A stretch of 64,000 bases of DNA, taken from the IMG/VR virus record IMGVR_UViG_3300045988_138358; one strand, written 5' to 3'. This stretch comes from a virus (lineage: Duplodnaviria; Heunggongvirae; Uroviricota; Caudoviricetes). This document shows positions 1-64,000 of the stretch, one piece after another (within the stretch, counting starts at the first letter, position 1; each line of letters begins with the position of its first letter). Below the pieces are notes generated by a model that was given only the letters and a program-made list of their open reading frames with translations, had not been told where the DNA came from and searched no databases. A program made the translations under genes and the position numbers.

Positions 1-1487
1 GTACTCAACAGGGGGATCTTTTCACCGCTGGTACCGAGTTCTCTTAAACCAAGGTATTGGATAACAGCAAGAACGCTTGTTTTGGCCAGAATATCGCGAC
101 CGACTGACGTTAAGTCAGTCTGAGAAACAGTGTCTGTACCGGTAAAGTACGGCAATTTATTTGCGCCTGTCGCAAGACCAGCAAGCGCGGTTAAAGTTGC
201 ATCAAGTGGCTGTTTCCCTGCCAGCGCATTTGTCATTGTTGTCGCAAAGTTCGGGTCATTGCCCAGTGCTGCTGCAAGCTCATTCAGGGTATCAAGAGCT
301 TCTGGTGATGAACCAACCAATGCGGATATGGCAGCTCTTACATAAGCGGTCGTAGCAATCTGCGTGTTATTCGTACCCTGTGCAGCGGTAGGCGCAGTAG
401 GTATTCCCGTTAATGCAGGACTTGCCAAAGGCGCTTTGAGAGCTAGGACATTGTTGATAGTTGTGCTGAAATTCGGGTCGTTATTGATCGCAGCCGCTAT
501 TTCTTTCAGCGTATCCAGTGTGCCAGGTGCGCCGTTGATAAGTGCCGTTATAGCTGCCTTAACAAAGGCTGTATTTGCAATCTGCGTGCTATTTGTGCCT
601 TGTGAGGCCGTAGGTGCTGTCGGCGTACCTGTGAACGCCGGGCTTGCCAAAGGCGCTTTGAGAGCCAGGGAATTGTTGATAGTTGTGCTGAAATTCGGGT
701 CGTTATTGATCGCAGCCGCTATTTCTTTCAGCGTATCCAGTGTGCCAGGTGCGCCGTTGATAAGTGCCGTTATAGCTGCCTTAACAAAGGCCGCATTTGC
801 GATCTGTGTGTTGTTTGTACCGGGTTCAGGTGTCGGCGAAGTCGGCGTACCTGACAGATGTGGACTATCGAGCGGAGCTTTTGTATCAACCAAATCATGG
901 AGAGTTTTGACAGCCAGAGGTGTAGCCGCTTTTCTTTCTTCTGTACTGCTTATTTCATTAGAGAATTCGACACCAACAGCACGGTTAACCCGGTATTTAA
1001 GCACAATCATTTCTTTCGTCACAGCCGTTGCGCCGTTAGGCACGATAACTCGACATAATTCAATTTGATTCTGCCCAATAGTATTGTCCGTACGCGCGTA
1101 AATTCTTGCAGCACTGACAGAAGATGCGCTCTCTACCTGTGTCGTTTTTACACCATGTTCAAAATTGGCTTCCAGCACAATAATGTTGGTAGCCCCAGCC
1201 TTTACCGAGACAGTCACATCTTCTATTTGCTGAACGGATATCTGAACATTATTTACATCTACTGAAGCAGCCCCTTTACCTTCTGAGTTTTCAGAAGTTA
1301 TACGGACGCTCAACCCTGTGCCGGGAACTGGTTCAAATCCACAGTAAAAGCCCGGCAAAACAATATTTTTAAGTTTTCTGTTAAGAGCCGAACTACTATA
1401 GAGTTCGAAATATTGAACATCAGCAAGCAACGGCTGTGAGACACCAGAGGATAGTGTCATTATGTTGTTCGTTTTATCAGCACCCAT
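1..1487 (-). CDS. side tail fiber protein, N-terminal portion (gene runs off the window start)
   Basis: Manual minus-strand translation from ATG at 1487 (GAGGG 8 nt upstream): collagen-like fiber repeats (NTQIANTAFVKAAI, APLASPAFTGTPTAPTA) and a block KQPLDATLTALAGLA..GRDILAK..IQYLGL resembling lambda Stf/T4 gp37-type fibers as I recall them. Absent from ORF track because no stop lies inside the window. Confidence 0.65.
   Translation of the reverse strand, partial: MGADKTNNIMTLSSGVSQPLLADVQYFELYSSSALNRKLKNIVLPGFYCGFEPVPGTGLSVRITSENSEGKGAASVDVNNVQISVQQIEDVTVSVKAGATNIIVLEANFEHGVKTTQVESASSVSAARIYARTDNTIGQNQIELCRVIVPNGATAVTKEMIVLKYRVNRAVGVEFSNEISSTEERKAATPLAVKTLHDLVDTKAPLDSPHLSGTPTSPTPEPGTNNTQIANAAFVKAAITALINGAPGTLDTLKEIAAAINNDPNFSTTINNSLALKAPLASPAFTGTPTAPTASQGTNSTQIANTAFVKAAITALINGAPGTLDTLKEIAAAINNDPNFSTTINNVLALKAPLASPALTGIPTAPTAAQGTNNTQIATTAYVRAAISALVGSSPEALDTLNELAAALGNDPNFATTMTNALAGKQPLDATLTALAGLATGANKLPYFTGTDTVSQTDLTSVGRDILAKTSVLAVIQYLGLRELGTSGEKIPLLS
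397..840. repeat. tandem ~222-bp direct repeats inside the tail fiber gene (two near-identical copies plus a degenerate third upstream)
   Basis: Near-identical ~150-bp cores at ~421-570 and ~643-792 seen directly; coordinates approximate. Confidence 0.6.
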
Positions 1488-1489
1488 AA

Positions 1490-1936
1490 TCAACCCTCAA
1501 CTTGCTCGATTGTCATGAGAATACTGTAACGTTTACCTTTATAGAGGGTATCTTGCTGGGTGCAAAGCACACCAAAAGCCTGTTCCTCAGCATCAACAAG
1601 CACAAGCGTGTTAAAGTCGTAAGGCGTGTTATCCGGCATTCTTTCTTGAGGGAAGGCTGCGTTGATAGTGATAATCCCATCCACACTGGACAATATCAGA
1701 TCGGACGCAGCAAACTGTTGAGCGTTACTCAATTTAAAATCGAGTGGAATGTCCGCTATATTCCAGCCTCCTGCACCATTAGCAGTTACCAAACCAGATT
1801 TGCACCAATACGCCTTAGAGATAACAAAACGCGCACCTTTGCCGATCGCCGACTCAGCGCGGCGTGAATAATAGTAGGAAAGCAATTGCGCCTTATACAG
1901 GCGGTTACCATCTCTTGCCTTTAAATTTTCAGCCAT
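1490..1936 (-). CDS. hypothetical tail/baseplate-associated protein
   Basis: ORF track 148 aa; stop 2 nt before the tail fiber start, inside the baseplate gene run. Confidence 0.4.
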   Translation of the reverse strand: MAENLKARDGNRLYKAQLLSYYYSRRAESAIGKGARFVISKAYWCKSGLVTANGAGGWNIADIPLDFKLSNAQQFAASDLILSSVDGIITINAAFPQERMPDNTPYDFNTLVLVDAEEQAFGVLCTQQDTLYKGKRYSILMTIEQVEG

Positions 1937-2030
1937 ACGAACATAGCCCCTTCATAAGCAATGAACCAAAGGAAAGTATGCTCAGTTTGTGATTTCCGTT
2001 GTTCTTCCCCCAAATGCGGGGGAAGAATTA

Positions 2031-2876
2031 TTAAACAGGTTGAAGGTGATAATCCAAAGGCCACGCATCGAGTGGGGTTACATCAAGATGTAATTGCTTT
2101 TCTGCCGTTCTGTTCGGTATGGCGTTAAGAGAAATATTGTCTACCTGGCAGGAGGTATCATTACGGGATAGCATATCAGCCATACTCTCAGTAACATAAA
2201 CACCTTCAATTACCGAAACATCCGTAGACAAGCAATTTAGTATTTCAGCCACTTCAGGGAATACAGCACTAAGCCGAAACGAGACGCCATCAAAAACAAT
2301 ATGCAATGGCAACAAAGGGGCTATTACTGTTTCGAAGTCAGATAACAATTTCTGCACAGCGGCTTCTTTATCCTGCTCTCCATATGAGCGATATAGCTTG
2401 TTCTGATCAACAACGACCAGCCCCCTTGATGTCAGGAAGAACTCACCGAATTGAGCCTGTGCCGTAGGTATTTCTATTTCGGTCGCAAAATATGAACCAT
2501 AGGGGTGTTTTTCTATATTTACAGGTGCATACAGCGGTTCCCAACTAACAGGAATACAACCGAATTCACGCCAGAATGTCTGCTCAATAGGCAAGATAGT
2601 GCCTTTAAAGTGCACTTCATCTAAACGTTGCGCCAGCAGCATTGGCCTGCGGGCCTTATCTTTTTCAGTGATAACGAAAAAACGCCCGTATTCAGCAATG
2701 CGGGCATCCATATCCTCACTGTCCATAGTGAAGAAGGATTTTCTGTTACTTATTCTTGTTAATATTGGTTCTACTGCCTCATTCCAGACATCCTGTAAAG
2801 CGTCGATAAAGGCACTCCAGAGATGTGAATCCTGTTTTACTTTAGTTAATCGTTCCTTAAGCCAATTATCTTTCAT
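2031..2876 (-). CDS. hypothetical baseplate/tail-fiber-associated protein
   Basis: ORF track 281 aa; lies between the J-like gene and the fiber gene. Confidence 0.35.
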   Translation of the reverse strand: MKDNWLKERLTKVKQDSHLWSAFIDALQDVWNEAVEPILTRISNRKSFFTMDSEDMDARIAEYGRFFVITEKDKARRPMLLAQRLDEVHFKGTILPIEQTFWREFGCIPVSWEPLYAPVNIEKHPYGSYFATEIEIPTAQAQFGEFFLTSRGLVVVDQNKLYRSYGEQDKEAAVQKLLSDFETVIAPLLPLHIVFDGVSFRLSAVFPEVAEILNCLSTDVSVIEGVYVTESMADMLSRNDTSCQVDNISLNAIPNRTAEKQLHLDVTPLDAWPLDYHLQPV

Positions 2877-2886
2877 GCCAACCTCA

Positions 2887-4317
2887 TTACGGGTAAGAAA
2901 TGCTGAACGTTGAAGATTTCACGTCAAGATAAATGAAGTCATTAAAGTAAACAGCATCTTTCATATTTTGTATTGTTATGTCGTAAGACAGAAACATATC
3001 CAGAGACTCTATTACTCGCCAAATATCTTTGACTTTTACCTGCGCATAGCATTGCTGGGAATCATCATCACTCTGTAGCAATAAACTGAACGAGGACGAA
3101 TCACGCCCAAAATTATCTTCCAACGCGGCTTTAATGGCATTTTTAGCATCGTCTATCAGAACACTTTTACGTGCAATGCCAGTAAAATTTATCGTAAAAG
3201 GCTGTTCATTTGTATCTACATACTCGAACCGCTTGTTCAGTTCATTTGGAACATTCTCCAGGGCTTTAAGTATTTCTGACTTAAGTTGCTCCTGGCTTAC
3301 GCCCGGCTTATGTCCACAAAAGAAAATCTTATTGATGTTACGCACATCAAATCCTGTTATTTTTTCTTGTAACGCTTCACCCCACACGTTCAGCCATGAC
3401 GTACCGTGTACCACGTTCTGGATGAATTGACGGTAATCACCGCCCCATACGACTTGTTCATCATATGCAACATAATACTGTGCGCGATTTCGGGTTTCTT
3501 CTGTGGTTTCCATGCCACCGCCGCCAGTAATGATCGAATCGGTTTTAAACTCCAAAGACTCTATGTATTGGGCAATATTTCCAGCTGGTTCTAACTTTTG
3601 TCCTTCAGCCAAAGTATAGTCGCCAAGGCTAGCCATAACATCAATTCTAACCTGACAACCTGCTGGCGGCATCATACCCATAGATCCGTCACCAAATTTA
3701 ACGCCAAGTTGTTCCGTTGGCTTATATGCCAATGAATAGTGCTTACTTTTGTCTCTGGACATTCGAAATAATGGGTTGTAGATCCATTTTTCTTCTACAC
3801 CATTTGTAATAACATAAACATCAAGGCTAGAGACTTCTTTTGTTAATTCTCTGGAAAGCAACAACGTCAGGAATAGCGTTTCCTTTTCAATATCAAATGT
3901 AACGCTTACGGCTTCGTGCTGTTTGACTTCTACACCAGAAACAGTTTTTCCAGCAGGAACAACCACACTGTTAATAATTGCTAAAGGAGTTTGGTCGCTA
4001 GCAAGCAATTCTGCCCCGGCTGGTAACGTAATATCCCGATCAGTTTTATTGGTTATCGACGTTGTTCCGTATGAAGCACTAACAAATCGTCCTACGTAGC
4101 TACGGTCTTCAGCAACCGCCAAAATACTTGACCGGCGCGTAGCTGTTGAAATAAGCCCCTCAGTAAGACCACGACTTGCAAATGTACGAGCAATATAAAT
4201 AAGCTGTGCTCCGAACACAGCGTGCATCTGCACAAACTGACTGTTTACAAATCGTGACCACCATGTATTTTCATTTAGCTTGGCGTTAAATTTGTCCAGT
4301 AATTCTGTAATGGTCAC
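2887..4317 (-). CDS. baseplate J-like protein
   Basis: ORF track 476 aa; directly follows and overlaps the gpW/gp25-like gene, the usual W-J order; assignment by size and position only. Confidence 0.4.
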   Translation of the reverse strand: MTITELLDKFNAKLNENTWWSRFVNSQFVQMHAVFGAQLIYIARTFASRGLTEGLISTATRRSSILAVAEDRSYVGRFVSASYGTTSITNKTDRDITLPAGAELLASDQTPLAIINSVVVPAGKTVSGVEVKQHEAVSVTFDIEKETLFLTLLLSRELTKEVSSLDVYVITNGVEEKWIYNPLFRMSRDKSKHYSLAYKPTEQLGVKFGDGSMGMMPPAGCQVRIDVMASLGDYTLAEGQKLEPAGNIAQYIESLEFKTDSIITGGGGMETTEETRNRAQYYVAYDEQVVWGGDYRQFIQNVVHGTSWLNVWGEALQEKITGFDVRNINKIFFCGHKPGVSQEQLKSEILKALENVPNELNKRFEYVDTNEQPFTINFTGIARKSVLIDDAKNAIKAALEDNFGRDSSSFSLLLQSDDDSQQCYAQVKVKDIWRVIESLDMFLSYDITIQNMKDAVYFNDFIYLDVKSSTFSISYP

Positions 4318-4694
4318 GCGCCCACCCCGCTTGATTTCTGCATAACAATATCCATGCTTCCACCTTTCGCATAAAAACTAATTAATAAAGAATCTTCAGA
4401 AATGGATGTACAGCGAATCCCCTGCACATCTAAACCAGGTAGATCTTGTCGTAGTTTTGTCATCATTCTCCCTTCAATAGCCACTTCGACTATGTGCGAA
4501 GTTTCAGAGCCGAATGGTTCATGCTTAAATTCTTCCATTGGATTTCCCCAGGACGGTAACCCATAAACGCTTCCTTCCGGGGTTCGTAGCCACTCGTCAA
4601 GGCGAGCCATCCAGGCTGCTGTATTTCCCTCTGCAATAATGACACCGCTTTCGTTCGTTTGAAGTCTTGCGTCTATTTCGTAAAGCATCAGCAT
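4314..4694 (-). CDS. baseplate wedge protein, gpW/gp25-like
   Basis: ORF track 126 aa; LRTPEGS motif and size match the gpW/gp25 family as I recall it; overlaps neighbours on both sides. Confidence 0.5.
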   Translation of the reverse strand: MLMLYEIDARLQTNESGVIIAEGNTAAWMARLDEWLRTPEGSVYGLPSWGNPMEEFKHEPFGSETSHIVEVAIEGRMMTKLRQDLPGLDVQGIRCTSISEDSLLISFYAKGGSMDIVMQKSSGVGA

Positions 4695-7600
4695 TAATCC
4701 TCCAGCAGAGCATCCAGCGACGGGTCATTAATAGTTGTGCTCGCACGTGGTCGCGGCTGCGGCTGCGATGTTTTGACAACCTTATCTGGATCGCCTTTTG
4801 TATTATTTTTGTTCACATTCAGAAGGTCTTTCAGGATGGAACAGACGTTATCCAGCGCCTTCAACATAGCAGGATCGTTATTTGCAGTGTCAGTAGTTAA
4901 TGGTTGTCTTATTCCGCTTCGAGCAAGATCGGTTACAGTGGGAAGCTGTGGCGGCATAGCAAGAAAAGGTTCCTGCACGGCTGACGCAGTGCCAAATATG
5001 GCGTTATTTGCCTCAGTTGATATTCCTTTGATGCTATCGGCAGTTTGTTGAATGCCATTATTTAGCCAACCACCAGCACTTTTTGTAAGTGGGCTAATCG
5101 CCCTGGCGATTGTTGAATTCTGCCCTGTAGCCTGATAGACAAAATCATTTAATATGCCAGTGCCATCGATGCCACCAACAAGCTGTGAAACGTTATCACC
5201 AATTGCAGGTAATACAGCCGAACCAATGCGCTTTATGCCTGTTAATGACGAATCAAACAAAGAACCAAGAAATCCCTTATCTTCGCCGTCTATTACCTTA
5301 TTGCCATTGTCATAGACCGGAATCCCTTTTGAGTTTACAGGTGTTTTTTTATTCTCTGTTGGCTGTGCAGCGTCAGAGAGAAGATCGACCGAAGACATAT
5401 CGCGTTCAGGTGTCGGCCTTTTTTGTATAGCCTCCCTGATATCAGCTACCTGTGGTGCTTTTTTGAATCCAAAAGATTTTCCGGTTAAGCCGGATATTTT
5501 TTCAGTCAGAGCCTGATCCATTCCCTTCGCCTTTTCTGAAAGCGAAGATATAGAACCAAATGAAGTAGCCGACGCAAAATCCTTCACCAAGTCCAGACTT
5601 GTTCCAGCAAGACTGGTAGCCGCGCCGCCAAATAAATCACTTACTCCACTGATACCGCTTTCATTTATGGCGATTAACCGCTCAAGCAAACTCGATGGCG
5701 AGCCAGTATTAACATCAGCGTTCTCTGGAATAATCGGTTGTGGTCGGTTACCTGTTTTTTGTGGCTTTTTGGCTGCCTGGGCATGTTGTGCAACCTCAAT
5801 TGGCTTAGGTGTTGCTGTTGGGACTGCATTCAATACAGGTTGTGCCGGAGATGTACCATCAGCATATCTCACCTTGCGACCAACGCTATATTGCGAATCA
5901 CGAGCAATTAGCTGACCGCCATTCTCTTTCTGAATTTTATTAAGCCGCGCCAATGTTTCATCGGAGAAGCGCCCCTCCCAACGACCGGTATTTGCATTGA
6001 ACGCCCCAAGAGCATTCTTAATAAACTCATTATTAACCGCAGGGTTTCCGCCTTCTTTCGTCGCAATAGCACGAACTAATTGCGTCATAACCTCCGGGTT
6101 GCTGACATCTATTTTTTCATTAGGCGATACACCAAGATATTTACTGACGTTATCAATATATTGGTTAGTATTGTTCTCATTTGGCGGTGCCCATTTTGAA
6201 ATGATGCTGGATACTGTTTGCAGCTTCTGATACCCGGCGGCAGCACTTGTACCGTTGTAATAACTCGATACCTGGTTTGCCAATGCCCGAATCCCTTCTT
6301 CGGGCGTATTAAACCGCGCAAAACGCTGTTCGCCTTTCGCGTTCGGCGCTTCCAGTACCGCCCCCTCCTGATTTGCAAAAACCAGGTTCCCCAGGTTGTT
6401 ATTCCGGTAATTCCTGTTCTTGGCGTTGCTTCCGCCTATATTCAGATCAGCCGTTATTGTATTTTTTTCAGGCGCTTTAAATTCGTCTGGCGATTTGTAG
6501 CCGTGTTCACCCACGCCATCCTCACCACTGCGCCCGCCCTGTAGCTGTCGGGCCAGATCATTAATTGCGGCTACCGTTTGCTTGGTGCCATCTTCAACGG
6601 CTTTCTTAACCTGCGCAGTGCCTTCGCTGCTTGATGAGAACGATTCTTTTAGGCTGCTGAATACGTTTTTTGTCGTGTCTATAGAACTATTTATGCCACG
6701 AGCAATATCTCCAGTATCAAAATTCTGAAGTTTTTCACCAGCCCCCTCAAAGCCTAACGCAGAAATCCCTTTACCTATCAGGTTGGTTGCGCCAGAAACT
6801 AAGCCGCCCATATCAAGCACATTAGCTGTTGCGTAAGCCGATTTTTGCTGTCTGGACACAGCATCATCATCACTTAAGCCAAAAGCTGCCTTTTGCGCCT
6901 CTGTATCTGTGTAACCATCTATGGCGTCATATCCAGCCATTGCCAGCGAACCGATGATAGGGACCGCTCTTGCCGCTGTGGATGCTGCTGATTTAACACC
7001 TATTTTTGCTGCACTTTTGAGGGCTACAGATTCAGTTTTTTTCTTTGCAATGACTTCGCCGGTTTTAATGGTGGCATCTTCAGCCACAACACCAGCTGAC
7101 TTCACGGCCTTAGCAGTATTTTTTGTTTCCTTTGCAATCCCCTTTGATGTATCGCTGATAGTGCTTACATCTTTGGGTTTGCTGATCTTATTTTTAACTA
7201 CTTTTGCTGCTCCGACACCAGTGCCAGCCGCAGCGCTACCGGCAGCAACTTTTTCGCCAGCGGAGAGTGCTTTTTTCCCAAGATTGCGGCCTTTCCTTTT
7301 CGATTTGTTCCGTTTATTTTTTCCCGTCTGATCACCAATATTGATTTTATTTCTTCTGCTTGCTCGATTTTTCCAGAGATCACTTAAGCCGAACTTATTT
7401 CCAGAAGACACTGATTTCCGAAGCTTAACTATCTCGTCAGAAACATTTTCCAGACCATCAATTATTTTGTTGTCATTGGTCTGAAGGATTTTGGTTTGCT
7501 CTTCTACTGCTTGTGCGGATTTTGTCTCAACAGCGTTATTGAATGCTTTTGCAGATGTTGCTTTTTGAGAATTCACCGCCGCCGGATAAGTAATTACTGG

Positions 7601-8485
7601 TGATATCGCTTTCGAGGCTGATGTTTCTTTTTTCCCCTTTTCTACCAATTCTTTAAGAGATTCTGCTTTACCTGTGATCTCTTTAGTTATGTCGTACATG
7701 CCACGAGCCGCCATCCATAACGGCCCACCAGCACCGACACCAGCTGCATTTGTTAAAGACTCTTCACTGGAAGACTGATTGCCATCTACCCCCATAATGG
7801 AACCTAGCTTTCTGAGAAAGCCAGCGTGTAATTTTGCGTCGGCTTTACGTGCGTTCTGCAATTCTTTTTTTCTGGCTACATCCTCATTGCTTTTTTGGGA
7901 TACAAAACGTCCATTACTATCCCGCAGCGGGCCTTTTAGACTTTGGGGGGATTGTGGTTCAAGAGGGGCTGAATTAGCAGCTACCGGTATAAAACCGTCC
8001 GATTTTCGGATGGTCTGACGTGATTGCACGGAGCGAACACTTTCTTGTGTGTTCGTTGCAACGATAGAGCGGTCCACGGTTTGGTTTATCGGTGCCCTTT
8101 CCTTTTTAGCAGGGAGACGTTTTTTATATGGGTTAGTTTTGACATCTCTAACGCTATCAGATGTACTTTGCTCGTAGTCTTTACGCCTGCGTGATAGTCT
8201 GTTGCTAACTCTGCCTTGCCTTTCGTCCTGTTGCGTTATGGTGCTTGCCCCAGAAAGAATGGCGTCTTTTACCTCAGCAAGAGCTTTAAGTTCGTTTGTG
8301 CTCGCCCCCTGTATAGCGTCAATTATTGCGATACGGTCTTTATTCTCTTTCAAAATAACCTCTCTTTTGCCAGCGCGATCAACGTTTCCCGGCTTGAGCT
8401 TTGTATTTTTCTTCCAGGGCTTTTGACATATGGAGTGCTCGCCATTGCGGTAATTGTTCAACGTCGCTAACGGGCTGATATCCAT
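4694..8485 (-). CDS. tail tape-measure-like / large internal tail protein
   Basis: ORF track 1263 aa, Ala/Gly/Lys/Ser-rich low-complexity stretches, immediately upstream of the baseplate genes. Confidence 0.5.
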   Translation of the reverse strand: MDISPLATLNNYRNGEHSICQKPWKKNTKLKPGNVDRAGKREVILKENKDRIAIIDAIQGASTNELKALAEVKDAILSGASTITQQDERQGRVSNRLSRRRKDYEQSTSDSVRDVKTNPYKKRLPAKKERAPINQTVDRSIVATNTQESVRSVQSRQTIRKSDGFIPVAANSAPLEPQSPQSLKGPLRDSNGRFVSQKSNEDVARKKELQNARKADAKLHAGFLRKLGSIMGVDGNQSSSEESLTNAAGVGAGGPLWMAARGMYDITKEITGKAESLKELVEKGKKETSASKAISPVITYPAAVNSQKATSAKAFNNAVETKSAQAVEEQTKILQTNDNKIIDGLENVSDEIVKLRKSVSSGNKFGLSDLWKNRASRRNKINIGDQTGKNKRNKSKRKGRNLGKKALSAGEKVAAGSAAAGTGVGAAKVVKNKISKPKDVSTISDTSKGIAKETKNTAKAVKSAGVVAEDATIKTGEVIAKKKTESVALKSAAKIGVKSAASTAARAVPIIGSLAMAGYDAIDGYTDTEAQKAAFGLSDDDAVSRQQKSAYATANVLDMGGLVSGATNLIGKGISALGFEGAGEKLQNFDTGDIARGINSSIDTTKNVFSSLKESFSSSSEGTAQVKKAVEDGTKQTVAAINDLARQLQGGRSGEDGVGEHGYKSPDEFKAPEKNTITADLNIGGSNAKNRNYRNNNLGNLVFANQEGAVLEAPNAKGEQRFARFNTPEEGIRALANQVSSYYNGTSAAAGYQKLQTVSSIISKWAPPNENNTNQYIDNVSKYLGVSPNEKIDVSNPEVMTQLVRAIATKEGGNPAVNNEFIKNALGAFNANTGRWEGRFSDETLARLNKIQKENGGQLIARDSQYSVGRKVRYADGTSPAQPVLNAVPTATPKPIEVAQHAQAAKKPQKTGNRPQPIIPENADVNTGSPSSLLERLIAINESGISGVSDLFGGAATSLAGTSLDLVKDFASATSFGSISSLSEKAKGMDQALTEKISGLTGKSFGFKKAPQVADIREAIQKRPTPERDMSSVDLLSDAAQPTENKKTPVNSKGIPVYDNGNKVIDGEDKGFLGSLFDSSLTGIKRIGSAVLPAIGDNVSQLVGGIDGTGILNDFVYQATGQNSTIARAISPLTKSAGGWLNNGIQQTADSIKGISTEANNAIFGTASAVQEPFLAMPPQLPTVTDLARSGIRQPLTTDTANNDPAMLKALDNVCSILKDLLNVNKNNTKGDPDKVVKTSQPQPRPRASTTINDPSLDALLED

Positions 8486-8499
8486 ATAGAGTCAGGTTG

Positions 8500-9321
8500 T
8501 TAATAATGGTTAGCCATCCATTCAGATCTAATTGATGGGATAAACTCTCTATTGAGAAAGGGGACGTACAGTGTGGTTGTCACATCTGCACCCTCCTTAG
8601 CGTTTTTGCAATGTTGCGGAGGCAGGATCAGTCGGCTTGTGCCTCTCTCAATAGACATTTTCAGGCCGTGGCGTAGGTCTTTTTGCATAAGCTGTATGCG
8701 AGCCACAAGCGGAGTAAATTCGGTTTCAAGCGCCATGCTTTCAATGATGTCAAAGCGTCGGTTAGCGGCCTGCGTGAAGTCCTCCGGATCGTCTTCAAGC
8801 GCCGTGCATAAAGCGAGTTCAGCAATTCGCATCCGTGCCACGCCAGCACTGTATTCGGGGCTTTTCATATCAGTAAGTGACGCTCGCATTCGTTCAAGGA
8901 GTTCCGCGCCTTTCCCGGTTAATGGTTTAAGTATCCAGTCAGTTGGTACTCCATTTACTGGTACGTTGGTTTTCACGTAAGGAGGTACAGTGAGTATTTC
9001 TACTGTTTGGGCCAGGTCGCTCAGGTTAATATCTGCATGATGCGTATTACCGCAGTGACTGCACTCATAGGAGTAGGTCATTACTGCATCGGGGCGCGAA
9101 TTAACAAATATCCACCAAAGAGCAGTTCTGCGATCCTGAACTGTCCAGTTAGCACTGTCGTTAATTTCACCATCCTGCATAGAGTTAAGGTACTCTGTAG
9201 TAGTAGCCTCATCTTCTGCCGGGTTCAGGTCAGAATATTTCAGCGCATCCTTCACGGTAGGGGCGTGGAACTGAATTTCTGTCTCAGGACGGGAAGGCAA
9301 TGGGAATTTTGGAATGTTCAA
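8500..9321 (-). CDS. hypothetical protein with Cys/His cluster (YSYECSHCGNTHH)
   Basis: ORF track 273 aa; sits between the replicon and the tape-measure-like gene. Confidence 0.35.
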   Translation of the reverse strand: MNIPKFPLPSRPETEIQFHAPTVKDALKYSDLNPAEDEATTTEYLNSMQDGEINDSANWTVQDRRTALWWIFVNSRPDAVMTYSYECSHCGNTHHADINLSDLAQTVEILTVPPYVKTNVPVNGVPTDWILKPLTGKGAELLERMRASLTDMKSPEYSAGVARMRIAELALCTALEDDPEDFTQAANRRFDIIESMALETEFTPLVARIQLMQKDLRHGLKMSIERGTSRLILPPQHCKNAKEGADVTTTLYVPFLNREFIPSIRSEWMANHY

Positions 9322-9426
9322 TTATTCCTCCGAAAAGCAGGTATCTGTTCATTTTCCAGAGGATAGGGAGTGTGTGATTTGCGATGGGGACTGAATGAAG
9401 ATCTTTGCCGGTCGAGAAGCGATTAT

Positions 9427-9445
9427 TGAGGGTGATTTTTACACC
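9427..9445. repeat. iteron-like sequence, inverted orientation, upstream of the origin
   Basis: tgagggtgatttttacacc is the reverse complement of the iteron core. Confidence 0.45.
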
Positions 9446-9463
9446 TTAAGTGACGCTACTCAC

Positions 9464-9472
9464 ATATCCACA
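9464..9472. promoter_or_regulatory. DnaA box-like sequence (ATATCCACA)
   Basis: One mismatch to the TTATCCACA consensus; followed at 9473-9530 by an AT-rich stretch with CCTTTTT repeats, a plausible unwinding element. Confidence 0.45.
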
Positions 9473-9567
9473 GAGTATTTTTATAAACCTTTTTCCATTT
9501 TTAATCCTTTTTAGATCCTTTTTAGGCGTCGCTGGAGCCAGTAGTGGCGCGGGCTGTAGAGGAGGCT

Positions 9568-9686
9568 GGTGTAAGATTTGCCCTCAATTAAATACGATCG
9601 GTGTAAGATTTGCCCTCAAAAGGTGTAAGATTTGCCCTCAAAAGGTGTAGTAATTGCCCTCAAAGTGATGTAAAAATTGCCCTCAC
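9568..9686 (+). repeat. iteron array upstream of repA: five ~19-bp iterons (GGTGTAAGATTTGCCCTCA and variants), the last four on a 22-bp period
   Basis: Copies at 9568, 9600, 9622, 9644 and ~9667 seen directly. Confidence 0.85.
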
Positions 9687-9709
9687 CATTTGAAGGATCA
9701 CACAGGGTT

Positions 9710-10465
9710 ATGAACAGAGCGGAATTAACAGCAAAAGCCGTCAGCCTGATTGAGTCAGCGACACCTATTAGTCGTAGTTTGGCACAAGCCAATGAGATCA
9801 CGGAGGCTGCTTATCACCTGACTCGCGACCAAAAGCGACTGTTGTTTATTGTGGTGGGAAGACTTCGCTATGCTTCTAAGGATGGCGTTCTTGGTTCAGG
9901 TGCCTGTGAGTTGACGGTCAACGAATATGCAGAGATGTATAATTTGCCCTCTGCTGAAGCCAGCAAGGATATTCGTAAGGCCATTTCAGGGCTTAGCGAG
10001 AAGAAAGTTACGATATATAACCCTGATGAATCGACCGAATCAGAAGACAGTTATGAGTCTTATCCCTGGATGATTAAGGATGCCTATTCACCACGGCGCG
10101 GGACTTACATTATTCATCTTAATCCATATCTCATGCCGTTTTTTACTCTGCTTGATAAGAGATTCACAAGGCTGAATTTTACCGAAGTATCTCGCCTTAC
10201 AAATCCTTATTCTATGCGGCTTTATGAGTCCTTATGCCAGTACAGGAAGGATGATGGAAGCGGCTTTGCCATACTTGGCGTCGAATGGATGCGGGAGCGT
10301 TATGGGTTACCAAAAAGCTATCAGCGGTATGCCGAATTTAAGAGAAGTTTTTTAACGAAGGCTGTAGCAGAGATTGAAAAAAATACAAAAATGAAAATAG
10401 TCTTCTCAGAGGTGACGGAAGGCGGCAAAGTTACCAGGATAAAATTTACCTATCAGCAGTCTTAA
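9710..10465 (+). CDS. repA: iteron-binding replication initiator RepA (Rep_3-like)
   Basis: ORF track 9677-10465 begins at a TTG; the ATG at 9710 (MNRAELTAK..) is the likelier start. Flanked on both sides by iterons; sequence has the feel of RepA/RepE-family initiators. Confidence 0.75.
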   Translation: MNRAELTAKAVSLIESATPISRSLAQANEITEAAYHLTRDQKRLLFIVVGRLRYASKDGVLGSGACELTVNEYAEMYNLPSAEASKDIRKAISGLSEKKVTIYNPDESTESEDSYESYPWMIKDAYSPRRGTYIIHLNPYLMPFFTLLDKRFTRLNFTEVSRLTNPYSMRLYESLCQYRKDDGSGFAILGVEWMRERYGLPKSYQRYAEFKRSFLTKAVAEIEKNTKMKIVFSEVTEGGKVTRIKFTYQQS

Positions 10466-10794
10466 GGGCAATTTTTACACCCCTCTCAAGGTGTAGAATT
10501 TGCCCTTAACGATCGGCAATTGAGGGCAATTTTTACATCTTAATTGCATGTATCTTGTTATTAGCAAGTTGTGTTTTTATATAACGTATTGATATGTAAG
10601 GACTATGTAAAAATCGCCCTCAACCAATATCGTGCGTATCGTGCATTCTTATTGCGCTTTTTTATTATCATTCACTGTGTTAACTGATTGATATTATTGA
10701 AATGTGTAAAGAATGCCTTCATTACAGATGAATTGATGATGTAAAAAATGCCCTCAAAATTGCGCTACCTTCCCTACCCGCTATCGTTGAGGGC
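10465..10794. repeat. downstream iteron cluster in both orientations (copy-control-like locus)
   Basis: Iteron-like sites at ~10465-10481 (inverted), 10490-10508, 10521-10539 (inverted), 10604-10622, 10701-10721, 10738-10756 and a partial at 10786-10794. Confidence 0.7.
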
Positions 10795-10846
10795 GTGGGT
10801 GCTGACGGGAAATGAGCAACCCTCCAGCACACATAATTAAAGCTAT

Positions 10847-11554
10847 TCAGAATTTGATCACTCCACTCACAGCCCCCTTTAACGCACTTGTAGCCATGCC
10901 AGCGGCACCGTTGACCAAAGCAGAAACACCTGAGCCTGCGGATGTGTATTTCTGGAAAGTGATTGGGTATGACAAGAACTCTGACACCTGATCACGTGAG
11001 CGTGTGATTTCCCCAAGTTGCGTAGGAAATACGCGCATTTCTTCTTCCAGTTCTTTTCCGCCGTCCTGAGTCACCCGGTAGACACGGATTTTCATCAGAT
11101 ATTCAGGAGGAAGGTTTATTGTTCCATCAGGATTTGTTACACGAGAACGACGCTCTTTGAACCAGTCCATGATCTTGCCATCTTCGGTATCCCTCACGGT
11201 CATAGTGACCGGTCCGGCGCTAACATAGGTTGGCTTGCTGAATTCTACGCTGCCGATCACCTTGCTTTCTGTCTCAATGTTTCCACTGCTGTAGGTGATA
11301 TCCTTCACGAACATATCGAAGCCGTTCAGGCCATCCACTTCAACGGTCCACTGCCACCCCTGGGCGTAACGGATACGCATAGCGGCAGCAACAATATTTT
11401 TCCCGTAGGCAATATCGCTACTGTAATTCCCGCTTACCCCGCCGCCTGATATGGCTTTATCAAGAATGTCGCTAATGAGGTTGCTGGTGAATGATTTCGT
11501 GTTAAATGACAATGCGGTGGTCAACGTTCTACCAACGCTGCTGAAAATACTCAC
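10847..11554 (-). CDS. hypothetical virion protein
   Basis: ORF track 235 aa in the tail gene run. Confidence 0.35.
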   Translation of the reverse strand: MSIFSSVGRTLTTALSFNTKSFTSNLISDILDKAISGGGVSGNYSSDIAYGKNIVAAAMRIRYAQGWQWTVEVDGLNGFDMFVKDITYSSGNIETESKVIGSVEFSKPTYVSAGPVTMTVRDTEDGKIMDWFKERRSRVTNPDGTINLPPEYLMKIRVYRVTQDGGKELEEEMRVFPTQLGEITRSRDQVSEFLSYPITFQKYTSAGSGVSALVNGAAGMATSALKGAVSGVIKF

Positions 11555-11569
11555 TCTGCGCCTCCAGCG

Positions 11570-12121
11570 TTAAAAAATGGTAGCCCCCGGAATAATGGCC
11601 CGGTTTGAGGACATTTTTTCCTCAATCTCCTGCACGCGGGCATATAGCGTGGCTTCATCGGGCAGATCGGAGTAGTCAAATTTCCCGTCGATGGACGCTC
11701 TACGCTGCCGGGCGACATTTCTTACATTGATAAGCGCCTCCAGATATTCCTCCAGCATTCCAATGATTGCAGGAGGCACTTGCCATTCATCCAGCTCTCT
11801 GTCGCGTAGATTAACCAGATACAGCATTCGAAAAGGCCAGCGTTCTGAACCTGTTAGCTCTAATTCAATAAATCCGGATAATTCATCCGAATAGACCAAC
11901 AAGCCGTTGTTGTCGGTAACATGAACCAGAGAGAGATAATCTTCTGGCAACGGGATTGCAGTACCACCAGCTTTTTCAAGTTTTAACGTTTTCACTACCC
12001 CTGCCCTGTCCTGATACGTGGTCAGAGCTTTGATCAGGAATGCTTTCAACGTTTCTTCTTCACGCACAAGCAGCGGATTAAATCGCTCTTTAACGCTTTC
12101 TAATAATTCAATTGGTGTCAT
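11570..12121 (-). CDS. hypothetical virion protein
   Basis: ORF track 183 aa. Confidence 0.35.
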   Translation of the reverse strand: MTPIELLESVKERFNPLLVREEETLKAFLIKALTTYQDRAGVVKTLKLEKAGGTAIPLPEDYLSLVHVTDNNGLLVYSDELSGFIELELTGSERWPFRMLYLVNLRDRELDEWQVPPAIIGMLEEYLEALINVRNVARQRRASIDGKFDYSDLPDEATLYARVQEIEEKMSSNRAIIPGATIF

Positions 12122-12175
12122 TGTTGCCTACAACTCAATAACAAGGATGTTCCCGCCACAAGGGCGGGATAGGGA

Positions 12176-12667
12176 TTATTCCGCCCAGTTGTAAACAATG
12201 CGCAGGGAAGGTTTAACGACCGCCGTTACGTCTTCGGATGAGAAGTCCACGGCGTCGGAATACACTTTGCAATGAGAATATGTGCGGATCAGACCTTTAT
12301 GGTTACCGCTATTCGATTCAGCCGCCGCCTGTAAGGTAATTTCCAGATATTCTTTTCCGTATACCATCTGTTTTACAGCGGCGAGAACTGCGCCTTCGAT
12401 AGTTTCCGCGCATGTGACCTGAAATTCACCAGAGTTGCGTAATGGTCCGTGCTGGTTGAATTTCATGCCACCGGGGGCGTAATCCTCCACATCTTCACGT
12501 GTCATTTCTGGTAACTGAGCTGTACGAACTAGTACAGACAGATGTTCGTAACCCTTAATGGTCATCCAATATTCAGAACCAATAAGTTTTTCGCCTGCAG
12601 CCAGGTTTTTATTAAACCGGGATTTTAGAAAGGCCATATCGGCTTTTGTATTTGCAAAACCGGACAT
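12176..12667 (-). CDS. hypothetical protein (tail tube candidate by size only)
   Basis: ORF track 163 aa, downstream of the sheath gene. Confidence 0.3.
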   Translation of the reverse strand: MSGFANTKADMAFLKSRFNKNLAAGEKLIGSEYWMTIKGYEHLSVLVRTAQLPEMTREDVEDYAPGGMKFNQHGPLRNSGEFQVTCAETIEGAVLAAVKQMVYGKEYLEITLQAAAESNSGNHKGLIRTYSHCKVYSDAVDFSSEDVTAVVKPSLRIVYNWAE

Positions 12668-12675
12668 AAATACTC

Positions 12676-13266
12676 CTACACAAAAACAGATGAGATATTG
12701 CTACGGTTGATCGATGTGTTACCGCTGCATTGCAGGGTTACCGTGTTATGAGTGAAATAGCCTTCCGGTGTGCGCGGGGCGTCCAGTTGGTAACTCACGC
12801 TTTTGATAACAACGTCGGTAAGGGCTATGTTCCTACCTATGTTTAACGTTACTGTCTCCGGGCGACGACCGAATGGCGCTACATTGTTCAGTTCCGGCGA
12901 TTCCATCTTCAGCAATGCTGTAATGGCTGCGTTCACTTCAAGTTGCGCGTTCGTTGTCGCCATGAAATCAATTATCAGATTAAATTCAGGCGGTTGCTGA
13001 CCTTCCCAAACAAGCATTGAGTTGAAGAGGGTTTTTGTTGTTACGCCGGTTGCGGTCTGAAGCGTATCTGCAAGAGAGCCAGCCGCAGCGCTAATACCGC
13101 CAAGCAAACCTCCTACTGACTGGTTTTCAAATGGTGATTGCCACATTGATGACAGTTCTGCGGTAGATCCTTCACCGATATAACCGACGACCATATCCTC
13201 TGAAGAGAGGATATAAACCTTCATTAACGGACTTATTCCGTCAGGCATTATCGCGCCGCAAATCAA
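12676..13266 (-). CDS. hypothetical virion protein
   Basis: ORF track 196 aa. Confidence 0.3.
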   Translation of the reverse strand: MICGAIMPDGISPLMKVYILSSEDMVVGYIGEGSTAELSSMWQSPFENQSVGGLLGGISAAAGSLADTLQTATGVTTKTLFNSMLVWEGQQPPEFNLIIDFMATTNAQLEVNAAITALLKMESPELNNVAPFGRRPETVTLNIGRNIALTDVVIKSVSYQLDAPRTPEGYFTHNTVTLQCSGNTSINRSNISSVFV

Positions 13267-13315
13267 ACGCTATTTCTCCCAGGTAGAGGCCACCTTTGCA
13301 GGCGGCCTATGTCAC

Positions 13316-14056
13316 TTACAAACCGCGTTTTTTGCGAATGCGCATTGATTTTTTGCGGTTGATATTCGCTACGGATGTATGTGCTTTGCGGCGTGCTTTT
13401 TTCAGCGCCTGTTTTTGCAATGACGTCATGCGGCGAGGACGCGGGCGTTTACGGATGATGGTAACCTTGCCATCACGAACCACTTTTTTACGTACCGCTT
13501 CCAGCATTGCGCTATCACCACCAGCAACGGTGTAAATGGCAATAGCTGTTTCCATCATGTCGGTGTCGCTTTCGGAAAGAGCGTCATAAACACGTTCGGC
13601 AGCTGAGTCATCTTCATCGTCGATCATTTCGGTTACATCGTCCTGATCAGCGCCAAGCGCAACAGCTGCATCAGCAAGAGCTGCGAGAGCATCGTTATAA
13701 GCATCGATTTGCTCATCGGTGAAATCGGTGTCTTCATCGATATCAGCCAGGCCAGCCATAGTGATTGCTAATGCATCAAATGAGTCAGCCTCCGGATCAC
13801 CATCTTCAACCCAACCAGCAAGCATGGAAGCTGCCAGGCTGCGCATATCACCTTGTGCACGGGATTCAACCGCTTCCATCATCGCGGTTTCAATGTCGCC
13901 TTTGGGCTTTGGTTGAGTGTCCTTTCCTTTCTGTCCTGCGCTTTCCAGCATGGCGTTATCATTATTGTCCTGCGTGGATTTATCACCGCTTTCAAAGCAG
14001 CCAGAACCGAAAATCGCACGCATAAAAGGATCAGCAGTATAATTTTTCATATTCAA
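13316..14056 (-). CDS. acidic hypothetical protein
   Basis: ORF track 246 aa, strongly Asp/Glu-rich centre. Confidence 0.3.
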   Translation of the reverse strand: MNMKNYTADPFMRAIFGSGCFESGDKSTQDNNDNAMLESAGQKGKDTQPKPKGDIETAMMEAVESRAQGDMRSLAASMLAGWVEDGDPEADSFDALAITMAGLADIDEDTDFTDEQIDAYNDALAALADAAVALGADQDDVTEMIDDEDDSAAERVYDALSESDTDMMETAIAIYTVAGGDSAMLEAVRKKVVRDGKVTIIRKRPRPRRMTSLQKQALKKARRKAHTSVANINRKKSMRIRKKRGL

Positions 14057-14094
14057 ACCTCTCTCCCCCGCATCATTTAGCGGGGGGTTATAAA

Positions 14095-15753
14095 TCAGCG
14101 CATCAGAATTGGCTTACCGACGATTCGGCGAGCTGTACCGGTCGGACAAACAGACCAGGACACTTCCCACAGATCGATGTCCTTTTGGACAACCTGAACA
14201 ACATATGGATCTTCGCCCTGGGACTTGTCACGTGGAGTAACCAGCGCACCGGCTGCAACGTAACGGTCAAGCAATTCAGTCATTGCTTTCATTAGCGTTT
14301 CTTTGGTAATGCCATCCGGTTCGTGCTTAATCGCCTGAGCTACTTCATAGAAATCTCTGGCGATGGCGTTCATCAAGGAAGACACATGCTGGAATCGCAG
14401 ATAGTTGTTTTTGCTGTAAGTTGTTAAAGAGTCGTCAATGTAAACGGACCCGTCAGCAGCAACTGAAACTGGATTAATGCGCGCAAGAACGAACGCTTCA
14501 CGATCAACTGCACCGATATTTGGAATTCGGGCAATGTTCTGTCGATCAATAATCGCGCGTGATATACCTGCAGGTGCGTAATGCCAACCACCAACATCCG
14601 GTACCAGCGCCACTCCTTTTGCTTTCGCTACGAATGCGTCGCAGCTAATGCCATAGACGACATTCATTCCAGTGAAAGTATCTCGGCAGGAGAGCGGGAA
14701 GTAGTAACGGCTTGGTTGATGTGAGCCGCCAAAACTATGGCTTTTCGCTTCTGAAATAGCGTTTTCAGGTGTCTGGTTGCCCTTCAGGTCATAGAACATG
14801 TCTACGCGAACATCTTCAGCCAGCTTTTTGATTGCGGCTAAGGCGGATGCGTCATAACAACCCAGTGACAGCAATGCGGTGTAATTAACCTCTGAAGCTT
14901 CGAGAACCTTTAATGCTTCCAGATAGTCTTCAGTGTCAATTTCGGACAGATCTCCATCAGTACCACCTTCAAAAGCTACATCCTCAAAAATGAGTTGAGC
15001 AGCGGATGCTTCTGCATTATCTGCCAGTACGGCACCAATGCGAGTGGACTGGCTTTCAAGCAGTGTCGGAATCCATGCTGGTTGGCCCATGTCGTTAGTG
15101 CCTTCTGGATTGAAAGACACCTGGTGGCTTTCCAGCACCTCAATGGACCCATCGGTTTGTTTTTCTTTCAGCGTCAGCGTAAAGAGTTCGCTTTCTTCAT
15201 CATCGCGAGTTAGTGATAACGTGCGATTTTGAGATGCATCACCATCTTTGATGAAGAATAATGCCTTCTCTTCACCTTTAATCCTGGGCGTCTCTTTGGG
15301 TGTGAAGGACACTGATTGAGTCGTTGCAGTTGAAGCAACACCAACGCTTAATGTGTCACCTGGATTTACTGTGGTTTCAGTAGGTTCAACGGAAAGTTCT
15401 TTGCTCGCCTTTGCCGCTTTTGCTTTGCCCACAACGGAAACAGAAATACCCGGCACCTTCATGTCTTTAGCGCAAACTCGAACGACATATCCAGAGCCGC
15501 CTTTTACTGCACGCTCCACGTGGCGATATGGTTCAAATGCCGCACCCTGGCGAGGGTGAATCGGTGAACCTAATACGCTTTGATAAGTCGTATCGTCAAC
15601 TTTCAGTACCTTACCCGGTGCGCCACGACGCGATATTACAAGCCCAGCAAAGACGGATGCGCCACCGCTGGTATTGGTGAGGGTAGCGTCAGCATTTACT
15701 GACATTACAGCAACGCCAGCTGCCTGCCCTACCGAAAAACTAATCTTATTCAT
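14095..15753 (-). CDS. tail sheath protein (candidate)
   Basis: ORF track 552 aa; size and position next to the capsid and Ig-like genes; no motif verified. Confidence 0.45.
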   Translation of the reverse strand: MNKISFSVGQAAGVAVMSVNADATLTNTSGGASVFAGLVISRRGAPGKVLKVDDTTYQSVLGSPIHPRQGAAFEPYRHVERAVKGGSGYVVRVCAKDMKVPGISVSVVGKAKAAKASKELSVEPTETTVNPGDTLSVGVASTATTQSVSFTPKETPRIKGEEKALFFIKDGDASQNRTLSLTRDDEESELFTLTLKEKQTDGSIEVLESHQVSFNPEGTNDMGQPAWIPTLLESQSTRIGAVLADNAEASAAQLIFEDVAFEGGTDGDLSEIDTEDYLEALKVLEASEVNYTALLSLGCYDASALAAIKKLAEDVRVDMFYDLKGNQTPENAISEAKSHSFGGSHQPSRYYFPLSCRDTFTGMNVVYGISCDAFVAKAKGVALVPDVGGWHYAPAGISRAIIDRQNIARIPNIGAVDREAFVLARINPVSVAADGSVYIDDSLTTYSKNNYLRFQHVSSLMNAIARDFYEVAQAIKHEPDGITKETLMKAMTELLDRYVAAGALVTPRDKSQGEDPYVVQVVQKDIDLWEVSWSVCPTGTARRIVGKPILMR

Positions 15754-15820
15754 GCTGGTTCTTATCCTCTAAAGCGAGAGAACGAGGCAAGGCTACCCAC
15801 GGTTAATGGGCAGCCTCTGA

Positions 15821-16099
15821 TCAGGATTCGCTTACCGTGAAGTTGTCGCCTACGGTTACTTCTTTCGTAGTTGGTTCAACACTGACGGCGCTTACGCTTT
15901 TAGGTGCCTCCCTAACAGTGACTGTGCACTGTGCTGTTTTATTGCCGTCATTTGTTTTGATTGTCAGCACTGCCTGCCCGGCCTTAAGAGCGGTACATGT
16001 AGTGCCATCAACCTGGACAATTTCAGGGTGATCTGACTCAACAGTGAAAGATTTGTCTGTTGCGTCAGATGGCGTGATAGTTACTTGAATGTTTGCCAT
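15821..16099 (-). CDS. Ig-like (Big_2-like) domain protein
   Basis: ORF track 92 aa with beta-rich T/V/S pattern typical of bacterial Ig-like folds. Confidence 0.5.
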   Translation of the reverse strand: MANIQVTITPSDATDKSFTVESDHPEIVQVDGTTCTALKAGQAVLTIKTNDGNKTAQCTVTVREAPKSVSAVSVEPTTKEVTVGDNFTVSES

Positions 16100-16246
16100 T
16101 CTTTTCTCCTGAACGCCCCTTATTCAGGGGCGTGTTTTTGCCTTACTTCTGCTTTGTTTTTTTCTGTGCCTTTGAAGTGTTCGCGGCGATAGTTTCACCT
16201 TCATCTACGTCAAGTGACGTTGGTGATACCGACACGTTCGCCACCA

Positions 16247-17944
16247 TCACTTTTTTTCGTTAACCTTGCCTGTCAGCATGTCGATAGCACCTTCTTTGGC
16301 GCGAGTCAGACGCAGGCGGGTGAAGTAGTTTTCACCGTTGCGAGGATGTACTTCGTTGATGGCACTGCCCCAGAGGGTGGTACGGTTAACGAGAGACGGA
16401 TTGGTTTCGTGCACGTAAGGGATTGCTGGGACTGCATCACCAGCAATCAGACCGGCTTTACCGATGCCTTCGCCACGCCCATAGAAGAAGATGTCATCCA
16501 GCCCGAAGTCATATCCCTGTGCCTGGAATTGCTCACAGACAGGTTGCGGCACTTCGTAAATACGAATCGTGCCAAACAGGGTGCCGATGTACTGTACATA
16601 CGGCGACTGAACGTAACCTGGTGCGATCTGGAAGTGCTGTGGAGGCAGAGAGCGCAGGAAGTTCGCGGCGTCACCACCAGCAAAGCCGCCACGAATACCC
16701 GTTGTCAGGGTACGATTTGCCATTTCTTGAGACAGAGCGTTTACTACGTGACGCAGGAGGCCGACCCAGGACTCATAGTTTTGAGCTTCCGGCAGAGCCA
16801 CATCAAATTCACGACCATAAACGGTATGGAATACCAGGGTGCGCAGACGCATGATGTCGGTTTCATGGGAGATCCAGTTACGCATCGCGGAGAACTGAAG
16901 TGCCGCTAATTCAAGGCCGTGCTCACGGCTTAAATCGGATGCGGACATTACCGTGTGTTCGGAAGCAATTACGTACTGGGACGGACGAACTTCGTACTTA
17001 CGCATAGCCTGGTTGATCACAGGAATCAGGCTTGGATTGCGCTCGATGTTAATTTCGACCTGAACAGCAATTTCAGTACCTTCTGGCGGAGCCTGGGTAA
17101 ATGTAATGTCAATGACACCAGTGTCATAGGCAACTTTGGCAGTCGCTGAGAAAGCATTACCTTTGCTGTCTTTAGCATTGAAATAAAGGTTGCCATCGCC
17201 GTCGTCAACTTTGGACGGTTTGCGGTTGATCAGCAGTTTGTTATAACCAGCGCGAAGCGGGCAGGATTGTCCCTCAAAATTTTGGATGTCGAACTGGAAG
17301 GTTTTGGTGCTGCCATCCCCTTTAGTGGAAAGGGTATACAGGCGCTTCATTTGAGAATAAACACCAGCTGACTGCATATTCAGTTCGTCACCTTGTTTGA
17401 AGGTGCCGAATTTTGTGCCTGCTACGTTGACCAGTTCATAAATATTTGACTCGTCACGATCACAAGGAACAAAAGTACAGGCATCACTGGTAGCAGCGCC
17501 CAGAGAGGCAGGCAGTATTAGTGCAGCATATTGAGCAACTTTCATTACGCCGTCAGAGCTACGCATTGATTGCGCGACAGACTCAAACATTGCCTTACCC
17601 GTGCCTTCATGGGTATCACTGGCACATTCAGTCATCAGGCGTTCAAGAGCCATGTGTGCGTTCGCCAGGATGTCACTTGCCGGGTAATGACCATGTTGAC
17701 GTTTATACTCATGCAGAGACATAGCCCACCCACCAGTGATCTGACGAGCGACCTCTGGATTTACGCCTTCAAACATAGGCACTTTCTGGATTGCTTTATC
17801 CAGGTTTTCCATCATTACTGCCTGGTCAGCAATCATGTTGCCTGCTGCATCGGTGGTCGGATCGACGGTCATAGCCATGACGCTTGCCGCCCGATTCATA
17901 ATCTCGCGCTCGCGATCACGAGCTGGCTGAATGTTTTTATTCAC
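16247..17944 (-). CDS. major capsid protein (candidate)
   Basis: ORF track 565 aa; first gene of a minus-strand late operon upstream of the sheath; assignment by size and position. Confidence 0.4.
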   Translation of the reverse strand: MNKNIQPARDREREIMNRAASVMAMTVDPTTDAAGNMIADQAVMMENLDKAIQKVPMFEGVNPEVARQITGGWAMSLHEYKRQHGHYPASDILANAHMALERLMTECASDTHEGTGKAMFESVAQSMRSSDGVMKVAQYAALILPASLGAATSDACTFVPCDRDESNIYELVNVAGTKFGTFKQGDELNMQSAGVYSQMKRLYTLSTKGDGSTKTFQFDIQNFEGQSCPLRAGYNKLLINRKPSKVDDGDGNLYFNAKDSKGNAFSATAKVAYDTGVIDITFTQAPPEGTEIAVQVEINIERNPSLIPVINQAMRKYEVRPSQYVIASEHTVMSASDLSREHGLELAALQFSAMRNWISHETDIMRLRTLVFHTVYGREFDVALPEAQNYESWVGLLRHVVNALSQEMANRTLTTGIRGGFAGGDAANFLRSLPPQHFQIAPGYVQSPYVQYIGTLFGTIRIYEVPQPVCEQFQAQGYDFGLDDIFFYGRGEGIGKAGLIAGDAVPAIPYVHETNPSLVNRTTLWGSAINEVHPRNGENYFTRLRLTRAKEGAIDMLTGKVNEKK

Positions 17945-18056
17945 GGTTAAGCCCTAAATTCGGGCGCGGCGTGAAGGTTCTTTTGACGGGCTAACAATAC
18001 CTACTTTGTGATTTAGTCAATAGGTTTAGTAAAATAAAATCTATTAACACGCATGT

Positions 18057-18088
18057 TGTTATGTGATTTAATTTTAGTTTTCTAACAC
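18057..18088. promoter_or_regulatory. operator-like site (degenerate TGTTATG-N17-TCTAACAC) in the divergent region between the capsid gene and 18103
   Basis: Recurrent motif, see findings. Confidence 0.45.
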
Positions 18089-18102
18089 AAATCATTAGAG
18101 TT

Positions 18103-18495
18103 ATGGCGTATCGAATCTTTGTTTCGTATAAAAATGGCGCTAAGAGCCACTCTCTGAACACAACAAGTCGCTTTCTTGTTGAGGCGCAGTTGGCATCAAT
18201 TCTTGCCGAAAGTGAGATACTCTCGCTCGCTCAACGGATCGTTATCCAGTTTTCTGGTAGAGATATACTCAATGTCCCCGCCCTCACCCCGGCCTCCGAA
18301 GTTATGGAATCAATTAAATGGCCTGTATGCGGATGTCCTGCCAGGGTTGAAGAGCCGGTAACAGCAACGCTCTACATGCCGAAAGCAGTAAGAGATTGGC
18401 TTGCTATGGTTGGTAATGGGAAAGTCAGTGCTGGACTTCGCAAGTTAATTGAAATGGCAGATATTCCTGAGTTAAAAAACGCATGGCGACAATGA
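18103..18495 (+). CDS. hypothetical protein
   Basis: ORF track 130 aa; ATG confirmed at 18103. Confidence 0.4.
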   Translation: MAYRIFVSYKNGAKSHSLNTTSRFLVEAQLASILAESEILSLAQRIVIQFSGRDILNVPALTPASEVMESIKWPVCGCPARVEEPVTATLYMPKAVRDWLAMVGNGKVSAGLRKLIEMADIPELKNAWRQ

Positions 18496-18511
18496 GTAAA
18501 CAAGGGACAAA

Positions 18512-18970
18512 ATGAGCCACGTTAACCCATCAAAAACACAATATCGCTTAATGCTGGCGATCGCGTCAGCTATACCAACCAGCCTGAATCCCCCGGCAGG
18601 CTATCCCGCTGTTGTTGATGATTGTTTTCAGTATTACGGAGAAGACATCCTGAGCCAGTCCAAAGCGCTCAAGCAGTTATGTAAGGCAGGTATTCTTCAC
18701 TGTATCGGAGATCCGGACGATTTTGTTGTTATGCTGGCGGATCGTGACTCTTTTCTACTGTCCTGGAAAGCCGGTGCGCGCGAAGCACGTTTGGGGAATG
18801 GTATTGGTTACATAGACTATAGTGATTGTCCGCTGGCATTTGCTGGTGGATATATGCATTGGCATGAGCGAAATAGAGGCCGTCAGCGTCAGTATCGCTT
18901 GAGTGACTTTAACGTCTGTCACGGTTTCGAAGAAGCTGACAGCCAGGACATCTGGCTTCAGGAGCCTTGA
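18512..18970 (+). CDS. hypothetical protein
   Basis: ORF track 152 aa; 17 nt after the previous gene. Confidence 0.4.
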   Translation: MSHVNPSKTQYRLMLAIASAIPTSLNPPAGYPAVVDDCFQYYGEDILSQSKALKQLCKAGILHCIGDPDDFVVMLADRDSFLLSWKAGAREARLGNGIGYIDYSDCPLAFAGGYMHWHERNRGRQRQYRLSDFNVCHGFEEADSQDIWLQEP

Positions 18971-19290
18971 TCCCCCTTCCCTTCCCAAATCTCCCTGTTT
19001 CTTTGGTTATTCAGTGCGTTTCGTTGGTTGCATTCGTCGATCGTGCTGAATAACTGTTCAGCGTATGTCGGATACTTGTTTAACAGCACTGGCGTGTCCT
19101 CTGGCACTAAACAAGGGGAGTAATCAATCAGATTTGCCTGCGGCTTGCTGGTGGCTTCTACGGTAATTTTCACTGGCACGCTGGTTGATGGCTTTTGCCC
19201 GTTCCCGCTGCATCCTGATAACGTCATCAGGCACACGCACATCGTTAATCCCAGCACGGCGTAACGCATTTTCAAGGCGAGTGATTTCAT
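18958..19290 (-). CDS. o-spanin-like outer membrane lipoprotein (Rz1-like)
   Basis: ORF track 110 aa; signal peptide ending in lipobox LSGC; overlaps the 3' end of the i-spanin gene in another frame. Confidence 0.5.
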   Translation of the reverse strand: MKSLALKMRYAVLGLTMCVCLMTLSGCSGNGQKPSTSVPVKITVEATSKPQANLIDYSPCLVPEDTPVLLNKYPTYAEQLFSTIDECNQRNALNNQRNREIWEGKGDQGS

Positions 19291-19597
19291 TCTGGCTTTC
19301 CTCTCGTTGTTTGATTAGGTTGGCATTCAGTTCTGCTGTTTTGCGCTGGTACTCCTTTTCCAGTGCTTTAATTCTTTCGTTTTCGGTCAGCATGGCTGAG
19401 CGAGCGTTCTCACTTAACTGTAATGCGGTAGAAAGCGTGTTGTTCGTGCTTTCCAGTTGTGATTTTGAGTCTTCAAGCGATCGGACATACCTGATGTGTT
19501 CGATAACTGCCGTCGTTGTTCGGTAAATTCCAGAAATGGCTAAAAGCGCAATTACAATCAAAATTATCTTTTTCAAAACCATCCTCTCCAGGTTCAT
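19124..19597 (-). CDS. i-spanin-like protein (Rz-like)
   Basis: ORF track 157 aa; N-terminal transmembrane helix then long coiled coil. Confidence 0.55.
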   Translation of the reverse strand: MNLERMVLKKIILIVIALLAISGIYRTTTAVIEHIRYVRSLEDSKSQLESTNNTLSTALQLSENARSAMLTENERIKALEKEYQRKTAELNANLIKQREESQNEITRLENALRRAGINDVRVPDDVIRMQRERAKAINQRASENYRRSHQQAAGKSD

Positions 19598-19652
19598 TTT
19601 TGGTGTTAAACATGTACCAATTTACATCCCTTTGTGTGCCTAAGTGGTGTTT

Positions 19653-20459
19653 CTATGGTTCCTTTTTGGTGTTCTTTTGGAGCGCATCGATAACGCCTTG
19701 TGGCATGATTAAACTGATTGCCGGACTCATTACTGCATCATCCAGTAGAGAACCAGTTAACGTGATGGCGACAGCGTTCTCTAAACCTTTGGTTGCCTGA
19801 GTGGTTGACGTTTTAATGCGACCTGTAAGGGCTACGACATCCTCACTTGCTGAGTTAATTTCGGAGAGTAAAACTTCGGCGGCTGTCACTGCTGCCCGTA
19901 AAGCATCAATTTCATCCTGAGTAATGACTGGAGCCTGAGCGCCCCCAGCACCACCCTGTCCACCATTGCTTTCACCACCACCAGCACTTCCGGTAGCTTC
20001 AATTTTTGCGTTAATGGCGTTCATGGCGGTTTTCAGAGCATCAAGTTTTAGCGCCGTCAATGCGTCCGTTAGAGATTGCGGAATGGAAACATTCCCCATT
20101 CCCTCAACAAGGGCGAAAGCAGGTATGGGGGTCAGCTCGTTACCTTTTGCGTAGCATTCCCAGCCAATCTTCATCTGTAACAGCTCTGATGGTTTGGTGT
20201 ATGGGGAAAGAGAATCAGCCAGTAATGAAGACGCTTTGCTGGCCTCATTGAGCTGTTCGGAAAATCCAAGCAATTGAGTCGTCCAGGCCGACACTGAATC
20301 AGGATAGGTTTTATCAGGGTGAACCATTTCCTGTATTGCGCTCGCGAGTGACGAGGCTTTTGAAGAAGCCGCCCGGCTTATGGTTATTGATTCCGGTGTG
20401 GAGGCACCAGCACCAGACAGAATTTGGAAGGCTTTAACTTCACCTATTGAATCAAGCAT
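19653..20459 (-). CDS. hypothetical protein with Gly-rich linker
   Basis: ORF track 268 aa. Confidence 0.3.
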   Translation of the reverse strand: MLDSIGEVKAFQILSGAGASTPESITISRAASSKASSLASAIQEMVHPDKTYPDSVSAWTTQLLGFSEQLNEASKASSLLADSLSPYTKPSELLQMKIGWECYAKGNELTPIPAFALVEGMGNVSIPQSLTDALTALKLDALKTAMNAINAKIEATGSAGGGESNGGQGGAGGAQAPVITQDEIDALRAAVTAAEVLLSEINSASEDVVALTGRIKTSTTQATKGLENAVAITLTGSLLDDAVMSPAISLIMPQGVIDALQKNTKKEP

Positions 20460-20743
20460 TATGCGACCTGAAAAATATCCTCGCCGTTAGCGATAACAGA
20501 ACCACAAGAAAGCGGATCGCCTACGCAGACTACTCCCTTTCCACCTATTGAATACCATGCCCGTGTCGATACAGCCGATCCGGGATGTGCACTGTTGCCA
20601 TCTGTATGGCTGGGAAACATGGCACCATCCACAACAACTGGCTTACCGTTGACGGTGAACCAGGGAACGGTTTCAGCTACCAGTCGCGGCGGAAATCCTC
20701 CGTGACCGGAACAAAGTGTGTCGCTGGTGGCTATTGCGCTCAT
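20459..20743 (-). CDS. PAAR-like small Cys/His protein (tentative)
   Basis: ORF track 94 aa; GKPVVVDG and GDPLSCG patterns; ATG confirmed at 20743. Confidence 0.3.
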   Translation of the reverse strand: MSAIATSDTLCSGHGGFPPRLVAETVPWFTVNGKPVVVDGAMFPSHTDGNSAHPGSAVSTRAWYSIGGKGVVCVGDPLSCGSVIANGEDIFQVA

Positions 20744-20836
20744 TCTTCATCTCCTGGTTATTCGCCTATTGTCATCACTTTGTTATTTCGTCACTCAAAG
20801 AGAGAGTGAAATCACGGAACATTTACAATTCCCGTT

Positions 20837-20868
20837 TTGTTCTCAAATTGTTCTCAAATTGTTCTCAC
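20837..20868 (+). repeat. parC-like centromere: three tandem 11-bp repeats (TTGTTCTCAAA)
   Basis: Seen directly; further TTCTCAAA copies near 20903 and 20989; upstream of parM. Confidence 0.6.
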
Positions 20869-21020
20869 TTCTATCCAAGTGCCCGGCAGGCGATTAAAGA
20901 TATTCTCAAAACAACCTCAATTATGACTCTTATTTATCTCTAATTATGTGGATTTTCGATGCCTCCTCTTTTAAAATCATGATTTGATTCTCAAATGTGT
21001 CTCAGAAGTGGAGCAAGAAG

Positions 21021-21977
21021 ATGCGCATTTTTATCGACGATGGTTCAACAAATATCAAAATGCTGTGGGAACACGACGGGGAAACTCGCACGCACATCAG
21101 CCCTAACAGCTTTAAGCGCGGATGGTCAGCAACATTTGGTGCTGGCAAGCCATTTAACTATGTCATTGACGACGAAAAGTATTCGTATGATTTGATCTCG
21201 CCAGATGTTCTGCCGACGAATAACGTGGAATGGCAATACAGCCCGCTTAACGTCCTGGCTGTTCACCACGCCCTGCTGACAAGTGGCATTGAGCCGCAGG
21301 AAGTAGAAATTGTGGTTACGCTGCCACTGGCGGAGTTTTACGACGACGACGCGCAATACAATCTCGATAACATCGAGCGCAAGAAAGCCAGCCTTATGCG
21401 CCCCGTCACGCTGAATAAAGGCAATGTATTCACGATTAAGAAAGTTACGGTACGCCCGGAGTCTATTCCGGCAGGAATTGGCCTGTGCGACAATCTGACC
21501 CCTGCCCACTCTGTTCTTATCGTCGATTTGGGTGGAACTACCCTTGATGTTTCAATGGTCGCCGGGCAAATGACGGCAGTTTCCCGTGTTTTTGGCGATT
21601 CGAATCTTGGCGTCTCTCTGGTTACCAGGGAAGTAAGGCAAGCACTTGCCAGAGCCAATACCGAAACGTCAAATTACAATGTCGATCAGCTCATTATTAA
21701 CCGCCACGATGAAGATTATCTGAACGACAATATCAATGACCCATCAGCTATTGGTGATGTGAAAAAGGCCATTGCTGCAAGTATTGACCGTCTGCGTACC
21801 CGCGTTCTTGATGTGATTGGCGATTTTAAAGGATATACGCATGTCATGGTGATCGGTGGCGGCGCACCGCTGGTGGCTGATGCAATTCGCGAGCAAGTTA
21901 ATATTCGCGATGACCGTTTCTTCGTGGCGGATGACCCGCAACTTGCTCTTGTTCATGGCCTGAAAGCAATCGGTTAA
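21021..21977 (+). CDS. parM: actin-like partition ATPase ParM/StbA
   Basis: ORF track 20997-21977 starts at GTG; ATG at 21021 has GGAG upstream. N-terminus MRIFIDDGSTNIK..ISPNSFKR closely resembles R1 ParM as I recall it. Confidence 0.75.
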   Translation: MRIFIDDGSTNIKMLWEHDGETRTHISPNSFKRGWSATFGAGKPFNYVIDDEKYSYDLISPDVLPTNNVEWQYSPLNVLAVHHALLTSGIEPQEVEIVVTLPLAEFYDDDAQYNLDNIERKKASLMRPVTLNKGNVFTIKKVTVRPESIPAGIGLCDNLTPAHSVLIVDLGGTTLDVSMVAGQMTAVSRVFGDSNLGVSLVTREVRQALARANTETSNYNVDQLIINRHDEDYLNDNINDPSAIGDVKKAIAASIDRLRTRVLDVIGDFKGYTHVMVIGGGAPLVADAIREQVNIRDDRFFVADDPQLALVHGLKAIG

Positions 21978-21983
21978 CGAGGT

Positions 21984-22328
21984 ATGTCCATGTCTCAGGA
22001 ACGTAAGAAAGTGATGATTTATCTTCGCCCAGGGGCTTATGCCAATGAAAAGGCGGCGAGCGAGAAGATAAAAAAACATAGCGATATGGCAAGAACTGCA
22101 TTGTTGGCAGGGCTTGCGCTGGGAGAAGTCGATAGCAGGCTTCCTGGATTACTGGCTTCCCTGCTGACCGAAGACAATAACCCGGAGCAGATCCGAAAAA
22201 TGCTGGCATCCTTCCTGGAATTACCTGCTGCTGTTGAGGAGCACCCTGCCGCCATTGAGCCAGCGAAGGAGCAAGTTGTTGCCAAAAGCGTGTCGGCGCG
22301 TAATCTTGCTGATTCTCTACCTGATTGA
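21984..22328 (+). CDS. parR: partition adaptor ParR-like
   Basis: ORF track 114 aa, immediately downstream of parM. Confidence 0.55.
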   Translation: MSMSQERKKVMIYLRPGAYANEKAASEKIKKHSDMARTALLAGLALGEVDSRLPGLLASLLTEDNNPEQIRKMLASFLELPAAVEEHPAAIEPAKEQVVAKSVSARNLADSLPD

Positions 22329-22347
22329 TGGTCAAAACTCTATTTTA

Positions 22348-22372
22348 AGGCTGCAAATTGCAGCCTTTTTTG
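22348..22372 (+). terminator. intrinsic terminator after parR
   Basis: Hairpin AGGCTGCA..TGCAGCCT followed by a T-run. Confidence 0.6.
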
Positions 22373-22575
22373 TTCCTTTTTGGTGTTAAAATGGCATCAA
22401 AGCGACACCAAATGGGCGTCGTTAATGTACTGGTGCATACTTGGTGCTAATTTAGTGCTATTCAGGCGCAAAACGTGTACCAGTATCCATCGGATTTGAT
22501 GTTATACTTCCGGCATTAAGAATGGTGCTATTGCTGTACCGTTGATGTGTAAAAGTGGTGCCGTTTTAGTGTAAA
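22372..22575. repeat. dispersed GGTG(C/T)TA and GTACCAGT motifs upstream of parA
   Basis: About eight copies seen directly; candidate centromere/operator for the ParA-RHH pair. Confidence 0.45.
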
Positions 22576-22600
22576 AATAGAGCCAAAATAAAGCCGAGGT

Positions 22601-23248
22601 ATGGACATGATTATCCTGGTAGCAAGTCAAAAGGGAGGCTGTGGCAAGTCAACCACCAGCGTCAATATTTGTGCCGAGCTGGCCCGAAAAAACAAAGATG
22701 TCGTCTTGATTGATGCTGATAAGCAGGGAACGGCAGCTCGATGGGCGTCAGACCGTAATTCGTCCGAAGTGACACCAGTTATTCATTGCGTCCAGAAGTT
22801 TGGAAATATTCGAGAAACTCTGCTCGATCTTAACAATCGATATGAATACGTGGTTGTTGATACCGCAGGTCGTGATAGTAAAGAGATGCGCACAGGTATA
22901 ACGGCGGCGGATATTCTATTGGTTCCATTCAGGCCGTCTCAGCCAGATTTGGACACGCTGGCACACTTTGTTGAGGTGTTTGAAGAGGCTTTGGATCTGA
23001 TGCCTAATCCCAATATTAAGGCGTGCGCAGTCTTAACTATGGCCCCGTCAAATCCGGTTGTGAATGAAGCAAATGAGGCCAAAGAGTATCTGGCAGAATA
23101 TCCGCAACTGAAATTGCTGAAAACCATTATTCGCGATCGCAAGGTTTACCGCGACTGCATGGCTGAAGGAAAGGGTGTTGTTGAGATGGATAACGGTAAG
23201 GCGAAAGGTGAAATTCAGATGTTAGTTAAGGAGTTGCTAAGTGATTAA
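22601..23248 (+). CDS. parA: small ParA-family partition ATPase
   Basis: ORF track 215 aa; deviant Walker A KGGCGKST; ATG and SD confirmed. Confidence 0.75.
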   Translation: MDMIILVASQKGGCGKSTTSVNICAELARKNKDVVLIDADKQGTAARWASDRNSSEVTPVIHCVQKFGNIRETLLDLNNRYEYVVVDTAGRDSKEMRTGITAADILLVPFRPSQPDLDTLAHFVEVFEEALDLMPNPNIKACAVLTMAPSNPVVNEANEAKEYLAEYPQLKLLKTIIRDRKVYRDCMAEGKGVVEMDNGKAKGEIQMLVKELLSD

Positions 23249-23525
23249 ACGTCGAGAACCAGCTAAAGCGCCTAAGGCTACTGATCCGGAACTTGAGCGA
23301 AGAATTGAAGAGTTCGCCAGCAAAGCGGATTTAATCCCGGATGAAATTACAACGGGGAAGGTGCTTGATAAAGATGCGCCGCGCGACTTTAAATCCATAC
23401 GCGTGAGCTTTAATGAATATGAGTACGGGGTGCTCGATGCGTTAAGCAAAAAGCTTAACCGCAGCAAATTGAACCTGATTCGACATGCCATCCTCATGCT
23501 TGCTGAGTCAGAGGATGCTAAATGA
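23241..23525 (+). CDS. RHH DNA-binding partner (ParG-like)
   Basis: ORF track 94 aa; overlaps the parA stop. Confidence 0.45.
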   Translation: MIKRREPAKAPKATDPELERRIEEFASKADLIPDEITTGKVLDKDAPRDFKSIRVSFNEYEYGVLDALSKKLNRSKLNLIRHAILMLAESEDAK

Positions 23526-23644
23526 TACCGATTTGATGCCTTATTGGCGTCTATCGTGTACCAGTGCAATAATGTGTCAAAGTGGTGCCATAATGGTGTT
23601 AATATACAGCCATATTGATATCAAATTGACACTGTATCGGCATC

Positions 23645-23669
23645 AAAAAGCCCCAGGCGGGGCTTTTTC
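23645..23669. terminator. bidirectional intrinsic terminator between the parA-RHH pair and dam
   Basis: GC hairpin flanked by A-run and T-run. Confidence 0.6.
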
Positions 23670-24577
23670 TATTTGAGCGTTGCAATGATATCGTTAGCGA
23701 CTATTCGCGTGGATGCTTTGCATGACACGGACCGTCTGGCTGGCATGTGGTACAGCTTAAAACCGTTTCTTTCGTACAATTCGCGAATTTTTGGCGCGCC
23801 ACTGTTTGTTATTACTATCTTTGCACCGCGCTGGTGGGCCGCCACCAACAGTGATACAAGCCGTTTTTGTTCATCGAAAAGGAAGCTATTTCCTGAATAG
23901 CTGGTAAATCCCTCTGTATCTGGCAGCGGCTCATACGGCGGATCACAAAAAATCACATCGTCTTCACCAGCCGCCTCGATGACACCAGCAAAGTCACCTG
24001 ATACAAAGGAAGTGTTTTTGAGTACGTCATCAGCCAAAAATGCCTTCATCTCTGCATGTGGGAAGTAGGGCGCTTTGTATTTGCCATACCCCACGTTGAA
24101 CTCGCCATTTTGGTTGTACCGCGTTACGCCATTAAAACAGTGACGATTAAGGTACAAAAATGCGGCAGCATGATGTAGTTGGTCATACTTTCCTCTGTTA
24201 AATGCCTCACGCACTTCGAGGTAAGCGTCAGCGTTGTTGTAATTTTTGAAAAAACTATATGACAGCGTGACGAGCGAATGTCCTTCTCGCTGCAATGTCT
24301 GATAGAAGTTAATCAGGTCACCGTTAATATCATTAAGCAGGTTGTGGCGAAATCCTGCATTCGTAAATACGGAACCGCCACCAACGAATGGTTCTATTAA
24401 CCGCTTACCGTGTGGTAGATGCTCAAGCACTGTAGGCAATTCTGAGAATTTACCACCTACCCATTTGAATATCGGACGCTCATATTCATCCGGAGTCCGA
24501 ATGGTGCGCATATAGCTAATTTCAGCCATCGTATCCTGTTTTTCTATGGCTATGCTTGCTATAGATTTACTCATAGA
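23669..24577 (-). CDS. dam: DNA adenine methyltransferase (Dam family)
   Basis: ORF track 23669-24670; FKWVGGK and DPPY motifs; ATG at 24577 (MSKS..) has AAGGGGG upstream, the track N-terminal extension is probably not translated. Confidence 0.8.
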   Translation of the reverse strand, partial: SMSKSIASIAIEKQDTMAEISYMRTIRTPDEYERPIFKWVGGKFSELPTVLEHLPHGKRLIEPFVGGGSVFTNAGFRHNLLNDINGDLINFYQTLQREGHSLVTLSYSFFKNYNNADAYLEVREAFNRGKYDQLHHAAAFLYLNRHCFNGVTRYNQNGEFNVGYGKYKAPYFPHAEMKAFLADDVLKNTSFVSGDFAGVIEAAGEDDVIFCDPPYEPLPDTEGFTSYSGNSFLFDEQKRLVSLLVAAHQRGAKIVITNSGAPKIRELYERNGFKLYHMPARRSVSCKASTRIVANDIIATLK

Positions 24578-25319
24578 GCACCCCCTTATTCGCTTCGAAA
24601 ACTGCCTTTGCGAATCCATGTGGAGTAGCACTTCGAAAATTAGCCCTGTCAGGCCCTGGTGGCGCGGCATGGATTCTGTTATCTGGCTTGCCTAATGATT
24701 CGTCCATTAGGGCATCAGGCATGACAAAGCCCTGGCCGCTCCAGAGGCATGTTTTTTTTGTGTAGTTATCTTCCTGACAATATGCAGTGAAGAAGTAAGG
24801 GTGAAAGATGTGATCTGGCTTACGCCAGAATGTCGATATTTTGCTGACCGGATTTTCAATCATGTACGGACAACCGATCATCTTTGCAATGTCATAACAC
24901 TGCCAGACAACCTGCATTGCTTTGAACTGGAAAACCGGATCTTTATTAGCCTTGTCCGAAAACCAGCGCGCGCCGGAAACAGCCAGGTCAGTACACGGTG
25001 GGAACCCGGCCAGAAACACGATGCGCTGCAAATTCTTACGGAGAAAAGCGTATACTTCATCGCTATCGATGATCGCACTAATACGCGTCAGAACGGCACC
25101 TGATTGCATCCGCTCGTCACTGGTCGATAAGTGCTGTGGATCGACGATAGCGGCATCGACACCGTATTCCAGCCAGGGGGCAACCATTGCCCCCGTAAAA
25201 TCACAAAGACTCACAACAAGCTGTCGGTTATTATCGTTCTGCTTCACCGCCAATGGCCTCCACCAGCGCGTTAAACAGTGCAGATAATTCGCCCGTAAAG
25301 AGCACGAAATCAGCATCAA
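24567..25319 (-). CDS. C5-cytosine methyltransferase-like protein, short
   Basis: ORF track 250 aa; motif IV-like GFPPC and ENP; too short for a complete C5 enzyme; overlaps dam start. Confidence 0.4.
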
Positions 25320-26136
25320 ATCGTTGTGCTACATCCTCCCGGTCGATATCGTCGTTCTGGTCATAGAGATCATCACAGAATGTCAGGGCTTTGATACTCA
25401 TATCATCGTTGACTCTGAACGACGCACGGTCCATCCAGTTAATTGCAACGGTCGTAGCTACTTTCCCCGCCTCAATGTGAGACATAATCTCGTCGGACTG
25501 TAGATCAACTTTGTTGCAGCGAACGGCACCACCATTATCGAGCAGACCCTTTAATGTGGCGTCTTCACCTGCTGTAAATCCGGCAGGGAAGCCGCTTTTA
25601 AACCACTCGGTCATTGTAATTTCCAGCGGTTCGCGTGGTGTGAATGGAATGACAGGCAGGCTGCCGAGCGACTTTCGCAATAAAGCCAGCTGGTCCTCTG
25701 CCTTTTTGGCGCTGCTTGCCTCAACGAATACCAGATGGTTGCTGCGGTCGATCAGGATTTTGGCGAGTGATTTTCTCGTGAACGCGCGAGGCAAAAGTGA
25801 ATGCAGGACTTCATCTTTAAGACTGTCTCTTTCCGTTTTCTTCAGCTTGCGGGCTTGCTCTTCTTCGAGTTTCAGGACTTTTTTCTGCAACTCTTCCTTG
25901 AGCACCTGCGAGGGGAGAATTTTTTCTTCTCGCTTATGCTGTATTAGCAGAAAACCCTGGTATTCATGGGTGAGGTTGTCACCAAGAACAGGTGTCCAAC
26001 CGACTTTAGCTGTGTCCTGAGAACCGCAAGGAGTAAACACGAATTTGCTAAGAGCATCGGATACTTCTGCGGCACTCCAGTTAACTTCACGTGAAAGACG
26101 ATAGATGAAGATGTTTTTGAAAGCGACTGATCTCAT
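25231..26136 (-). CDS. rdgC: recombination-associated protein RdgC-like
   Basis: ORF track 301 aa; N-terminal pattern matches RdgC as I recall it. Confidence 0.6.
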
Positions 26137-26143
26137 GTTTCAC

Positions 26144-26185
26144 CAATTGTGTTAGAAAATTCTATTCAATTATCTAACACAATTG
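26144..26185. promoter_or_regulatory. operator-like perfect inverted repeat CAATTGTGTTAGA-N16-TCTAACACAATTG
   Basis: 13-bp perfect arms, 16-bp spacer, ends ~8 nt upstream of the rdgC start. Confidence 0.6.
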
Positions 26186-26195
26186 GATGTGTTTT

Positions 26196-26849
26196 CTATC
26201 CCTTCTTGAAATCAAAGTTGCTTGCGATGGCCTGGAAGGTGCCTCCAGCCTTGAAATCAATATTTTCGTCGGCTGTCACAGTAATGTTTTTGCCATTAAC
26301 GCTGATGTTATCGGCTGATTTGACGTTAACACTCCCTCCCGCATTCACTACTACATCAGCCGGACCAATGATGTATATCTGCCCTGATTCATTCATTCCA
26401 ATCCTTGAGCCTGCTGCCGTATTCGCTATTTCATATCCACCGCCAGCCGTTCGCACTTCGAGCACATTGTTGCGGTGAATCACGAAATCTTTTGTCGCCG
26501 AAAATTGCGGGCGGGGAGGCGCTCCGTCTACTTCTGGTGGCGTCCAGCCGCTACCATTGCCTGACGCCTCCGGCGCGACGTTTGGTACTCCTCCAGGCGC
26601 ATCCTGAGCTGCGCCAACTATCATTGGGCGTCTGGTATCAATTCGACCATTAACATCCAGATAAGGAAACTCTACCCATACCAGGTCGCCTTTTACTGTA
26701 GGTACAAACGCGTTACCTATGGGTAACAGGTATTCTGCCCAGGGTAGATCGTCATCAGGAACGCCATTCCAGTCTGGTAAAACACGGACCTGAGCACGCA
26801 TAAGCCCTGCCGGGTGCACAGTTCCAACAATTTGCGCTCTACGCTTCAT
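26196..26849 (-). CDS. baseplate central spike, gpV-like (tentative)
   Basis: ORF track 217 aa; beta-helix-like C-terminal repeats. Confidence 0.4.
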   Translation of the reverse strand: MKRRAQIVGTVHPAGLMRAQVRVLPDWNGVPDDDLPWAEYLLPIGNAFVPTVKGDLVWVEFPYLDVNGRIDTRRPMIVGAAQDAPGGVPNVAPEASGNGSGWTPPEVDGAPPRPQFSATKDFVIHRNNVLEVRTAGGGYEIANTAAGSRIGMNESGQIYIIGPADVVVNAGGSVNVKSADNISVNGKNITVTADENIDFKAGGTFQAIASNFDFKKG

Positions 26850-27826
26850 TTGTTCGGCACTCCTAATATCATTCGTGTTGTGTAGCCTACGCGGTCTTCA
26901 AAGTGCGCAACATTTTTTACTATCAGCTTGCGGGGCATTGATTCATCAATGCGGTTTTCCTGGTCATAGCGGTATACGATAATCTCTATTACCATTCCCG
27001 GTTTTATATCCGGATTGCCTGCGACTTCTATATCCATTTTGGGGACGAGAGACAGCTGCATATTGCGAAGAGTTTCCATATCAGAGTCGGATATATAACG
27101 CACTGGGAGTGAGCTATCGCCATATTCGACGTAGCCATCGGTCATGGAATACCCAACAAAACGATATTGATTCTTTGCTGTTGTCGCATGTTCCTGTTGG
27201 AGTAGGCGCATTTTGGACAAAGTGTATTCTGCTTTAGGGTTATTCCCCTCGTAGGTAAATGATGGCGTTTGCTTCATCAGATCAGCCAGGGTGTAAAAGT
27301 TAAATTCCCCACGGCATACCCAACATAATGCACCTTTGTCTCGCGCTATCTGCGAGAGCATTTTTGACGGTTTGTCACCGGCATTCAGATGATATGTAAC
27401 TGCGCGTTTTAGCACGCTGCTGGTAATTTTAAGCTTGCCGGAATATGCCTTGAATATAGCGTCTGGTGTTTTGTTGGTATGTAAATTTGTGCGCGGGGAG
27501 GGGATCTTAAACCTGCGCACGTCTTCACTGACAGCAATAACGGTAACAACATCACCAGCCAGCATTGCAGACGTAACAAAGAAGTCTGTTTTAAAAGTGC
27601 CTGCATTACCGTTTGGATCGCCCATTTCAGCCACCAGCGATGCACCGTATTTGGCTTTCCAGTCATCAATTACAGTGCCGGTAGCGTCATGAATTTCCAG
27701 TTTTAGCAAAGGGGCTTTGAGGCTGGTTTTTTCTACATATACTGCGGTAAAAATCCAGTCTCGTGGCACTTTGTTATCGTTAATGAGCACTGACTGTAGA
27801 AAATATTGTTGTAACTCCTGGGCCAC
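26846..27826 (-). CDS. hypothetical baseplate hub candidate
   Basis: ORF track 326 aa; overlaps the spike gene start. Confidence 0.3.
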   Translation of the reverse strand: MAQELQQYFLQSVLINDNKVPRDWIFTAVYVEKTSLKAPLLKLEIHDATGTVIDDWKAKYGASLVAEMGDPNGNAGTFKTDFFVTSAMLAGDVVTVIAVSEDVRRFKIPSPRTNLHTNKTPDAIFKAYSGKLKITSSVLKRAVTYHLNAGDKPSKMLSQIARDKGALCWVCRGEFNFYTLADLMKQTPSFTYEGNNPKAEYTLSKMRLLQQEHATTAKNQYRFVGYSMTDGYVEYGDSSLPVRYISDSDMETLRNMQLSLVPKMDIEVAGNPDIKPGMVIEIIVYRYDQENRIDESMPRKLIVKNVAHFEDRVGYTTRMILGVPNK

Positions 27827-27829
27827 TTA

Positions 27830-28597
27830 TCACCCCATAGATATCGAGGTTTCGGTAATAATACGTTTTGCGTCCAACTCCCATGCTGTGATCACGTCTG
27901 CAATCACACTTATCGGCGCTTGTGTGGCATAAATACGCTCTTCTCCAATTGGTGCCGAAACATCCGTAAATCCGACTTCTTTGGCATCCTGTATCGAGCA
28001 AATCAGCGGGACCGGGACACGAACAAGGTGAGTGGTTGCTTCAAATTGTGTACCTGTCATCAGGCGAAGCCGTGCGCCCAGCGAATTACACATCAGACTC
28101 ATGGTCGCTTTATCAGTTGCCATTAACGTAACGTCATACGTCAGAATGGCCTGGGTGTATTCCAGTTCTGCTAAAGGCATTCCGGTATCCGGTTCGCAAA
28201 AACTGGCTACTTTTTTGCGGTCAATCTGCTGATCATCGTTGATATAATTGATATCCATAGTGCGTGAGATATTGACCAGGGGGAGAGCATCCCGGTTAAT
28301 GTTCTGGTTTTCAGGTTTTCTCCCTTGCCCGGCATTTGCGCGACGAACTGCTTTAAGAAACTCGATCGCATTGTCGAAACGGGCCACATAGACACGCTCT
28401 GCTGGTGGACGATTCAGGAATGACGCAAAGCGTTTTTCTTCCGGCGCGGGGGCCACCAGTAAGATATCAGAAAAGATATTGCTGATTAGCGTAGCAAACG
28501 CGTTATCCACGTTTTCAAAGCCCGTGGTCTGGAATTTTCCTGTGCGTGAGGTTTGCCATTCACCTGTTCGCGCCAGGAGGGTTTTATTTGAAGTCAT
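27830..28597 (-). CDS. hypothetical protein
   Basis: ORF track 255 aa. Confidence 0.3.
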   Translation of the reverse strand: MTSNKTLLARTGEWQTSRTGKFQTTGFENVDNAFATLISNIFSDILLVAPAPEEKRFASFLNRPPAERVYVARFDNAIEFLKAVRRANAGQGRKPENQNINRDALPLVNISRTMDINYINDDQQIDRKKVASFCEPDTGMPLAELEYTQAILTYDVTLMATDKATMSLMCNSLGARLRLMTGTQFEATTHLVRVPVPLICSIQDAKEVGFTDVSAPIGEERIYATQAPISVIADVITAWELDAKRIITETSISMG

Positions 28598-29487
28598 TCG
28601 ATCACTCCGTTTTGAGTCGTATCAAAATTCCTGGCAGGTATGCAGTAGTAAAGCGAACCAACATGCTGTGTGCCGTAGCTAAAAATACGGTGCACGTACC
28701 ACCAGCGGCGGGCTACGCCGTTTACCATCTCTTCATTCCATTCAAGAATTGATCCGACGGGGACGTTATTTGCTGCAATACGCAGAATCAGAACATCATC
28801 GGTTAAGCCATCCTGCTCACCGTCTGCGTCAATCGCATGGAAAGAGTCACGCCCGTCCGGGTTATCCAGCACATAAACGATTTCAGGTTCCTGGTAAGTC
28901 AGTTCGCGCTGGTTGTTATCCAGTTCAGTGAATGACTCTTCTCCTGTTTCGTCGCTGACTACCCCATATGTGCCAACATCTGGTCGATATAAGAGAGCCT
29001 GAAACGCGTCTGGGCTGGATTCAATAATCAGCATCCAGTCTGCGCGGATTTGGTCGTTAAAGGCTTTATGCCCGTTATAGCGTGCTTTTAGCTGTGGAGT
29101 TGGTTCTCTGCCAGCCAGGGAAGGTGGAAGTATGGCTATATCTGATTCGGCAGCATCCGGAGTAAGGCCAGCGTTGCTATCAGCAAAATTATCATGGCTA
29201 TCAGCTTTGGCGGCGGGTTGCTCTTCCAGAATGCTGAATGAATCCGAACCGGTATTGCCATGTTCCGGCGCACCTCCTGCATTCGCTTCAATCGGCGCTG
29301 GCGTTTCTCTCTGCGTGCTGTCATGTTCTGACTCCTTACTTGCCAGGTTTGCATCGTCAGCAAACCATTCGTCAAAACGGCCCATAAGCATCCTCAAAGG
29401 TCGATCTGTCAGGTATCGAAAGGAAGATTTTCGGGAGATTGTGATTTTGGATGAAGGAGGGGGAATCCATAAAATGCACTTGCGCAC
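28594..29487 (-). CDS. hypothetical acidic protein
   Basis: ORF track 297 aa; true start may be the ATG near 29385 with GAGG upstream. Confidence 0.3.
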   Translation of the reverse strand: MRKCILWIPPPSSKITISRKSSFRYLTDRPLRMLMGRFDEWFADDANLASKESEHDSTQRETPAPIEANAGGAPEHGNTGSDSFSILEEQPAAKADSHDNFADSNAGLTPDAAESDIAILPPSLAGREPTPQLKARYNGHKAFNDQIRADWMLIIESSPDAFQALLYRPDVGTYGVVSDETGEESFTELDNNQRELTYQEPEIVYVLDNPDGRDSFHAIDADGEQDGLTDDVLILRIAANNVPVGSILEWNEEMVNGVARRWWYVHRIFSYGTQHVGSLYYCIPARNFDTTQNGVIE

Positions 29488-29547
29488 AGTGCAACAGTGC
29501 GCTATAGTTATGGCATTCGGTAATCATCACGGAGGATCAAATGACTA

Positions 29548-29850
29548 ATGACCAAAAAAATTAACATAAAGGATTTCAGGGATGCGTGGCTTGATGATTT
29601 TTTTGAATTTTCAACACCACATAGAAAGATACCTCCTGATATTCATATGACATTGTCACGGAAGTTGGACATTATCAATGCCGCAACTACCTGTAAGGAT
29701 TTAAGATCACCACCAGGTAATCGGTATGAGGAACTGTCAGGGAAGCTAAATGGCTATTCATCAGTAAGGGTGAATAAGCAATATAGGTTAATTTTTAAGT
29801 GGGTTAACGGAAAGGCCGAGGACTTGTATCTCGACCCTCACAAATACTAA
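29548..29850 (+). CDS. higB: HigB-type killer toxin
   Basis: ORF track 100 aa; C-terminus matches the HigB/killer-protein family pattern as I recall it; toxin-first order. Confidence 0.7.
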   Translation: MTKKINIKDFRDAWLDDFFEFSTPHRKIPPDIHMTLSRKLDIINAATTCKDLRSPPGNRYEELSGKLNGYSSVRVNKQYRLIFKWVNGKAEDLYLDPHKY

Positions 29851-29920
29851 AACAGATACCCGGTTACGGACCGGGTTCTGACCAGAGTCCACTTAATACG
29901 CACGCTAGTAAGGGCAAAAA

Positions 29921-30259
29921 ATGAAACAGGCAACCAGAAAACCGACGACCGTAGGTGATATCCTTCTGTACGAATACCTGGAGCCGTTAGAGCTGAAGAT
30001 CAACGAGTTAGCAGAAATACTTCATGTTCATCGTAACACCGTAAGTGCTCTTGTTAATAATAATCGTAAGCTAACGATGGATATGGCATATCGCCTGGCA
30101 AAAGCATTCGATACTTCTGTAGATTTTTGGATTAATCTTCAGACCGCAGTAGATCTGTGGGAAGTCGAAAATGATATGCGCGTTCAGGAAGAGTTAAGTC
30201 GTATCAATACTGCTGAAAAATTTATTTCTCAGCGGAACCTGAATAAAAAAGCAGCCTGA
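29921..30259 (+). CDS. higA: HigA-type HTH antitoxin
   Basis: ORF track 112 aa; XRE-type HTH. Confidence 0.7.
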   Translation: MKQATRKPTTVGDILLYEYLEPLELKINELAEILHVHRNTVSALVNNNRKLTMDMAYRLAKAFDTSVDFWINLQTAVDLWEVENDMRVQEELSRINTAEKFISQRNLNKKAA

Positions 30260-30276
30260 TATAGTAAAACACATAC

Positions 30277-30309
30277 AAAAAGCCCACTTAGCAAGTGGGC
30301 TTTCCTTTG
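30277..30309 (+). terminator. intrinsic terminator after higA
   Basis: Hairpin AGCCCACTT-agca-AGTGGGCT then a T-rich tract. Confidence 0.55.
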
Positions 30310-30315
30310 TAATTA

Positions 30316-30516
30316 ATGAACATTAAACCTATCCGTACAGAACAAGATTATGAGGCCGCACTGCGTGCGGTCGAACCGATGTTCGATAACGAACCGGAAA
30401 TGAATACTCCGGAAGGTGATTTCTTTGAGGTTATGAGTCTTCTCATTGAGGAGTACGAGAAGAAACATTACCCAATTCAGCCACCATCACCTGTTGAATC
30501 TTTTAACTATCCATAA
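30316..30516 (+). pseudogene. truncated antitoxin-like gene: N-terminal domain only, HTH domain missing
   Basis: ORF track 66 aa; the ORF stops where the AT-rich insert begins. Confidence 0.45.
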
Positions 30517-30537
30517 TAAAAGTAATCAGGATAAGCT

Positions 30538-31266
30538 ATGATGTCAGAAAAAGTTACAGATAATCCGTCTATAAATGAAACAGAACTAAAATCATTTTCT
30601 GAAATAATAAAAGATAAAATATTTAACAAGGTTTTTGCATATGTTGTCATTTCTTTTCTAATTTTTAACTGGAAGGATATTTTAATTATATTAAAGTCAA
30701 AGGACGACATCCTATATACATTATCTATTGTTTTTGTTGGTGGTAATGTCCCGTTCTTTGATAATTGGATTGTATCCCCGTGGGTTTATCACGTTGTAAT
30801 CCCATTTGTTTATGGAGTATTTGCATCTGTGTTAGCTCCTATTCTCACACTGAAGATATCTAAGCTAACAAGTAAATTATACACTGAAATAAGATATTTA
30901 GATGAAGCTGCTGATTATGATAAAAGAATAGAATTGCAAAGAAAGAAAACAAAGTTAAATCAAGCAACCAATGACGCTAAATATTCAAAACAAATCTTAG
31001 ATGAAAATGAAAATAAACTTAATGACCTAGCTAAGAAACAGCGAGAAATTTGCGGCGCGATAAAACTATTGCATACTGATGTTGGCAGTATTATTGAGCT
31101 ATATAAAAATAAGGGGGTTAGCATTGAATCTCCGCAAGATTTATGTGATTTTATAGTCGCTATAAAAAGCACATCATTCTATAATGATGACAAGCATTTT
31201 AATAAATTGGTGTCTGATATTTCCAGTTTGTTTGATAATACTGGAATTGATCTTTCAAAAAAATGA
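30538..31266 (+). CDS. AT-rich membrane protein with C-terminal coiled coil
   Basis: ORF track 242 aa; hydrophobic helices then Lys/Glu-rich coiled coil; GC content visibly lower than flanks. Confidence 0.5.
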   Translation: MMSEKVTDNPSINETELKSFSEIIKDKIFNKVFAYVVISFLIFNWKDILIILKSKDDILYTLSIVFVGGNVPFFDNWIVSPWVYHVVIPFVYGVFASVLAPILTLKISKLTSKLYTEIRYLDEAADYDKRIELQRKKTKLNQATNDAKYSKQILDENENKLNDLAKKQREICGAIKLLHTDVGSIIELYKNKGVSIESPQDLCDFIVAIKSTSFYNDDKHFNKLVSDISSLFDNTGIDLSKK

Positions 31267-31299
31267 AAGCCCAGCATAAACTACTAGGCTATGTGTGGT

Positions 31300-32493
31300 T
31301 TATGCTTTTTTCACGTACTCTATAAACATCTTCTCAGCCTGTTCTTGTGGCGTTCCAGCCATGACAAGCGCATCAATGAACGCCTGCTTCTTCAGTGCGA
31401 ACTGATCGGCAAGGCGTTGCTGAAGTTCCTTATTTTTCTGTTTCTCACGTTGCAAGGCCGCTTCTTTTGCAGCCGCCCGTTTTTTCTGTGCGTCTGACAA
31501 CTTTCTGGCCCTGGTCAATTGGTCACGTAGCTTGTCGATCTTGCCGTTGTCCTTTGCCAGTTTTGTACTTAAAGCTGCCTGGCGTTTCTGATAGAGCCTC
31601 CATTCGCGTTTGGCGGCTTCAACGTTCGTTTTACTGCTACGATTGCGATTAAACTCCTTCTCGTCTTCTTTTGAGAAGTGTTTAGTTGTACGGCGGCGAT
31701 CGTCACCAAATGCAATTTGCGTTGCAGCCTTTTGTAGCGCACGAGCAATACTCATTTGCCAACTGGCGGACTGTAACCGCGTCATTGAGTGGATCACGTG
31801 TTTACAGGCGACGCCTTGCAGCTTCGGGTTGCGAACTTTTGGATAGGCGTATTCTTTTGGCGGTGCCAGGGCAAAGTTACCCGCAGTGGCGATGTAACGA
31901 TACCAGTATTGATGACGACCACAGTCACAATCGAAAGACACTCGCCCGGCGCACAGTGATTTAGTGATTTTGAGAGCTGATTTATCGTCTTCTGCGATGT
32001 CATCAACCATCTGATCCCATTCTTCAAAGCGTATCCGGACGATATGGTGCTGGTGGACGGATATATCCGATGCTTCTACGCGGATATTAATCACATTGTG
32101 GCGAAGAGATACGGGGGTAGCTCTTTTGATACCAGATCCGTCATCCACGGCGTTATTTGCACGCTTAATATCGATTGCCTGGCTGGATGCCACCAGCTGG
32201 GCGTATGTGATGCCAGCCGTCTTGCTGTCATATTTTTCGCGCGTTTTACTCCGTAGCTTTTCGAAACCTTTCAGGTCGTCTCGCGTGAAGAACGTGCCGC
32301 CTTTTTTCTTCCCTAACTTGAGAATATCTTCGGCGGATTTGTTCCTCAGTCTACCTGGCGTCAGCGTCCGGTGAGCTTGTCGGCGCTTACGGGTTTGTTC
32401 TTTCCTGATAATCTCGAATAAACGCGTGAAGTCCTTAGAGGACAGGCCGTCAGTGATATAGCGCCCGTCCTGGTTTTTCAGGAAATCAGGCAT
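31300..32493 (-). CDS. hypothetical protein with SWIM-like CxC..CxH cluster and basic coiled-coil tail
   Basis: ORF track 397 aa. Confidence 0.4.
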   Translation of the reverse strand: MPDFLKNQDGRYITDGLSSKDFTRLFEIIRKEQTRKRRQAHRTLTPGRLRNKSAEDILKLGKKKGGTFFTRDDLKGFEKLRSKTREKYDSKTAGITYAQLVASSQAIDIKRANNAVDDGSGIKRATPVSLRHNVINIRVEASDISVHQHHIVRIRFEEWDQMVDDIAEDDKSALKITKSLCAGRVSFDCDCGRHQYWYRYIATAGNFALAPPKEYAYPKVRNPKLQGVACKHVIHSMTRLQSASWQMSIARALQKAATQIAFGDDRRRTTKHFSKEDEKEFNRNRSSKTNVEAAKREWRLYQKRQAALSTKLAKDNGKIDKLRDQLTRARKLSDAQKKRAAAKEAALQREKQKNKELQQRLADQFALKKQAFIDALVMAGTPQEQAEKMFIEYVKKA

Positions 32494-32815
32494 TTTCTAT
32501 CTCCGGTTCCGCGCTTGCGTAATCACGGATCTTGTTCCTCAGCCATGCCACATCAGGAAGAGTTAACGTGGTCCCTGCGGGCATTTCTTCCATTTCTGAC
32601 TCATGGCCCACCAGCACCCGGAATACCCAGCGCAAATCTGCATTGCCATACGCCCTGTAGGCTGCAAGGTCTGAACGATATACTTCATCAATCTTTATCG
32701 TGTACTGGAAATTATCAGAGTGATACTCCGATACCCGCTTAATCATTTCCTGGTGAAACAGCGCACGAAAAATATCGTCTTCAATGTACCTATCGTCGAG
32801 TCTGCTATAGCCCAT
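32486..32815 (-). CDS. hypothetical protein
   Basis: ORF track 109 aa; overlaps the downstream gene by 8 nt. Confidence 0.35.
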   Translation of the reverse strand: MGYSRLDDRYIEDDIFRALFHQEMIKRVSEYHSDNFQYTIKIDEVYRSDLAAYRAYGNADLRWVFRVLVGHESEMEEMPAGTTLTLPDVAWLRNKIRDYASAEPEIENA

Positions 32816-33008
32816 AACAAAGCCTCTCAGTCATAACCTGGGGGAAACTGTATGCAGGGTGTGAAATGCGAGAAACAGACAGGCCACCAGTTCAGGGGGA
32901 TGTGGTTCATAAATCCCCTCACTGGTGACAAGTGACTTTCATTAATCTTTATGCGGGGGCCAGCTTCATTTGCTGGCATTAGATTAAAAATTAAACGGAG
33001 TGAATAAC

Positions 33009-33143
33009 ATGGATGTTATCTTCGAATTATTAATGCTAATTGATCTGTTTATGAACGCTTCATTGACCACTCAAATACTGGCGTCAATATTTTTGTTACT
33101 CTTCTACCTGGTATTGAGGGAGTTAACAAAGCTACTAATGTGA
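33009..33143 (+). CDS. small hydrophobic protein, 44 aa
   Basis: Hand-found; ATG 33009 with GGAG ~10 nt upstream; stop abuts the stop of the convergent minus gene. Confidence 0.3.
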   Translation: MDVIFELLMLIDLFMNASLTTQILASIFLLLFYLVLRELTKLLM

Positions 33144-33797
33144 TCAAAGTATCACGGTATCTTCATCAACTTCTTTCCCAGTCAGTGTCTTTGACTGGGA
33201 GGTGCCTGCTTTAACTTTTTCATGCCCAATAATGGACAGGAACGAAGCGAGTATGCCTGTTTTTTGCTCTTTCTCGACTGTACCGGTCATCTGCTCTACG
33301 TAATCCGCACTGGCTACATTGTGGTATACGGTCGCGTAGCAACACAGGATCATCAAAATATGCTCCGGCCTGATATCCTGCCAGTTCACCCGGTAGACTT
33401 CTTCTCCGTTACCGTTGTATTCGGTGTCAACGATGGAGTCAGGGATTTCGAAAGCACCTTTGTTATTTTGCGGCAGGGATAATAGCTTCTGGAGTTTTAA
33501 CTCTCTGTATCTTTCCATCCCGACGATGATTGCTGCTCTGCCATCGGCATGACGGGTCTTGAGAGTCACCTGGCTTGCTCCGGTGCCAGCGGAGATCGTT
33601 GGCGTAATTTCGTCTACCAGTACCTTAAATTTGCTTTTCCGCAGGGCTGCTATAGCTGGAGGAATTTTTTGCTTTTGCTCCAATGCTGACGCGGGAAGGG
33701 GTTTTACTTCGTTAATAATGAGAGCACCGTCTTTCAGTATTGCAGTGAGCATTTGAGGCTTGCTGGTGGTCAGGCTGAATATTGCGATCTTTTCCAT
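33144..33797 (-). CDS. hypothetical protein
   Basis: ORF track 33144-33839 starts at GTG inside a terminator hairpin; ATG at 33797 with SD GGAGGAAGG is the likelier start. Confidence 0.4.
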   Translation of the reverse strand: MEKIAIFSLTTSKPQMLTAILKDGALIINEVKPLPASALEQKQKIPPAIAALRKSKFKVLVDEITPTISAGTGASQVTLKTRHADGRAAIIVGMERYRELKLQKLLSLPQNNKGAFEIPDSIVDTEYNGNGEEVYRVNWQDIRPEHILMILCCYATVYHNVASADYVEQMTGTVEKEQKTGILASFLSIIGHEKVKAGTSQSKTLTGKEVDEDTVIL

Positions 33798-33824
33798 TGT
33801 CCTTCCTCCACGGATGACGGATAC

Positions 33825-33849
33825 AAAAAAAGGCCGCACATGGCGGCCT
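33825..33849 (-). terminator. leader terminator/attenuator-like hairpin just upstream of the RBS of the 33797 gene
   Basis: Minus strand AGGCCGC-loop-GCGGCCT followed by six or seven U. Confidence 0.5.
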
Positions 33850-34065
33850 GCTTTGGCGTTATGACTCCCTACCGCGCTTCGGCTGAAAGTTAATCGTCAA
33901 AAGAACCTTCAACGGGAGCCGTTAGCGCGATGGATTATGTGCAGTTTGTGATTTCCAAAATAGTGTCAACCACTTTTGGTGGATTTTATTTTTTAACCGA
34001 AATTTGGCCTAAATCATGTTTATGTAGTTAATTGTTTTTATAACATAAAACTTCATTTTGTTTGC

Positions 34066-34689
34066 ATGAAGGATGGTGTAGTGAAGTTAAGGGCTTTAGG
34101 GGCCGCGCTCGCGGCTATGTTGGGATGCGTATCTGCTAATACTGCCAATGCAACTGCGTTACCTGCACAATTCAGGGCAGGGCAGCAGGTTATGAATAAC
34201 GCTGGTGGAGATCATTCACAAGCGGCCATTATGGACTTTTGCAAGAGGGAGGGCATTCCATTACGGCCTGTTGGAACTCAGTTTATTGGTAAAACTGACT
34301 TTTGCGTTTTTGCATATACAGCATATCTGACGGACAAAGCTATAACAAAAACAGGTTATTCAACCAAAGATACTCTTTCCAGATTAAGTCAGGGATGGCA
34401 GCAATTCGAAGTGTATCGCCAGCAAGGATTAGGTGAGTTATTGCAACCTCTTTTTATGCTTGCGTTGGTGCCAGAGGGGCAGCAATTTTTGGTTAAAAAG
34501 GGAATGCTTCGCCAAAGTGATATTGCCGGGTTCGATAGCATGATGGCTTATGAGCGCAAACTAACCGAGCAGCGAAATAAAAAACCATCTGCTTCATGTG
34601 TGCAAAGTAAAACAGCAGAATACAGTGCAGTAGCCGGGCCTTTAGCCAAACAAATGGCAGAGCAATGGTGTAAAAAATACGGGCAATAA
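34066..34689 (+). CDS. predicted secreted protein
   Basis: ORF track 207 aa; N-terminal signal peptide. Confidence 0.4.
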   Translation: MKDGVVKLRALGAALAAMLGCVSANTANATALPAQFRAGQQVMNNAGGDHSQAAIMDFCKREGIPLRPVGTQFIGKTDFCVFAYTAYLTDKAITKTGYSTKDTLSRLSQGWQQFEVYRQQGLGELLQPLFMLALVPEGQQFLVKKGMLRQSDIAGFDSMMAYERKLTEQRNKKPSASCVQSKTAEYSAVAGPLAKQMAEQWCKKYGQ

Positions 34690-34709
34690 GTTACGCAGCG
34701 GAGGCAGAA

Positions 34710-35102
34710 TTGAAAAGATTGGCTATTGCTTTACTGGCGTCTTTCCCTTTGATCGCGAGCGCCGGAAATTTACAAGTTAAGTGCGGTCGGTTTGATATAA
34801 AAATCTATCCAGATGCCATATTTCTGAATGGGAATAAGGTTGATAACGCACACCGAAAAACTGAATCTGACGTAATGAGCTATGTGTTCCAGGAGTATGC
34901 GGAGATGGGGGGAACTTACACGCTGTACTCGCTGGATGTTCCTTCTCGCGGTGATATGACATTATCCCATCAATGGCAGAACGCCGATGGCGAAGCTCTG
35001 CGCGAGGTTAAAACAGAAAAATGTGGCACTTTCCATTCTTTTAAAGGGAAAGCGCCAAATGTTAAATCTGTGCTTGAAAAACAGCGCGCAGGTGAGCTTT
35101 AA
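34710..35102 (+). CDS. predicted secreted protein
   Basis: ORF track 130 aa; signal peptide ending ASA. Confidence 0.4.
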   Translation: MKRLAIALLASFPLIASAGNLQVKCGRFDIKIYPDAIFLNGNKVDNAHRKTESDVMSYVFQEYAEMGGTYTLYSLDVPSRGDMTLSHQWQNADGEALREVKTEKCGTFHSFKGKAPNVKSVLEKQRAGEL

Positions 35103-35489
35103 ACACCTTTAACCACGGAGATGCCGTTCCCTGCACGATAGCGGCGGGGAACGGAATTCTCCATCAGGTCACGAATTACTCCCGCCTCATGTAGTTCCAC
35201 TGTTTCCCAGTATCTGTTTGTCACCAATTACGCCCCTTTCCGCCAGGGGAAGGTATGAACGAGCTTCTGCTTCGGTTGCAGCCATGACGCAGATATACAG
35301 GTGTTTTTGGCAGGAATAGAAACGCCAGATAAATTCAGAATGAGTTGGGGTGGGGATAGTAGCGATATTGGCAGCCTCCTTTGACTAAGTTAAGGAGCTA
35401 CCGCGTGAGGTTCCAATCCCGGCACCCGTTTTTCTAAGGTGCCGTAGAAATATACCCCACGATAAGGCCAGGGCGCAAAAGTCAGTATT

Positions 35490-35657
35490 TTATGCTTTGG
35501 CGGATTTCTTCCGGGCTTGCTTGCAGGCGTAGGCCATTGCTTTAGCTTTCACTTCATCCAGCTTCCCGGTGATCACTTCTTTTCCGAGAGTGACAAACCA
35601 GTCATAGCAACCGCCAGTGATGTTCTGGATTTGAAAGTTGAGGTAGCGAACGGTCAT
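35490..35657 (-). CDS. small basic protein, 55 aa
   Basis: Hand-found; ATG with GGGGG upstream; Lys-rich C-terminus. Confidence 0.25.
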   Translation of the reverse strand: MTVRYLNFQIQNITGGCYDWFVTLGKEVITGKLDEVKAKAMAYACKQARKKSAKA

Positions 35658-35978
35658 TTTGACACCCCCAGCGCGAGTAAAGAATGCAGATTATCGCGTG
35701 AGTGGCGGACAACGAGTGATGGGAAAAGACAGTAGCTGTTCATAGTGTAGTGACTCCTTGCTTTCGGAGCCGCCTTCGACTGTTCCACGGTCTGGTGGCG
35801 GCGCAATAAAGGCTGGAACACCGTGAGTCAACGGGGGCTTTTCAGCCACCTATATTGCACCGCCATAGGTATAGCGGCGGCAATAATACGAAAAACTAAA
35901 CAGTTTGTCTCAAAAAGTTGACCGGTGTGCCAATCGGTAGTGAATGTACATCGGAGAAATTTACAATTCAACTTAAAA

Positions 35979-35989
35979 TGTTAGAAAAC
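35979..35989. promoter_or_regulatory. operator-like half-site TGTTAGAAAAC overlapping the ref stop codon
   Basis: Recurrent motif. Confidence 0.35.
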
Positions 35990-36567
35990 TAATTTATCAA
36001 TTCAATCGCCATCTGATACAACGTCATTTCATCGGCATTGTGCCGCATGAAATCTGCTTTTCCGCCTATTTTTCCATCAGCATGAACAGGGACCAGCCAG
36101 GGATATTGTTCTCGGACCTCGGCTGGCGCTGCGTACTGGTGGTGCCATTTACACAAAGGGAGGACATATTTATGCGCGTTCTCTGCCGTTCTCCCGAAGA
36201 TATGGTGCAGGGATACCACTGGGCTATGTTGCCCGTGAATATGGCAGGCAATGCAGGGGAGAGTACCGATAGCGGTCTGTATCCGGCGTTCATCGGCTGT
36301 GAGTGATCTGCCCTTCAGGCCGCGTGACGTGCGTGTTTTTTTGGGCGGAGCGGATACCGCTTTATCTTTTCTCCGCTGTTCATATTGCTTTGCTTTTTCA
36401 ATTTTCTTTTGCCGATATTCAGGCGATGCGGCTTTTTCTCTCGCTCGCTGCTGCTGGCGTTGAGCTTGTTGAAGGCGCTTTGCCCTTTGTTCCTCTCGCC
36501 AGGCTGGGTCAGCCAATTTTTGCATGGCTTTTTGTCTCTGTTTCTCCCAATAACTCTGTTTCTGCAT
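35989..36567 (-). CDS. ref: Ref-like HNH endonuclease (P1 recombination enhancement function family, tentative)
   Basis: ORF track 192 aa; Lys/Arg/Gln-rich N-terminus plus C-terminal Cys/His nuclease-like core. Confidence 0.5.
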   Translation of the reverse strand: MQKQSYWEKQRQKAMQKLADPAWREEQRAKRLQQAQRQQQRAREKAASPEYRQKKIEKAKQYEQRRKDKAVSAPPKKTRTSRGLKGRSLTADERRIQTAIGTLPCIACHIHGQHSPVVSLHHIFGRTAENAHKYVLPLCKWHHQYAAPAEVREQYPWLVPVHADGKIGGKADFMRHNADEMTLYQMAIELIN

Positions 36568-36615
36568 GATGGCAGTCTCTTACTTTTCAACGATTTTTCT
36601 ATGATTGATCAAAAT

Positions 36616-36645
36616 TGTTAGATATTCAAAATTGATTTTCTAACA
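36616..36645. promoter_or_regulatory. operator-like inverted repeat TGTTAGA-N16-TCTAACA
   Basis: Between divergent ref and the 36688 operon. Confidence 0.55.
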
Positions 36646-36687
36646 CAAAATATTAATATCATTCCTGATAACTGTTTGGAGGACATG

Positions 36688-36840
36688 ATGCTTATAGCTT
36701 TAAGTGCGATCCACCAGCCATCTGTGAATGAAATTGGCCTGTTCTATGTGTTGTTTTTCGGGGCGTTGGCGCTACTTGAGCTTGGTATTGAGCTTTTCGC
36801 AGTGCTTATGTTTTGCGTCACGATTTTGGGGAAATTTTGA
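36688..36840 (+). CDS. small hydrophobic protein, ~50 aa
   Basis: Hand-found; GGAGG upstream; its stop overlaps the ATG of the next gene (TGATG). Confidence 0.3.
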   Translation: MLIALSAIHQPSVNEIGLFYVLFFGALALLELGIELFAVLMFCVTILGKF

Positions 36841-37463
36841 TGGTGAAACGTGTTTTGAAAATTTACATCGCGGGGCCGATGACTGGTTATCCAGATTACA
36901 ACCGTGCGGCGTTTAATGCGAAAGCGAGCGAGCTGATGGCTGAAGGGCATATCGTTCTGAATCCAGCTGTGTTACCTGGTGGCCTTTGTCAGAGTGAATA
37001 CATGGATATTTGCCTGGCAATGGTGCGTTCTGCTGATGCGATCTATCTGCTTAAGGGATGGGATGTGTCCGCAGGAGCACGTGCAGAACACGCTCTGGCT
37101 GAAAAACTGGGGTTGACGGTAATTTATGAAGCACCATCTGACACAGATTGCAGAATGGCAGCGCATCTTTACCGTGAACTGGTCGATGCGTTACGTGATG
37201 TTGCTATTGAATGTCACGGCACGGATCAGCTTCGCGCTCGCTTAAGCCAAACCCTTTCCAGTTACCTGTCTTTAGCTGAAGGATACAACCTCCGGCAGCG
37301 GAGAATGGTCAAATTAATCACGCGTTTATCTCAATCCCTGGCAAATGCCGAACCAACTAATCCGCTACCTAATGACGCAATGAATTATCTGAAGTCATGC
37401 GGCGTTGTTTCTGAAGATGCAGTTCGTTTTGTGGAGTTTATGTCTCAGAGGATGTCGGCGTGA
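36840..37463 (+). CDS. nucleoside 2-deoxyribosyltransferase-like (DUF4406-like) protein
   Basis: ORF track 36813-37463 starts at TTG; ATG at 36840 (MVKRVLKIYIAGPMTG) likelier. Confidence 0.5.
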   Translation: MVKRVLKIYIAGPMTGYPDYNRAAFNAKASELMAEGHIVLNPAVLPGGLCQSEYMDICLAMVRSADAIYLLKGWDVSAGARAEHALAEKLGLTVIYEAPSDTDCRMAAHLYRELVDALRDVAIECHGTDQLRARLSQTLSSYLSLAEGYNLRQRRMVKLITRLSQSLANAEPTNPLPNDAMNYLKSCGVVSEDAVRFVEFMSQRMSA

Positions 37464-37777
37464 GCTGGCGGGGATGGGGAAGGGCAGAAATCATGATACT
37501 CCGCCAGTGCGCCGGAACTATGACGGTAGAGAGTATTGGGAAGCTGATCGGTCGTACCGGTGATGCCGTCAGGACTAAAGCGCGAGAGCTGGGGATCAGA
37601 ATGATTCTGAAAGGTGACTTTCACCAGTCAGCCAAATATCGGCAGAGCGATATAGAGCTGGCGCGGCAGCTTCATCAGTGCGGTGTTCCCCGCCGTGAGA
37701 TCGCAGAAAAACTCGAAATGCCCCTGGGCATGATTAATCAGTACGTTTATTTCGAAAGGAGAGTGCATGAAGTCTGA
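37460..37777 (+). CDS. putative HTH DNA-binding protein
   Basis: ORF track 105 aa. Confidence 0.35.
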   Translation: MSWRGWGRAEIMILRQCAGTMTVESIGKLIGRTGDAVRTKARELGIRMILKGDFHQSAKYRQSDIELARQLHQCGVPRREIAEKLEMPLGMINQYVYFERRVHEV

Positions 37778-38468
37778 AGGTTTAACGCCAGAGCAACTGG
37801 CGGAGATCGAGCTTTACTATCCGTTACGTGAACGTTATTCACCGAAACCAGCGCCTAAATGCCCTGTTTGTGGCGAGGAAATGTCAATGCAGCGCATATC
37901 TGGATCACATGTTGTTTATGCCTGTTCCGGCATGGAGGATGACGGATGCTTCAAAACTGGACGAACTTATGCTGACGAGCATTACAAAAATTCGCGCATA
38001 TCAGTAGTTGATGGTAGCGATCCTGATGTGATTGAACTGCTTGACGAGAAAGTGGAGATGGCCCTAACGCTTGAGAAGCTGCGTGTTGAGCTGGAGGCCG
38101 CTAAAAAGTGTATTGCAGAGCTGGAAAGCAATAGCGGGGCGCTGGTGGCGGAATGCCAAAACAAAAAAGCAGCACTTGAGGCAATTCTTAGCCATCTCCC
38201 AATTAATCATCCAGATATAGACATCGCATGCGTAGCGAACATAGCTCATAACGAGTTAGGTGAAGCGAAAAGCACTATATCTGAGGCTTATCTTGTAGAA
38301 ATACAGGCTCAGGGATTGGAGGCATTCGCTTTGACGATGCGCGATACCGGAGATGATCCATTTTTTGATTCCGTTGCTTCTGCTTGCGCGGATGCGGCCG
38401 ACAGGTTCGCAGCCCTGCTTCGTAAAGGACAATCCTGCCTGCGCCCGAACTTTGAAGGGGAAAGATGA
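37767..38468 (+). CDS. Ea22-like mosaic paralog
   Basis: ORF track 233 aa; shares the LRVELEA coiled-coil module with three downstream paralogs. Confidence 0.45.
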
Positions 38469-38791
38469 TGACCACATCTCATTCTGCAATTACCCAGGAA
38501 AAAGCCTTCCACATACTCGAACGATTAGAAACGCTCGCTACGGAGGAGAAGATATCCCCGGAGATGCTGGTCGAGTGCAGCCGTGTGATATTGCGTCGCA
38601 AGAACGACATCGCGCGGCTGACATCTGGCGCACCATCCGTATCAGCCAGTCCAACGCTTTATTGCAGCTTCTGCAACAAATCCCAGCACACCGTTAAAAA
38701 GTTAATTGCCGGGGACAACGCTTTCATCTGCAACGAGTGCGTGAAAGATTGCAACAACATTATCCAGGAAGAGCAAAGGGAATCAGCATGA
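38465..38791 (+). CDS. protein with C-terminal ClpX-type zinc-binding domain
   Basis: ORF track 108 aa; [39 protein letters not shown] is near-identical in pattern to the N-terminal zinc finger of E. coli ClpX as I recall it; no AAA+ module follows. Confidence 0.6.
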
Positions 38792-39504
38792 AATTTTCCA
38801 AATTTTCTGAGTTGGTGAATCGTATTTTGTCCGACAACCACAGCCATCGTCGCGATATGGATGTAACGATCGTTGTTCATTCGCCTGGTCGCATCGGTTC
38901 AACACCATCAGTTGAGGTTCAGTCAATTCAGGTGGGTTTTGATTGGGATGCCGGGAAAGTGCTGATTTTCCCAGCACAGCCACTGACCACGCTAACACCA
39001 GAACAGATTACTGATATCACGGATAGTGTGCGCAAAGGTCAGTCTTGGCACGCATATCAGGAATACAAGAAGCATAAAGAGCAGTTGGAAAAATTGTCGA
39101 TTGAACTGGATGCTGCAAGACGGCGCATTACAGAACTGGAGAGCGAACGCGCGGTGCTGGCGGCGGAGAATGCGGAGCTGAAGTCTGTGCACCCTCAACC
39201 ATTCGGAGCTGAGATGATGAAGGCTCTTGATGCGTATGAGAAGCATCAGGATGAAGTGCCAGAGACTGGAATGCTCAATGCATTTTTCATCTTGCGCGAC
39301 AGTATCTGTGTTGACACCCCAGCCACCGATGCTTTCCTGGCTGAAGTACGGGCGCAGGGGGTAGAGATGTACGCAGATAACCTCGACAACGGAGCAGACG
39401 ACGCAGAACGAGGTGGTTTTGATTATGCCGTTAAGTTTCTACGCAGTGAAGCGTCTAGTGTACGTTTGTTCGCCGACCAGCTTCGCAAAGGAGGCAGCCA
39501 GTGA
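38788..39504 (+). CDS. Ea22-like mosaic paralog
   Basis: ORF track 38737-39504; ATG at 38788 with AAGGGAA upstream. Confidence 0.45.
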
Positions 39505-39794
39505 ATATCGACACGACAATAACGATCGATACGCTCCTAAATACCGGTCTGGCACTTCTCGGTTGGCTTTACATCATGTCCCGTACATGGCGATGGCTGG
39601 GTTCCATTTTCCTGAAACAGTGGAAAAAACGGCGCAAACAGGAACTACGCCAGAAGGCATTAGAAGCGTTCTATGACGCATTTGAACTTGGCAGCATTGA
39701 ACCAGGCACAACAGCGAGGATAGCGACAAAAGGTGACCTGATGATCGTGATGTTCCGACAGGAGAAAGCAAATGGCAGCAAAGCGAATGACTAA
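39501..39794 (+). CDS. small membrane protein
   Basis: ORF track 97 aa; one hydrophobic helix. Confidence 0.35.
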   Translation: MNIDTTITIDTLLNTGLALLGWLYIMSRTWRWLGSIFLKQWKKRRKQELRQKALEAFYDAFELGSIEPGTTARIATKGDLMIVMFRQEKANGSKAND

Positions 39795-39999
39795 TCGCGA
39801 ACTTGTTGATGCCGCGATTGAACTTGCTGGCGATTTTTATTCCATGATGGGTTACGAGCATCGACCTGGTTTTAAGTATTGGGAGTCACCGCATCCGCAA
39901 GAACAACAGGTGTTTGAAATGGCCTGCCGCGCTTTTGAAGTTATTCGCGGTTCTGATGTGATGGACGCGGTTGCTGATTTGGAGGATGTTGCAGAATGA
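39772..39999 (+). CDS. hypothetical protein
   Basis: ORF track 75 aa. Confidence 0.3.
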
Positions 40000-40679
40000 T
40001 CACCGTTAACGACCAGGCGTTATATAGCCGTATTGATGGTTCAGGATACAGAAACATATGGGTTGTTGGTGATTTGCACGGTTGCTACACCCTGCTTATG
40101 AATGAACTCCATCGTGTGGATTTTGACCCGGCGCAGGATTTACTGATATCAGTCGGCGACCTTATCGATCGCGGCACTGAAAATGTCGAATGCCTGGAGT
40201 TATTGCAAATGCCCTGGTTCCGGGCTGTCATGGGTAACCATGAGCGGTTGATGATCGATGCGTTAAGCCCAGCTGGAAACGTGAATAACTGGCTAATGAA
40301 TGGCGGTCAGTGGTTCTTTATGCTGGATAGTGATAAGGAAGTTTTAGCCAGGGCGCTGGTGGAGCTGGTAAGGCAATTGCCTCATATCATTGAGCTGAAC
40401 ACCGGGCAGGAGACTATTGTCATTGCTCATGCTGACTATCCGGATAGAGAGTATCAGTTCGGTAAGGCTGTGCCGCTTTTCAATGTCATCTGGTCGCGCG
40501 ACCGTGTTAGTGATTCGATAGATGGCATCGGTGAAGAAATTACAGGTGCAGATCGATTTATCTTCGGACACACCCCGGCTAAAAGCCCAAAAGCATTCTG
40601 GAACCAGCATTATATCGATACTGGTGCTGTATTTTGCGGAAACCTGACGCTAATGCAGGTGAAGGGAGGGCAATCGTAA
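39996..40679 (+). CDS. serine/threonine protein phosphatase (lambda-type metallophosphoesterase)
   Basis: ORF track 227 aa; GDLHGC, GDLIDRG and GNHE motifs. Confidence 0.8.
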
Positions 40680-40711
40680 GCCGGGTTACATCGTTTACGC
40701 GCTCAAAAGTG

Positions 40712-40741
40712 TGTTAGATTGTTGATTTTAATTTTCTAACA
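40712..40741. promoter_or_regulatory. operator-like inverted repeat TGTTAGA-N16-TCTAACA
   Basis: About 40 nt upstream of the 40784 gene. Confidence 0.55.
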
Positions 40742-40783
40742 TATTATTTTACCGCTCGGAACAAAACAGAGTCGGTATGCATT

Positions 40784-41779
40784 ATGAGTGCAATAATCAC
40801 CCCATATGTCGTAAATGAAACTGGTGTGGCTGTCTTTCCTGTAGATAAGCCCACCAGCAATTACATCGGCGCAGGCCGCCGTTTTCTTATCTCCCCATTG
40901 CCGCGCGAACAGGCTGAAAACACCCCTGATGGCGTCGTGGACCTGAATTATTCCCTGGTTGCCAACCAGTCACTGACACCCTTTTTTCAAAGTGAGCGCG
41001 TATTTAATGCGTTAGGTGGCGAGGATTCTATCGTTCACTGGGTTAGCACCAACATTCACGATTGCCAGGCGCATGATAAGCGCGATTGTAGCCACCAGCT
41101 AACCACTCACTTCTATAACGGTTCTGCCGTTCGCCTGTGCTGGAAGCATGATGCGGAATACATGATGAAGGGGTACAGCAAGCTGGACGACCAGTTATCC
41201 CTGAATCGCGCCAACTGGGTTATGAACTGGGCTGCGAGCGAGTTAAAACTACCGCCAGAACGCGATCTGAGCATGGTTGAACTCACTTTTTGGGCCATTC
41301 GCCGGAATCTGAAAGATGAGCTGCCAGATGAAGCCGGGCGCATTGCATTTTGTCAGCCAAAAACTGAAATCCCTACCGGTACGCTGAAAGAATCAGATAT
41401 CACCTGGGAGCGCAGTACGCGCGAGCTGGTGGACATAACCGCAGAGCAGATCGTCAACCTGTCTGTAGATGAGGATTCTGGCCTCCTATATATGCGCCGT
41501 CCAAAAACCTTACTCGGAAAAAGCCCGGCTTATCTCCGCTTTGTGGTTTCTCGTCCGTGCATCGGATGCGGTGGCAAAGTTAACCACCCGTTCATGTACC
41601 GCGCCCGCTCGTTAAACGAACACGACCGCTGGGCTGTTCCTCTTTGCGATGACTGCGCCAGAAGCGCAGAAAACGATGTCCGGGCATGGGAAAAAGCACA
41701 TGGCATACGCCTTTACGTAGCCGCTAACCAGCTTTTTGACTTCGCCATCGAGCGCGGAGTGATCACGTTCAATAACTGA
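40784..41779 (+). CDS. DUF968-like prophage protein with C-terminal Cys cluster (tentative)
   Basis: ORF track 331 aa. Confidence 0.4.
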   Translation: MSAIITPYVVNETGVAVFPVDKPTSNYIGAGRRFLISPLPREQAENTPDGVVDLNYSLVANQSLTPFFQSERVFNALGGEDSIVHWVSTNIHDCQAHDKRDCSHQLTTHFYNGSAVRLCWKHDAEYMMKGYSKLDDQLSLNRANWVMNWAASELKLPPERDLSMVELTFWAIRRNLKDELPDEAGRIAFCQPKTEIPTGTLKESDITWERSTRELVDITAEQIVNLSVDEDSGLLYMRRPKTLLGKSPAYLRFVVSRPCIGCGGKVNHPFMYRARSLNEHDRWAVPLCDDCARSAENDVRAWEKAHGIRLYVAANQLFDFAIERGVITFNN

Positions 41780-41792
41780 TGGGAACAATGCA

Positions 41793-42092
41793 ATGAGTCA
41801 AGGTAATGGTGACGGAGCTGCAAAGTGCAGAATCTCCACTTGTTTGATTAATGACAAAAAAATAGAACCGTGCGCGGCGTTGGCACAATCTCTGGAGCAG
41901 GATGCTGAATACACGACGCGGAAAGGTCTGCTGAAATACAAAATCTATAACCATGAATTAATTCATTCACAAGACCTGATCATGCTGCGATCAGGCGAGT
42001 TTTCTAAATCGCCGATTCGAATTTCATTTTGCCCGTTCTGTGGTGAAAGTCTGAAAACGCGGGAAGCGGAGGCAACCAGTGAGCAAAATTAA
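41793..42092 (+). CDS. small zinc-ribbon-like protein
   Basis: ORF track 99 aa; CPFCG motif. Confidence 0.3.
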   Translation: MSQGNGDGAAKCRISTCLINDKKIEPCAALAQSLEQDAEYTTRKGLLKYKIYNHELIHSQDLIMLRSGEFSKSPIRISFCPFCGESLKTREAEATSEQN

Positions 42093-42696
42093 CTATCAAG
42101 AACTGCGCGAGGCGGCGGAACAGGCAACGCAAGATGAATGGGTAGCATATATTTTGCCGGGTCATAACGGCATTTATCCTGCGCGCACATCTGAGGGTAG
42201 GCATTGCGGATACTTTATTGACTGGCCTGGCATTGATGGACAAAGGAATGCTGGTGCTAATGCCCGTTATATCGCTGCTATCCCACCAAAAGTTGCGTTG
42301 TCACTACTGGATGAAATTAAACGTCAGGAGGACTCAAATATTGATGCTATGTGCCGTATTGCAGAGCTTGAAACTAATATCGCGGCGCTGGTGGCAGAGA
42401 ACGCCGGACTGAAACACGCAATGGCCGTAACTCTTGAGCATGTGTCGGTAACGGATGCAGGGCAGGCCGGAGTTGCTGCGATGATTATTAATGATGCCCT
42501 GCACCACAGCGAAACGCCAGCTACCGACGCTTTCATGGCGGAAGTGCGGGCGCAGGGGGTGGATATGGCTCGTAACGCGATGATTGATTTTGTTGATGGT
42601 GAAGTTGGGCCAAACAAGAACGTTCCGGGTCTGATTAGAGGCGCAGAGATATGCGTAAGTATTGCTGAACAGCTTCGCAAAGGAGGCAACCAGTGA
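42079..42696 (+). CDS. Ea22-like mosaic paralog
   Basis: ORF track 205 aa; N-terminal INYQELREAAE and C-terminal ATDAFMAEVRAQG..QLRKGGNQ modules shared with paralogs. Confidence 0.45.
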   Translation: MSKINYQELREAAEQATQDEWVAYILPGHNGIYPARTSEGRHCGYFIDWPGIDGQRNAGANARYIAAIPPKVALSLLDEIKRQEDSNIDAMCRIAELETNIAALVAENAGLKHAMAVTLEHVSVTDAGQAGVAAMIINDALHHSETPATDAFMAEVRAQGVDMARNAMIDFVDGEVGPNKNVPGLIRGAEICVSIAEQLRKGGNQ

Positions 42697-43178
42697 GCGA
42701 AATTAATTACCAGGCACTGCGTGAGGCGGCGGAACGTGCAACTCCAGCAATGGAACGCCTGTTAATGTTGCCAGCTGATGATGATTTGTTAAGTGAACAG
42801 GAACTTAAAGATTACGGTGTGGATATTGATGCGCTCAACGCCTTCAAATTTCTGATCGGACCAGAAACCGTGCTGGCGCTGCTGGATGAACGGGAAAGAA
42901 ACCAGCAATACATAAAACGCCGCGATCAGGAGAACGAGGATATTGCGCTAACGGTAGGGAAGCTGCGCGTTGAGCTTGAGGCAGAAAAACAGCGGGCAAA
43001 GGATCTGTTTATGGAAAATGCTCGGCTTAAGTCAGGTATAGCCGGTCTGATACACCTCGGTATTCGATATGCGGATGTTGAGGTCATGAAAATTGCTGGA
43101 GATGCCCAGCTTTCTACCCCATGCACTGACAGCATCATAAACAGCATTGCAACAGGCATTCGCATCGAAGGAGAGTGA
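42693..43178 (+). CDS. Ea22-like mosaic paralog
   Basis: ORF track 161 aa. Confidence 0.4.
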   Translation: MSEINYQALREAAERATPAMERLLMLPADDDLLSEQELKDYGVDIDALNAFKFLIGPETVLALLDERERNQQYIKRRDQENEDIALTVGKLRVELEAEKQRAKDLFMENARLKSGIAGLIHLGIRYADVEVMKIAGDAQLSTPCTDSIINSIATGIRIEGE

Positions 43179-43179
43179 C

Positions 43180-43953
43180 ATGACCACTTTAACCGACAAA
43201 GAACTGATTAAAGAAATCAAAGAGCGCATAGGCAGCTTGGACGTTCGAGACAATATTGAGCGCCGTGCTTATGAAATTGCACTGGCATCGATGGAAGCAG
43301 ATCCAGTTGCTTATATTTTCAAACATCCGGCCGGGAAATTATTCTGGGCTTTAACGGATGAAAGCAATAAAGAGCAAGCGGACGTTATTCCTGTTTATGC
43401 CGCCCCTCCAGTACCAGTAGTACCTGCTGCATTACCTGAGAACGACGATGATGACGGGCATGACATTGATTATCTTGAGCCATCTGAAGTTTACTCGCTT
43501 GGGCGAACAGCTGGCTGGAACGCCTGCCGTGCTGCCATGCTTCATGGTGCCGAACCTGTAAGCCAAACTTACAAGTTGCCTCCCCTGTCATCCAACGAAG
43601 TAAACGACGCGGCATGGAAATTACGCAACATGCTTACTGAACACGGTCCTCTTAATGGGCGTCAGTTCAACAATCTGAAAGGTTGCTTCTATGAGGCATT
43701 AAAGGTCGCAATGCGCAACTATCCGGTAACTCCGGATGGTTGGATAAGCTGTAGTGAGCGAATGCCGGATACCAAAACAGCCGTTCTTGTTGCCAAGGAG
43801 TTTGATAGGAAAGGTGACTGGCGAATGAAATGGGCGACTTACATCCCGGGGCATCCTGACGCTAATGATGGGTGGATCATTCCTGGGGCGTCGTGGAAAC
43901 CGTCACACTGGATGCCGCTACCAGAACCGCCGCAGGAGGTTAACCGTGGCTAA
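43180..43953 (+). CDS. DUF551-like protein (tentative)
   Basis: ORF track 43147-43953; ATG at 43180 has GGAG upstream. Confidence 0.4.
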   Translation: MTTLTDKELIKEIKERIGSLDVRDNIERRAYEIALASMEADPVAYIFKHPAGKLFWALTDESNKEQADVIPVYAAPPVPVVPAALPENDDDDGHDIDYLEPSEVYSLGRTAGWNACRAAMLHGAEPVSQTYKLPPLSSNEVNDAAWKLRNMLTEHGPLNGRQFNNLKGCFYEALKVAMRNYPVTPDGWISCSERMPDTKTAVLVAKEFDRKGDWRMKWATYIPGHPDANDGWIIPGASWKPSHWMPLPEPPQEVNRG

Positions 43954-44227
43954 CCTTCAACTGGCAGTTAACGGTGAATATTTCGACCAGATGAAGTCTG
44001 GAGAGAAAACGGAAGAGTATCGCTTGTGTAATGACTACTGGAATAAGCGAATTCTGTTCCGCGAGTATGACCGCCTGATTATCACAAAGGGATATCCGAA
44101 GCGCGATGATTCCAGCCGCAGAATAGACGTCCCGTATGACGGATATGAAATCAAGACAATCACGCATCCCCACTTCGGCGATAAACCGGTAAAGGTTTAC
44201 GCGATAAAGGTAAATATCAATGGCTAA
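43946..44227 (+). CDS. small ASCH-like protein (tentative)
   Basis: Inferred GTG start at 43946 after GGAGG; ORF track lists a different N-terminus from 43865. Confidence 0.25.
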   Translation: MANLQLAVNGEYFDQMKSGEKTEEYRLCNDYWNKRILFREYDRLIITKGYPKRDDSSRRIDVPYDGYEIKTITHPHFGDKPVKVYAIKVNING

Positions 44228-44624
44228 ATTTCAAAGAAATATTATTTTTCTGGCAATGTTATCTGCCTGTCATTTATCTCATGCATCGGTTATTGCTGCG
44301 GGAGCTGCGGCAACCGCTGTAATTAGCGCCTCATCCGCCAGCGAGCATGAGCAACGTACTGCAATCAATGCATCTGCCAATACCACCACGGTATCAGTAA
44401 CACAAGAAAAGCCGAATATCGGCTTTGTTACTTGTGGCAAGCGATATGGTGAAATGGTTGGCTCTCTTGGTTGCGTAATGTGGCAAGACGACGACCGAAC
44501 AGAAATTCCGTGGAACTCATGGCCTGGCTACATTCTTGGTAAGAAGCTGCCCACCAGCTATGAAGTAAATGCTATTTCGTTCGACCAATATAACAGTGTT
44601 GCAACGGTCTATTTCTCTTATTAA
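44220..44624 (+). CDS. predicted secreted protein
   Basis: ORF track 134 aa; signal peptide. Confidence 0.35.
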   Translation: MAKFQRNIIFLAMLSACHLSHASVIAAGAAATAVISASSASEHEQRTAINASANTTTVSVTQEKPNIGFVTCGKRYGEMVGSLGCVMWQDDDRTEIPWNSWPGYILGKKLPTSYEVNAISFDQYNSVATVYFSY

Positions 44625-44636
44625 CACGGAGTAATT

Positions 44637-44930
44637 ATGTGGCGCGGTAATAATCATGGTGGAAGCCAGATGATACTTACCGAATATCAGCTCGACCACA
44701 AAACCAATAAATCACGCTCAGTATATTTGCTTCGGCACAATAGCCGCGTAAGGAATACCGTGCTGGAGCAAAATCTGACCGTTGAAATGGATAATTCGGG
44801 GAACTTCAAGCCAACAATTTCGCTTGATGATTTTCCGCGTGGTTTAAGCGAAAGAGAAGCCATGCTGAAATTAGCAGAATGGCTTCAGAGGTTAAGTATT
44901 GTTATTGAAGATAACTGGAGTCAACCATAA
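44637..44930 (+). CDS. hypothetical protein
   Basis: ORF track 97 aa. Confidence 0.3.
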   Translation: MWRGNNHGGSQMILTEYQLDHKTNKSRSVYLLRHNSRVRNTVLEQNLTVEMDNSGNFKPTISLDDFPRGLSEREAMLKLAEWLQRLSIVIEDNWSQP

Positions 44931-45106
44931 TGAAAAACAGAAAGAAATTTTGGATTACTTTTTTGTTTGTATGCCTTTGCGGTTTATTTATTTTATTAGC
45001 TGGTGGTGTTAAATGGGGTACGGTGGGGTGTGGTTTTTGGAGCGGGGTTACTCTTTTCGCAGCCTGGCTTATCGCCAACTTTGAGTCAGGCGGAGGGTAT
45101 TGGTAA
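44930..45106 (+). CDS. small membrane protein, 58 aa
   Basis: Hand-found; ATG overlaps the previous stop (TAATG). Confidence 0.3.
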   Translation: MKNRKKFWITFLFVCLCGLFILLAGGVKWGTVGCGFWSGVTLFAAWLIANFESGGGYW

Positions 45107-45185
45107 GTGGTCTTATTCCCCACTTCATAACGGATATCACGCTCGTGATAACGGATATTCCAATTTTGATAACGGATAAGGCCAA

Positions 45186-45395
45186 ATGAAGCATTTTTTA
45201 AGGTTGGCATTTGTTCTGGCGCTATTTGATCCTCCGGCTGCAATGGCTGGAGAACAGCAACATTGCACAAAAGAGAATGAACCCCCTTTCATCGTTATTC
45301 AATGCGATGACGGAACGGTGACTGTGGTTAATGTAAGAAATGACCGTGTAGCTGTTTGCCGTAAAGGCGAACCATGCAAGGAAATAAAACTATGA
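45186..45395 (+). CDS. small secreted protein
   Basis: ORF track 69 aa; signal peptide. Confidence 0.3.
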   Translation: MKHFLRLAFVLALFDPPAAMAGEQQHCTKENEPPFIVIQCDDGTVTVVNVRNDRVAVCRKGEPCKEIKL

Positions 45396-46150
45396 CAAGA
45401 ATCACTAAAGAGCGTATTTCAGATATTATTTCCCGTATCGAAATGTATGGTCACGGTGCTGGATATACGGCAGATGAAGTATTGGCACTTGCCCAAATGG
45501 CTTTGGCGGCTTGCAAAGATGATAAAAAAATGAAGCTTATCGACTTGTTAGTGAAGGAGCTGCCTAAGTGCGGCGGGTGGCCTGATGGTATGATCGATTG
45601 TCGCCTGCTCAGTGCCAATTTAATGGCGCCATGCGCGACTTTTGCTTTTGGCTCAGACCACAAAAAAGACACGTTCTTTGGGCGCAATTTTTGTTGTGAG
45701 ATTGAGCTTCCAATTGGTGACCTTGATAGCGATGAATACCTGTCAGTTGTCACTCGCGAACAATACGAATCAGCTCTCATAGCGTCGCAGAAAGTCGAGT
45801 TCAATGGTGATGAACTTGAAAGTAAGACTTACAGGTTGGATTTTGGGCAATGGCTGGAACAGCAACGCGGGAAAATCGATGTGGACTGTGGTTGTGTGTC
45901 CACTGAAACATTCATGCACTGGCTGCGGGTAGCTTACGAGGCTGGCAACCATCCGGATTTTCCGGATAGTTCCCAACAATCGCCCAAGAAAAGCGTAAAA
46001 ACCACTCTGGAAAGAGGCTATCTTGAGGCCGCATTAAAGATTAAGCCTGGCCATACGCTAGGCGTCATTGATGCCATGTTGGTTCATGAAATGGCGAAGG
46101 CTTTATTGCCGCTGGTGGCTGATAAAATTCCGAATAAAGCCGATATCTGA
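45374..46150 (+). CDS. hypothetical protein
   Basis: ORF track 258 aa. Confidence 0.3.
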   Translation: MQGNKTMTRITKERISDIISRIEMYGHGAGYTADEVLALAQMALAACKDDKKMKLIDLLVKELPKCGGWPDGMIDCRLLSANLMAPCATFAFGSDHKKDTFFGRNFCCEIELPIGDLDSDEYLSVVTREQYESALIASQKVEFNGDELESKTYRLDFGQWLEQQRGKIDVDCGCVSTETFMHWLRVAYEAGNHPDFPDSSQQSPKKSVKTTLERGYLEAALKIKPGHTLGVIDAMLVHEMAKALLPLVADKIPNKADI

Positions 46151-46189
46151 TCACCATGCTAAAATCCCCTCAATTCACAGAGGGGATTT

Positions 46190-46462
46190 TTGTATATGTT
46201 GCATAGAGTTTTATGGAAAAGCGTTATTGTCGGCGCGATACTGGCTATATCTGGGTGTGCAATGGTGCAATACAACGACGGTGAAAAGGTAAGCATACAG
46301 TCAGATGGTTGGTATGGCCTGGATAGCCTGCAAAAAACCGCAGATAAAGCCTGTCAGCAATATGGGAAGTCTAAAGCAGTATATCAGCATAGCGCGAACG
46401 CTAACCCTCATCTAGCGCCCGGTTCTGGTGTTCAGAATACCATCTGGAAATGTGAGCCTTAA
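46190..46462 (+). CDS. predicted lipoprotein
   Basis: ORF track 90 aa; lipobox ISGC. Confidence 0.4.
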
Positions 46463-46464
46463 AT

Positions 46465-46716
46465 ATGAGCGACTGGAATATTGCAGCTAAAAGTCAGGAA
46501 GAACGGGATAAGGTTAACGTTGATCTGGCTGCCAGCGGTGTGGCGTACAAAGAGCGATTGAACATACCTGTCATAGCTGAACAGGTAGCCCGCGAGCAAC
46601 CAGAGAATCTGCGCACCTATTTCATGGAACGGCTACGGCACTACCGGCAGTTAAGCCTCCAGTTGCCAAAAGGGAGCGATCCGGTGTATCAGAACGAGGA
46701 TGCACCAAAAAAATAG
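46465..46716 (+). CDS. hypothetical protein
   Basis: ORF track 83 aa. Confidence 0.3.
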
Positions 46717-46801
46717 CGGCAAGATGGGGGAGAAATGTGATTAGCCCCCAGCGTGGCGCGCCTACAAACCCAGCTTTCACAAACTATGCCTTTTCAATGT
46801 A

Positions 46802-46821
46802 TACTGTATGAATAAACAGTA
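46802..46821 (+). promoter_or_regulatory. LexA box (TACTGTATGAATAAACAGTA)
   Basis: CTGT-N8-ACAG palindrome ending 19 nt upstream of the humD ATG. Confidence 0.75.
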
Positions 46822-46839
46822 TCATTAAGGTAAAACGCT

Positions 46840-47229
46840 ATGGGCTTCCCTTCTCCTGCGGCGGATTATGCAGAGAGCCGCATTTCTCTTGATCAGCAAC
46901 TAATCAGACATCCTTCCGCGACCTACTTCATGCGGGCGGCAGACAGCCATCACCGTGAGGGAATATTGCAAGGTGCTTTGCTGGTGGTTGATTCCTCACT
47001 TACTCCGGTTGATGGTTCACTGCTTATATGCGCTATGGAGGGTGAATATCGCATAAAGAGATACAGGAAGTATCCGCGCCAGCACCTGGAGGATTTAAGC
47101 ACCGGGAAGAAAGAGGCGTTACCAGTAGATGACGATGGATACACGGGCAGTAATGCTGTTTTTGGTGTGATCACTCATGTCATCAATGATGCCCGAAGTG
47201 GGGAGTTTGATTATAGACCTGTGATTTAA
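46840..47229 (+). CDS. humD: HumD-like, pre-truncated UmuD' homolog
   Basis: ORF track 129 aa; begins MGFPSPAADY, i.e. at the position of the UmuD self-cleavage site as I recall it. Confidence 0.65.
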   Translation: MGFPSPAADYAESRISLDQQLIRHPSATYFMRAADSHHREGILQGALLVVDSSLTPVDGSLLICAMEGEYRIKRYRKYPRQHLEDLSTGKKEALPVDDDGYTGSNAVFGVITHVINDARSGEFDYRPVI

Positions 47230-47239
47230 GGCGCATAAA

Positions 47240-47270
47240 GAAGCCCGCCAGACCAGGCGGGCTTTTTGTT
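47240..47270. terminator. intrinsic terminator between humD and the convergent minus operon
   Basis: Hairpin AGCCCGCC-loop-GGCGGGCT followed by TTTTGTT. Confidence 0.65.
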
Positions 47271-47274
47271 GATA

Positions 47275-48369
47275 TCATTCAATGATTTTTTCGGCTGTCA
47301 GCCAGCTAATTTCGTGCCTGTCTTTCGGCGGTTTTAGCATGTGAGCATATTCAGCGACATGCTCCCACGGAATTGTTTTTGCCCACTCAACGATAGCATT
47401 GTGATCTGCAGTGAAGAGTGGAATAGTGTGCGATTTCAACCATTCTAATGTCGTGACGCCATGTTTTTTGGCGTGGTGCTGCGCATGATGCCGGGCTATC
47501 ACTCGTAATGGCATTGTCCATTCACTACCATCAGGCATCGAAAAGCGCATTGTCTTCGGCATATCTGATTCAAGAACAGCCTCCCTAATACCAGGGAACT
47601 CACCAAGAATCATACGACGATAGTCATCACTATTTCGCCCGCCATACCTTTCGGCAAAATGATCAAGATATTCTTGGGTAATAAATGGTGAATCCTCCGC
47701 ACTCAGCTTAATGGCTTTATATACACCACTCGGATTATCTTCAGCTAAAGCACGTCCATGATGTGAATCATAAAAAAAGCCTATTTCCTCTGGTGACGGA
47801 ATTGAAGTGAGCAATATGCGTGAATCACCACTAGTCATGCTTGCCCACACAATGCTGTATGCCCGATCGCTGATATGTGCGGAATCCACAATAATGAATA
47901 AAAGATGGTCGGCGTAGTGACCTGCAATGCTATCTTCATAGTTAAGGCGGTAGTTACAAAAGCACATTCCCCAAAATTCATTGAACATCAGACCGCTATC
48001 ACCGACCTTAAAATACTCAATGATAAAAGGTTGTTTTTTCAGCAATGCCTCCCAACATTGCCACACATATGCAACAATTCCTCTTTTGCAAACATTTGAT
48101 TTTGGATAAACAATTACTGTCCGGGAATCAGGATACATAATCGTATAAAGGGTACTAATAACAGCAAGCACTTGCGGTCGTCCGATCCCATACGGAGTGG
48201 TGACAGTAGCTTTTGCATTATTGGGCTGTATAGCTTCAACAATTTGTTGTTGCTGGTGGCTTAAATCAATATCAAACAATTCTTTTGCTGCCAGTACCCA
48301 ATTGTCTTTATATTTCTCCACCAGCGACAGCCAGCGCGGATCTTTATAAATATTGCTCTTAGTCGCCAT
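47275..48369 (-). CDS. terminase large-subunit ATPase-domain paralog with degenerate Walker A and B, no nuclease domain
   Basis: ORF track 47275-48660; likelier start ATG 48369. Aligns by eye with the PacB-like protein at 53517-55025, but GHGTGKS is PYGIGRP and LDEAS is VDSAH. Confidence 0.6.
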   Translation of the reverse strand: MATKSNIYKDPRWLSLVEKYKDNWVLAAKELFDIDLSHQQQQIVEAIQPNNAKATVTTPYGIGRPQVLAVISTLYTIMYPDSRTVIVYPKSNVCKRGIVAYVWQCWEALLKKQPFIIEYFKVGDSGLMFNEFWGMCFCNYRLNYEDSIAGHYADHLLFIIVDSAHISDRAYSIVWASMTSGDSRILLTSIPSPEEIGFFYDSHHGRALAEDNPSGVYKAIKLSAEDSPFITQEYLDHFAERYGGRNSDDYRRMILGEFPGIREAVLESDMPKTMRFSMPDGSEWTMPLRVIARHHAQHHAKKHGVTTLEWLKSHTIPLFTADHNAIVEWAKTIPWEHVAEYAHMLKPPKDRHEISWLTAEKIIE

Positions 48370-49126
48370 CTGCCACTTCCTTAACTTCTTCTTTGGCCTG
48401 TTCTGCAATCGCCGCACGGCATTTCGCCCTGGCCGTAGCGATTGCTTCAGCACGCACATCATCAGGAATCGTTGACGTGATATACATATCCAGTTCTTCG
48501 GCGCGGAACACTGTTTGGTCCAGATATTCGCGTAGCATCCAGGTAAATTCGAAATCACACGCGATAATCTCTGCGCTACCTTCTGCACCATTTGGGAAAT
48601 GAATAAAAGCCTGTTTAGCCAAACCGATAACACGACATGCGGTTGCCAAAACAGCGGCAACCAGGTTTACATTTTCACACGCTACGGGCTGATTAACGCC
48701 GGAGATTACTCCATTTAACTGTCGGTTATATGGAAGGTAGTTTGAGATGCGTTCTACGCGCCATGTGCCAGTCAGGCTGCCATTCTTAAAGATAATTGGT
48801 GTAACGGATAGCCCAAGCTCGCGTATAAGTCGTTGCGCTATAGCAGGATCATTAAACATGTCTAATGCTACACATTCGAAAGACTGTGCAAGGGTAAACA
48901 GTTCTTCCAGAGAGTAGTCTTTGCCCCTGGCGGTGATGTAACGATGAACGCCGCTTTCTGCATCACTCCATATAGCTACGCCATGCTCTTCATTCAGCTC
49001 TTCATTAAAGCCGAGATACGTCATGATAGTACGTTCAATCGTGTCAAACGGCAGTGACATGTCGGCGTTAACAGCCACCAGCAGGCCATTACGCAAGCGG
49101 TATTGAATTGCTTTAGTATTTTCCAC
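48359..49126 (-). CDS. hypothetical protein
   Basis: ORF track 255 aa; overlaps the downstream gene start. Confidence 0.35.
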   Translation of the reverse strand: MENTKAIQYRLRNGLLVAVNADMSLPFDTIERTIMTYLGFNEELNEEHGVAIWSDAESGVHRYITARGKDYSLEELFTLAQSFECVALDMFNDPAIAQRLIRELGLSVTPIIFKNGSLTGTWRVERISNYLPYNRQLNGVISGVNQPVACENVNLVAAVLATACRVIGLAKQAFIHFPNGAEGSAEIIACDFEFTWMLREYLDQTVFRAEELDMYITSTIPDDVRAEAIATARAKCRAAIAEQAKEEVKEVADGD

Positions 49127-49132
49127 GTTAAA

Positions 49133-49597
49133 TCACTCCACTACAAACCAGTCACATGCCAGTAAGTCGCCTACAGAAGGCGCCCACGGAACAACTACAC
49201 CTTGTGCATTTTTTAAGGCGAAATAAGCACCATACGGAACGAGATCGCCGGGGAAATATCCCTTAATGGCTTCCATTCGTGCCGGGTACTGTCCTTCAGG
49301 AACCAGCCAGCAGAATTGGTTTTCGCCGTTCCACCCGCGCCGGGCAACTTTCTTGCCATCCTTCAGCCACATCAGCGCGTCAGAAAAGTCGGCTGCTTCA
49401 AGGTCGATTTCTTCTTGCTGGGTGGTGATGCCACCAGCAGAAATAGTTACGCTCCCGGTAAGATTAATCATCACGCCGTTGTCATCCGTAATGATGACCG
49501 TGGTTCCATTTTTGGAGGCGTCGTTAACCAGGCCATAGCGTTCCTCAGATGATTTGGGAAGGAACTTAAAAAGCTCTTTCGTTGCCATGTTATTCAT
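49133..49597 (-). CDS. fusion protein with C-terminal DUF2829-like (Tad2-like) domain
   Basis: ORF track 154 aa; C-terminal ~90 aa (ALMWLKDGKKVARRGWNG .. VVPWAPSVGDLLACDWFVVE) match the DUF2829 hallmark pattern as I recall it. Confidence 0.55.
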   Translation of the reverse strand: MNNMATKELFKFLPKSSEERYGLVNDASKNGTTVIITDDNGVMINLTGSVTISAGGITTQQEEIDLEAADFSDALMWLKDGKKVARRGWNGENQFCWLVPEGQYPARMEAIKGYFPGDLVPYGAYFALKNAQGVVVPWAPSVGDLLACDWFVVE

Positions 49598-49611
49598 AGT
49601 CTTTTCTCTGC

Positions 49612-50106
49612 TTATAACTTTTCGTACTGAAGCGGTGAACGCTTAATTTCAAAGTGGCCTTCCGATGTGCTACCAAAGCCACCAGCGCCTCGCTCTGTTT
49701 CATCGAGTTCATCAACTTCTACCAGCGATACCGGTTCAACACGCTCAAAAATGCCTTGCATGACCGCCATTCCTGGCTTGAGGCAAACGCCTTCACCACC
49801 GGGATCTGTAATCAGTTTTGCCATGATTTCACCGCGATAATCGGAGTCGATAATTCCTACGCAGTTAGCCAGGCGAGTATGTTTTTTGCAGCCCAATCCG
49901 GAACGCGGATAGAGTTTCAGACACCAGCCGGGCGGGATCTCCATAGCCAGTCCGGTGTACACCCACCAGCTTGAGGAAATTGCACCATTGCTATCGACAC
50001 ATGGTTTTATTTCAACAGCCTCAAAATCCATCGCCGCCGATCCGGAGGTGGCATAAGCTGGAAGTTTTGCTGCCGGATGTAGGCGTTTCACTTTTACGTA
50101 AATCAT
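49612..50106 (-). CDS. dut: dUTPase (trimeric dUTP pyrophosphatase family)
   Basis: ORF track 164 aa; motifs SAAMDF, GIIDSDYRGE and RGAGGFGSTS. Confidence 0.8.
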   Translation of the reverse strand: MIYVKVKRLHPAAKLPAYATSGSAAMDFEAVEIKPCVDSNGAISSSWWVYTGLAMEIPPGWCLKLYPRSGLGCKKHTRLANCVGIIDSDYRGEIMAKLITDPGGEGVCLKPGMAVMQGIFERVEPVSLVEVDELDETERGAGGFGSTSEGHFEIKRSPLQYEKL

Positions 50107-50579
50107 TGTTTTTTAGCTCTCTGCGTGAATGTGTAAACCCGACGTTTGATATGTGGAACGGTAGGAACAGGAAGACAGGAACTTTCAATAACTCCTTGCT
50201 CCTCCAGCGATCGCACCGCCCGCAAGAACTGCGACGTGTCGCCGCCAAACTGGCGGGCATAGGTGCTGCCGTTATGAAGTATTTGAGCTATTACCCGAGC
50301 TTTTGTCTGGCTGTCACGATATGCGAATAGCCGCACGGCCTCTTCTGGCGCAATCGCTAACTGATAGCCTTTCCCGGCACGGTGTCGAATGAATCCATGC
50401 GCCAGTAGGTTTTTGAGTTCGTTACGAGTGCGAACAGATCCGTAACCCAGGAAGTGTGGATTGATAACGACTGGCTTAAACCATTCCGTAGGTGCTTTAG
50501 CTAATAGAGCTAACAGCTTCCCGGATAATTCTGGATAGGAAGACGGGTAACAATTCAGAGATGGGTAATAAGTTTTCAC
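50103..50579 (-). CDS. hypothetical protein
   Basis: ORF track 158 aa. Confidence 0.3.
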   Translation of the reverse strand: MKTYYPSLNCYPSSYPELSGKLLALLAKAPTEWFKPVVINPHFLGYGSVRTRNELKNLLAHGFIRHRAGKGYQLAIAPEEAVRLFAYRDSQTKARVIAQILHNGSTYARQFGGDTSQFLRAVRSLEEQGVIESSCLPVPTVPHIKRRVYTFTQRAKKQ

Positions 50580-50920
50580 CGACGCCCCCTTGCAGGATAT
50601 CGACCGGCATTAGTATCCGGTGCAATAAAGCCGGTAGTGGGGCGAGTGAAAGCGAGATTAATCTTCTCGACCATAGTGCGATAATTTTCCTGATAGTGGG
50701 CCAGGAGTTTTTCGGCGGCAATGATGGTTACTTTCCGGACGTAGCTTTCTGCTTCCTCCAGATTTCGCCAGTTTTTTTCGAGGGTAAACACAGGGACGGC
50801 CTCAAGCCCGGTCATGATGCCGAACACAACGACAGCATGACTGTTCTTAACACCAGCGGCGAAGGTTACGGTGTAACCATCCACCTTGAAGCGTCTTGAT
50901 TCCGTGATTTGACTCTGCAA
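50576..50920 (-). CDS. hypothetical protein, first gene of the operon
   Basis: ORF track 114 aa; TTG start preceded by GGAGG. Confidence 0.3.
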   Translation of the reverse strand: MQSQITESRRFKVDGYTVTFAAGVKNSHAVVVFGIMTGLEAVPVFTLEKNWRNLEEAESYVRKVTIIAAEKLLAHYQENYRTMVEKINLAFTRPTTGFIAPDTNAGRYPARGRR

Positions 50921-50977
50921 AGCACCCTCCTAAATAGGCGAGGGTACTTTACAGCAAAGACGTTAATCTAAAAAGAT

Positions 50978-50987
50978 GTGTTAGAAA
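50978..50987. promoter_or_regulatory. operator-like half-site GTGTTAGAAA upstream of the 50920 operon
   Basis: Recurrent motif. Confidence 0.4.
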
Positions 50988-50993
50988 TTTAAT

Positions 50994-52022
50994 TTACGAA
51001 TCCATCAGGCGGCTATTAGCCCCCACAGACACGCCGCCACGGCGAAGATACCGCATAAGTGTTTCCGGTTTCTTCCAGGTTCCTTCCTGCATGATCTCCA
51101 CCATAGACACCTGCTTTTCAGCCATATCAATAGCGGCCCCGACGCGTGCACTATGCCCGGTCCACGTCCGGTATCTTCCTTTGTTTGGCGTAGCATCTCT
51201 TTTATTCAGCAACACCCAGGCGTCGCTGAATATTTTCTCCATTGCAGGTGCAGTAAGGGGCGTTGTCGTGATCCTGGCCTTATTGCTACGGTGTATCGGC
51301 GGGAACAGCACTGCGTCAGGATGTTCGCGAAGCCCGGAAACATCCAGCCAGTCATTCAGCACAGCGGTAGTGCGACGGGAAAGCACCTTATCAAGCCCGG
51401 CGGCGGTCGTTATTGTCTTCGTGTGTGAAATATGTAGCGTGACAGTGTCACCTGTTTGGTCCAGATCTCCTACACGAATACGCGAGATTTCCGACATACG
51501 CATCAGCGTATTGTATGCAACAAAGAGAAAAGCCCGGTTGCGCAGGTCCACCAGCCGTTCTGACCTGGACAACAGGACGTCGAGCAGTTTCAGATCGTCC
51601 CACCGCAGCGGTATAGCCTGGCCTGTTCGTTCGCCTTTTTCAGTTGCCGCTTCGCGCCGGATGCGCCGCATAGCCAGAGAAACACTTTTATCATCCGAAA
51701 GTGGCGGAAGGCCACAATGCGAAAGCAGCATGTTCAGCATGGCGTAGTGCTTATCAATGGTGGTCGAAGCCAGATCGGCATCATGCAGCTGAAGAAAATA
51801 CTCGCGGGCCATTTCTGGTGAGATCGGAAACCAGGCAAGCTGGCGAGCGTGACACCAGCGCGCCCAGGAATGAAACACCAAACGGAGGTCGCGCAGAGTA
51901 TTCGGCGCATAAGCTCCCTGGTCATTCATGAACCGCATAAAGTTTTCTGCGGCTTCCTGGTACTCTTTGCCAATGTTGCGCAGAAAACCACCGGAACTGC
52001 CAGAGATAATTAATTCACTCAT
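50994..52022 (-). CDS. cre: Cre-like tyrosine site-specific recombinase
   Basis: ORF track 342 aa; C-terminus WTGHSARVGAAIDMA..EIMQEGTW..MRYL matches P1 Cre (WSGHSARVGAARDMA..EIMQAGGW..MNYI) as I recall it, catalytic His/Arg/Trp/Tyr in place. Confidence 0.85.
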   Translation of the reverse strand: MSELIISGSSGGFLRNIGKEYQEAAENFMRFMNDQGAYAPNTLRDLRLVFHSWARWCHARQLAWFPISPEMAREYFLQLHDADLASTTIDKHYAMLNMLLSHCGLPPLSDDKSVSLAMRRIRREAATEKGERTGQAIPLRWDDLKLLDVLLSRSERLVDLRNRAFLFVAYNTLMRMSEISRIRVGDLDQTGDTVTLHISHTKTITTAAGLDKVLSRRTTAVLNDWLDVSGLREHPDAVLFPPIHRSNKARITTTPLTAPAMEKIFSDAWVLLNKRDATPNKGRYRTWTGHSARVGAAIDMAEKQVSMVEIMQEGTWKKPETLMRYLRRGGVSVGANSRLMDS

Positions 52023-52173
52023 GAAACTATTTAACCTCTATATACAGATGACGCTACGCGAAAAATATAAAAATGACAGGGTAGCTATAAGTTAATTTTC
52101 AAGATTCAAGCCTTTGATTCGATGCACGTATTTTCAGTGATGTCAATACTGATCATCTACCCATGATTATAGC

Positions 52174-52207
52174 CTAACTTTAAATAATGCCAATTATCTA
52201 AAGTTAG
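52174..52207. other. lox-like site: 13-bp inverted repeats around an 8-bp spacer (CTAACTTTAAATA-ATGCCAAT-TATCTAAAGTTAG)
   Basis: Seen directly; arms match 12 of 13; same 13-8-13 layout as loxP; ~150 bp upstream of cre. Confidence 0.6.
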
Positions 52208-52379
52208 AAATTTAGGAATTTTTTTCCTTTCCGCGCAGATGGGCAATGCATTGCTGGTGTGGGCTTTAAGTTATGCCTGGCAGTTTTTAAGCAGAATTTT
52301 CTAAATTGGATGATAAAAAAATGCATCTTGATCCTTTACTCACCCTGTTATTCGGCATAGATTTGTCATAGTAATTTTA

Positions 52380-52390
52380 TGTTAGAAAAC
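52380..52390. promoter_or_regulatory. operator-like half-site TGTTAGAAAAC just upstream of the 52408 gene RBS
   Basis: Recurrent motif. Confidence 0.4.
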
Positions 52391-52407
52391 TAAATCGAGT
52401 AGGAATA

Positions 52408-53445
52408 ATGAGTAAGAAGTCGATCGAGAAAGAGTACAAACGGTTCCTGCAAACCGCTGAACGGTGGAAAGAGCTGGTGGTCGCAAACTCTGTTTTCCAT
52501 GATACCAGTTATTCCGGCGAGGAATTCCGCCATGTTGCACTAACACATGATCAGAATGTGCTAGAAGAAGCTGAAAAGTGCCTCACAGAATGGAAAGCCT
52601 TTGTTGACTTGTGCCGTAACGCTGACGGCAAAGCGTCTAACATTGTTGAGTCTGTATATTCTCCGATCCCATTCATTATCGAGGACACAAATCAAAGCAC
52701 GCATATTGTTGTGCAAAGCGCGACCACCACCCGCTCATTTACGCGCGAAAATCTGCTCAAAAAATATGATGCAATTATAAAGAAAAGCCTGAAAAACAAG
52801 ATATTTTCGCAGATTGTTGGTGCACTTGAAGAAGAGCGCCGTTTTTTCGCATCAGAACCTGAAGGGGAAGTTTACCGGGCGCGCAAAGATGGATACACAG
52901 ATGTAGTGCTTACAACAAACATTGAAGGCAGCAATGCTCTGTCACGATTCAGGGTAGGCGCACACGGAGCCTTAGTGTTCGCAAAACTTCCGAACACCAC
53001 AGTGCCCGTTGTTAATAATGTCGGCGAACGTCGCAGCATTACTATTTATTCTGGGGTTGAGTCGATACCTTGCGGCCTGCTTGGTGACTTTAGTCTCTAT
53101 CGCGTTCGCGATCTGGAGAAACACCAACCAAGCTATGTTGCGAAGTCATACATCTTGCGAAACATCGACATCCGCAATGAGAGCTTAAAGAACAAATCAG
53201 CCAAAATGCTTGAGGAAGCCGATCCGGCTATTCGCCATATCATTGAGCGTAAAATACAGACAGCACGCGAAGCGATGGCGAGACTGAATAAAATGGATCT
53301 GGAGTTGTTAGACGTAATGATGACATCCGGAGATGACCTGACAGGCATAAAACTGACAGACGCGCGGAAAAGATACGGTAAAACCATAGAAGAACGTTAC
53401 GGGTTCACTTTCTCCCAAACACAGCACGCCGCTAAACTCTGGTAA
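52408..53445 (+). CDS. hypothetical protein
   Basis: ORF track 345 aa; AT-rich upstream region; between lox-cre and the terminase genes. Confidence 0.4.
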   Translation: MSKKSIEKEYKRFLQTAERWKELVVANSVFHDTSYSGEEFRHVALTHDQNVLEEAEKCLTEWKAFVDLCRNADGKASNIVESVYSPIPFIIEDTNQSTHIVVQSATTTRSFTRENLLKKYDAIIKKSLKNKIFSQIVGALEEERRFFASEPEGEVYRARKDGYTDVVLTTNIEGSNALSRFRVGAHGALVFAKLPNTTVPVVNNVGERRSITIYSGVESIPCGLLGDFSLYRVRDLEKHQPSYVAKSYILRNIDIRNESLKNKSAKMLEEADPAIRHIIERKIQTAREAMARLNKMDLELLDVMMTSGDDLTGIKLTDARKRYGKTIEERYGFTFSQTQHAAKLW

Positions 53446-53516
53446 TCACAAGCCCCGCATTGCCGGGGCTTTATCCGGTGCGCCGTAAAACCCCGTCCTT
53501 CAGGGCGTGGAGGATG

Positions 53517-55025
53517 TCAAATATCCAGATCTGGCATTTCTACATCTGCAAGAACCTGATCGCGGAAGGTAGCCATTTCAGCGCCGATATCTTCATTAGC
53601 AGGAACATAGTCCACCAGCATTGTAAAGCAGTAGGTATCCCATCGGTCAGGTGATTTGATGTTCAGCTTTTGCCGCATGTGCTCCTTGCGCATCATCGCC
53701 ATCTTCCCTTCTTCATTAAGTAAAAAGGGGATTTTTGACGCTTGCTCTGCCGTTTTAGGGTCGCTGTCTATTCGCATACGACCTGACTTTATGGCATCAC
53801 GAGCCATAATATTTGCGTAGGCACGCTGGTTAACAAAACGCTCCTTGTCTTTGTTCGAAAACATGGGTTTCCCCCACCGAATCCGTACCGGATTAGCCCC
53901 ACGGCGCACCAGCTGCGCACAGGTATCTGAACCAAAACCGTCTGCGTCAACCGCGATTGTAATATTCGGGTATTTATCCGGCGTGCATTCGTTGTATATA
54001 AAGTCAGCAAAAGCCAGCGGGTCCATAGTCCCTGGCATTTCCATTACCTTAAAGTTAACAACACGCCGCTTTTCCCGGTGACCAGACACTTTACAGATAT
54101 TAAGAACTGACTTGTCTCGCCCGTTACCAACGTCAGCAGTAGCCACCCATCCCCAGTTTTTCTCCAACAACACCTTGCGCCGCGCAGCGCGATCGCATTC
54201 ATCACGACCAAGCAAATAGCCGTTAATCTCCCGAGGAAACTGACCAAGAACCTTGACCATGTACTCAATAGAATCGCGCCCGCCATATTCTAGGAGTTTC
54301 TGCCTGATGAATTGTGGTGTGACGAACGGTGATTCTTCTGAGTTAAGAACAATTGCTGTCCAGATCCCTTTCGGGTTGTCTGGGGTTTTAGCTTGAGAAT
54401 GGTGCGAATCGTAGAAATAACCACTTGGCCTTGTTGGCTGGGATAGCATCAACATTCGGTTATCTTCTTCAGTCAGAGCGCCAGTCATTACGCCGATCGC
54501 TTTATCAGATATACCTGATGCTTCATCCAGAATTAGAAGCAAATGTGCCGCGTGCTCCCCCGCCAGAGCTTCTTCGTTACCGAGTCGATAGCCTTTGCAG
54601 AGAACTTCCCAGATCCCCTTTCGAGAGCGTTCATAAAACATGGTGTCAGACAGGACAAAATAGGTCTGTAACCACCCATGACGCTTAACGGCATTCGCCC
54701 AATACTGTTTAACGTATTTGAATACACCTGTCTTAACCTGACCTATTTTGTTAGCAACAATGATGACACGGGCATCGGGGAACAGAATCAAATAAATCAG
54801 CAACAACATAGCCGTTAGCGACGATTTCCCTGTACCGTGACCAGAGGTAACAGTGGTTCTGCTCCCTTTTTGCTGTACGGACTGGATAATCTCCTGCTGC
54901 TGGTGGGAGGGAAACATCCCGAATATATCAACAACAGCCTGGGTAAAGTTGTAGCGGTATTTGATTACCATATCGCGCCAGCGTGGATCGCTGGTGACGC
55001 ATTTAATCTTGCGCCCACCAGCCAT
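53517..55025 (-). CDS. terminase large subunit (PacB-like)
   Basis: ORF track 502 aa; intact Walker A SGHGTGKS and Walker B ILDEAS; start overlaps upstream stop (TAATG). Confidence 0.8.
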   Translation of the reverse strand: MAGGRKIKCVTSDPRWRDMVIKYRYNFTQAVVDIFGMFPSHQQQEIIQSVQQKGSRTTVTSGHGTGKSSLTAMLLLIYLILFPDARVIIVANKIGQVKTGVFKYVKQYWANAVKRHGWLQTYFVLSDTMFYERSRKGIWEVLCKGYRLGNEEALAGEHAAHLLLILDEASGISDKAIGVMTGALTEEDNRMLMLSQPTRPSGYFYDSHHSQAKTPDNPKGIWTAIVLNSEESPFVTPQFIRQKLLEYGGRDSIEYMVKVLGQFPREINGYLLGRDECDRAARRKVLLEKNWGWVATADVGNGRDKSVLNICKVSGHREKRRVVNFKVMEMPGTMDPLAFADFIYNECTPDKYPNITIAVDADGFGSDTCAQLVRRGANPVRIRWGKPMFSNKDKERFVNQRAYANIMARDAIKSGRMRIDSDPKTAEQASKIPFLLNEEGKMAMMRKEHMRQKLNIKSPDRWDTYCFTMLVDYVPANEDIGAEMATFRDQVLADVEMPDLDI

Positions 55026-56389
55026 TAGTCATCCTCCGGCGGTTCTATCGCAATATCATCATCTCCGGCGTCATACCCTGCATCTGATGCATCATAATCA
55101 CCGTAAATTTCAGCCGTTGCCGAAGGGTCAATGTCCAACTCTTCATCGTTGGCCTCGAATTCCCCAGCCTTACGCTCGCCATTGTGGTCGTAATCTCCGC
55201 ACCCCAGATCTTCAACAATGGTTGCCACATCCGCCCGGCGCTCTGCCAGCCATTGCGGATGGTTAGCCTGAAGCGATGCAAACTCCTTCGCTTCTTTGTC
55301 CAGCTGTTCATCATCAACATCATTGATGTCAGAAACTGGAGGTTCGAGAAGAGTGATAGCTTTCGCCGCGCGCGCCGCGAGGATAGCCGGGACACTGACA
55401 CCCTGACGCTCGATGTATTCAGCAACACCGATATCGTCCAGCTCCTCGCGCTCACGCATACGTATAGCGGCGGCGATAACTCTGGCTGCGCGTGCGTCAG
55501 CGCCAATGCGATATTCAATCTCTTTGCCACGCTGTTCGGCCTGTAGGCGTGCTAATTCGAGTTTTTCTCTGGCCTCGGCCTCTCTGAATGCTTGCTGGCG
55601 AGCACCCTGACGAAGTTTTTCATCACCCTGTCGCAGCTTTTGTTCGGACTGATATATCGCTGCCAACCTACTGATAAAATCGTTCATGTAGTAGGCCGCG
55701 TCACTGATTAGACCGAGAAGTCGCTGCCCAGGGTGCATTCCTTCTGGCTGTTCATCACCCAGGGCGTCTATCTCCGCCTGTAGGCGTTCGGCCTCCTGAT
55801 CAACAATGCTTTGGTACTGAAGTGCGCGTTCTTGCGCCATTTGAATTGCTAACCGCAGGTGCTCTTCTGCGCCGTTCTTCATCATGTCGCGAGCCACACT
55901 CGTAGTGGGCAACGTGGCACGCTGCACAGCACCGCCAGGGATCATTGCTGAAGATCCCTCGATTTTTGAGGCGCATTTATCTTCGGTGGGGATCATTTTC
56001 GCCATTTTTTCGCGCAATGATCTCCTGACAGATTCTTTTATCTCATTGTTATTATTTGCATTATTTTCATGATCCGAAGTTTTCTTTCTCGGCATACTTC
56101 GGAAAGAACCTGTGCCCTGCGAATTGTCAATTTCTGTAAATTTTGTTGTTTCTGTACCCTCTTCTGGTCTTTTTTTTGCTCTTCCTGCCCGTTTTTTTTG
56201 AGGTGATTTGGTGCTTTTTTTTGTAGTCTTCACCTGCGACCGCACCTCATTTTTTTTCATATTGAGATGCTTTCTGGCGGTATTGAAGCTAAGGTCGTGT
56301 TGCTCGCAGTATTCCTTTACGGTGATCCCTTTTTCTTCACGCAACGCTATAAATTTGGCGCGGTGCTCTTCCCAATTAACCAGACTCAT
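55025..56389 (-). CDS. terminase small subunit-like (PacA-like) protein
   Basis: ORF track 454 aa; N-terminal HTH-like segment, acidic C-terminus, coupled to the large subunit gene. Confidence 0.5.
   Translation of the reverse strand: MSLVNWEEHRAKFIALREEKGITVKEYCEQHDLSFNTARKHLNMKKNEVRSQVKTTKKSTKSPQKKRAGRAKKRPEEGTETTKFTEIDNSQGTGSFRSMPRKKTSDHENNANNNNEIKESVRRSLREKMAKMIPTEDKCASKIEGSSAMIPGGAVQRATLPTTSVARDMMKNGAEEHLRLAIQMAQERALQYQSIVDQEAERLQAEIDALGDEQPEGMHPGQRLLGLISDAAYYMNDFISRLAAIYQSEQKLRQGDEKLRQGARQQAFREAEAREKLELARLQAEQRGKEIEYRIGADARAARVIAAAIRMREREELDDIGVAEYIERQGVSVPAILAARAAKAITLLEPPVSDINDVDDEQLDKEAKEFASLQANHPQWLAERRADVATIVEDLGCGDYDHNGERKAGEFEANDEELDIDPSATAEIYGDYDASDAGYDAGDDDIAIEPPEDD
55940..56075. 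other. GATC hexamer cluster inside the PacA-like gene (candidate pac site)
   Basis: Five GATC within ~135 bp as GGATCA, AGATCC, GGATCA, TGATCT, TGATCC. Confidence 0.35.
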
Positions 56390-56778
56390 AAAGCAACACC
56401 ACGCTTTTTAACGGCGGCATTCCACAGCTTATTCGCCATGTCCACCAGCTCTCGTTGCTCTTTTCGCGCCTGTTCGACTGATTTCCTGCTACAGTTTTTA
56501 ACCAGTAAGCTACCGTATTCAGGGGTGCGCCCGCGCACCTTGAACTGATATCCGTTCAGGCCATGCAACCAGTATTTCCGTGGGTAAACACGATCATCAA
56601 GCTCACAAATAGCTCGGCTTGACCGCACAAAATGCCGAATGATGTTGGTTACACTTACTCGTGAAACATGAAGGTGAGGATATTTTTCTTTAGCTAGAGT
56701 GGTGATTTCGGTGACTGTCAGATAGCAGTCAGCCCTAATCATGATATCCGCAATTTCTGCGCTGCTGATATGCTCCAT
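56386..56778 (-). CDS. hypothetical protein
   Basis: ORF track 130 aa; overlaps the PacA-like start; operator-like site upstream. Confidence 0.3.
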   Translation of the reverse strand: MEHISSAEIADIMIRADCYLTVTEITTLAKEKYPHLHVSRVSVTNIIRHFVRSSRAICELDDRVYPRKYWLHGLNGYQFKVRGRTPEYGSLLVKNCSRKSVEQARKEQRELVDMANKLWNAAVKKRGVAL

Positions 56779-56856
56779 TAATCCCCCAGGCAGGAAATGA
56801 CCGAGGGGATGATAATGAGAATGTTATTTCTGTATAGACTGGCAAAAAGTTGGTTA

Positions 56857-56886
56857 TATTAGAAAATTAATTCCATTCATCTAACA
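56857..56886. promoter_or_regulatory. operator-like inverted repeat TATTAGA-N16-TCTAACA
   Basis: Between the 56887 gene stop and the 56778 gene start. Confidence 0.5.
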
Positions 56887-57279
56887 CTACCAGCGAGATA
56901 AGCGAACGACGTGTTTTACCTTAGCGATCCACTTACCACGTGAGTTATTAATTACGGCCTGCGCCACCTTTAAGCTGACTTCAAAATCAGCCTTACGACC
57001 ATCAGAATCCACCAGCGTTGCACCGTCTATTTCCGGCAGGCTTAAATAATCCTGTTCTACCTCTAATGGCATTGACGGCTCTCTGAATGGTGTCAATTGC
57101 CGAGCTTTCCAGATAAAGCGAACTCTCAATCCCCTATAAGCCATTACCATGTAGCCTGTTATCGTGCTCTTATGGCCTGCATCAGTACGCGCAGCATTAC
57201 ACGATACAATCTTACAGGTGACGATATTCCACTCCACGTTGGAGACTTCGTGAATGCTTAATTTTGTTGTCTCGTACAT
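56887..57279 (-). CDS. hypothetical protein
   Basis: ORF track 130 aa. Confidence 0.3.
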   Translation of the reverse strand: MYETTKLSIHEVSNVEWNIVTCKIVSCNAARTDAGHKSTITGYMVMAYRGLRVRFIWKARQLTPFREPSMPLEVEQDYLSLPEIDGATLVDSDGRKADFEVSLKVAQAVINNSRGKWIAKVKHVVRLSRW

Positions 57280-57854
57280 CAGAATGCCTCCCAGTCAGTT
57301 GCGATAATATCCACGCCAGTTGCGAACCAGTCTGTCTGCGCCTGTAAATCCCCATTCATCATTACCAGGCGAGGCATAACCATCACATCGCACCCTTCCA
57401 CAATATCGAATGCCTCTTCCGGCAAGAATTCGAAGAGCTTTTCTTTGCTGCCAATGCTGCCACGGAACATCGATAAATAGCTCCCTTTAGGCCATGATGC
57501 CCGGCGGGCATCCAGCCCCTTCATCATCCAGAACATGGCGGCAGAAAAATTGATGTTCTTTTTGGCGATGAAAACATTATTGGCTTCTGTTTGCTTCAGA
57601 AACTTAATTAGCCTTGCCATCGACTCGGATAACGCTACGTATGGCTCATGATTGGCTGCGGACACGCTCACACCATGTAATCCAACACTGACTACCGTCA
57701 TATCGCCGCTTTGAGCGGTTTCAATGTTGACACCTTTGCGAACTAACGAGGCATAAAGTTCCTCTCGCTTTTGTGTCCAGCGTTCCCGCTGACCGATGAA
57801 GTCACTCAATATGAGGTCTGCTTCTGCATACGCGTTATCGTTCGCCGTTAACAT
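57279..57854 (-). CDS. fusion protein with C-terminal DUF2829-like (Tad2-like) domain, more divergent
   Basis: ORF track 191 aa; C-terminal half (AAMFWMMKGLDARRASWPKG .. PRLVMMNGDLQAQTDWFATGVDIIATDWEAF) follows the same pattern. Confidence 0.4.
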   Translation of the reverse strand: MLTANDNAYAEADLILSDFIGQRERWTQKREELYASLVRKGVNIETAQSGDMTVVSVGLHGVSVSAANHEPYVALSESMARLIKFLKQTEANNVFIAKKNINFSAAMFWMMKGLDARRASWPKGSYLSMFRGSIGSKEKLFEFLPEEAFDIVEGCDVMVMPRLVMMNGDLQAQTDWFATGVDIIATDWEAF

Positions 57855-57974
57855 AACGTCTCCTTTTTACACGCGCGACCATCCCTCGGTTAAACCGATA
57901 GAGATGTCGAAACTTCGTATTAATTAAGGGTTACAGCCTGAGCGGCTATATGATGAATTGAAAGGAGTTGTGGC

Positions 57975-57989
57975 GGTGGTGCCTCCACC
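57975..57989. ncRNA. short hairpin GGTGG-TGCCT-CCACC
   Basis: One of three hairpins with identical loop and covarying stems. Confidence 0.3.
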
Positions 57990-58307
57990 TGCCAGGTTAG
58001 CCACTCCTGGCGACGTCACTTATCAGAACGTAGTGAATGAAAATGGCTTCGTCACGAGCGCATAGCCGCAATTACCACAACGGAAACGGCGCTCACGCTA
58101 ATTAAACGCCTTTTCCTGTTGTGCGCCGTACTCTTCCGGCTGTCACACCGAATCGCCAGGGTGGTGAGTCCTCGGTCCGACGATATGAACGGGGCTTGCA
58201 CATTCCGGCTACCTGGTTTGTTGCCTGAGCTAGGGGAAAAGGTAACCCCTTTAACGTCACCAGACCGCTAACGACGCATGTGCCATACGCCGTGTTACAA
58301 CCAAATA

Positions 58308-58383
58308 TGGTGGCCCCTACCGGACTTGAACCGGTGACCGTGCGATTATGAGTCGCCAGCTCTAACCACTGAGCTAAAGGGCC
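58308..58383 (-). tRNA. tRNA with CAU anticodon (Ile2 lysidine-type or Met)
   Basis: Hand-folded cloverleaf, 7-bp acceptor stem, T-loop TTCAAGT, CCA encoded; close to E. coli ileX as I recall it. Confidence 0.75.
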
Positions 58384-58392
58384 AGATTACTG

Positions 58393-58521
58393 TTAATTCC
58401 GCTTACGCTTTTTGCCAGAACCGCGTAAGGCTTTTGCCGCTTGCTCGATCCCATATGCAACCACCAGCAGAAATAAAAATGTCCAACCAGGGTTCTTATC
58501 GGCAAAGGCCCAAAAATCCAT
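58393..58521 (-). CDS. small hydrophobic protein, 42 aa
   Basis: Hand-found; one hydrophobic helix and basic tail; ends 10 nt before the CAU tRNA. Confidence 0.25.
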   Translation of the reverse strand: MDFWAFADKNPGWTFLFLLVVAYGIEQAAKALRGSGKKRKRN

Positions 58522-58572
58522 CACTTGCAGCTACCTTTTAAGACAAAACGCCATTGCTGTTAGATTGCGGTG

Positions 58573-58587
58573 CCTGGTGCCTCCAGG
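58573..58587. ncRNA. short hairpin CCTGG-TGCCT-CCAGG
   Basis: Second of three hairpins with identical loop and covarying stems. Confidence 0.3.
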
Positions 58588-58795
58588 TGACGTTAACCAG
58601 TTAACAATTAACGCCGGGATGTTTGATTTAACCACTAAGGAGGATTGTTTTAACTGTTCCGCGTGCGCTTAGCCGCATTCACCGCAATGGTAAGAGCACT
58701 TGGCTGGCTGGGCGGCGATGACGCCTGTACGCATTTGGTGATCCGGTTCTGCTTCCGGCATTCGCTTAATTAGCCAAATACTCTTAACGTTGCGC

Positions 58796-58882
58796 TGGCG
58801 GAGAGTAATGGAATCGAACCATCATCGCTTGCGCAATGGGACGGTTTTCAAGACCGCTTGAGCACCATGCTCCCTACTCTCC
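58796..58882 (-). tRNA. tRNA-Ser-like (UGA anticodon, long variable arm), divergent
   Basis: Hand-folded: 7-bp acceptor stem, anticodon loop CTTGAAA, long variable arm, T-loop TTCGATT, discriminator G, CCA encoded; D-arm unusual. Confidence 0.55.
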
Positions 58883-59028
58883 GGCCGTTGTGGTGGCCGG
58901 TACTGAATCTCCGGCATACGGTGCAGCCAATTAGGACTACGGACGATCACCGCTCGCGAAAGGGAAGATTTGCGGCCGCATTTCCCTAACATCCAAGAAA
59001 GCTATCGCATCAGTCTGCGAATCCACCA

Positions 59029-59118
59029 CAACGTTGAGAACACTGGTTGTCACGCTGCAACGCAACATTTATTCGTAGATTGGGATATGACCCCGTTACG
59101 TCAGTGTTCTCAACGTTG
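59029..59118. ncRNA. long hairpin: perfect 17-bp inverted repeats around a 56-nt interior
   Basis: Arms at 59029-59045 and 59102-59118 are exact reverse complements. Confidence 0.4.
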
Positions 59119-59265
59119 TAGTACCGGTTACGGTTCCGGCCAGGCCTCTTCCTCAACGGGGTATTCTCCATACGGACTACCGTTTATTGGTCGTTCCTGC
59201 GGTTTATGTTGTGAAGCCAGATGCTTATCTTCTGGTTGCTTCAAAGAGCTGCACTTCATCACAAC

Positions 59266-59339
59266 GGTAAGGGTACTTCGTAGGGATTCGAACCCTCTGC
59301 CAAGCACGGCGATCTCCGACGTCGCAAAATACCCTTACC
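59266..59339 (-). ncRNA. tRNA-like element: 10-bp closing stem around a canonical T-arm, no canonical cloverleaf
   Basis: Closing stem GGTAAGGGTA/TACCCTTACC with internal T-arm-like hairpin; I could not fold it as a standard tRNA. Confidence 0.35.
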
Positions 59340-59347
59340 TGTTGTGT

Positions 59348-59423
59348 TGGTGCCGATTAACGGACTCGAACCGCTGACATCCTGCTTACAAGGCAGGCGC
59401 TCTACCAACTGAGCTAAACCGGC
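59348..59423 (-). tRNA. tRNA-Thr (UGU)
   Basis: Hand-folded cloverleaf; anticodon loop CTTGTAA; T-loop TTCGAGT; CCA encoded. Confidence 0.75.
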
Positions 59424-59425
59424 AT

Positions 59426-59502
59426 TGGCGATGGTGGGTGGATTCGAACCACCGACCGACAGCTTAGAAGGCTGCTGCTCTATCCTACTGAGCTACACCA
59501 TC
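59426..59502 (-). tRNA. tRNA-Arg (UCU)
   Basis: Hand-folded cloverleaf; perfect 7-bp acceptor stem; anticodon loop CTTCTAA; 2 nt from tRNA-Thr. Confidence 0.75.
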
Positions 59503-60005
59503 ACTTGCCGGTTACGTCTCCGGCGAGGGCTTCCACCTCCGTATGCTTTTCGGCGCACCGCGCCCTGGCTGCAATTCGGTAACAGGGGATGCACAACCCT
59601 GGCTTCCAGCGTGATTAGCGCCTTCAGCATGACGGGATATACCCGTAACCAACAAACTTTCCCATATACCATCAAACAATGGCTGTTACGCGGGAGGGAC
59701 GTAACAGGTAAGGGCGCTGACCAGAAAGACCTGACCCTTCTCATTCATCTGGTTAATCACACCAGCGCCCTTGCCTGTTATGCCTCCCCGTTCCCTAATA
59801 CACAGACGGGGACACTCTGCGGTCGATTTTTTGACGGGGGACGACTCATACCCCGTGGCGTCTGGCTTCTTAGGCCGCTACCATCATCAGATCATCGTTT
59901 GCATTTACTTTAATGGTCGGTTTCTAAACCGCCGCAAAGCCGCTAACCATGACGAAAACCCTAAAAAAGCCCACCCGAAGATGGGCAAATACGCTACATC
60001 TCACA

Positions 60006-60084
60006 CAAGAAAGAAGCCGACTGCCTGAGCTGGATTCACTTTCAAATGCCCGCAGAAAGGGAACACAAGTCGGCTTCTTTCTTG
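60006..60084. ncRNA. long hairpin: perfect 17-bp inverted repeats around a 45-nt interior
   Basis: Arms at 60006-60022 and 60068-60084. Confidence 0.4.
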
Positions 60085-60212
60085 ATGCGGCACTCTCTCC
60101 GCCCGTCACCGCTCTGTCTCGGTTGTCGCGTTTGCCACGCCAGCCATAACGAGGTTTAAAGTCTTTGCACGTTTCCATCACTCGACTGCCGTCTGTGGCT
60201 GTTCGTTGCAGC

Positions 60213-60227
60213 GGGGGTGCCTCCCCC
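60213..60227. ncRNA. short hairpin GGGGG-TGCCT-CCCCC
   Basis: Third of three hairpins with identical loop and covarying stems. Confidence 0.3.
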
Positions 60228-60300
60228 TGGGGATATCCCCGGCCTTACCCCATTCTTTCAAGACACAATGCAAGGCCGCATCCGCATAGGTGCATTACCG

Positions 60301-60367
60301 CAACATTAAGGAGACTTAGGGCAAAAGGTAATCGCCACAAAAAAATCCCTATGCCTCCTTAATGTTG
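60301..60367. ncRNA. long hairpin: 13-bp perfect inverted repeats, 41-nt interior with nested TAGGG/CCCTA pairing
   Basis: Seen directly. Confidence 0.35.
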
Positions 60368-60375
60368 AGGATGTG

Positions 60376-60434
60376 CATTGATGATGATTCGATGCGGCGA
60401 GTCCCGTTACTCTCTGCCGGACCATCATCAATGA
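60376..60434. ncRNA. hairpin: 11-bp perfect inverted repeats (CATTGATGATG / CATCATCAATG), 37-nt interior
   Basis: Seen directly. Confidence 0.35.
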
Positions 60435-60576
60435 ACATCTTAAAAAGACCTTCCGTGGCTCAACATGTCTTGTCGTTTACTCCGTAAAGTGCTCTCTCTG
60501 AAACCACTTTACGCACTAAACCTGCTGAACTTTGGCTTGCTCGGTGCCAAAGCGAATCCCTGTATGCATGTAATTT

Positions 60577-60584
60577 TCTAACAC
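60577..60584. promoter_or_regulatory. operator-like half-site TCTAACAC in the tRNA island
   Basis: Recurrent motif. Confidence 0.35.
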
Positions 60585-60709
60585 TTTAATTTGTTATTTG
60601 CTGGTGGGCGAACAACAACCAATAAGTGACTATCAAGCCCAGCAAGCGAAATGTGGCAACGCTCCACCAGCAAGGAAAATTCTAAGTTAAGTTACTCTCA
60701 CAATCAATA

Positions 60710-60740
60710 TGTTCGTTTGGTGAAATTAGATTTCTAACAC
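60710..60740. promoter_or_regulatory. operator-like degenerate palindrome (TGTTCGT-N16-TCTAACAC) at the 3' end of the 60742 gene
   Basis: Recurrent motif. Confidence 0.4.
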
Positions 60741-60741
60741 A

Positions 60742-61950
60742 TTATTTCCCATAAAGATCTTCTACGCCCCCATTCTTCTTGTCCCATTCGTTAGCCCACA
60801 CCCGGCAGGCATCAATAATTTCTTGACGACGGTCGCCCTGCATAAAGGGGATGCTTTCATGAAAACTACTTGGGATACAGGCCACGCTGAATACGGTATC
60901 AAACGCAGTCTGTTTGATAGCTTCCAACGTCTCTGGGCGCATTTTCAATTCATCGATCGGCGCATCCTTAGAGTCCATAATCCGGCGATGCAGGCGCGGG
61001 AAATCAGTCTCCAGGTACGCCATAATTTTATCTGCCAGGCATTCGTCTATATCGGTATTCCAGTCCGTTTCGAAGCCGGGCAGGCGATAGTAAAGCGGCG
61101 TTCCCCATACTGATGGGATCACATCCATCGTCAGCAGGCGGTTGGTTCTAATTTGTTGATGGTAATTAGCCGTCAACAGAGCTTCACCACGCTGACCAGT
61201 CTCCGCAACCAGACCATGCGGGTACTCATGGATATAGGCAATAGCATCCACCCCGTCATACATGAGCGGGAATGTCTCTGGCCTTTGTCCCATACCACAA
61301 GCGCGGTTCAGATCATGACCAAGCTGTGAGCACTCTCGTTTCAGCGTTTCAATAATGTTCTGCGCTGCTGCTAACTTTTTACGCAGTGTGACGCCTTCGC
61401 CTTGATACTTAATGCATTGCTGATTCAGCTCTGTTAAACGCTCTTTTAGTTCCCGACGCTCTCTTTTCAGCGCACGGTTATCCTTCTCCGCAACATCCAG
61501 TCGTTTTGACAGACTGGCTGGATAGTCTTTTTTGTAACGACTCAAATCGGCTTCTGCGGATTTGCGCAGTGTGTTTGCCTGTTCAAGACGCGCTTCCAGA
61601 TTGCCGATCTCACTACGCATATTCGCGGCAAATTGATTAACAGCATTGCCAAGACTTTCAACTGTCGCTGATACGCCTGTGACTTGTGAAAAACGGATCA
61701 AGCCATCATTAACGGCTTGTTGATATTCCTCAAACTGATCCACCAGCTTGTTGTAATCAACCGTCCCTTCCTCAAGTAGCTGGTTGATCTCCGCGACCAG
61801 GTTATCAGTAGTGGCAATGACGCTCTCATGTAGCCGTCTAGACAGGTCATCCCCCGGATTCCGCTTTTGAATAAGGGCGATCTGTGTCCGCAGCGTTTCA
61901 ATCGCGGCTGAGATGATTTCCAGATTAGAAGTATCAGTTTGTTGACTCAT
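60742..61950 (-). CDS. hypothetical protein, N-terminal coiled coil plus C-terminal globular domain
   Basis: ORF track 60742-61962; the second ATG at 61950 has a better RBS. Confidence 0.4.
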   Translation of the reverse strand: MSQQTDTSNLEIISAAIETLRTQIALIQKRNPGDDLSRRLHESVIATTDNLVAEINQLLEEGTVDYNKLVDQFEEYQQAVNDGLIRFSQVTGVSATVESLGNAVNQFAANMRSEIGNLEARLEQANTLRKSAEADLSRYKKDYPASLSKRLDVAEKDNRALKRERRELKERLTELNQQCIKYQGEGVTLRKKLAAAQNIIETLKRECSQLGHDLNRACGMGQRPETFPLMYDGVDAIAYIHEYPHGLVAETGQRGEALLTANYHQQIRTNRLLTMDVIPSVWGTPLYYRLPGFETDWNTDIDECLADKIMAYLETDFPRLHRRIMDSKDAPIDELKMRPETLEAIKQTAFDTVFSVACIPSSFHESIPFMQGDRRQEIIDACRVWANEWDKKNGGVEDLYGK

Positions 61951-61982
61951 TGCAGTTCCCATTGTTTTTGCAAAATTAGTTT

Positions 61983-61990
61983 TCTAACAT
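61983..61990. promoter_or_regulatory. operator-like half-site TCTAACAT ~25 nt upstream of the 61962/61950 gene
   Basis: Recurrent motif. Confidence 0.4.
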
Positions 61991-62064
61991 ATTTTATTAG
62001 TATGAGAACAAGATCGAAAGATGTGATAAACAAAAAACCCGCTAATCGGCGGGTTTTTGAGCGG

Positions 62065-62379
62065 TTATTGTGTCATTGCCTGGTAGATAAAATACACGAT
62101 GCATACCGGTACGATAGCCCATTGCAGCAATGAAAGCAGCCTCATGGCTGTCATTGGAGTAACTCCGTCTACGTATTCCTTCTCTGACATTTTCCCTAAC
62201 CAACTAACCGACAAAAGGGTCGAGTTCTCCCCCATTTCCAGCTCCCTGAGGGCTTCCCGGATTAAAGGCGCTGTTACCACCTTGCGGGCAGTGTTGAGCG
62301 TAATGCTCCGCGTCCTCCCGGCGTCATCGGCAAACGCCAGGTTCACATGATATTTTTTGCTCAATGTACAAACTCCCAA
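62065..62379 (-). CDS. hypothetical protein with C-terminal transmembrane helix
   Basis: ORF track 104 aa. Confidence 0.3.
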   Translation of the reverse strand: MGVCTLSKKYHVNLAFADDAGRTRSITLNTARKVVTAPLIREALRELEMGENSTLLSVSWLGKMSEKEYVDGVTPMTAMRLLSLLQWAIVPVCIVYFIYQAMTQ

Positions 62380-62561
62380 TCATCAGCGCCTGTACTTTCC
62401 GGGGTAATGTGAACCTTATCACCAGTGACAATATTCCGAGCCTCTATTGTTCCATTGCTGTGTTTCAACAACTCAACACACAATGGTTGCTGCCAGGAAC
62501 GACGGCGAGCAACAACGTTAGCACCAGCAGGGATAAGTTCAGCCACGTTAAGTAAACGCAA
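62361..62561 (-). CDS. hypothetical protein
   Basis: ORF track 66 aa. Confidence 0.3.
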   Translation of the reverse strand: MRLLNVAELIPAGANVVARRRSWQQPLCVELLKHSNGTIEARNIVTGDKVHITPESTGADDWEFVH

Positions 62562-62575
62562 AACGATTTCTCCGT

Positions 62576-63067
62576 TTAATCAAGACAAACATATTCCGTG
62601 ATAGCTTTTATGGCTTCAGCGGCACTGCGCGCCTCAAAGCAGTAGTAACCTGCTTCGGTGAGGCGAGTCATCCAGACGAGTTGTTCGGGAGTCAGGCGAT
62701 TTCTCCCATGTTTCATCTCAATGCGCATTCCGTGGTATCCCCCACAAGCAAGGTCTATAGAAAGATCGGGATATCCCTTCTTTTGGCCCTCTGCCACCAT
62801 TTTTATTGCCGTCCTTATGCCTCGCAGACCGCCGTTTGGAGTGGCGTGTGTATGCTCATACACATAGCGCATATTGCGATACAACCAATCCAGGACGCGT
62901 ACCTGCTCGTAATGCTCATGGTTCCTTTTGATTAGATCTGGGTTTTTCTCCAGTTCTCTGAGAGCTGCGGCATGTGGTGATGTTTCAGAATATTCACTGC
63001 GACGCCTTCTTTTTCTCGCTATTTTTCTAACACACCCATTGATAGTAAATAAGCGAAATAATAACAA
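62576..63067 (-). CDS. VRR-NUC domain nuclease (start uncertain)
   Basis: ORF track 163 aa from a TTG; C-terminal ~100 aa show a VRR-NUC-like pattern (TPNGG, GYPDLSI, IEMKHGRNRLTPEQ); an operator-like site lies inside the annotated N-terminus. Confidence 0.45.
   Translation of the reverse strand: MLLFRLFTINGCVRKIARKRRRRSEYSETSPHAAALRELEKNPDLIKRNHEHYEQVRVLDWLYRNMRYVYEHTHATPNGGLRGIRTAIKMVAEGQKKGYPDLSIDLACGGYHGMRIEMKHGRNRLTPEQLVWMTRLTEAGYYCFEARSAAEAIKAITEYVCLD
63026..63033. promoter_or_regulatory. operator-like half-site TCTAACAC
   Basis: Recurrent motif. Confidence 0.35.
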
Positions 63068-63206
63068 CTGCGTTAGATTTGTAAAACAAGAGAGATACTA
63101 CTCAAGGCTGGGCTATATGCAACAGGTCGGATTTGCTTTTAGAGTAAAAAGTGACCTTAATCAACAAGGAGGGTAAATCGCATGGCATTTACCCAACTTG
63201 TTATTT

Positions 63207-63467
63207 TTAAAGGTTTATTTTATCCGGTTCGGATATTTCTGTGATTGTCTTGTCGATTGCGATCAACCACCCTTCATAGGTTAAATCATCAACAAGCTCT
63301 ACCAGTTTGTCTTCTGTATGAGGGAAGTATACCCAGCTCCAGCTCGCTGGGTTTTCTGCTTTTCGCAGCGTAAAAACCTTCTTGTAACGGTGAAACTCAA
63401 GGACATACCCCTTCGATATGGAATATTCCTTTAGGTCTTCGACCGTAAACCTACGATTCTTTCGCAT
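63207..63467 (-). CDS. hypothetical protein
   Basis: ORF track 86 aa. Confidence 0.3.
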   Translation of the reverse strand: MRKNRRFTVEDLKEYSISKGYVLEFHRYKKVFTLRKAENPASWSWVYFPHTEDKLVELVDDLTYEGWLIAIDKTITEISEPDKINL

Positions 63468-63469
63468 GG

Positions 63470-63904
63470 CTACCCCATGATTCGATATTTCTCTATTGAC
63501 TCGTCGTAACTTGTGTACACGTATGGCTCTGTATCATCAGCATAAGGTGCGACTTCCAGAGCATGAACGGGATTGTATACCGCGTCATTTTCCAGGCGAT
63601 CGCTCGAATACAGATGCCCAGCCAAAACCGTAAGCGCCGGGCGACTCATTTTGTAGATCTCTGCCACATCACTATCTACAACTTGTCCAAATGATATGTC
63701 GCCGCGCTCCAGCAATATCGTTTTGAGCGCGGGCCACCACGGACCATAAAGGTGATAAAGCTGTGGATTTTTCTTCAGTCTTTCTACCATGCCATCAAGA
63801 TAAACTGTCAGGTATTCTTCTTCACTCCTGCCATTGAGTGCCTGCGGCAAGATTTCCTCAAGGTAGGATTCCGTCGGTTTTACAGTGTCAATTAGTGTCG
63901 TCAT
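63470..63904 (-). CDS. hypothetical protein
   Basis: ORF track 144 aa. Confidence 0.3.
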   Translation of the reverse strand: MTTLIDTVKPTESYLEEILPQALNGRSEEEYLTVYLDGMVERLKKNPQLYHLYGPWWPALKTILLERGDISFGQVVDSDVAEIYKMSRPALTVLAGHLYSSDRLENDAVYNPVHALEVAPYADDTEPYVYTSYDESIEKYRIMG

Positions 63905-64000
63905 TCAAATTCGGCCCCGGTTGGGGCCGCTCCTTATCTGTTAGGCCGCATCGGCGATTATTTTACGCAGTTCATCTACCGAGTAACGCGTAGATACCAT

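Follow-up and report, generated by a model that had tools for sequence, protein, structure and literature searches.

The window, a stretch of 64,000 nucleotides from a phage-plasmid of the P1 group that resembles D6, contains a micro-ORF of 50 codons (36688..36840, plus strand) that is a real gene under purifying selection at the protein level. The gene is already known, and because it is on record as orf88 of phage D6, annotated as a hypothetical protein, it should be regarded as an ordinary gene and not as a discovery. It probably encodes a single-helix protein of the inner membrane, as the first cistron of an accessory operon that is controlled by the C1 repressor and expressed in the lytic phase, and the product would act through contacts of its helix. 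The best guess at its role is that of a lytic-phase modulator of a membrane component of the host or of the phage rather than that of a killer toxin. From sequence, gene context and structure prediction, we infer membrane insertion, topology, C1 control, coupling to the gene downstream and a biological role; confidence is moderate for the anatomy of the micro-protein and low for its role.

Conservation and distribution of the micro-ORF

Viral contigs (45 in total) were gathered with the DUF4406 protein encoded directly downstream as the query, and the micro-ORF was present in 33 of them. These 33 IMG/VR loci, the window and D6 constitute a comparison set of 35 sequences, in which 16 distinct nucleotide sequences of the micro-ORF sort into three lineages: type A, which includes the window and D6, type B (product MLVAISAIHQQSGTEIGLLYALFFTVLALFELGIELFALINFCVTFLGKL) and type C (product MLIVLSALHLPPLTDTTLFHGLLLLALALFELGIELFALTLFFVTMLEKF). 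The micro-proteins of types A and B are identical at 35 of 50 residues, those of types A and C at 29, and those of types B and C at 26 (52-70%). A length of exactly 50 codons, a ribosome-binding site and a TGATG junction with the next gene are common to all three lineages.

The frame taken from the ORF listing of the window starts with ATG at 36688-36690 and has 50 sense codons and a TGA stop at 36838-36840, giving the product MLIALSAIHQPSVNEIGLFYVLFFGALALLELGIELFAVLMFCVTILGKF. Another in-frame ATG is present at 36685, but the start is assigned to 36688 because type C has ACA where the first ATG stands. A Shine-Dalgarno sequence read from the sequence (GGAGG, 36678..36682, plus strand) lies 5 nt upstream of the ATG; it is kept as GGAGG in types A and B, and is GGGAGA in type C. 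With a GRAVY score of 1.64, the 50-residue product is the most hydrophobic among those of the 155 ATG-initiated ORFs of 40-70 amino acids in the window, of which just two exceed 1.2, compared with five in total over 20 shuffles. The hydrophobic ORF of about 50 amino acids with a strong ribosome-binding site that the initial annotation described is therefore present in the form in which it was described.

Several features of sequence divergence identify the micro-ORF as protein-coding. By the Nei-Gojobori method, its dN/dS is 0.055 between types A and B, 0.21 between A and C, and 0.27 between B and C, comparable to the values for the flanking genes (0.10-0.31 for the DUF4406 gene and about 0.1 for ref), and the shifted frames, which are interrupted by stops, have ratios of 0.4-4.3. 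Types A and B differ at 14 first, 6 second and 24 third codon positions, which is a third-position excess, and the segregating sites within type A are distributed 5/3/14. Nonsynonymous changes make up 18 of the 44 differences between A and B, against an expected fraction of 0.76 (P = 6e-7). In the core from L27 to A38 (LALxELGIELFA), seven or eight of the 12 codons differ synonymously across the lineages, and the peptide is constant except for leucine or phenylalanine at residue 30. The synonymous changes in this core, the third-position bias and the low dN/dS together indicate that the constraint acts on the protein, and not on the DNA, the RNA or the mere act of translation.

Sense frame 0 is the sole frame that is open in types A, B and C, no antisense frame is open throughout, and the length of the micro-ORF has been held exactly at about 70% nucleotide identity. 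The omission of the micro-ORF by PGAP from many RefSeq plasmid records might be taken to mean that it is a chance open frame inside a conserved untranslated region. This is barely credible given the third-position bias, the exact length despite nucleotide divergence, the single open frame and the kept ribosome-binding site, and on these sequence comparisons it appears strongly disfavoured. The earlier proposal of a genuine gene for a small hydrophobic protein is thus borne out by low dN/dS (0.06-0.27), constant length and the sole open frame.

The 1.2 kb around the micro-ORF share 89% identity with Escherichia phage D6 and 99% with the E. coli plasmid pEC7-3, and the same region matches 99 complete E. 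coli genomes, always on plasmids. Over the whole window, alignment with D6 yields long collinear blocks of 84-97% identity, with some segments replaced. The micro-protein is 100% identical to the D6 orf88 product (YP_009914765.1 / ASR76402.1), which is encoded between ref (orf87) and the DUF4406 gene (orf89) and overlaps the latter by 1 nt; protein, position and overlap being the same, nothing of substance differs between the two. The match to PHROG 8890 is full-length (E 2.3e-35, with residues 1-50 aligned to all 50 profile positions), and the gene has the position that goes with this family, with a divergent ref before it and the DUF4406 gene directly after it, overlapping by 1 nt.

By tblastn, the micro-ORF was found in 111 PLSDB plasmids (94 from Escherichia, 15 from Salmonella and two from Shigella), in 106 of which one aligned piece spans at least 80% of the micro-protein. 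The other five records have no such single piece, and the two of these that were inspected contain one frameshifted and one truncated copy, which implies that the micro-gene is dispensable for plasmid maintenance. D6 is the only carrier among 50,697 phage records (tblastn). When 1.84 billion representative proteins were searched exhaustively with phmmer, three clusters were retrieved, each corresponding to one lineage; a search of 5.8 billion proteins with a profile of the three lineages added nothing outside them, and a word-indexed search with a single micro-protein sequence found no relatives beyond the three D6-type lineages. No relative was found in Pfam, NCBIfam, PADLOC or the sequences of the PDB. 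In these collections, the family is a very narrow one, belonging to D6-like plasmids of Escherichia, Salmonella and Shigella.

Annotation of the micro-ORF is uneven: it is a hypothetical protein in some plasmid records and is skipped in many, including RefSeq records. Its earlier designation as unannotated therefore holds for many plasmids, but not for D6, where it is orf88, nor for the PHROG collection, where it is PHROG 8890. The direct value of the present analysis is modest, and consists in showing that a 50-codon frame that the NCBI pipeline leaves out of many RefSeq plasmid records is a genuine gene maintained by selection. As the gene is present on more than 100 plasmid records from E. 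coli, Salmonella and Shigella, consistent annotation is warranted.

Operon context, putative operator and the junction with the DUF4406 gene

The micro-ORF is the first cistron of a rightward operon that diverges from ref (35989..36567, minus strand), which encodes a RecA-dependent HNH nuclease according to the ORF, its RefSeq and D6 annotations, and a match to PF16786 in the type C loci. The second cistron is the DUF4406 gene, and it is followed by genes for a DNA-binding protein, a ClpX-zinc-finger-like protein, Ead/Ea22-like and DUF4752 proteins, and a metallophosphoesterase. The order of ref, a palindrome, the micro-ORF and the DUF4406 gene is kept in types A, B and C; the genes further downstream are mosaic. 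The third cistron (37460..37777, plus strand) may begin with another overlap, since a GTG at 37460 overlaps the TGA of the DUF4406 gene at 37461-37463; RefSeq records place the start of this DNA-binding protein further downstream than 37460.

In the 120-bp intergenic region between ref and the micro-ORF, a block of about 48 bp stays conserved across the three lineages while its flanks diverge. At the centre of this block is an inverted repeat of 28 bp, GTTAGATATTCAAAATTGATTTTCTAAC (36617..36644, not assigned to a strand), which is a putative two-site operator for a C1-type repressor. Three copies of the spaced motif GTTAGA-N16-TCTAAC are present in the window (at 26151, 36617 and 40713), where 0.03 would be expected, and the half-site WWTTCTAACA has 11 copies, compared with an expectation of 0.79. 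This half-site is the core of a motif of about 17 bp, approximately AAATTAGTTTTCTAACA, that is dispersed over the window at 18078, 26150/26169, 35979, 36616/36636, 40712/40732 and 50979, with further sites at 52380, 60574, 60730, 61980 and 63023. Many of these sites are intergenic and near a gene start; the three palindromes are among them, as is the copy at 52380, which precedes the c1 repressor ORF by about 20 nt. The copy at 35979 is just past the ref stop, facing the icd/ant region.

The C1 operators of phage P1 have a dispersed layout of single and double sites. The motif of the window is likewise dispersed and promoter-proximal and is also found in front of c1, and the ref gene of P1 is a lytic-cycle gene that has been shown experimentally to be under C1 control (PMC4713147). 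In the P1 record, a C1 operator (ATTGCTCTAATTGATTG) is annotated between the -35 and -10 elements of P2ref, so that in both P1 and the window an operator-like site precedes a ref homologue and overlaps the promoter region. The two arrangements differ in that the annotated operator of P1 ref is the single site ATTGCTCTAATTGATTG, with no operon of a micro-ORF and a DUF4406 gene diverging from ref, whereas the window has a putative palindromic operator of 28 bp, with the half-site TTGAWWTTCTAACA unlike that of P1, which is common to two divergent units. The excess of the motif, its positions relative to c1, ref and the operon, and its resemblance to the P1 layout suggest that the palindrome is a putative two-site C1 operator of D6 type, and by analogy the dispersed motif is probably a putative set of such operators with a half-site unlike the P1 consensus.

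A consensus promoter scan of the ref/micro-ORF intergenic region found no sigma-70 promoter on either strand at threshold. Both arms of the palindrome appear to contribute a hexamer that resembles a -35 element: TTGATT for transcription of the micro-ORF and TTGAAT for that of ref. Reading of the sequence gives a weak candidate sigma-70 promoter, TTGATT - 16 nt - TAATAT (36632..36659, plus strand), which falls below the threshold of the consensus scan and has a -10 element that types B and C conserve only poorly; its assignment as the promoter of the micro-ORF operon is tentative. A second invariant block, CTATGATTGATC (36599-36611), adjoins the palindrome and is conserved in all three lineages. 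It contains a GATC site (Dam/Dmt methylation) within the short palindrome TTGATCAA, and possibly constitutes either the -10 region for ref transcription or an element sensitive to methylation.

The resemblance of the palindrome to C1 operators of P1 suggests that the micro-ORF operon is expressed in the lytic phase. Through the shared site, ref and the micro-ORF operon would be derepressed together; the operon would thus probably be silent in the plasmid prophage and turned on with ref when repression is lifted. A term search of a study of D6-like plasmids found no mention of ref or of any operator. The analysis also outlines the motif at which the D6-type immunity repressor likely acts, which would make it easier to predict which genes such phage-plasmids, which are widespread, keep silent in the carrier state.

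The TGATG junction (36838..36842, plus strand), at which the initial annotation saw the micro-ORF end in an overlap with the start of an enzyme gene, is plain in the sequence as a one-base overlap of stop and start, in which the final A of the micro-ORF TGA is the first base of the DUF4406 ATG (36840-36842). It is present in 35 of 35 sequences (the 33 IMG/VR loci, the window and D6) from three lineages. In the type C loci from NCBI, the 1-nt overlap is found in the gene calls of four out of five, and the fifth (L051) has an alternative start call. The downstream gene (36840..37463, plus strand) encodes a product of 207 amino acids that Pfam, PHROG and RefSeq annotation agree in describing as DUF4406 or nucleoside 2-deoxyribosyltransferase-like (PF14359, E 7.6e-34; PHROG 5781, E 1.7e-95; PHROG 355 'nucleoside 2-deoxyribosyltransferase', E 1.8e-42), which confirms the deoxyribosyltransferase-like assignment made earlier. 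A literature search found no published functional study of DUF4406. Five type C loci (L050-L054, 6153-7114) have a DUF4406 gene of only 97 amino acids, corresponding to the N-terminal domain alone, with the metallophosphoesterase gene directly after it; the C-terminal half of the 207-residue protein of the window is therefore a separable module.

The likely ribosome-binding site of the DUF4406 gene, GGGGA (36828..36832, plus strand), lies within the final codons of the micro-ORF, at a spacing of 7 nt from the ATG at 36840; the putative site is GGGGA in types A and B and GGAGA in type C. No stable or covarying fold of the RNA was found at the junction (z = 0.18, 0 compensatory pairs). After terminating at the UGA of UGAUG, ribosomes could restart on the DUF4406 cistron, and with a Shine-Dalgarno sequence of the DUF4406 gene's own lying within the micro-ORF, both products may be made together. 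Re-initiation at the junction is plausible from the arrangement of these signals, and the two genes would then be coupled in translation. Because the DUF4406 gene has its own Shine-Dalgarno sequence and no RNA structure masks its start, its translation may not depend on the micro-ORF, or the dependence may be partial.

The same overlap, and the embedding of the downstream Shine-Dalgarno sequence in the last codons of the micro-ORF, would suit a leader ORF whose translation delivers ribosomes to the DUF4406 gene or regulates it, and whose peptide has no role of its own. The sequence of such a regulatory leader peptide would be free to drift, yet the 12-residue block is nearly invariant, being unchanged except at residue 30 through seven or eight synonymous codon changes, and dN/dS (0.06-0.27) is as low along the whole micro-ORF as in the adjoining enzyme genes. 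As there is also no RNA structure that masks the DUF4406 start, a function as leader only is very improbable.

The micro-protein might instead be a dedicated partner of the DUF4406 protein, serving as its membrane anchor or regulatory subunit, with the overlap of the stop and start codons keeping the two products in a fixed ratio. The pair has not been separated in three lineages though the genes after DUF4406 are mosaic, it persists where the DUF4406 protein is cut to its 97-residue N-terminal domain, and the TGATG junction is invariant. The linkage is known from a single phage-plasmid lineage, however, and so may be mere inherited gene order; no protein that fuses the micro-protein to DUF4406 was found, and the 12 more distant viral contigs with DUF4406 genes have no hydrophobic micro-ORF upstream. 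Due to these 12 genes without such a neighbour, an obligate partnership is not general, although it is possible within the D6-type lineage. The chance that the micro-protein is a dedicated DUF4406 partner is judged to be small.

Predicted structure and role of the micro-protein

A monomer model of the micro-protein, built by AlphaFold2 with five sequences, begins with a short helix (residues 2-8), which a break at QPSV separates from a continuous helix spanning residues 13-49. The mean pLDDT is 83, with block means of 91-98 across residues 21-50. A hydrophobic stretch of 33 residues extends from I16 to G48. K49 is the sole basic residue, and the acidic residues E15, E31 and E35 bring the net charge to -2. 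On a helical wheel, the invariant residues A28, E31, E35, A38, F42, T45 and K49 all fall within 180-280 degrees, forming a conserved face with 3-4 spacing that includes the two invariant glutamates. The micro-protein is most likely a single-pass inner-membrane protein with one long hydrophobic helix. Since its lone lysine is C-terminal, the topology is predicted to be N-terminus out and C-terminus in, so that the short N-terminal tail would be outside and the C-terminal Lys-Phe inside. The conserved face with its two buried glutamates would pack helix to helix in the membrane, by self-association or against a membrane partner.

Simple transmembrane helices seldom have a hydrophobic stretch of 33 residues that contains two glutamates, and a monomer model of this kind is compatible with a single span, a hairpin or an oligomer, which it cannot tell apart. 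The amino acid sequence of the micro-protein matters, beyond the act of its translation, as shown by a core from L27 to A38 that is invariant except at residue 30. With its striking invariant core LALxELGIELFA, the micro-protein gives research on phage micro-proteins a small membrane protein that lends itself to clean testing.

Among the small inner-membrane proteins with a single span in E. coli and its phages are the Pf3 coat protein and the regulators AcrZ, MgrB and MgtS, and proteins of this class act by binding larger membrane proteins or by self-assembly. The micro-protein resembles them in having about 30-50 amino acids, one hydrophobic helix, few charges and a basic end that is presumed to be cytoplasmic. 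It differs from them in lacking any sequence relationship, in the unusual length of its hydrophobic stretch (33 residues) and in its two invariant glutamates.

The initial annotation also raised the possibilities of a membrane regulator and of a toxin. Like Hok, TisB or a holin, a small toxin that damages membranes would, when derepressed, depolarise or permeabilise the inner membrane, contributing to host shut-off, abortive killing or the timing of lysis. A protein of about 50 amino acids that is extremely hydrophobic and has a strong ribosome-binding site would be suitable for this purpose, its location behind a site resembling a repressor operator would keep it silent in lysogens, and, if it oligomerised, its acidic conserved face might form the lining of a pore. 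Its size and hydrophobicity are shared with the type I toxins Hok/Gef, TisB, Ldr and Ibs. It is unlike these toxins in its operon context, its strong and accessible ribosome-binding site and its net negative charge; with one lysine and a net charge of -2, it is without the basic flanks typical of Hok and TisB.

Searches for other components of a toxin system were negative. There was no match to a toxin or holin family in Pfam, nor in NCBIfam or PADLOC. No antisense promoter-like site, Rfam RNA or structured leader was identified at the locus, Rfam models detected only tRNAs over the whole window, with no antisense or c4-type RNA at gathering score, and terminator-like hairpins at the locus were limited to a weak one on the minus strand, which is no more than chance. 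The gene forms part of a long operon instead of standing alone as a toxin locus. Its assignment to a type I toxin locus is accordingly not supported: size and hydrophobicity fit, but an antisense promoter or RNA, a stand-alone locus and a family match were not found. A membrane-damaging toxin is improbable on this evidence.

A holin role in particular is unlikely because homologues of the holin and antiholin genes lydA and lydB are annotated elsewhere in D6, at 30.7-31.5 kb, far from orf88 at 76.7 kb. The gene is not located in a lysis cassette, as would be expected of a holin or pinholin, its neighbours being ref and the DUF4406 gene.

The preferred interpretation is that of a lytic-phase membrane protein that acts by helix contacts through its conserved acidic face. 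A more specific version of it is unlikely but worth entertaining: the face that bears the invariant Glu31 and Glu35 may form a small ion-conducting oligomer, or may clamp an inner-membrane protein of the host, as a lytic-phase effector co-induced with the Ref nuclease from a single two-site C1 operator common to both, in a module for host takeover or counter-defence specific to D6-like phage-plasmids.

Other small open reading frames of the window

Three other ORFs, at 33009, 44930 and 58393, had been grouped with the micro-ORF as similar, unannotated and hydrophobic. All three exist, but they are unrelated in sequence, with no similarity between any pair of the four small ORFs, and all are in public records. 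The ORF at 33009..33143 (plus strand, 44 amino acids, GRAVY 1.54) is orf77 of D6, with 100% protein identity, and belongs to PHROG 38362. It abuts the end of the mat gene and encodes a second small membrane-type protein, unrelated to the orf88 product.

The ORF at 44930..45106 (plus strand) encodes a RefSeq hypothetical protein (WP_157902266.1) of 58 amino acids with two hydrophobic stretches. It begins at the last stop base of the preceding ORF (44637..44930), and is part of a run of small hypothetical genes in a section of the window (42100-46740) that has no counterpart in D6.

The ORF at 58393..58524 (minus strand) encodes a RefSeq hypothetical protein of 43 amino acids (WP_255065839.1) that is not hydrophobic overall (GRAVY -0.18), contrary to its earlier description. 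It is situated between the first two tRNA genes of a cluster of four on the minus strand (58308-59502), which have the anticodons CAT (Met according to ARAGORN, Ile according to RefSeq), Ser-TGA, Thr-TGT and Arg-TCT. A D6 counterpart with 68% identity, unannotated, is present at 6181-6282, just downstream of tciB. An ORF of 191 amino acids at 57279..57854 (minus strand) represents a counter-defence gene: it corresponds to one that a RefSeq plasmid of near-identical sequence lists as 'Thoeris anti-defense Tad2 family protein'.

Follow-up and report, generated by a model that had tools for sequence, protein, structure and literature searches.

A short joint that recurs between otherwise unrelated accessory genes of a D6-like (P1-family) phage-plasmid probably acts as a portable element, combining translational coupling with a crossover point for the swapping of gene cassettes, the recombination being deduced from genome comparison. 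In the joint, AAAGGAGGCA[A/G]CCAGTGA, a fixed 6-nt spacer separates a strong Shine-Dalgarno site from a GTG start, and this start and the TGA stop of the preceding gene overlap; the layout of the joint is ...CAGCTTCGC-AAAGGAGG-CAACCA-GTGA-GC..., and it is about 20-80 nt long, the last codons of the upstream gene included. The stretch of DNA analyzed (IMGVR_UViG_3300045988_138358, 64,000 nt, hereafter the window) displays 91% identity to phage D6, and 96-98% identity to Escherichia coli plasmids of about 90 kb. The four genes under study, A to D, are located between ref and the hot/phd-doc region, and not in the exo-xis region of a lambdoid pL operon, as part of a long train of small accessory genes on the + strand that spans from ref to the first strong + strand terminator (46161-46190). 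Our comparisons show that this train was drawn from the early-left (exo-xis/ea) gene pool of lambdoid phages. The gene block includes a DUF968/pdcB gene, annotated as HNH endonuclease in the D6 record, and is adjoined by the Ref nuclease gene; no + strand promoter-like sites were found inside it.

Self-blastn of positions 37000-44300 recovered four significant direct repeats with scores of 47-71 bits (Table 1), the best score among 30 codon-shuffled control sequences being 34 bits, and identical repeat families were recovered by a separate repeat search; the internal repeats described in an earlier note on this DNA are thus confirmed. The joint core GGAGGCARCCAGTGA is found, with up to 2 mismatches, at 39490, 42068 and 42682, that is, in 3 copies in the window for a chance expectation of 0.22, a number reached by 0 of 100 shuffles. 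These positions lie within 4 nt of the junctions that the earlier note had placed at 39486, 42064 and 42683. Its statement that the next start codon lies over the previous stop (GTGA) applies at 39501 and 42693 only, since at 42079 the GTG stands 14 nt before the stop.

Table 1. Genes, joints and repeats in the accessory-gene block (window coordinates).
Feature	Position	Strand	Description
Gene A (233 aa)	37767..38468	+	Mosaic, Ea22/EaD-like; PF13935 5.8e-10, 40.3 bits; phrog_368 5e-45
Gene B (238 aa)	38788..39504	+	phrog_368 2.4e-51; phrog_6026 5e-53; P22 EaE residues 35-162 at 6e-8
99-aa ORF	41793..42092	+	P7 upf87.4-like; phrog_4030
Gene C (205 aa)	42079..42696	+	PF13935 1.2e-24, 87.9 bits
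Gene D (161 aa)	42693..43178	+	PF13935 6.3e-33, 114.7 bits
Joint copy 1	39472..39504	+	GCCGACCAGCTTCGCAAAGGAGGCAGCCAGTGA; repeat family D7, 91% identical to 42664-42696
Joint copy 2	42068..42133	+	GGAGGCAACCAGTGAGC, then first 18 codons of C (SKINYQELREAAEQ..); family D2, 85% identical to 42682-42747
Joint copy 3 (full joint)	42664..42747	+	GCTGAACAGCTTCGCAAAGGAGGCAACCAGTGAGCGAAATTAATTACCAGGCACTGCGTGAGGCGGCGGAA; families D2 and D7
KGE-stop joint	43158..43182	+	ATTCGCATCGAAGGAGAGTGAcATG
Coiled-coil module repeats in A	38046..38152	+	38046-38108 resembles D 42930-42992 (78%); families D1 and D3
Coiled-coil repeat in A	38110-38152		Pairs with C 42356-42398 (86%) and B 39125-39167 (77%)
ATDAF module repeat in B	39313..39369	+	Pairs with C 42511-42567, 84% over 57 nt; family D4
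Direct repeat	42068-42165 / 42682-42779		76% identity, 71 bits
Direct repeat	39313-39504 / 42511-42696		65% identity, 67 bits
Direct repeat	38046-38108 / 42930-42992		78% identity, 52 bits
Direct repeat	38110-38152 / 42356-42398		86% identity, 47 bits

At the protein level, our results show that genes A to D belong to the Ea22/EaD-EaE family, with a central coiled coil and interchangeable N- and C-terminal modules, and that they are separate mosaic cassettes rather than local duplicates, being chimeras of the lambda Ea22/P22 EaD and P22 EaE prototypes. All four match phrog_368 (E from 5e-45 to 5e-58), and A, C and D score above the gathering score of 27 bits that defines PF13935 membership in Pfam; B yielded no match to PF13935 at E<=0.01 and is not a member by that measure. 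Gene A takes its first 13 codons from a neighbouring gene; a Cys-rich segment comes next, then the coiled coil (LRVELEA plus IAELESN..LVAE), a C-terminal module of diverged ATDAF type, a degenerate LRKG joint and finally a 13-codon tail ending in FEGER-stop. Its product is similar to residues 49-148 of P22 EaD. Gene B, whose ATG overlaps the stop of a ClpX-type zinc-finger gene (ATGA), has an N-terminal domain unique to it, then a coiled coil, and closes with an EaE-like C-terminal module whose last residues are QLRKGGSQ-stop. Gene C, for which NCBI has a 100% identical entry named 'ead/Ea22-like family protein', is a chimera that opens with INYQELREAAE, an N-terminus of Ea22 type, and continues through a small variable domain and a coiled coil to an EaE-type ATDAFMAEVRAQG...QLRKGGNQ-stop module, displaying 71% identity to lambda Ea22 residues 1-21 and 41% to P22 EaE residues 35-92 (1e-8); among the relatives it behaves as a cassette, present or absent. 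A poor AF2 model of C (mean pLDDT 60.9) comprises a helix at residues 6-15, a confident long helix at 70-121 (pLDDT 84-89) and, at low confidence, a helical C-terminal part, and phmmer found no relevant match to C among PDB sequences. Gene D is the closest of the four to lambda Ea22 and P22 EaD (56% identity to lambda Ea22 residues 1-81, E 1e-29), with an INYQALREAAE N-terminus, a coiled-coil core and an end in GIRIEGE-stop, and without the lambda Ea22 C-terminal domain. Its coiled-coil block (42867-42994) is 87-92% nucleotide-identical to lambda (DE3) ea22, P22 eaD and P7 upf88.3, versus 78% for its paralog in A. In blastp, no alignment of A-D to lambda Ea22 extended beyond residues 1-102, toward the C-terminal domain (D 1-81, C 1-21, A 37-102).

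These modules, which the earlier note described as shared and shuffled among the four genes, are unevenly distributed. The INYQxLREAAE segment is present in C and D and missing from A and B; the LRVELEA coiled-coil block occurs in A and D; and the ATDAF(L/M)AEVRAQG...QLRKGG(S/N)Q block is carried by B and C, with A harboring only its diverged version. An IAELE..ALVAEN module is shared by A, B and C, and the similarity between the ATDAF modules of B and C continues at 65% over 195 nt when run on to the joint. The label Ea22-like suits A, C and D; for B, and for the C-terminal halves of both B and C, P22 EaE is the nearer match.

With regard to its anatomy, the joint carries AAGGAGG 6 nt before the GTG, inside the preceding ORF, at 39501 and 42693, with a stop/start overlap of 4 nt. 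Copy 1 holds the end of B (..DQLRKGGSQ-stop), the AAGGAGG and the GTG of a DUF4752 gene overlapping the TGA, and copy 3 leads from the end of C, through the Shine-Dalgarno site and the GTG/TGA overlap, into the start of D. Copy 2 is devoid of the upstream LRKGG module, its likeness to the other copies starting exactly at GGAGG; there, the 99-aa ORF crosses the joint in a different frame, with its last 8 codons and its stop (..EAEATSEQN-stop), an arrangement of this ORF and gene C that is matched by orf99/orf100 of phage D6. Throughout the gene train, the two genes overlap or stand no more than 1 nt from each other at 12 of 15 joints, and the last codons of the upstream gene usually provide a purine-rich, Shine-Dalgarno-like run in the 20 nt that lead up to the next start. 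DNA folds of both strands were less structured at the three joints than in shuffles (z +0.8 to +1.6), and neither inverted repeats nor stable hairpins were found there on either strand. In an independent, protein-anchored sample, 47 of 58 INYQ-type starts carry the joint core, and the core variants in the KGGNQ frame included 19 non-synonymous and 4 synonymous changes; this ratio, together with the presence of the core at 42068 where the upstream ORF is in another frame, indicates a constraint on DNA or RNA and not on the peptide. The joint is also, and probably first of all, a ribosome-binding and stop/start coupling element, which should couple translation of the next gene to that of the previous one.

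The portability of the joint was assessed in IMG/VR viral contigs, where 110 unique instances linked upstream sequences of 22 nucleotide clusters to downstream sequences of 32, in 73 different combinations. Because the instances were retrieved with an exact 18-nt pattern, the core is conserved in this set by construction, and the protein-anchored sample corrects for this in part only. Downstream partners include unrelated genes, namely DUF4752 as well as methyltransferase-like and PAPS-reductase-like genes, the latter two labels being assigned by eye from the N-terminal sequence. Unrelated genes carry identical last codons at the nucleotide level, and the CAACCA spacer and flanking bases are conserved. 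Pairs with nothing but the joint in common share a median of 26 nt (interquartile range 18-42), which is close to the lower limit for RecA-dependent recombination. Lambdoid prophages also carry these joints.

Exchange at the joint is apparent among eight D6-like elements sharing one backbone, in which at least 16 different upstream/downstream pairings occur and each element harbors 1-5 joint-like sites. The comparison of paralog content across related elements, proposed in the earlier note, revealed gene number, order and pairing that differ between near-identical backbones. In plasmid pCUVET16-559.2, gene C is absent and a single joint corresponds to window copy 1 up to a 17-nt identical core and to copy 2 after it, both end-points of the presence/absence difference lying inside this core. 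The gene with the A body continues as D, as DUF4752 or with a different tail (at least three continuations), divergence starting right after GTGA or AAAGGA and the breakpoints thus falling at or inside the core, and the breakpoint of the gene A tail lies after AAAGGA. Homology to 5 of the 7 relatives begins at 42068, in joint copy 2. Similarity edges scatter over the joint, at 0-4 and 25-30 nt on the right and at 0-3, 5-10 and 22 nt on the left, as expected for homologous and not site-specific crossovers. Many intragenic breakpoints also occur at module edges (42231, 42320, 42511, 42567, 42861), those of the ATDAF module (42511 and 42567) being recurrent in relatives; the seven relatives compared for breakpoints share ancestry, so recurrences do not represent independent events. 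Taken together, the many partners, the pairings on one backbone and the base-level breakpoints inside the joint support the earlier proposal that the repeats are recombination joints for module exchange.

A joint common to many otherwise unrelated cassettes places 18-40 nt or more of homology on offer. Homologous recombination probably takes place at the joint, presumably by host RecA or by phage recombinases acting on short or imperfect homology. Such crossovers would swap, insert or delete whole cassettes in register, with reading frames and coupling preserved; crossovers also fall in conserved intragenic blocks (coiled coil, ATDAF), which shuffles protein modules.

An alternative of the type advanced by Hendrix holds that the joint is conserved only as a good translation-initiation and coupling element, and that mosaicism results from random illegitimate recombination plus selection for intact genes, the homology at the joint not being causal. 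Its canonical order of Shine-Dalgarno site, spacer and start in an unstructured context agrees with that view, as do the N-terminal fusion in gene A at nt 39 (37805), which displays no clean homology and is not a clean joint crossover, and the many intragenic breakpoints without obvious homology; from this fusion and the many breakpoints outside the joint it follows that illegitimate recombination also contributes. Nevertheless, Shine-Dalgarno function requires neither the conserved CAACCA spacer nor its conserved flanks, and this alternative is further at odds with the identical last codons in unrelated genes, with the gene C difference, both of whose end-points fall in the identical core, and with the concentration of similarity edges inside the joint, so that as an overall account we consider it quite unlikely. 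If A-D were instead local tandem duplicates that diverged in place, the junction would be residual similarity, in line with the single PHROG matched by all four, their arrangement in two adjacent pairs and the N-termini common to C and D. The paralog similarity is patchy (blocks of 43-100 nt at 76-86% with nothing between them), the coiled coil of D is nearer to other phages than to A in the window, number, order and pairing vary between near-identical backbones, and unrelated genes also stand after the joint; local duplication is therefore largely refuted and very improbable.

It is least credible, to the point of being nearly negligible, that a dedicated site-specific system targets the joint to mobilize cassettes, being either integron/attC-like or based on a homing endonuclease for which the neighbouring DUF968 gene would be the candidate. 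The cassette-like gene organization is suggestive of such a system, as is the position of the nuclease genes in and beside the block. Against it, neither strand displays an inverted repeat or stable hairpin, the crossover edges extend over tens of nucleotides with no fixed position, the joints also occur in lambdoid prophages, and no integrase or recombinase was found by Pfam among 10 genes or by PHROGs for the HTH and DUF551 genes. As in integrons, the window genes are small, promoterless, set in one orientation and variable in number and order; attC sites differ from the window joints, for which no attC-like hairpin, fixed crossover point or integrase was found and exchange looks homologous.

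The concept of homologous exchange at a joint is already known from boundary sequences (Clark et al., 2001) and from the mosaic ea22 genes of lambda-like phages. Boundary sequences (Susskind and Botstein, 1978; Clark et al., 2001; both as cited in PMC3029335) are short conserved sequences at gene boundaries, common to otherwise unrelated segments, and proposed homologous recombination sites that assort modules. Judged by this description, the window joint resembles those of lambdoid phages (HK620 in Clark et al., 2001), being likewise short, conserved, located at gene boundaries with unrelated flanks and associated with the same ea gene pool, with crossovers within the conserved sequence, as in pCUVET16-559.2 and the gene with the A body; it differs in coming from P1/D6-like phage-plasmids and in having its partners counted and its crossovers resolved to the base. 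With translationally coupled genes (ATGA/GTGA) it shares the 4-nt overlap, the AAGGAGG 6 nt before the start and the unstructured context, but, unlike in ordinary coupled operons, one joint sequence serves unrelated gene pairs in many phages.

Mosaicism of ea22 has been described before (PMC10834534, PMC7093339): in Stx phages, these genes share a common N-terminus and coiled coil and have dissimilar C-terminal domains (PMC10834534). The Ea22 proteins of lambda and Stx phages favor lysogeny, full-length lambda Ea22 being a tetramer (PMC7093339, PMC10834534), and the lambda-type C-terminal domain, solved by NMR, is dimeric and of alpha/beta type. Lambda Ea22 and P22 EaD appear to have the same architecture as the window genes (N-terminal segment, coiled coil, variable C-terminal domain); the window element differs from lambda in its four copies, none with the lambda C-terminal domain, and in their location in a P1/D6-like phage-plasmid. 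P22 EaE shares its coiled-coil segment and (V/M)RAQ block with B and C, the match to B continuing to the ..AAQLRKG.. end, whereas the N-terminal halves differ, C having an Ea22-type N-terminus instead. Furthermore, P22 eaE ends with a variant of the window joint, AAAGGAGTGCAGTCATGA, and the eaF/eaD start joint of P22, CAGCCCAATGAGCAACATCGACAAAC, is related to it.

For the old question in phage evolution of whether conserved linkers give rise to mosaic boundaries through homologous recombination, or whether illegitimate recombination followed by selection does so, the joint provides a compact, countable example, traceable over more than 100 viral contigs and with crossovers mappable to the base. 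The findings show an accessory-gene pool common to P1/D6-like phage-plasmids and lambdoid prophages, whose cassettes can move with frames and translation intact, and leave the known function of Ea22 unchanged. More speculatively, and we consider this unlikely, the joints might be kept by second-order selection as dedicated in-frame recombination linkers, or natural 'homology arms', beyond being by-products of translation, letting both kinds of elements draw on the common pool. If so, the conserved termini of the Ea22 family (KGGNQ-stop and K/R-G-E-stop) would owe their conservation mainly to a role at the DNA level.

In a second type of joint, KGE-stop, the end of D runs into the Shine-Dalgarno site GAAGGAGAG and the stop, and 1 nt separates this stop from the ATG of the DUF551 gene; in IMG/VR contigs, at least 12 different genes come after this joint. 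A K/R-G-E tripeptide ends all Ea22 proteins, its significance having been published as unexplained (PMC7093339). Here the codons are identified with the stop and the Shine-Dalgarno site of the second portable joint, leading to the next gene, a small new point that offers a simple explanation. At the end of lambda ea22, the KGE-stop joint persists as a relic, with no gene after it.

The repeats proposed in the earlier note are real, as self-comparison of 37000-44300 by blastn gave four direct repeats of 71, 67, 52 and 47 bits against a maximum of 34 bits in 30 codon-shuffled sequences, and a separate repeat search of the window returned the same repeat families. Three copies of the core GGAGGCARCCAGTGA (joint copies 1, 2 and 3) lie at 39490, 42068 and 42682, with 0.22 expected by chance, and three matches were reached in none of 100 shuffles. 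The Ea22/EaD-EaE-type paralogs involved, genes A to D, all match phrog_368 (E 5e-45 to 5e-58). Over parts of its length each of them hits many further PHROGs as well, a typical trait of mosaic proteins; A, C and D, but not B, match Pfam PF13935. The four genes do share modules, as had been claimed, but the INYQ segment is present in two of them (C and D) and not in all. Similarly, the placement of the next start over the previous stop holds for joint 3, where GTG and TGA overlap, but not at 42079, and here orf99, a 99-aa ORF preceding gene C (41793-42092), reads joint copy 2 in another frame and has its stop 14 nt beyond the 42079 start.

Features of the paralog block and its surroundings, with the lambda and P22 protein segments matched by each paralog
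Feature	Position	Strand	Description	Prototype match
ref	35989-36567	-	Ref-family recombination-enhancement nuclease, P1 ref homolog; adjoins shuffled cassette block	
Gene A	37767-38468	+	233 aa; LRVELEA block; IAELE..ALVAEN block; diverged ATDAF module	P22 EaD 49-148 (29%)
Gene B	38788-39504	+	238 aa; IAELE..ALVAEN block; ATDAF..QLRKGG(S/N)Q module	P22 EaE 35-162 (32%, E 6e-8)
Recurrent breakpoint	39468-39491		Joint 1	
Recurrent breakpoint	42068		Left edge of joint 2; 5/7 relatives	
Gene C	42079-42696	+	205 aa; INYQxLREAAE; IAELE..ALVAEN block; ATDAF..QLRKGG(S/N)Q module	lambda Ea22 1-21 (71%); P22 EaE 35-92 (41%)
Recurrent breakpoint	42110-42129		End of INYQ block	
Recurrent breakpoints	42231, 42320, 42511, 42567, 42861-42874, 42984-42993		Intragenic module edges	
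Recurrent breakpoints	42660-42682, 42712-42742		Joint 3	
Full joint (copy 3)	42664-42747	+	GCTGAACAGCTTCGC AAAGGAGG CAACCA GTGA GC GAAATTAATTACCAGGCACTGCGTGAGGCGGCGGAA	
Gene D	42693-43178	+	161 aa; INYQxLREAAE; LRVELEA block	lambda Ea22 residues 1-81 (56% identity, E 1e-29); P22 EaD 37-76 (80%)
KGE-stop joint variant	43158-43182	+	..ATCGAAGGAGAGTGAcATG	
Recurrent breakpoint	43178-43187		D/DUF551 joint	
First strong terminator	46161-46190	+	Prediction	
Three tRNA genes	58311-58383, 59351-59423, 59429-59502	-	As in P1-family phages	

The full joint contains the upstream gene's final codons (..EQLRKGGNQ-stop), a strong Shine-Dalgarno site, AAGGAGG, a 6-nt spacer and a GTG start overlapping the TGA stop; this combination of Shine-Dalgarno site and stop/start overlap is predicted to form a translational-coupling element. 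An exact IMG/VR scan for AAAGGAGGCARCCAGTGA found at least 120 contigs, a sample selected on the core itself. Among the matches listed, 110 unique joint instances were left after duplicate removal; clustering of their flanks by nucleotide sequence gave 22 upstream and 32 downstream clusters, which pair in 73 combinations. The upstream ORFs of these matches always end in ..KGG(N/S)Q-stop and come from at least eight unrelated families, and some in-frame ones are only 11-15 codons long, so that the real upstream gene lies in another frame. Most of the downstream ORFs listed are INYQ-type Ea22-like genes, which have a great variety of bodies; unrelated genes in this position include DUF4752, homologs of window orf75 and orf99, and the gene A body, with methyltransferase-like and PAPS-reductase-like genes as further partners (labelled by eye from N-terminal sequences). 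Among the same matches, pairs sharing nothing beyond the joint have a common block of 26 nt in the median (interquartile range 18-42), a conservative measure whose lower bound is set by the 18-nt search pattern. Because this first sample had been selected on the core, a second, protein-anchored sample was drawn from gene D relatives and from relatives of the D6-like block, comprising 58 unique INYQ-type starts: the exact 14 nt AAAGGAGGCAACCA was found at 28, copies with 1-3 differences at 19, and unrelated joints, including that of lambda ea22, at the remaining 11. In the latter sample, variant positions in the KGGNQ frame were non-synonymous in 19 cases and synonymous in 4, which, together with the out-of-frame copies, shows conservation of the nucleotides and not of the KGGNQ peptide.

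Exchange on a single backbone was followed by mapping breakpoints per locus in the window and seven D6-like relatives, where each element has 1-5 joint-like sites and these connect at least 16 different upstream/downstream pairs. Genes annotated as Ea22-like number 2 to 4 per element and differ in order among the D6-like relatives; the comparison of paralog content suggested by the earlier note thus reveals variation in number, order and pairings. Plasmid pCUVET16-559.2 (L122) has no gene C and a single joint, which is identical with window copy 1 as far as the 17-nt core GGAGGCAACCAGTGAGC, common to window copies 1 and 2, and with copy 2 from there on, the product that would be expected from one homologous crossover between the two joints, or from the reverse insertion. 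The A-body gene, which carries the body of gene A, is followed by D in relative L124 and by DUF4752 in pCUVET16-559.2, with divergence directly after GTGA; in the window and relative L123, divergence follows AAAGGA, inside the core, and the gene then has a 39-nt extension, which ends FEGER-stop and overlaps the ATG of a ClpX-type zinc-finger gene.

The nature of these crossovers was further addressed with those IMG/VR pairs, among the matches listed, that have at least 95% identity on one flank of the joint and unrelated sequence on the other; since the selection windows used in this edge analysis partly limit its outcome, only the within-joint distribution is informative. Similarity ends are scattered within the joint (right modes at 0-4 and 25-30 nt; left modes at 0-3, 5-10 and 22 nt), as would be expected for homologous and not for site-specific crossovers. 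An attC-like or hairpin recombination site at the joints was rejected, as the three copies fold no better than shuffled sequences on either strand (z +0.8 to +1.6); an unstructured joint would suit an open ribosome-binding site. A different event is found at gene A, whose first 13 codons (37767-37805) derive, by in-frame fusion, from a coiled-coil gene of 510 nt located before the A-body gene in pCUVET16-559.2, L124 and p1_000837; comparison with pCUVET16-559.2 (7968-8006 and 8463-8480) revealed no clean homology at the fusion point, and the fusion looks like an illegitimate or microhomology deletion. As for the paralogs themselves, in-situ duplication was rejected on the relationships of the gene D core and the differing pairings among relatives. 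The coiled-coil core of D (42867-42994) is approximately 87-92% identical to lambda (DE3) ea22, P22 eaD and P7 upf88.3, and less close (78%) to its in-window paralog, which argues that the four genes are separately acquired mosaic cassettes and not local duplicates.

Taken together, the partner combinations, the pairings on the backbone and the base-level crossovers support the proposal that the repeats are recombination joints for module exchange. Besides its predicted coupling role, the joint probably provides the short homology at which cassettes are exchanged in register. The shuffling of modules inside genes uses other conserved blocks, and illegitimate events also contribute. RecA-dependent recombination needs about 20-30 bp of homologous sequence, whereas the single-strand-annealing recombinases of phages accept shorter stretches and diverged ones; the blocks shared at the joints are therefore plausible substrates. 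This kind of feature is already known, as boundary sequences of lambdoid phages (Clark et al., 2001; Susskind and Botstein, 1978; as cited in PMC3029335). Our results document it in D6-like phage-plasmids, count its partners, map crossovers to the base and offer a Shine-Dalgarno explanation of the K/R-G-E motif.

The latter concerns a second joint, located at the D/DUF551 boundary. D-type genes end in ..GGCATTCGCATCAAAGGAGAG TGA N ATG (..GIRIKGE-stop), and across 80 loci at least 12 different genes, among them DUF551-type and ClpX-type zinc-finger genes, come after this joint. Dydecka et al. reported that all Ea22 proteins end in K/R-G-E, with unknown significance (PMC7093339); in the simplest reading, these codons would supply a portable joint, ATCAAAGGAGAGTGAnATG, with its Shine-Dalgarno site (AAAGGAGAG) and its stop. 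Two prototypes fit this reading: lambda (DE3) ea22 ends with the same joint sequence and no ATG gene after it (L208 1915-1960), so that the joint is a relic there, and the P22 eaD end AAGGGGGAATGA overlaps the eaI start (L209 2960-2995). Also in P22, eaF and eaD have the same 26-nt start joint CAGCCCAATGAGCAACATCGACAAAC (MSNIDK; L209 2025-2063 and 2381-2420), homologous to window joint CAACCAGTGAGCAAAATTAACTAT, and eaE ends in the variant AAAGGAGTGCAGTCATGA. A KGE-type core, AAAGGAGAGTGC (37755-37766), also precedes the gene A start, where the upstream HTH gene reads another frame (..FERRVHEV-stop) and overlaps gene A by 11 nt, analogous to the orf99/C case at 42068.

Regarding the encoded proteins, 538 phage records contain parts of C and D at the nucleotide level; the parts that recur are the ATDAF block, the coiled-coil core and the joint. 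No alignment from any of A-D extends past residue 102 of lambda Ea22, so none has its C-terminal domain; the ea22 genes of Stx phages are described as mosaic, their N-terminus and coiled coil being shared and their C-terminal domains dissimilar (PMC10834534). Gene C is 100% identical to an NCBI protein already named 'ead/Ea22-like family protein' and has more than 3,800 relatives at E<=1e-5; its search against PDB sequences gave a chance antibody match only (E 0.97), and its AF2 model, built on a 27-sequence alignment, has a mean pLDDT of 60.9 and is confident for the central helix 70-121 only. Solely by analogy with work on lambda and Stx phages, A-D may favour lysogeny and form coiled-coil oligomers.

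Escherichia phage D6 matches window 37700-43200 with 91% identity over 68% of the length of that region. Window 30000-50000 matches ~1,300 plasmid records, among them many non-mobilizable plasmids of ~90 kb from E. coli, Shigella and Salmonella with 96-98% identity. Annotations of D6 and six plasmids place the accessory block downstream of ref, and on the + strand it runs past ppp, a DUF968/pdcB-like gene and the DUF551 gene toward hot and phd/doc; a published paper on D6-like plasmids in Salmonella makes no mention of it. As no sigma-70-like promoter was predicted inside the block on the + strand, where the first strong terminator is at 46161-46190, its genes look like one long operon. Stop and start overlap or lie at most 1 nt apart at 12 of the 15 joints in the + strand train 36676-44624, and at most joints the upstream gene's final codons contain a purine-rich, Shine-Dalgarno-like run. 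At Rfam gathering thresholds, the whole window gave no match at the joints, and the three tRNAs found are distant from the block.

Several other features of the block were also observed. In p1_000837, an IS-borne gene for TnpB (RNA-guided endonuclease family) lies inside the accessory block (L126 12377-13585), inserted between the cassette genes and ppp. A 312-nt gene cassette, present in D6, L123, L124 and L127, is absent from the window (window 40012-40020 compared with L001 5010-5329); its breakpoints fall within the first 17-25 nt of ppp, an insertion/deletion at a gene start via a different joint (TTGGAGGATG..). The ppp protein tail, ..VKGGQS-stop (window 40653-40679), resembles the KGG(N/S)Q-stop tail when compared at the protein level, and is followed by a 104-nt gap with no overlapping start. 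Finally, the DUF4752 gene has two forms, of 294 and 276 nt (window 39501-39794 compared with L122 9109-9384), the longer having a 23-nt overlap with the gene after it rather than a 4-nt one, suggesting a change at the 3' end.

Follow-up and report, generated by a model that had tools for sequence, protein, structure and literature searches.

The host protease ClpXP meets temperate-phage biology at many points, its targets including lambda O, MuA, Phd, fragments of LexA and UmuD, sigma-S (via RssB) and type I restriction subunits. To our knowledge, phage counter-measures are directed at Lon, FtsH or ClpP, and we know of none that copies a protease's own substrate-docking domain. On ClpX, ligands dock at a hydrophobic patch of the zinc-binding domain (ZBD) marked by F16 and I46, which receives lambda O, SspB, RssB and trigger factor (PMC7804408, Houry laboratory). 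The described phage inhibitors of AAA+ proteases (T4 PinA and T7 gp4.5 against Lon, lambda RexB against ClpP, lambda CIII against FtsH) are small products of early or accessory genes for which blunting of a protease, and with it stabilisation of phage proteins or antitoxins, has been either shown or suggested (PMC10286901). The protein described here is likewise small and encoded in an accessory operon, but it has no sequence relationship to these inhibitors, none of which copies a protease domain, and that it inhibits a protease is something we only infer.

A second point of comparison is CsfB, an anti-sigma factor of B. subtilis, which is also a small, stand-alone, dimeric treble-clef zinc protein acting by protein binding. 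About 20% identity to the ClpX ZBD is enough for CsfB to keep this dimeric fold, and the CsfB authors are sceptical that the two have an ancestor or partners in common (PMC5890618). Unlike CsfB, the present protein is, to judge from its sequence, an unmistakable homologue of the ClpX ZBD.

Also comparable are other ClpX-type ZBDs without an AAA+ module, encoded by unrelated phages in early or replication-adjacent regions. Pseudomonas phage phi1 encodes a 65-aa ZBD protein named "ClpX" between replication protein P and NinG, gp170 of Caulobacter phage Cr30 is a very short ORF with a ZBD, and the "Clp protease" of PP9W2 is another stand-alone ZBD protein. PHROGs 12435, 5259 and 20296 match the ZBD portion of the protein studied here, and IMG/VR contigs encode proteins of 81-303 aa with varied N-terminal parts, all with a terminal ZBD scoring 60-66 bits on PF06689. 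The domain is N-terminal in ClpX and C-terminal in every fused phage protein. Unlike the present protein, the phi1, PP9W2 and Cr30 proteins and those of the three PHROGs lack the helical hairpin described below (they are bare or carry other short N- or C-terminal extensions), and they come from different hosts. Our literature search on stand-alone phage ClpX ZBDs found no paper.

The window, by which we mean the whole stretch of 64,000 nucleotides that was analysed (IMG/VR record IMGVR_UViG_3300045988_138358), belongs to the D6-like phage-plasmids of the P1 group. A preliminary description made from the letters alone had placed in it a stand-alone protein with a C-terminal ClpX-type zinc domain, and the sequence and the ORF list contain that frame exactly as claimed, at 38465..38791 on the + strand, with 108 aa from 38465 (107 aa from 38468) and a TGA stop codon at 38789-38791; Pfam, PHROG and PDB matches identify the product. 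The frame begins with two ATG codons in tandem (ATGATG, 38465..38470, +) that overlap the TGA (38466-38468) of the upstream gene. A putative Shine-Dalgarno sequence, AAGGGG (38455-38460, +), lies 4 nt before the ATG at 38465 and 7 nt before the ATG at 38468. Because annotated relatives begin with MTTSHSA and AAGGGG stands 7 nt 5' of the second ATG, 38468 appears likelier than 38465 to be the start.

This gene sits within a long + strand accessory operon that begins opposite ref. Its genes are, in order, DUF4406, one for a small DNA-binding protein, an Ead/Ea22-like gene (37767-38468; Pfam Ead_Ea22, E=5.8e-10) and the ZBD gene, then an Ea22-like gene of 238 aa (38788-39504; PHROG 368/6026, Ea22-like C-terminus), DUF4752, further genes, a metallophosphoesterase (ppp) and DUF968 (pdcB). 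At its 3' end the ZBD gene overlaps the start of its downstream neighbour in an ATGA (38788..38791, +), and we read the overlaps at both ends as the signature of a translationally coupled operon. From the position within the operon we infer early timing of the gene. The P1 C1-operator consensus does not occur in the window, and a sigma-70 scan detected no + strand promoter. A TTGATT...TAATAT pair was spotted, by eye only, in the ref-operon intergenic region at about 36630-36660.

The ClpX-type C4 domain occupies residues 65-103 (38657..38773, +). Residues 66-102 match Pfam PF06689 (zf-C4_ClpX) over profile positions 2-39 of 39 with 63.3 bits (E=1.8e-17; gathering cut-off 27 bits), and among PDB sequences the protein comes closest to the E. 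coli ClpX ZBD (entries 1ovx and 2ds5, E about 1e-15). The match of this protein to the ClpX ZBD is far beyond chance. An AlphaFold2 model built from 22 family sequences (mean pLDDT 78.7) consists of helices at residues 11-27 and 32-53, an unstructured linker at residues 54-64 and, from residue 65 to 107, a zinc-ribbon that finishes in a C-terminal helix. In Foldseek the model superposes on 2ds5, 2ds6 and 2ds8 over 39 columns with an rmsd of 2.1 A, 67% identity and a probability of 1.00, and across these entries and 1ovx the predicted treble-clef fold gives rmsd values of 1.9-2.5 A, also with a probability of 1.00. The profile match and the superposition on the E. coli domain bear out the C-terminal zinc domain of the preliminary description.

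The four zinc-ligand cysteines are all present. The first zinc knuckle is CSFC at 38663..38674 (+), with C67 (codon 38663-38665), F69 and C70 (codon 38672-38674), and the second is CNEC at 38729..38740 (+), with C89 (codon 38729-38731) and C92 (codon 38738-38740). In alignments A1 and A4, C67, C70, C89 and C92 are in register with C15, C18, C37 and C40 of ClpX, with no variation at these positions among 23 family members or other phage ZBDs. F69, the equivalent of ClpX F16, is invariant in family members and in all phage ZBDs examined, and I99, the equivalent of I46, is I or V in most family members, the exceptions being a single L and a single G. The K(K/R)LIAG strand of the ClpX ZBD is kept, and the hydrophobic positions I29, I36, V41 and C44 are conserved in the alignment. 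Judged by these residues, the ligand-docking patch of ClpX is retained in the phage protein.

In E. coli ClpX and the phage protein alike, then, one finds a C4 treble-clef with four zinc cysteines and a fifth cysteine in the helix, 68% identity over 40 residues, and the F16/I46 residues. What differs is the setting: the phage domain is C-terminal, follows an unrelated helical hairpin, and comes without the ClpX linker and AAA+ ring. The protein terminates 5 residues past the ZBD helix. The NCBIfam ClpX equivalog models NF003745 and TIGR00382 reach 46.4 and 41.8 bits, where the cut-offs are 359 and 371 bits, and match only at model positions 5-50. As these scores lie far under the cut-offs and concern only the first ~50 positions, no AAA+ ATPase module follows the ZBD, just as had been noticed at first reading.

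The remainder of the protein is a predicted helical hairpin at residues ~8-54 (38486..38626, +; helices 11-27 and 32-53), delimited by AlphaFold2 secondary structure and conservation, and a Ser/Ala/Pro-rich linker at residues 55-64 (38627..38656, +). The linker has low model confidence (pLDDT falls to 62 in the block 51-60) and no secondary structure, and its length and sequence differ between clades. In the close family the hairpin has 26 invariant columns and a dN/dS of 0.2-0.4, and we conclude from these substitution patterns that it is under purifying selection, stronger within the close clade than that on the ZBD. The motif EKA..(I/L)ER(L/M)E.LA.EE ... (E)C....LRR..D...L.SG, followed by the linker and a C-terminal ZBD, is present in the window protein and characterises what we call here the hairpin plus ZBD family (clades a, b, L080/81 and L083; alignments A1, A2, A5 and A6).

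Searching a hairpin-only profile against 1.84 billion representative proteins, we found only ZBD fusions or truncated fragments of them, the remaining hits being repetitive, low-complexity or coiled-coil noise. The hairpin has no match in Pfam, PHROG or NCBIfam, its best E-value against PDB sequences is only 0.33, and in Foldseek searches of the PDB and BFVD the ZBD part was matched and the hairpin had no structural relative. The N-terminal region had initially been called unique, which needs rewording: it is not idiosyncratic to this protein, as it is a conserved domain common to a family, and among the 1.84 billion proteins it is indeed found only in ZBD fusions.

The phage ZBD is 68% identical to K-12 ClpX residues 12-51 in amino acids (27 of 40), 62% in nucleotides and 47% at third codon positions. 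For P88-type relatives the corresponding values are 78% in protein and 38% at third codon positions, and across phage ZBDs overall they are 68-78% and 38-50%. A recent copy of host clpX is ruled out by the 62% nucleotide and 47% third-position identity and by blastn, in which the gene never matched clpX in 5426 complete E. coli genomes. To describe the domain as almost a copy of the host's, as was done at the outset, was thus an overstatement. Because synonymous sites are largely randomised while protein identity stays at 68-78%, we read the ZBD as a long-ago capture that is held ClpX-like by selection. This is the conservation pattern that would be expected of a mimic bound to keep the binding surfaces of ClpX.

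Clade a (defined below) departs from ClpX mainly at G19N, P32D, S33N, Y35F, D42K, L43D and D46N, and the helix residue L43 is replaced by D, A or V within this clade. Between the window and D6, the ZBD has 10.5 non-synonymous versus 2.5 synonymous differences (dN/dS about 1, on tiny counts). These very small counts suggest that part of the ZBD surface may be free or pushed to change in clade a, and the replacement of P32-S33 by D-N and of L43 by D could shift dimerisation or ligand choice.

The protein is a full-length member of PHROG 6797 (E=8.3e-56, its residues 2-107 covering profile positions 1-106 of 107), a family with no assigned function, and a homologue is named "ClpX C4-type zinc finger protein" in RefSeq (WP_021551796.1). 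We see no material difference between the window protein and either entry, and both the domain call and the family are already in public annotation. D6 orf93 and P88 gp19 are family members recorded as "carboxylate--amine ligase". Searches of Pfam and NCBIfam gave no GCS2 or ATP-grasp domain, and we reject the ligase name as a misannotation, because a 108-aa hairpin and ZBD protein is too small for the catalytic domain.

Two main clades can be distinguished. Clade a (84-99% identity among D6-like plasmid copies to the window protein) comprises D6-like (~90 kb) and SSU5-like (~107-120 kb) phage-plasmids of Escherichia, Salmonella and Shigella together with some chromosomal prophages, and in the D6-like elements the gene lies in the operon after ref. 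Clade b, about 49% identical, consists of P88/P2-like prophages in which the gene closes the early operon, lying 3' of the replication endonuclease gpA (plus ParM/ParR) and immediately before the portal gene. By blastn, a family member occurs in 195 of 5426 complete E. coli genomes (3.6%), and a scan of IMG/VR returned 210 relatives, including the more distant hairpin and ZBD clades L080/L081 and L083. Clustering of neighbouring genes in 83 contexts gave no flanking family common to the clades; a 159-aa ORF with no PHROG match was seen near the ZBD gene in 7 of them. With no neighbour conserved over these 83 contexts, the gene is a self-contained unit, and its target is probably a host constant such as ClpX.

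Other functional assignments were also considered. An antitoxin is rejected, the match to PHROG 4681 being insignificant (E=0.076, with no stretch passing alone) and the flanking genes Ead/Ea22-like, not toxins. An SspB-type adaptor is rejected on the C-terminus, which is EEQRESA, varies across the family and has no LRVVK-like XB tail, and on the lack of an SspB Pfam domain. A PADLOC search for defence systems gave no match.

By taking these features together, we consider that the protein most likely interferes with ClpXP's choice of degradation targets. How it would do so is less certain, and we put forward tentatively, with slightly less than even confidence, that it is a ClpX N-domain mimic competing for N-domain-dependent adaptors and substrates. 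The phage ZBD would fold and dimerise like that of ClpX and offer the same hydrophobic docking pocket, and a free cytoplasmic ZBD dimer would rival the three such dimers on the ClpX hexamer for docking ligands, namely the XB-type tails of the adaptors SspB, RssB and UmuD and substrates of the lambda O or MuA type. The N-domain-dependent branch of ClpXP would be selectively damped, with direct pore recognition (ssrA-type tags) left untouched, and the hairpin may add extra self-association (avidity) or a second partner contact. A temperate phage or phage-plasmid would benefit if ClpXP-labile proteins of phage or host were stabilised in early lytic growth or establishment, candidates being replication proteins, antitoxins that set off abortive infection when lost, and UmuD'/HumD-type proteins. 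Wojtyra et al. in 2003 and Thibault et al. in 2006 reportedly saw the isolated ZBD of ClpX bind both lambda O and SspB and act as a competitor in trans. The affinities of the ZBD for peptides are only micromolar, and a decoy would therefore need high expression. Two observations count against a decoy: a bare ZBD would suffice for one, yet the hairpin is better conserved in the close clade, and a dN/dS of about 1, on tiny counts, suggests that the clade a ZBD may be changing fast.

Because the decoy model leaves the conserved hairpin unexplained, three rival explanations stay alive. The preliminary description had offered, beside the decoy, heterodimerisation with the ClpX N-domain, and these two ideas remain the leading ones because the ZBDs have stayed 68-78% ClpX-like despite randomised synonymous sites. 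In a heterodimer, the phage ZBD would pair with the ZBD of ClpX (on new ClpX or by dimer exchange) and plant the hairpin on the hexamer as a trans-acting N-domain or adaptor, so that the N-domain is poisoned or a hairpin-bound client is recruited for degradation or remodelling. The ClpX ZBD homodimerises via its own helices and hairpins (PMC5890618), and nearly the whole small domain, including I29, I36, V41 and C44, is conserved in the phage protein. The diverse N-terminal modules on a near-constant ZBD are as expected if the ZBD docks and the module binds cargo, and the purifying selection on the hairpin fits as well; however, the replacement of L43 by D, A or V in clade a may disfavour a canonical heterodimer, and no candidate cargo is co-encoded in the 83 contexts. 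The ClpX ZBD dimer is also very stable and the six N-domains of the hexamer are already paired, which counts against exchange, and we regard heterodimerisation as unlikely, if still a serious contender. A different view of the same modularity is that the ZBD is a mere zinc-stabilised dimerisation cassette and the hairpin an effector whose target has nothing to do with ClpX; it could, for instance, be a small regulator or an anti-factor of the CsfB kind. The constitutive dimerisation of the ClpX ZBD and the anti-sigma activity of CsfB on the same dimeric fold (PMC5890618) are consistent with this, as are the attachment of the ZBD to many different N-terminal modules and the higher conservation of the hairpin than of the ZBD within clade a. 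Dimerisation alone, however, needs no 68-78% identity to ClpX including the F16/I46 pocket (CsfB manages with ~20%), and the hairpin has neither detectable relatives nor an existence outside ZBD fusions. We disfavour this reading, since the ligand pocket stays ClpX-like despite synonymous saturation, and judge it rather improbable.

The protein could also be dedicated to shielding a single client, or act as its anti-adaptor, an arrangement in which the ZBD captures a degron or XB-like motif (of RssB, stabilising sigma-S; of UmuD/HumD; or of an antitoxin such as Phd) and the hairpin gives specificity, in the manner of the Ira anti-adaptors. These elements do carry ClpXP-connected genes: the window has a humD-like S24 peptidase at 46840-47226, also found in an SSU5-like plasmid, and phd/doc directly adjoins the ZBD gene in one P88-like prophage. 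P1 Phd is among the proteins known to be degraded by ClpXP (PMC10286901). Neither gene is consistently linked to the ZBD gene, though, and the phd/doc module is absent from the window, though carried by a sister plasmid, so Phd/Doc as a dedicated general client is rejected. Single-client protection is in any case a special case of competition for N-domain ligands, and on its own account we think it decidedly unlikely. Competition for N-domain-dependent adaptors and substrates thus remains the reading we prefer.

A broader conjecture, which we consider improbable at present, is that capture of the ClpX N-domain has happened repeatedly in phages infecting several bacterial phyla, always with C-terminal fusion to different small modules, to give trans-acting N-domains that reprogram ClpXP and do not merely block it. 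If true, such proteins could pair with or replace the ClpX ZBD and hand defence or regulatory proteins of the host over for degradation, or could block ClpXP-dependent antitoxin turnover and so disarm abortive-infection systems, and the hairpin family of the window would be the enterobacterial representative of this general class.

What the above analyses add to the public annotation is the two-domain anatomy of the family, with a hairpin exclusive to ZBD fusions; the evidence of an ancient capture with selection for ClpX-likeness and retention of the docking pocket; and the early-operon, partner-free context, along with the repeated occurrence in phages of ZBDs fused at the C-terminus. Should members of the family compete with the ClpX N-domain or dock onto it, they would provide a selective, genetically encoded tool for separating N-domain-dependent from pore-dependent ClpXP proteolysis. 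In that case these proteins would also form a new class acting in host takeover or anti-defence, carried by about 3.6% of complete E. coli genomes and present, in other forms, in Pseudomonas and Caulobacter phages.

The gene encoding the hairpin and C-terminal ClpX-type zinc-binding domain (ZBD) is surrounded in the accessory operon by Ead/Ea22-like paralogues, all on the + strand (window 37767-38468, 38788-39504 and 42079-43178). The first of these, directly upstream, carries an N-terminal zinc-ribbon-like motif (CPVC...YAC), and the two genes that flank the ZBD gene resemble each other in their C-terminal domain (…AQG(L/V)E…LRKG…). In chimeric variants of the hairpin + ZBD family (P0001, P0003, P0008 and P0015, and IMG/VR loci L021-L023), the start of an Ead/Ea22-like gene supplies the initial ~20 residues, with an in-frame junction at ITQEKAF. 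We take these in-frame fusions as evidence of recombination or deletion inside accessory operons. A TTGATT ... TAATAT pair lies, together with a GATC site, in the intergenic region (window 36600-36665) between ref (- strand) and the accessory operon (+ strand). This pair is a possible promoter of the accessory operon; it was not called by a consensus promoter scan, and the P1 C1-operator consensus had zero occurrences across the whole window.

The ZBD also terminates other phage proteins. An ORF containing positions 3093-3221 of L086 (IMGVR_UViG_3300047160_015042) encodes a 303-aa phage protein with a C-terminal ClpX-type ZBD (65.9 bits), the long N-terminal region of which appears ParB-like by eye, with no confirmation from Pfam. 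L085, L091 and L092 encode further short proteins that join different N-terminal helices to a ZBD. Homologues of the ZBD gene in Escherichia phage D6 (NC_050154.1, 78777-79097) and phage P88 (NC_026014.1, 10195-10527) carry the GenBank and RefSeq annotation 'carboxylate--amine ligase', a label that has spread to many records and has no support from sequence.

Elsewhere in the window, a 191-aa ORF (57279-57854, - strand) carries a C-terminal domain that resembles Tad2 (Thoeris anti-defence 2) and matches Pfam PF11195 at E=1.5e-9. The counterpart of this ORF in the sister plasmid, a related phage-plasmid, is annotated 'Tad2 family protein'. Sister plasmid copies also match the Pol III theta homologue (HOT; 46465-46713, +; 100% identity), the UmuD'-like S24 peptidase HumD homologue (46840-47226, +; 97%) and both members of a HigB/HigA toxin-antitoxin pair (29548-30256, +; 100% each).

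After humD, the sister plasmid carries phd/doc, in place of which the window has two overlapping unknown ORFs of 461 aa and 255 aa on the opposite strand (47275-49126, -). Pfam and PADLOC searches of both ORFs gave no match, and the pair may represent swapped cargo or a defence gene. In L008, a P88-like prophage in the E. coli R1 chromosome, a Phd/YefM-Doc toxin-antitoxin pair (5320-6071), encoded on the strand opposite to the ZBD gene, directly follows that gene in the variable cargo slot. Since P1 Phd is a ClpXP substrate (PMC10286901), this adjacency, seen in one context only, is suggestive.

Follow-up and report, generated by a model that had tools for sequence, protein, structure and literature searches.

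A small gene in the 64,000-nucleotide stretch of DNA analysed here (the window, in what follows) appears to connect a plasmid prophage to the SOS response of its host. The interval 46802-47229, which had been singled out by an original prediction made from the sequence, proved to be exact, running from the first base of an SOS box to the stop codon of humD. The encoded protein is predicted to begin at the residue at which UmuD cleaves itself, the SOS box is a predicted LexA operator overlapping the humD promoter, and a probable terminator follows the gene. Together, these results make it very probable that humD of this D6-like plasmid prophage is a self-contained single-gene SOS module that feeds the host pol V pathway.

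Identity of the gene and its start site

Profile and alignment matches identify the window gene as the counterpart, by orthology, of humD in phage P1. Its predicted protein is 96% identical to P1 HumD, 95% identical to the D6 protein and 96% identical to that of 813R1. It also matches the NCBIfam equivalog NF051876, 'HumD family translesion DNA polymerase', with 210.3 bits against a cutoff of 120, and the match runs from end to end (residues 1-129 on profile positions 1-129 of 129). A UmuD-like protein family was matched in PHROGs as well (phrog_811, E=1e-54). At the DNA level, megablast aligned 46700-47300 with 813R1, RCS47, D6, SJ46, P7 and P1 at 92-95% identity, and the features under these matches are annotated humD, HumD or UmuD-like, and in P1 and P7 also 'LexA'. 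The P1 RefSeq record describes humD as 'DNA repair; functionally complements E. coli UmuD'' and labels the homologous 20-mer 'LexA binding site in the regulatory region of lxr and humD'.

According to published work, P1 HumD can take the place of UmuD' both in mutagenesis and in survival of UV (McLenigan et al. 1999, J Bacteriol 181:7005). Given the 96% identity, we infer that the window allele would do the same, acting in mutagenesis and binding UmuC and RecA filaments. The P1 study reportedly also covers dimerisation, as well as binding to UmuC and to RecA filaments. P1 HumD was reportedly poorly expressed, with good complementation only from a high-copy plasmid, and for this reason the physiological contribution of HumD in a lysogen is uncertain.

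The gene and the signals around its start are listed here.

46840-47229, plus strand: humD coding sequence, ATG start, 129 amino acids plus stop; the sole substantial open reading frame in 46802-47229
46831-46833, plus strand: in-frame TAA, two codons 5' of the humD ATG, read from the sequence
46828-46832, plus strand: Shine-Dalgarno-like AAGGT, 7 nt 5' of the humD ATG, read from the sequence (GAGGT in P1, D6 and 813R1)

That the protein starts at the UmuD self-cleavage residue had been proposed before, and the alignments bear this out. A phmmer search against PDB sequences aligned humD residues 2-118 with UmuD' residues 1-114 (1umu_A, E=6e-23); against full-length UmuD (8gmt_B), residue 2 fell on residue 25. 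In a MAFFT alignment, Met1 falls on Cys24 and Gly2 on Gly25 of E. coli UmuD, and residues 2-10 (GFPSPAADY) are identical to E. coli UmuD 25-33. According to both alignments, the humD start is exactly the UmuD self-cleavage site, Cys24-Gly25. Because of the TAA two codons upstream, a longer or UmuD-like N-terminal arm cannot be encoded. Met-Gly is a substrate of methionine aminopeptidase, and therefore the mature N-terminus of HumD should, upon the presumed removal of Met, match that of UmuD' exactly.

A Peptidase_S24 domain was detected in the humD product (Pfam, E=1e-8). It is the only domain there; the DNA-binding domain found in S24 repressors of the LexA and phage CI type is absent. The product scored 25.7 bits against the lexA model TIGR00498, far under its cutoff of 110.95, and was also under the cutoff of the UmuD-subfamily model PRK10276 in NCBIfam (86.9 versus 110 bits).

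Genomic context and possible partners

The alignments mark the window as a D6-like plasmid prophage related to P1. Of the 64 kb, 60.6 kb could be aligned with pTB423, an E. coli plasmid of 91.8 kb, with 99% identity around humD, and the 5 kb surrounding the gene has matches in 705 plasmid records. Just past the humD stop codon, homology with P1, D6 and 813R1 ends. In those three elements humD is followed by the phd-doc addiction operon, whereas unrelated minus-strand genes take that place here. Upstream, P1 carries a divergent, LexA-regulated lxr gene between hot and humD that shares the operator, whereas lxr is absent here, as it is in D6, RCS47 and 813R1. The neighbouring features and other genes of interest in the window are the following.

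46465-46716, plus strand: hot, Pol III theta homolog (Pfam DNA_pol3_theta, E=5e-34), directly 5' of humD
47275-48372, minus strand: 365-aa open reading frame, phrog_5902 (unknown function), with weak terminase large subunit likeness (phrog_2, E=9e-9)
48359-49126, minus strand: isaA-like 255-aa open reading frame, matching phrog_2326 (a family of unknown function)
49133-49597, minus strand: DUF2829 protein, mapped from pTB423/D6 annotations
49612-50106, minus strand: dUTPase, mapped from pTB423/D6 annotations
50994-52022, minus strand: Cre-like tyrosine recombinase (D6 dre), mapped from pTB423/D6 annotations
35989-36567, minus strand: Ref-family RecA-dependent nuclease homolog, mapped from pTB423/D6 annotations

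The 365-aa and 255-aa minus-strand frames downstream of humD had no match in Pfam or NCBIfam.

A tblastn search with two phage UmuC proteins did not find umuC in the 64-kb window (best E=0.098). The complete sequence of pTB423, the closest relative, gave none either (tblastn, best E=0.65) and has no Y-family polymerase annotated, and Pfam detected no Y-family polymerase domain in nine large open reading frames of the window. Since neither the window nor pTB423 has umuC, HumD would have to act with host UmuC, which is what has been reported for the P1 protein.

The same neighbourhood can be read differently, with modulation of the host replisome or of the SOS checkpoint, and not mutagenesis, as the main role of HumD. 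HumD could displace uncleaved UmuD from UmuC and so cancel the UmuD2C checkpoint, or HumD and Hot could contact Pol III subunits, allowing phage or plasmid replication to continue under damage. UmuD and UmuD' both bind the alpha, beta and epsilon subunits of Pol III, humD lies directly after the gene for a Pol III theta homolog and is paired elsewhere with dinI, another RecA modulator, and the highly conserved C-terminal tail, missing from UmuD', suggests an extra partner. We nevertheless consider this reading rather unlikely, since nothing in the present data indicates a function of another kind and the 96%-identical P1 protein, according to published work, replaces UmuD' in mutagenesis and UV survival. 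Supply of a UmuD'-like subunit to host pol V is therefore retained as the preferred function of HumD.

The C-terminal tail

47185-47226, plus strand: family-specific C-terminal tail (residues 116-129), from the family alignment

HumD-family proteins carry a near-invariant tail, INDARxGEFDDCPV[MI], which UmuD and UmuD' are without. Among 127 family members, E122 is kept in 123, F123 in 120, D124 in 121, D125 in 116, C126 in 104 and P127 in 121, so that the tail exceeds the catalytic Ser and most of the HumD protein in conservation. The window allele reads GEFDYRPVI where P1 has GEFDDCPVI, with D125Y and C126R at two near-invariant positions; this variant is also present in pTB423 and in database proteins P0001, P0002, P0015 and P0050. 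An AlphaFold2 model from a 24-sequence family alignment was poor (mean pLDDT 50.7) and was not used to judge the order of the tail.

To our knowledge, no function of the HumD tail has been published. With its acidic character and hydrophobic last residue, it superficially resembles the C-terminal tip of SSB, DFDDDIPF. The tail could serve as a docking peptide, either recruiting a partner from host replication or repair or competing for one, and so give HumD a role beyond replacement of UmuD', an idea that we regard as decidedly unlikely. If it were true, the D125Y/C126R change of the D6-like lineage would be a natural specificity or loss-of-function variant.

Catalytic residues

Ser36 (46945-46947) and Lys73 (47056-47058) align with UmuD Ser60 and Lys97 in both phmmer and MAFFT, the position of the Lys being marked by the K97A chain of 8gmt. 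Across the HumD family (n=127), the nucleophile position is occupied by Ser in 86 proteins, by Thr in 37 and by Gln, Tyr or Ala in 4, among them the proteins of the Hafnia and Aeromonas phages. At position 73, 120 of the 127 retain Lys; HK639 has Met there, and the same Hafnia and Aeromonas proteins have Arg. The dyad thus appears to be relaxed across the family, which is consistent with self-cleavage being no longer needed.

These counts also bear on the suggestion that HumD keeps S24 protease activity and uses it in trans to cleave host UmuD or a LexA-like substrate. Intermolecular cleavage by UmuD-like proteins is known, and the window protein has both residues of the dyad, the Lys being widely kept. 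However, with Thr at the nucleophile position in 37 of 127 members and other replacements at both positions, the dyad looks only partly constrained, which would be expected if catalysis were dispensable; we find a protease function in trans very improbable.

Predicted LexA operator, promoter and terminator

The reading of humD as a single-gene SOS module draws on the signals predicted upstream of the gene.

46802-46821, no strand assigned: predicted LexA operator (SOS box), TACTGTATGAATAAACAGTA, from PWM, extended pattern and annotated P1 homologue
46776-46781, plus strand: predicted -35 hexamer TTCACA of the humD promoter, from a sigma-70 consensus scan, conserved in D6 and 813R1
46800-46805, plus strand: predicted -10 hexamer TATACT of the humD promoter, from the sigma-70 consensus scan

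The motif CTGT-N8-ACAG occurs once in the 64-kb window (CTGTATGAATAAACAG at 46804-46819). Since 0.65 occurrences are expected per window and 49 of 100 shuffles contain the motif at least once, it is not significant alone and was dropped as evidence; an extended pattern and a position weight matrix (PWM) were used instead. The extended pattern, TACTGTAT-N6-ACAGTA, has a single occurrence in the window, and none of 100 shuffles contained it. The PWM was symmetrised and built from 18 E. coli boxes (PMC3009722 Table 4), and it gave the window box a score of 25.8 bits, while the best score per shuffled window had a mean of 12.7 and a maximum of 20.4 (n=200). Leave-one-out scores of the E. coli boxes were 26.6-26.9 for umuD, sbmC and istR2, 20.1 for recA and 18.8 for lexA, and the window box is one base off the E. 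coli istR2 box. The PWM scan revealed no further LexA boxes in the 64-kb window, the runner-up scoring 10.7 bits, less than the mean best score of the shuffles. By these scores, 46802-46821 is a top-tier predicted LexA operator, as strong as the umuDC operator, and the sole one in the window.

The predicted humD promoter, TTCACA-18 nt-TATACT (46776-46805, plus strand), has 10/12 consensus matches and was the only one found upstream on the plus strand by the sigma-70 scan. The SOS box overlaps its -10 hexamer and the transcription start expected near 46812 and lies 38 nt 5' of the humD ATG. In P1, the box lies 39 nt from the ATG and differs from the window operator at 2 spacer positions. The -10 position there reads TGTACT as opposed to TATACT here, and the sigma-70 scan yields no promoter for P1, so that the humD promoter of the window is closer to consensus. 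Taking this arrangement together with the P1 annotation, we infer that LexA would repress the humD promoter. The expectation that a consensus LexA box would be found in the promoter region is thus upheld by the 25.8-bit site over the -10, and not by CTGT-N8-ACAG as such. The proposal that a mutagenesis accessory factor is wired into the host SOS response likewise agrees with the 96% identity to P1 HumD, the NF051876 equivalog and the annotated P1 LexA site.

Another LexA site has been described in P1, where it overlaps the promoter of coi (PMC4713147). No equivalent of that site was seen in the 64-kb window by the PWM scan.

Transcription of humD probably ends close to the gene.

47238-47270, no strand assigned: intrinsic terminator hairpin (probable), GC core GCCCGCC/GGCGGGC, from RNA folding

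The hairpin begins 8 bases past the humD stop, is preceded by an A-tract and followed by TTTTTGTT, and folds with -23.8 kcal/mol (z=-4.6), a value equalled by 0 of 200 shuffles. Its minus-strand version was picked up by the terminator scan, and the hairpin is probably a bidirectional intrinsic terminator. The scan detected no terminator between hot and humD, and LexA-independent read-through into humD is therefore possible.

The P1 arrangement raises the question of whether the LexA box might be a relic serving some other gene and play no part in the control of humD, since in P1 it is shared by lxr and humD, with the predicted PhumD placed about 460 bp upstream in the record, and lxr is missing from the window. 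We consider this highly improbable. The distance from box to ATG is held at 34-39 nt in D6, 813R1, N15, HK639, Hafnia yong1 and BTP1, all of which are without lxr; moreover, the box overlaps a 10/12 sigma-70 promoter reading into humD, and its score equals those of the strongest E. coli operators. Control of humD by LexA thus remains our preferred interpretation.

Conservation across phages

By tblastn, 91 of 50,697 phage records were found to carry a humD homolog. Ten diverged phage examples were fetched from these matches and compared by script; the diverged homologs have protein identities of 43-67%, and their surrounding DNA is unrelated. A Met codon stands directly before the Gly25-equivalent in N15 (gp26), HK639, HK140, Hafnia yong1 and Huey. 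In phiKO2, gp23 starts with GTG on the Gly25-equivalent codon itself, Aeromonas pAEv1818 begins MGMPKF, and the BTP1 copy has Met-Glu at its start, with the Met at the equivalent position. In a family set of 126 proteins, comprising 120 listed database homologs and six phage proteins, exactly one residue precedes the Gly in 115; the longer database gene calls end in M before this G and look over-extended.

The operator is found again in the diverged phages. A TACTG...CAGT box lies 34-64 nt 5' of the ATG in N15, phiKO2, HK639, Hafnia yong1, Aeromonas pAEv1818, BTP1 and Huey, and a LexA site is annotated in the phiKO2 record. In HK140 and the Citrobacter prophages the box is located further upstream, before an 80-aa open reading frame, and is divergent from a dinI homolog. 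When humD was compared with its counterparts in P1, D6 and 813R1, dN/dS was 0.06-0.11, indicating strong purifying selection. Because start and operator are co-conserved across phages with unrelated flanks, and because of this dN/dS, the comparisons indicate that the pre-truncated start and the SOS operator are selected, co-inherited features and not a deletion accident.

The notion that humD is a decaying 5'-truncated umuDC remnant whose pre-activation is accidental merits almost no credence and is effectively refuted by the conservation data: the full-length umuD-umuC pairs of the temperate phages Oslo and ENT39118 make a deletion origin historically plausible, and the BTP1 copy is disrupted after 47 open codons, but the low dN/dS, the Met-Gly start in 115 of 126 homologs down to 43% identity, the gene's own Shine-Dalgarno, promoter, operator and terminator, and the curated equivalog family all stand against it.

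Two further observations were made on these loci. A divergent dinI-humD pair around one SOS box was seen in phiKO2 (L005, 1181-1884), HK140 (L007, 910-1890) and the Citrobacter prophages (L015-L018, 3439-4390). DinI is an inhibitor of the RecA co-protease, and in some dinI-humD loci the 80-aa frame sits just 5' of humD. If a phage supplied DinI together with an already cleaved form of UmuD', activation of pol V would be uncoupled from the cleavage that RecA mediates. In BTP1 (L010, 1501-1800), the SOS box TACTGTATTAATATACAGTA is intact and the start reads M-E-F-P, with the frame open for 47 codons only; the record annotates a minus-strand hypothetical protein over this copy, which is probably a pseudogene.

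Proposed mechanism and significance

As a single-gene SOS module, humD could work in the following way. In an undamaged lysogen, host LexA bound to 46802-46821 would cover the -10 and the start region and keep humD off. DNA damage would activate RecA and lead to self-cleavage of LexA, allowing synthesis of a short monocistronic humD mRNA that ends at 47238-47270. Translation would yield the 129-aa protein, and removal of Met1 would leave the N-terminus GFPSPAADY, as in UmuD'. HumD would in this way skip the slow RecA-dependent cleavage of UmuD to UmuD'. A HumD dimer with host UmuC and RecA would then form a pol V-like translesion polymerase, resulting in lesion bypass and mutagenesis of damaged DNA, and the post-translational delay on error-prone synthesis would be shortened or bypassed. 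Points that weigh against this scheme are the D125Y and C126R changes in the tail of the window allele, the possible read-through from hot and the reportedly poor expression of P1 HumD.

In such a scheme, a temperate phage-plasmid would tap the host SOS regulon via a single small gene, and its pre-activated pol V accessory subunit would remove the RecA-cleavage delay that restrains error-prone synthesis. Such an effect matters for mutagenesis, and for how antibiotic resistance evolves, in the numerous strains of E. coli and Salmonella with P1- or D6-like plasmids.

The arrangement of gene and operator is already known. P1 HumD was described experimentally in 1999, complementation of UmuD' being foremost among the experiments done (McLenigan et al. 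1999, J Bacteriol 181:7005), and annotation pipelines name the gene routinely. The present analysis contributes a confirmation, together with a comparative demonstration that start site and operator are co-conserved across distant phages. The absence of lxr, the difference at the -10 and the downstream replacement relative to P1 do not alter the identification of the gene as humD.

Comparison with known systems

The closest of the known systems compared here is P1 HumD (humD, P1_gp103), with which the window protein shares its length of 129 aa, the Met-Gly start at the UmuD cleavage site and the lack of a cognate umuC; in both cases, humD follows hot in a P1-type plasmid prophage.

Compared with E. 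coli UmuD/UmuD' (PDB 1UMU, 1I4V, 1AY9, 8GMT), the window HumD has the same S24 fold at 45% identity. A Ser/Lys dyad and a very strong upstream LexA operator are shared with UmuD, and the first nine mature residues, GFPSPAADY, with UmuD'. Unlike UmuD, the window HumD has neither the 24-residue N-terminal arm nor the cleavage site, and therefore would need no RecA-dependent activation step. Its sequence also runs on for about 10 residues past the point where UmuD ends and has roughly 4 extra residues ahead of the last strand, and its gene is not in an operon with umuC.

Salmonella phage Oslo and Cronobacter phage ENT39118 resemble the window element in being temperate phages with an S24 accessory protein under control of a LexA box. 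However, they encode a full-length umuD, with the arm and a C-G or A-G site, and a cognate umuC, neither of which is encoded by the window element.

Orphan genes of the same type are found in N15 (gp26), phiKO2 (gp23), HK639 and HK140, whose proteins are 62-67% identical to the window HumD. They have in common with it the SOS box, the Met-Gly-Phe-Pro start, a length of 125-129 aa, the conserved tail, an own terminator and the absence of umuC. In these phages the gene looks like 'moron'-type cargo beside tail-fibre, integrase or partition genes. In phiKO2, HK140 and the Citrobacter prophages, humD is divergent from dinI and shares the operator with it, whereas in the window its neighbour is hot.
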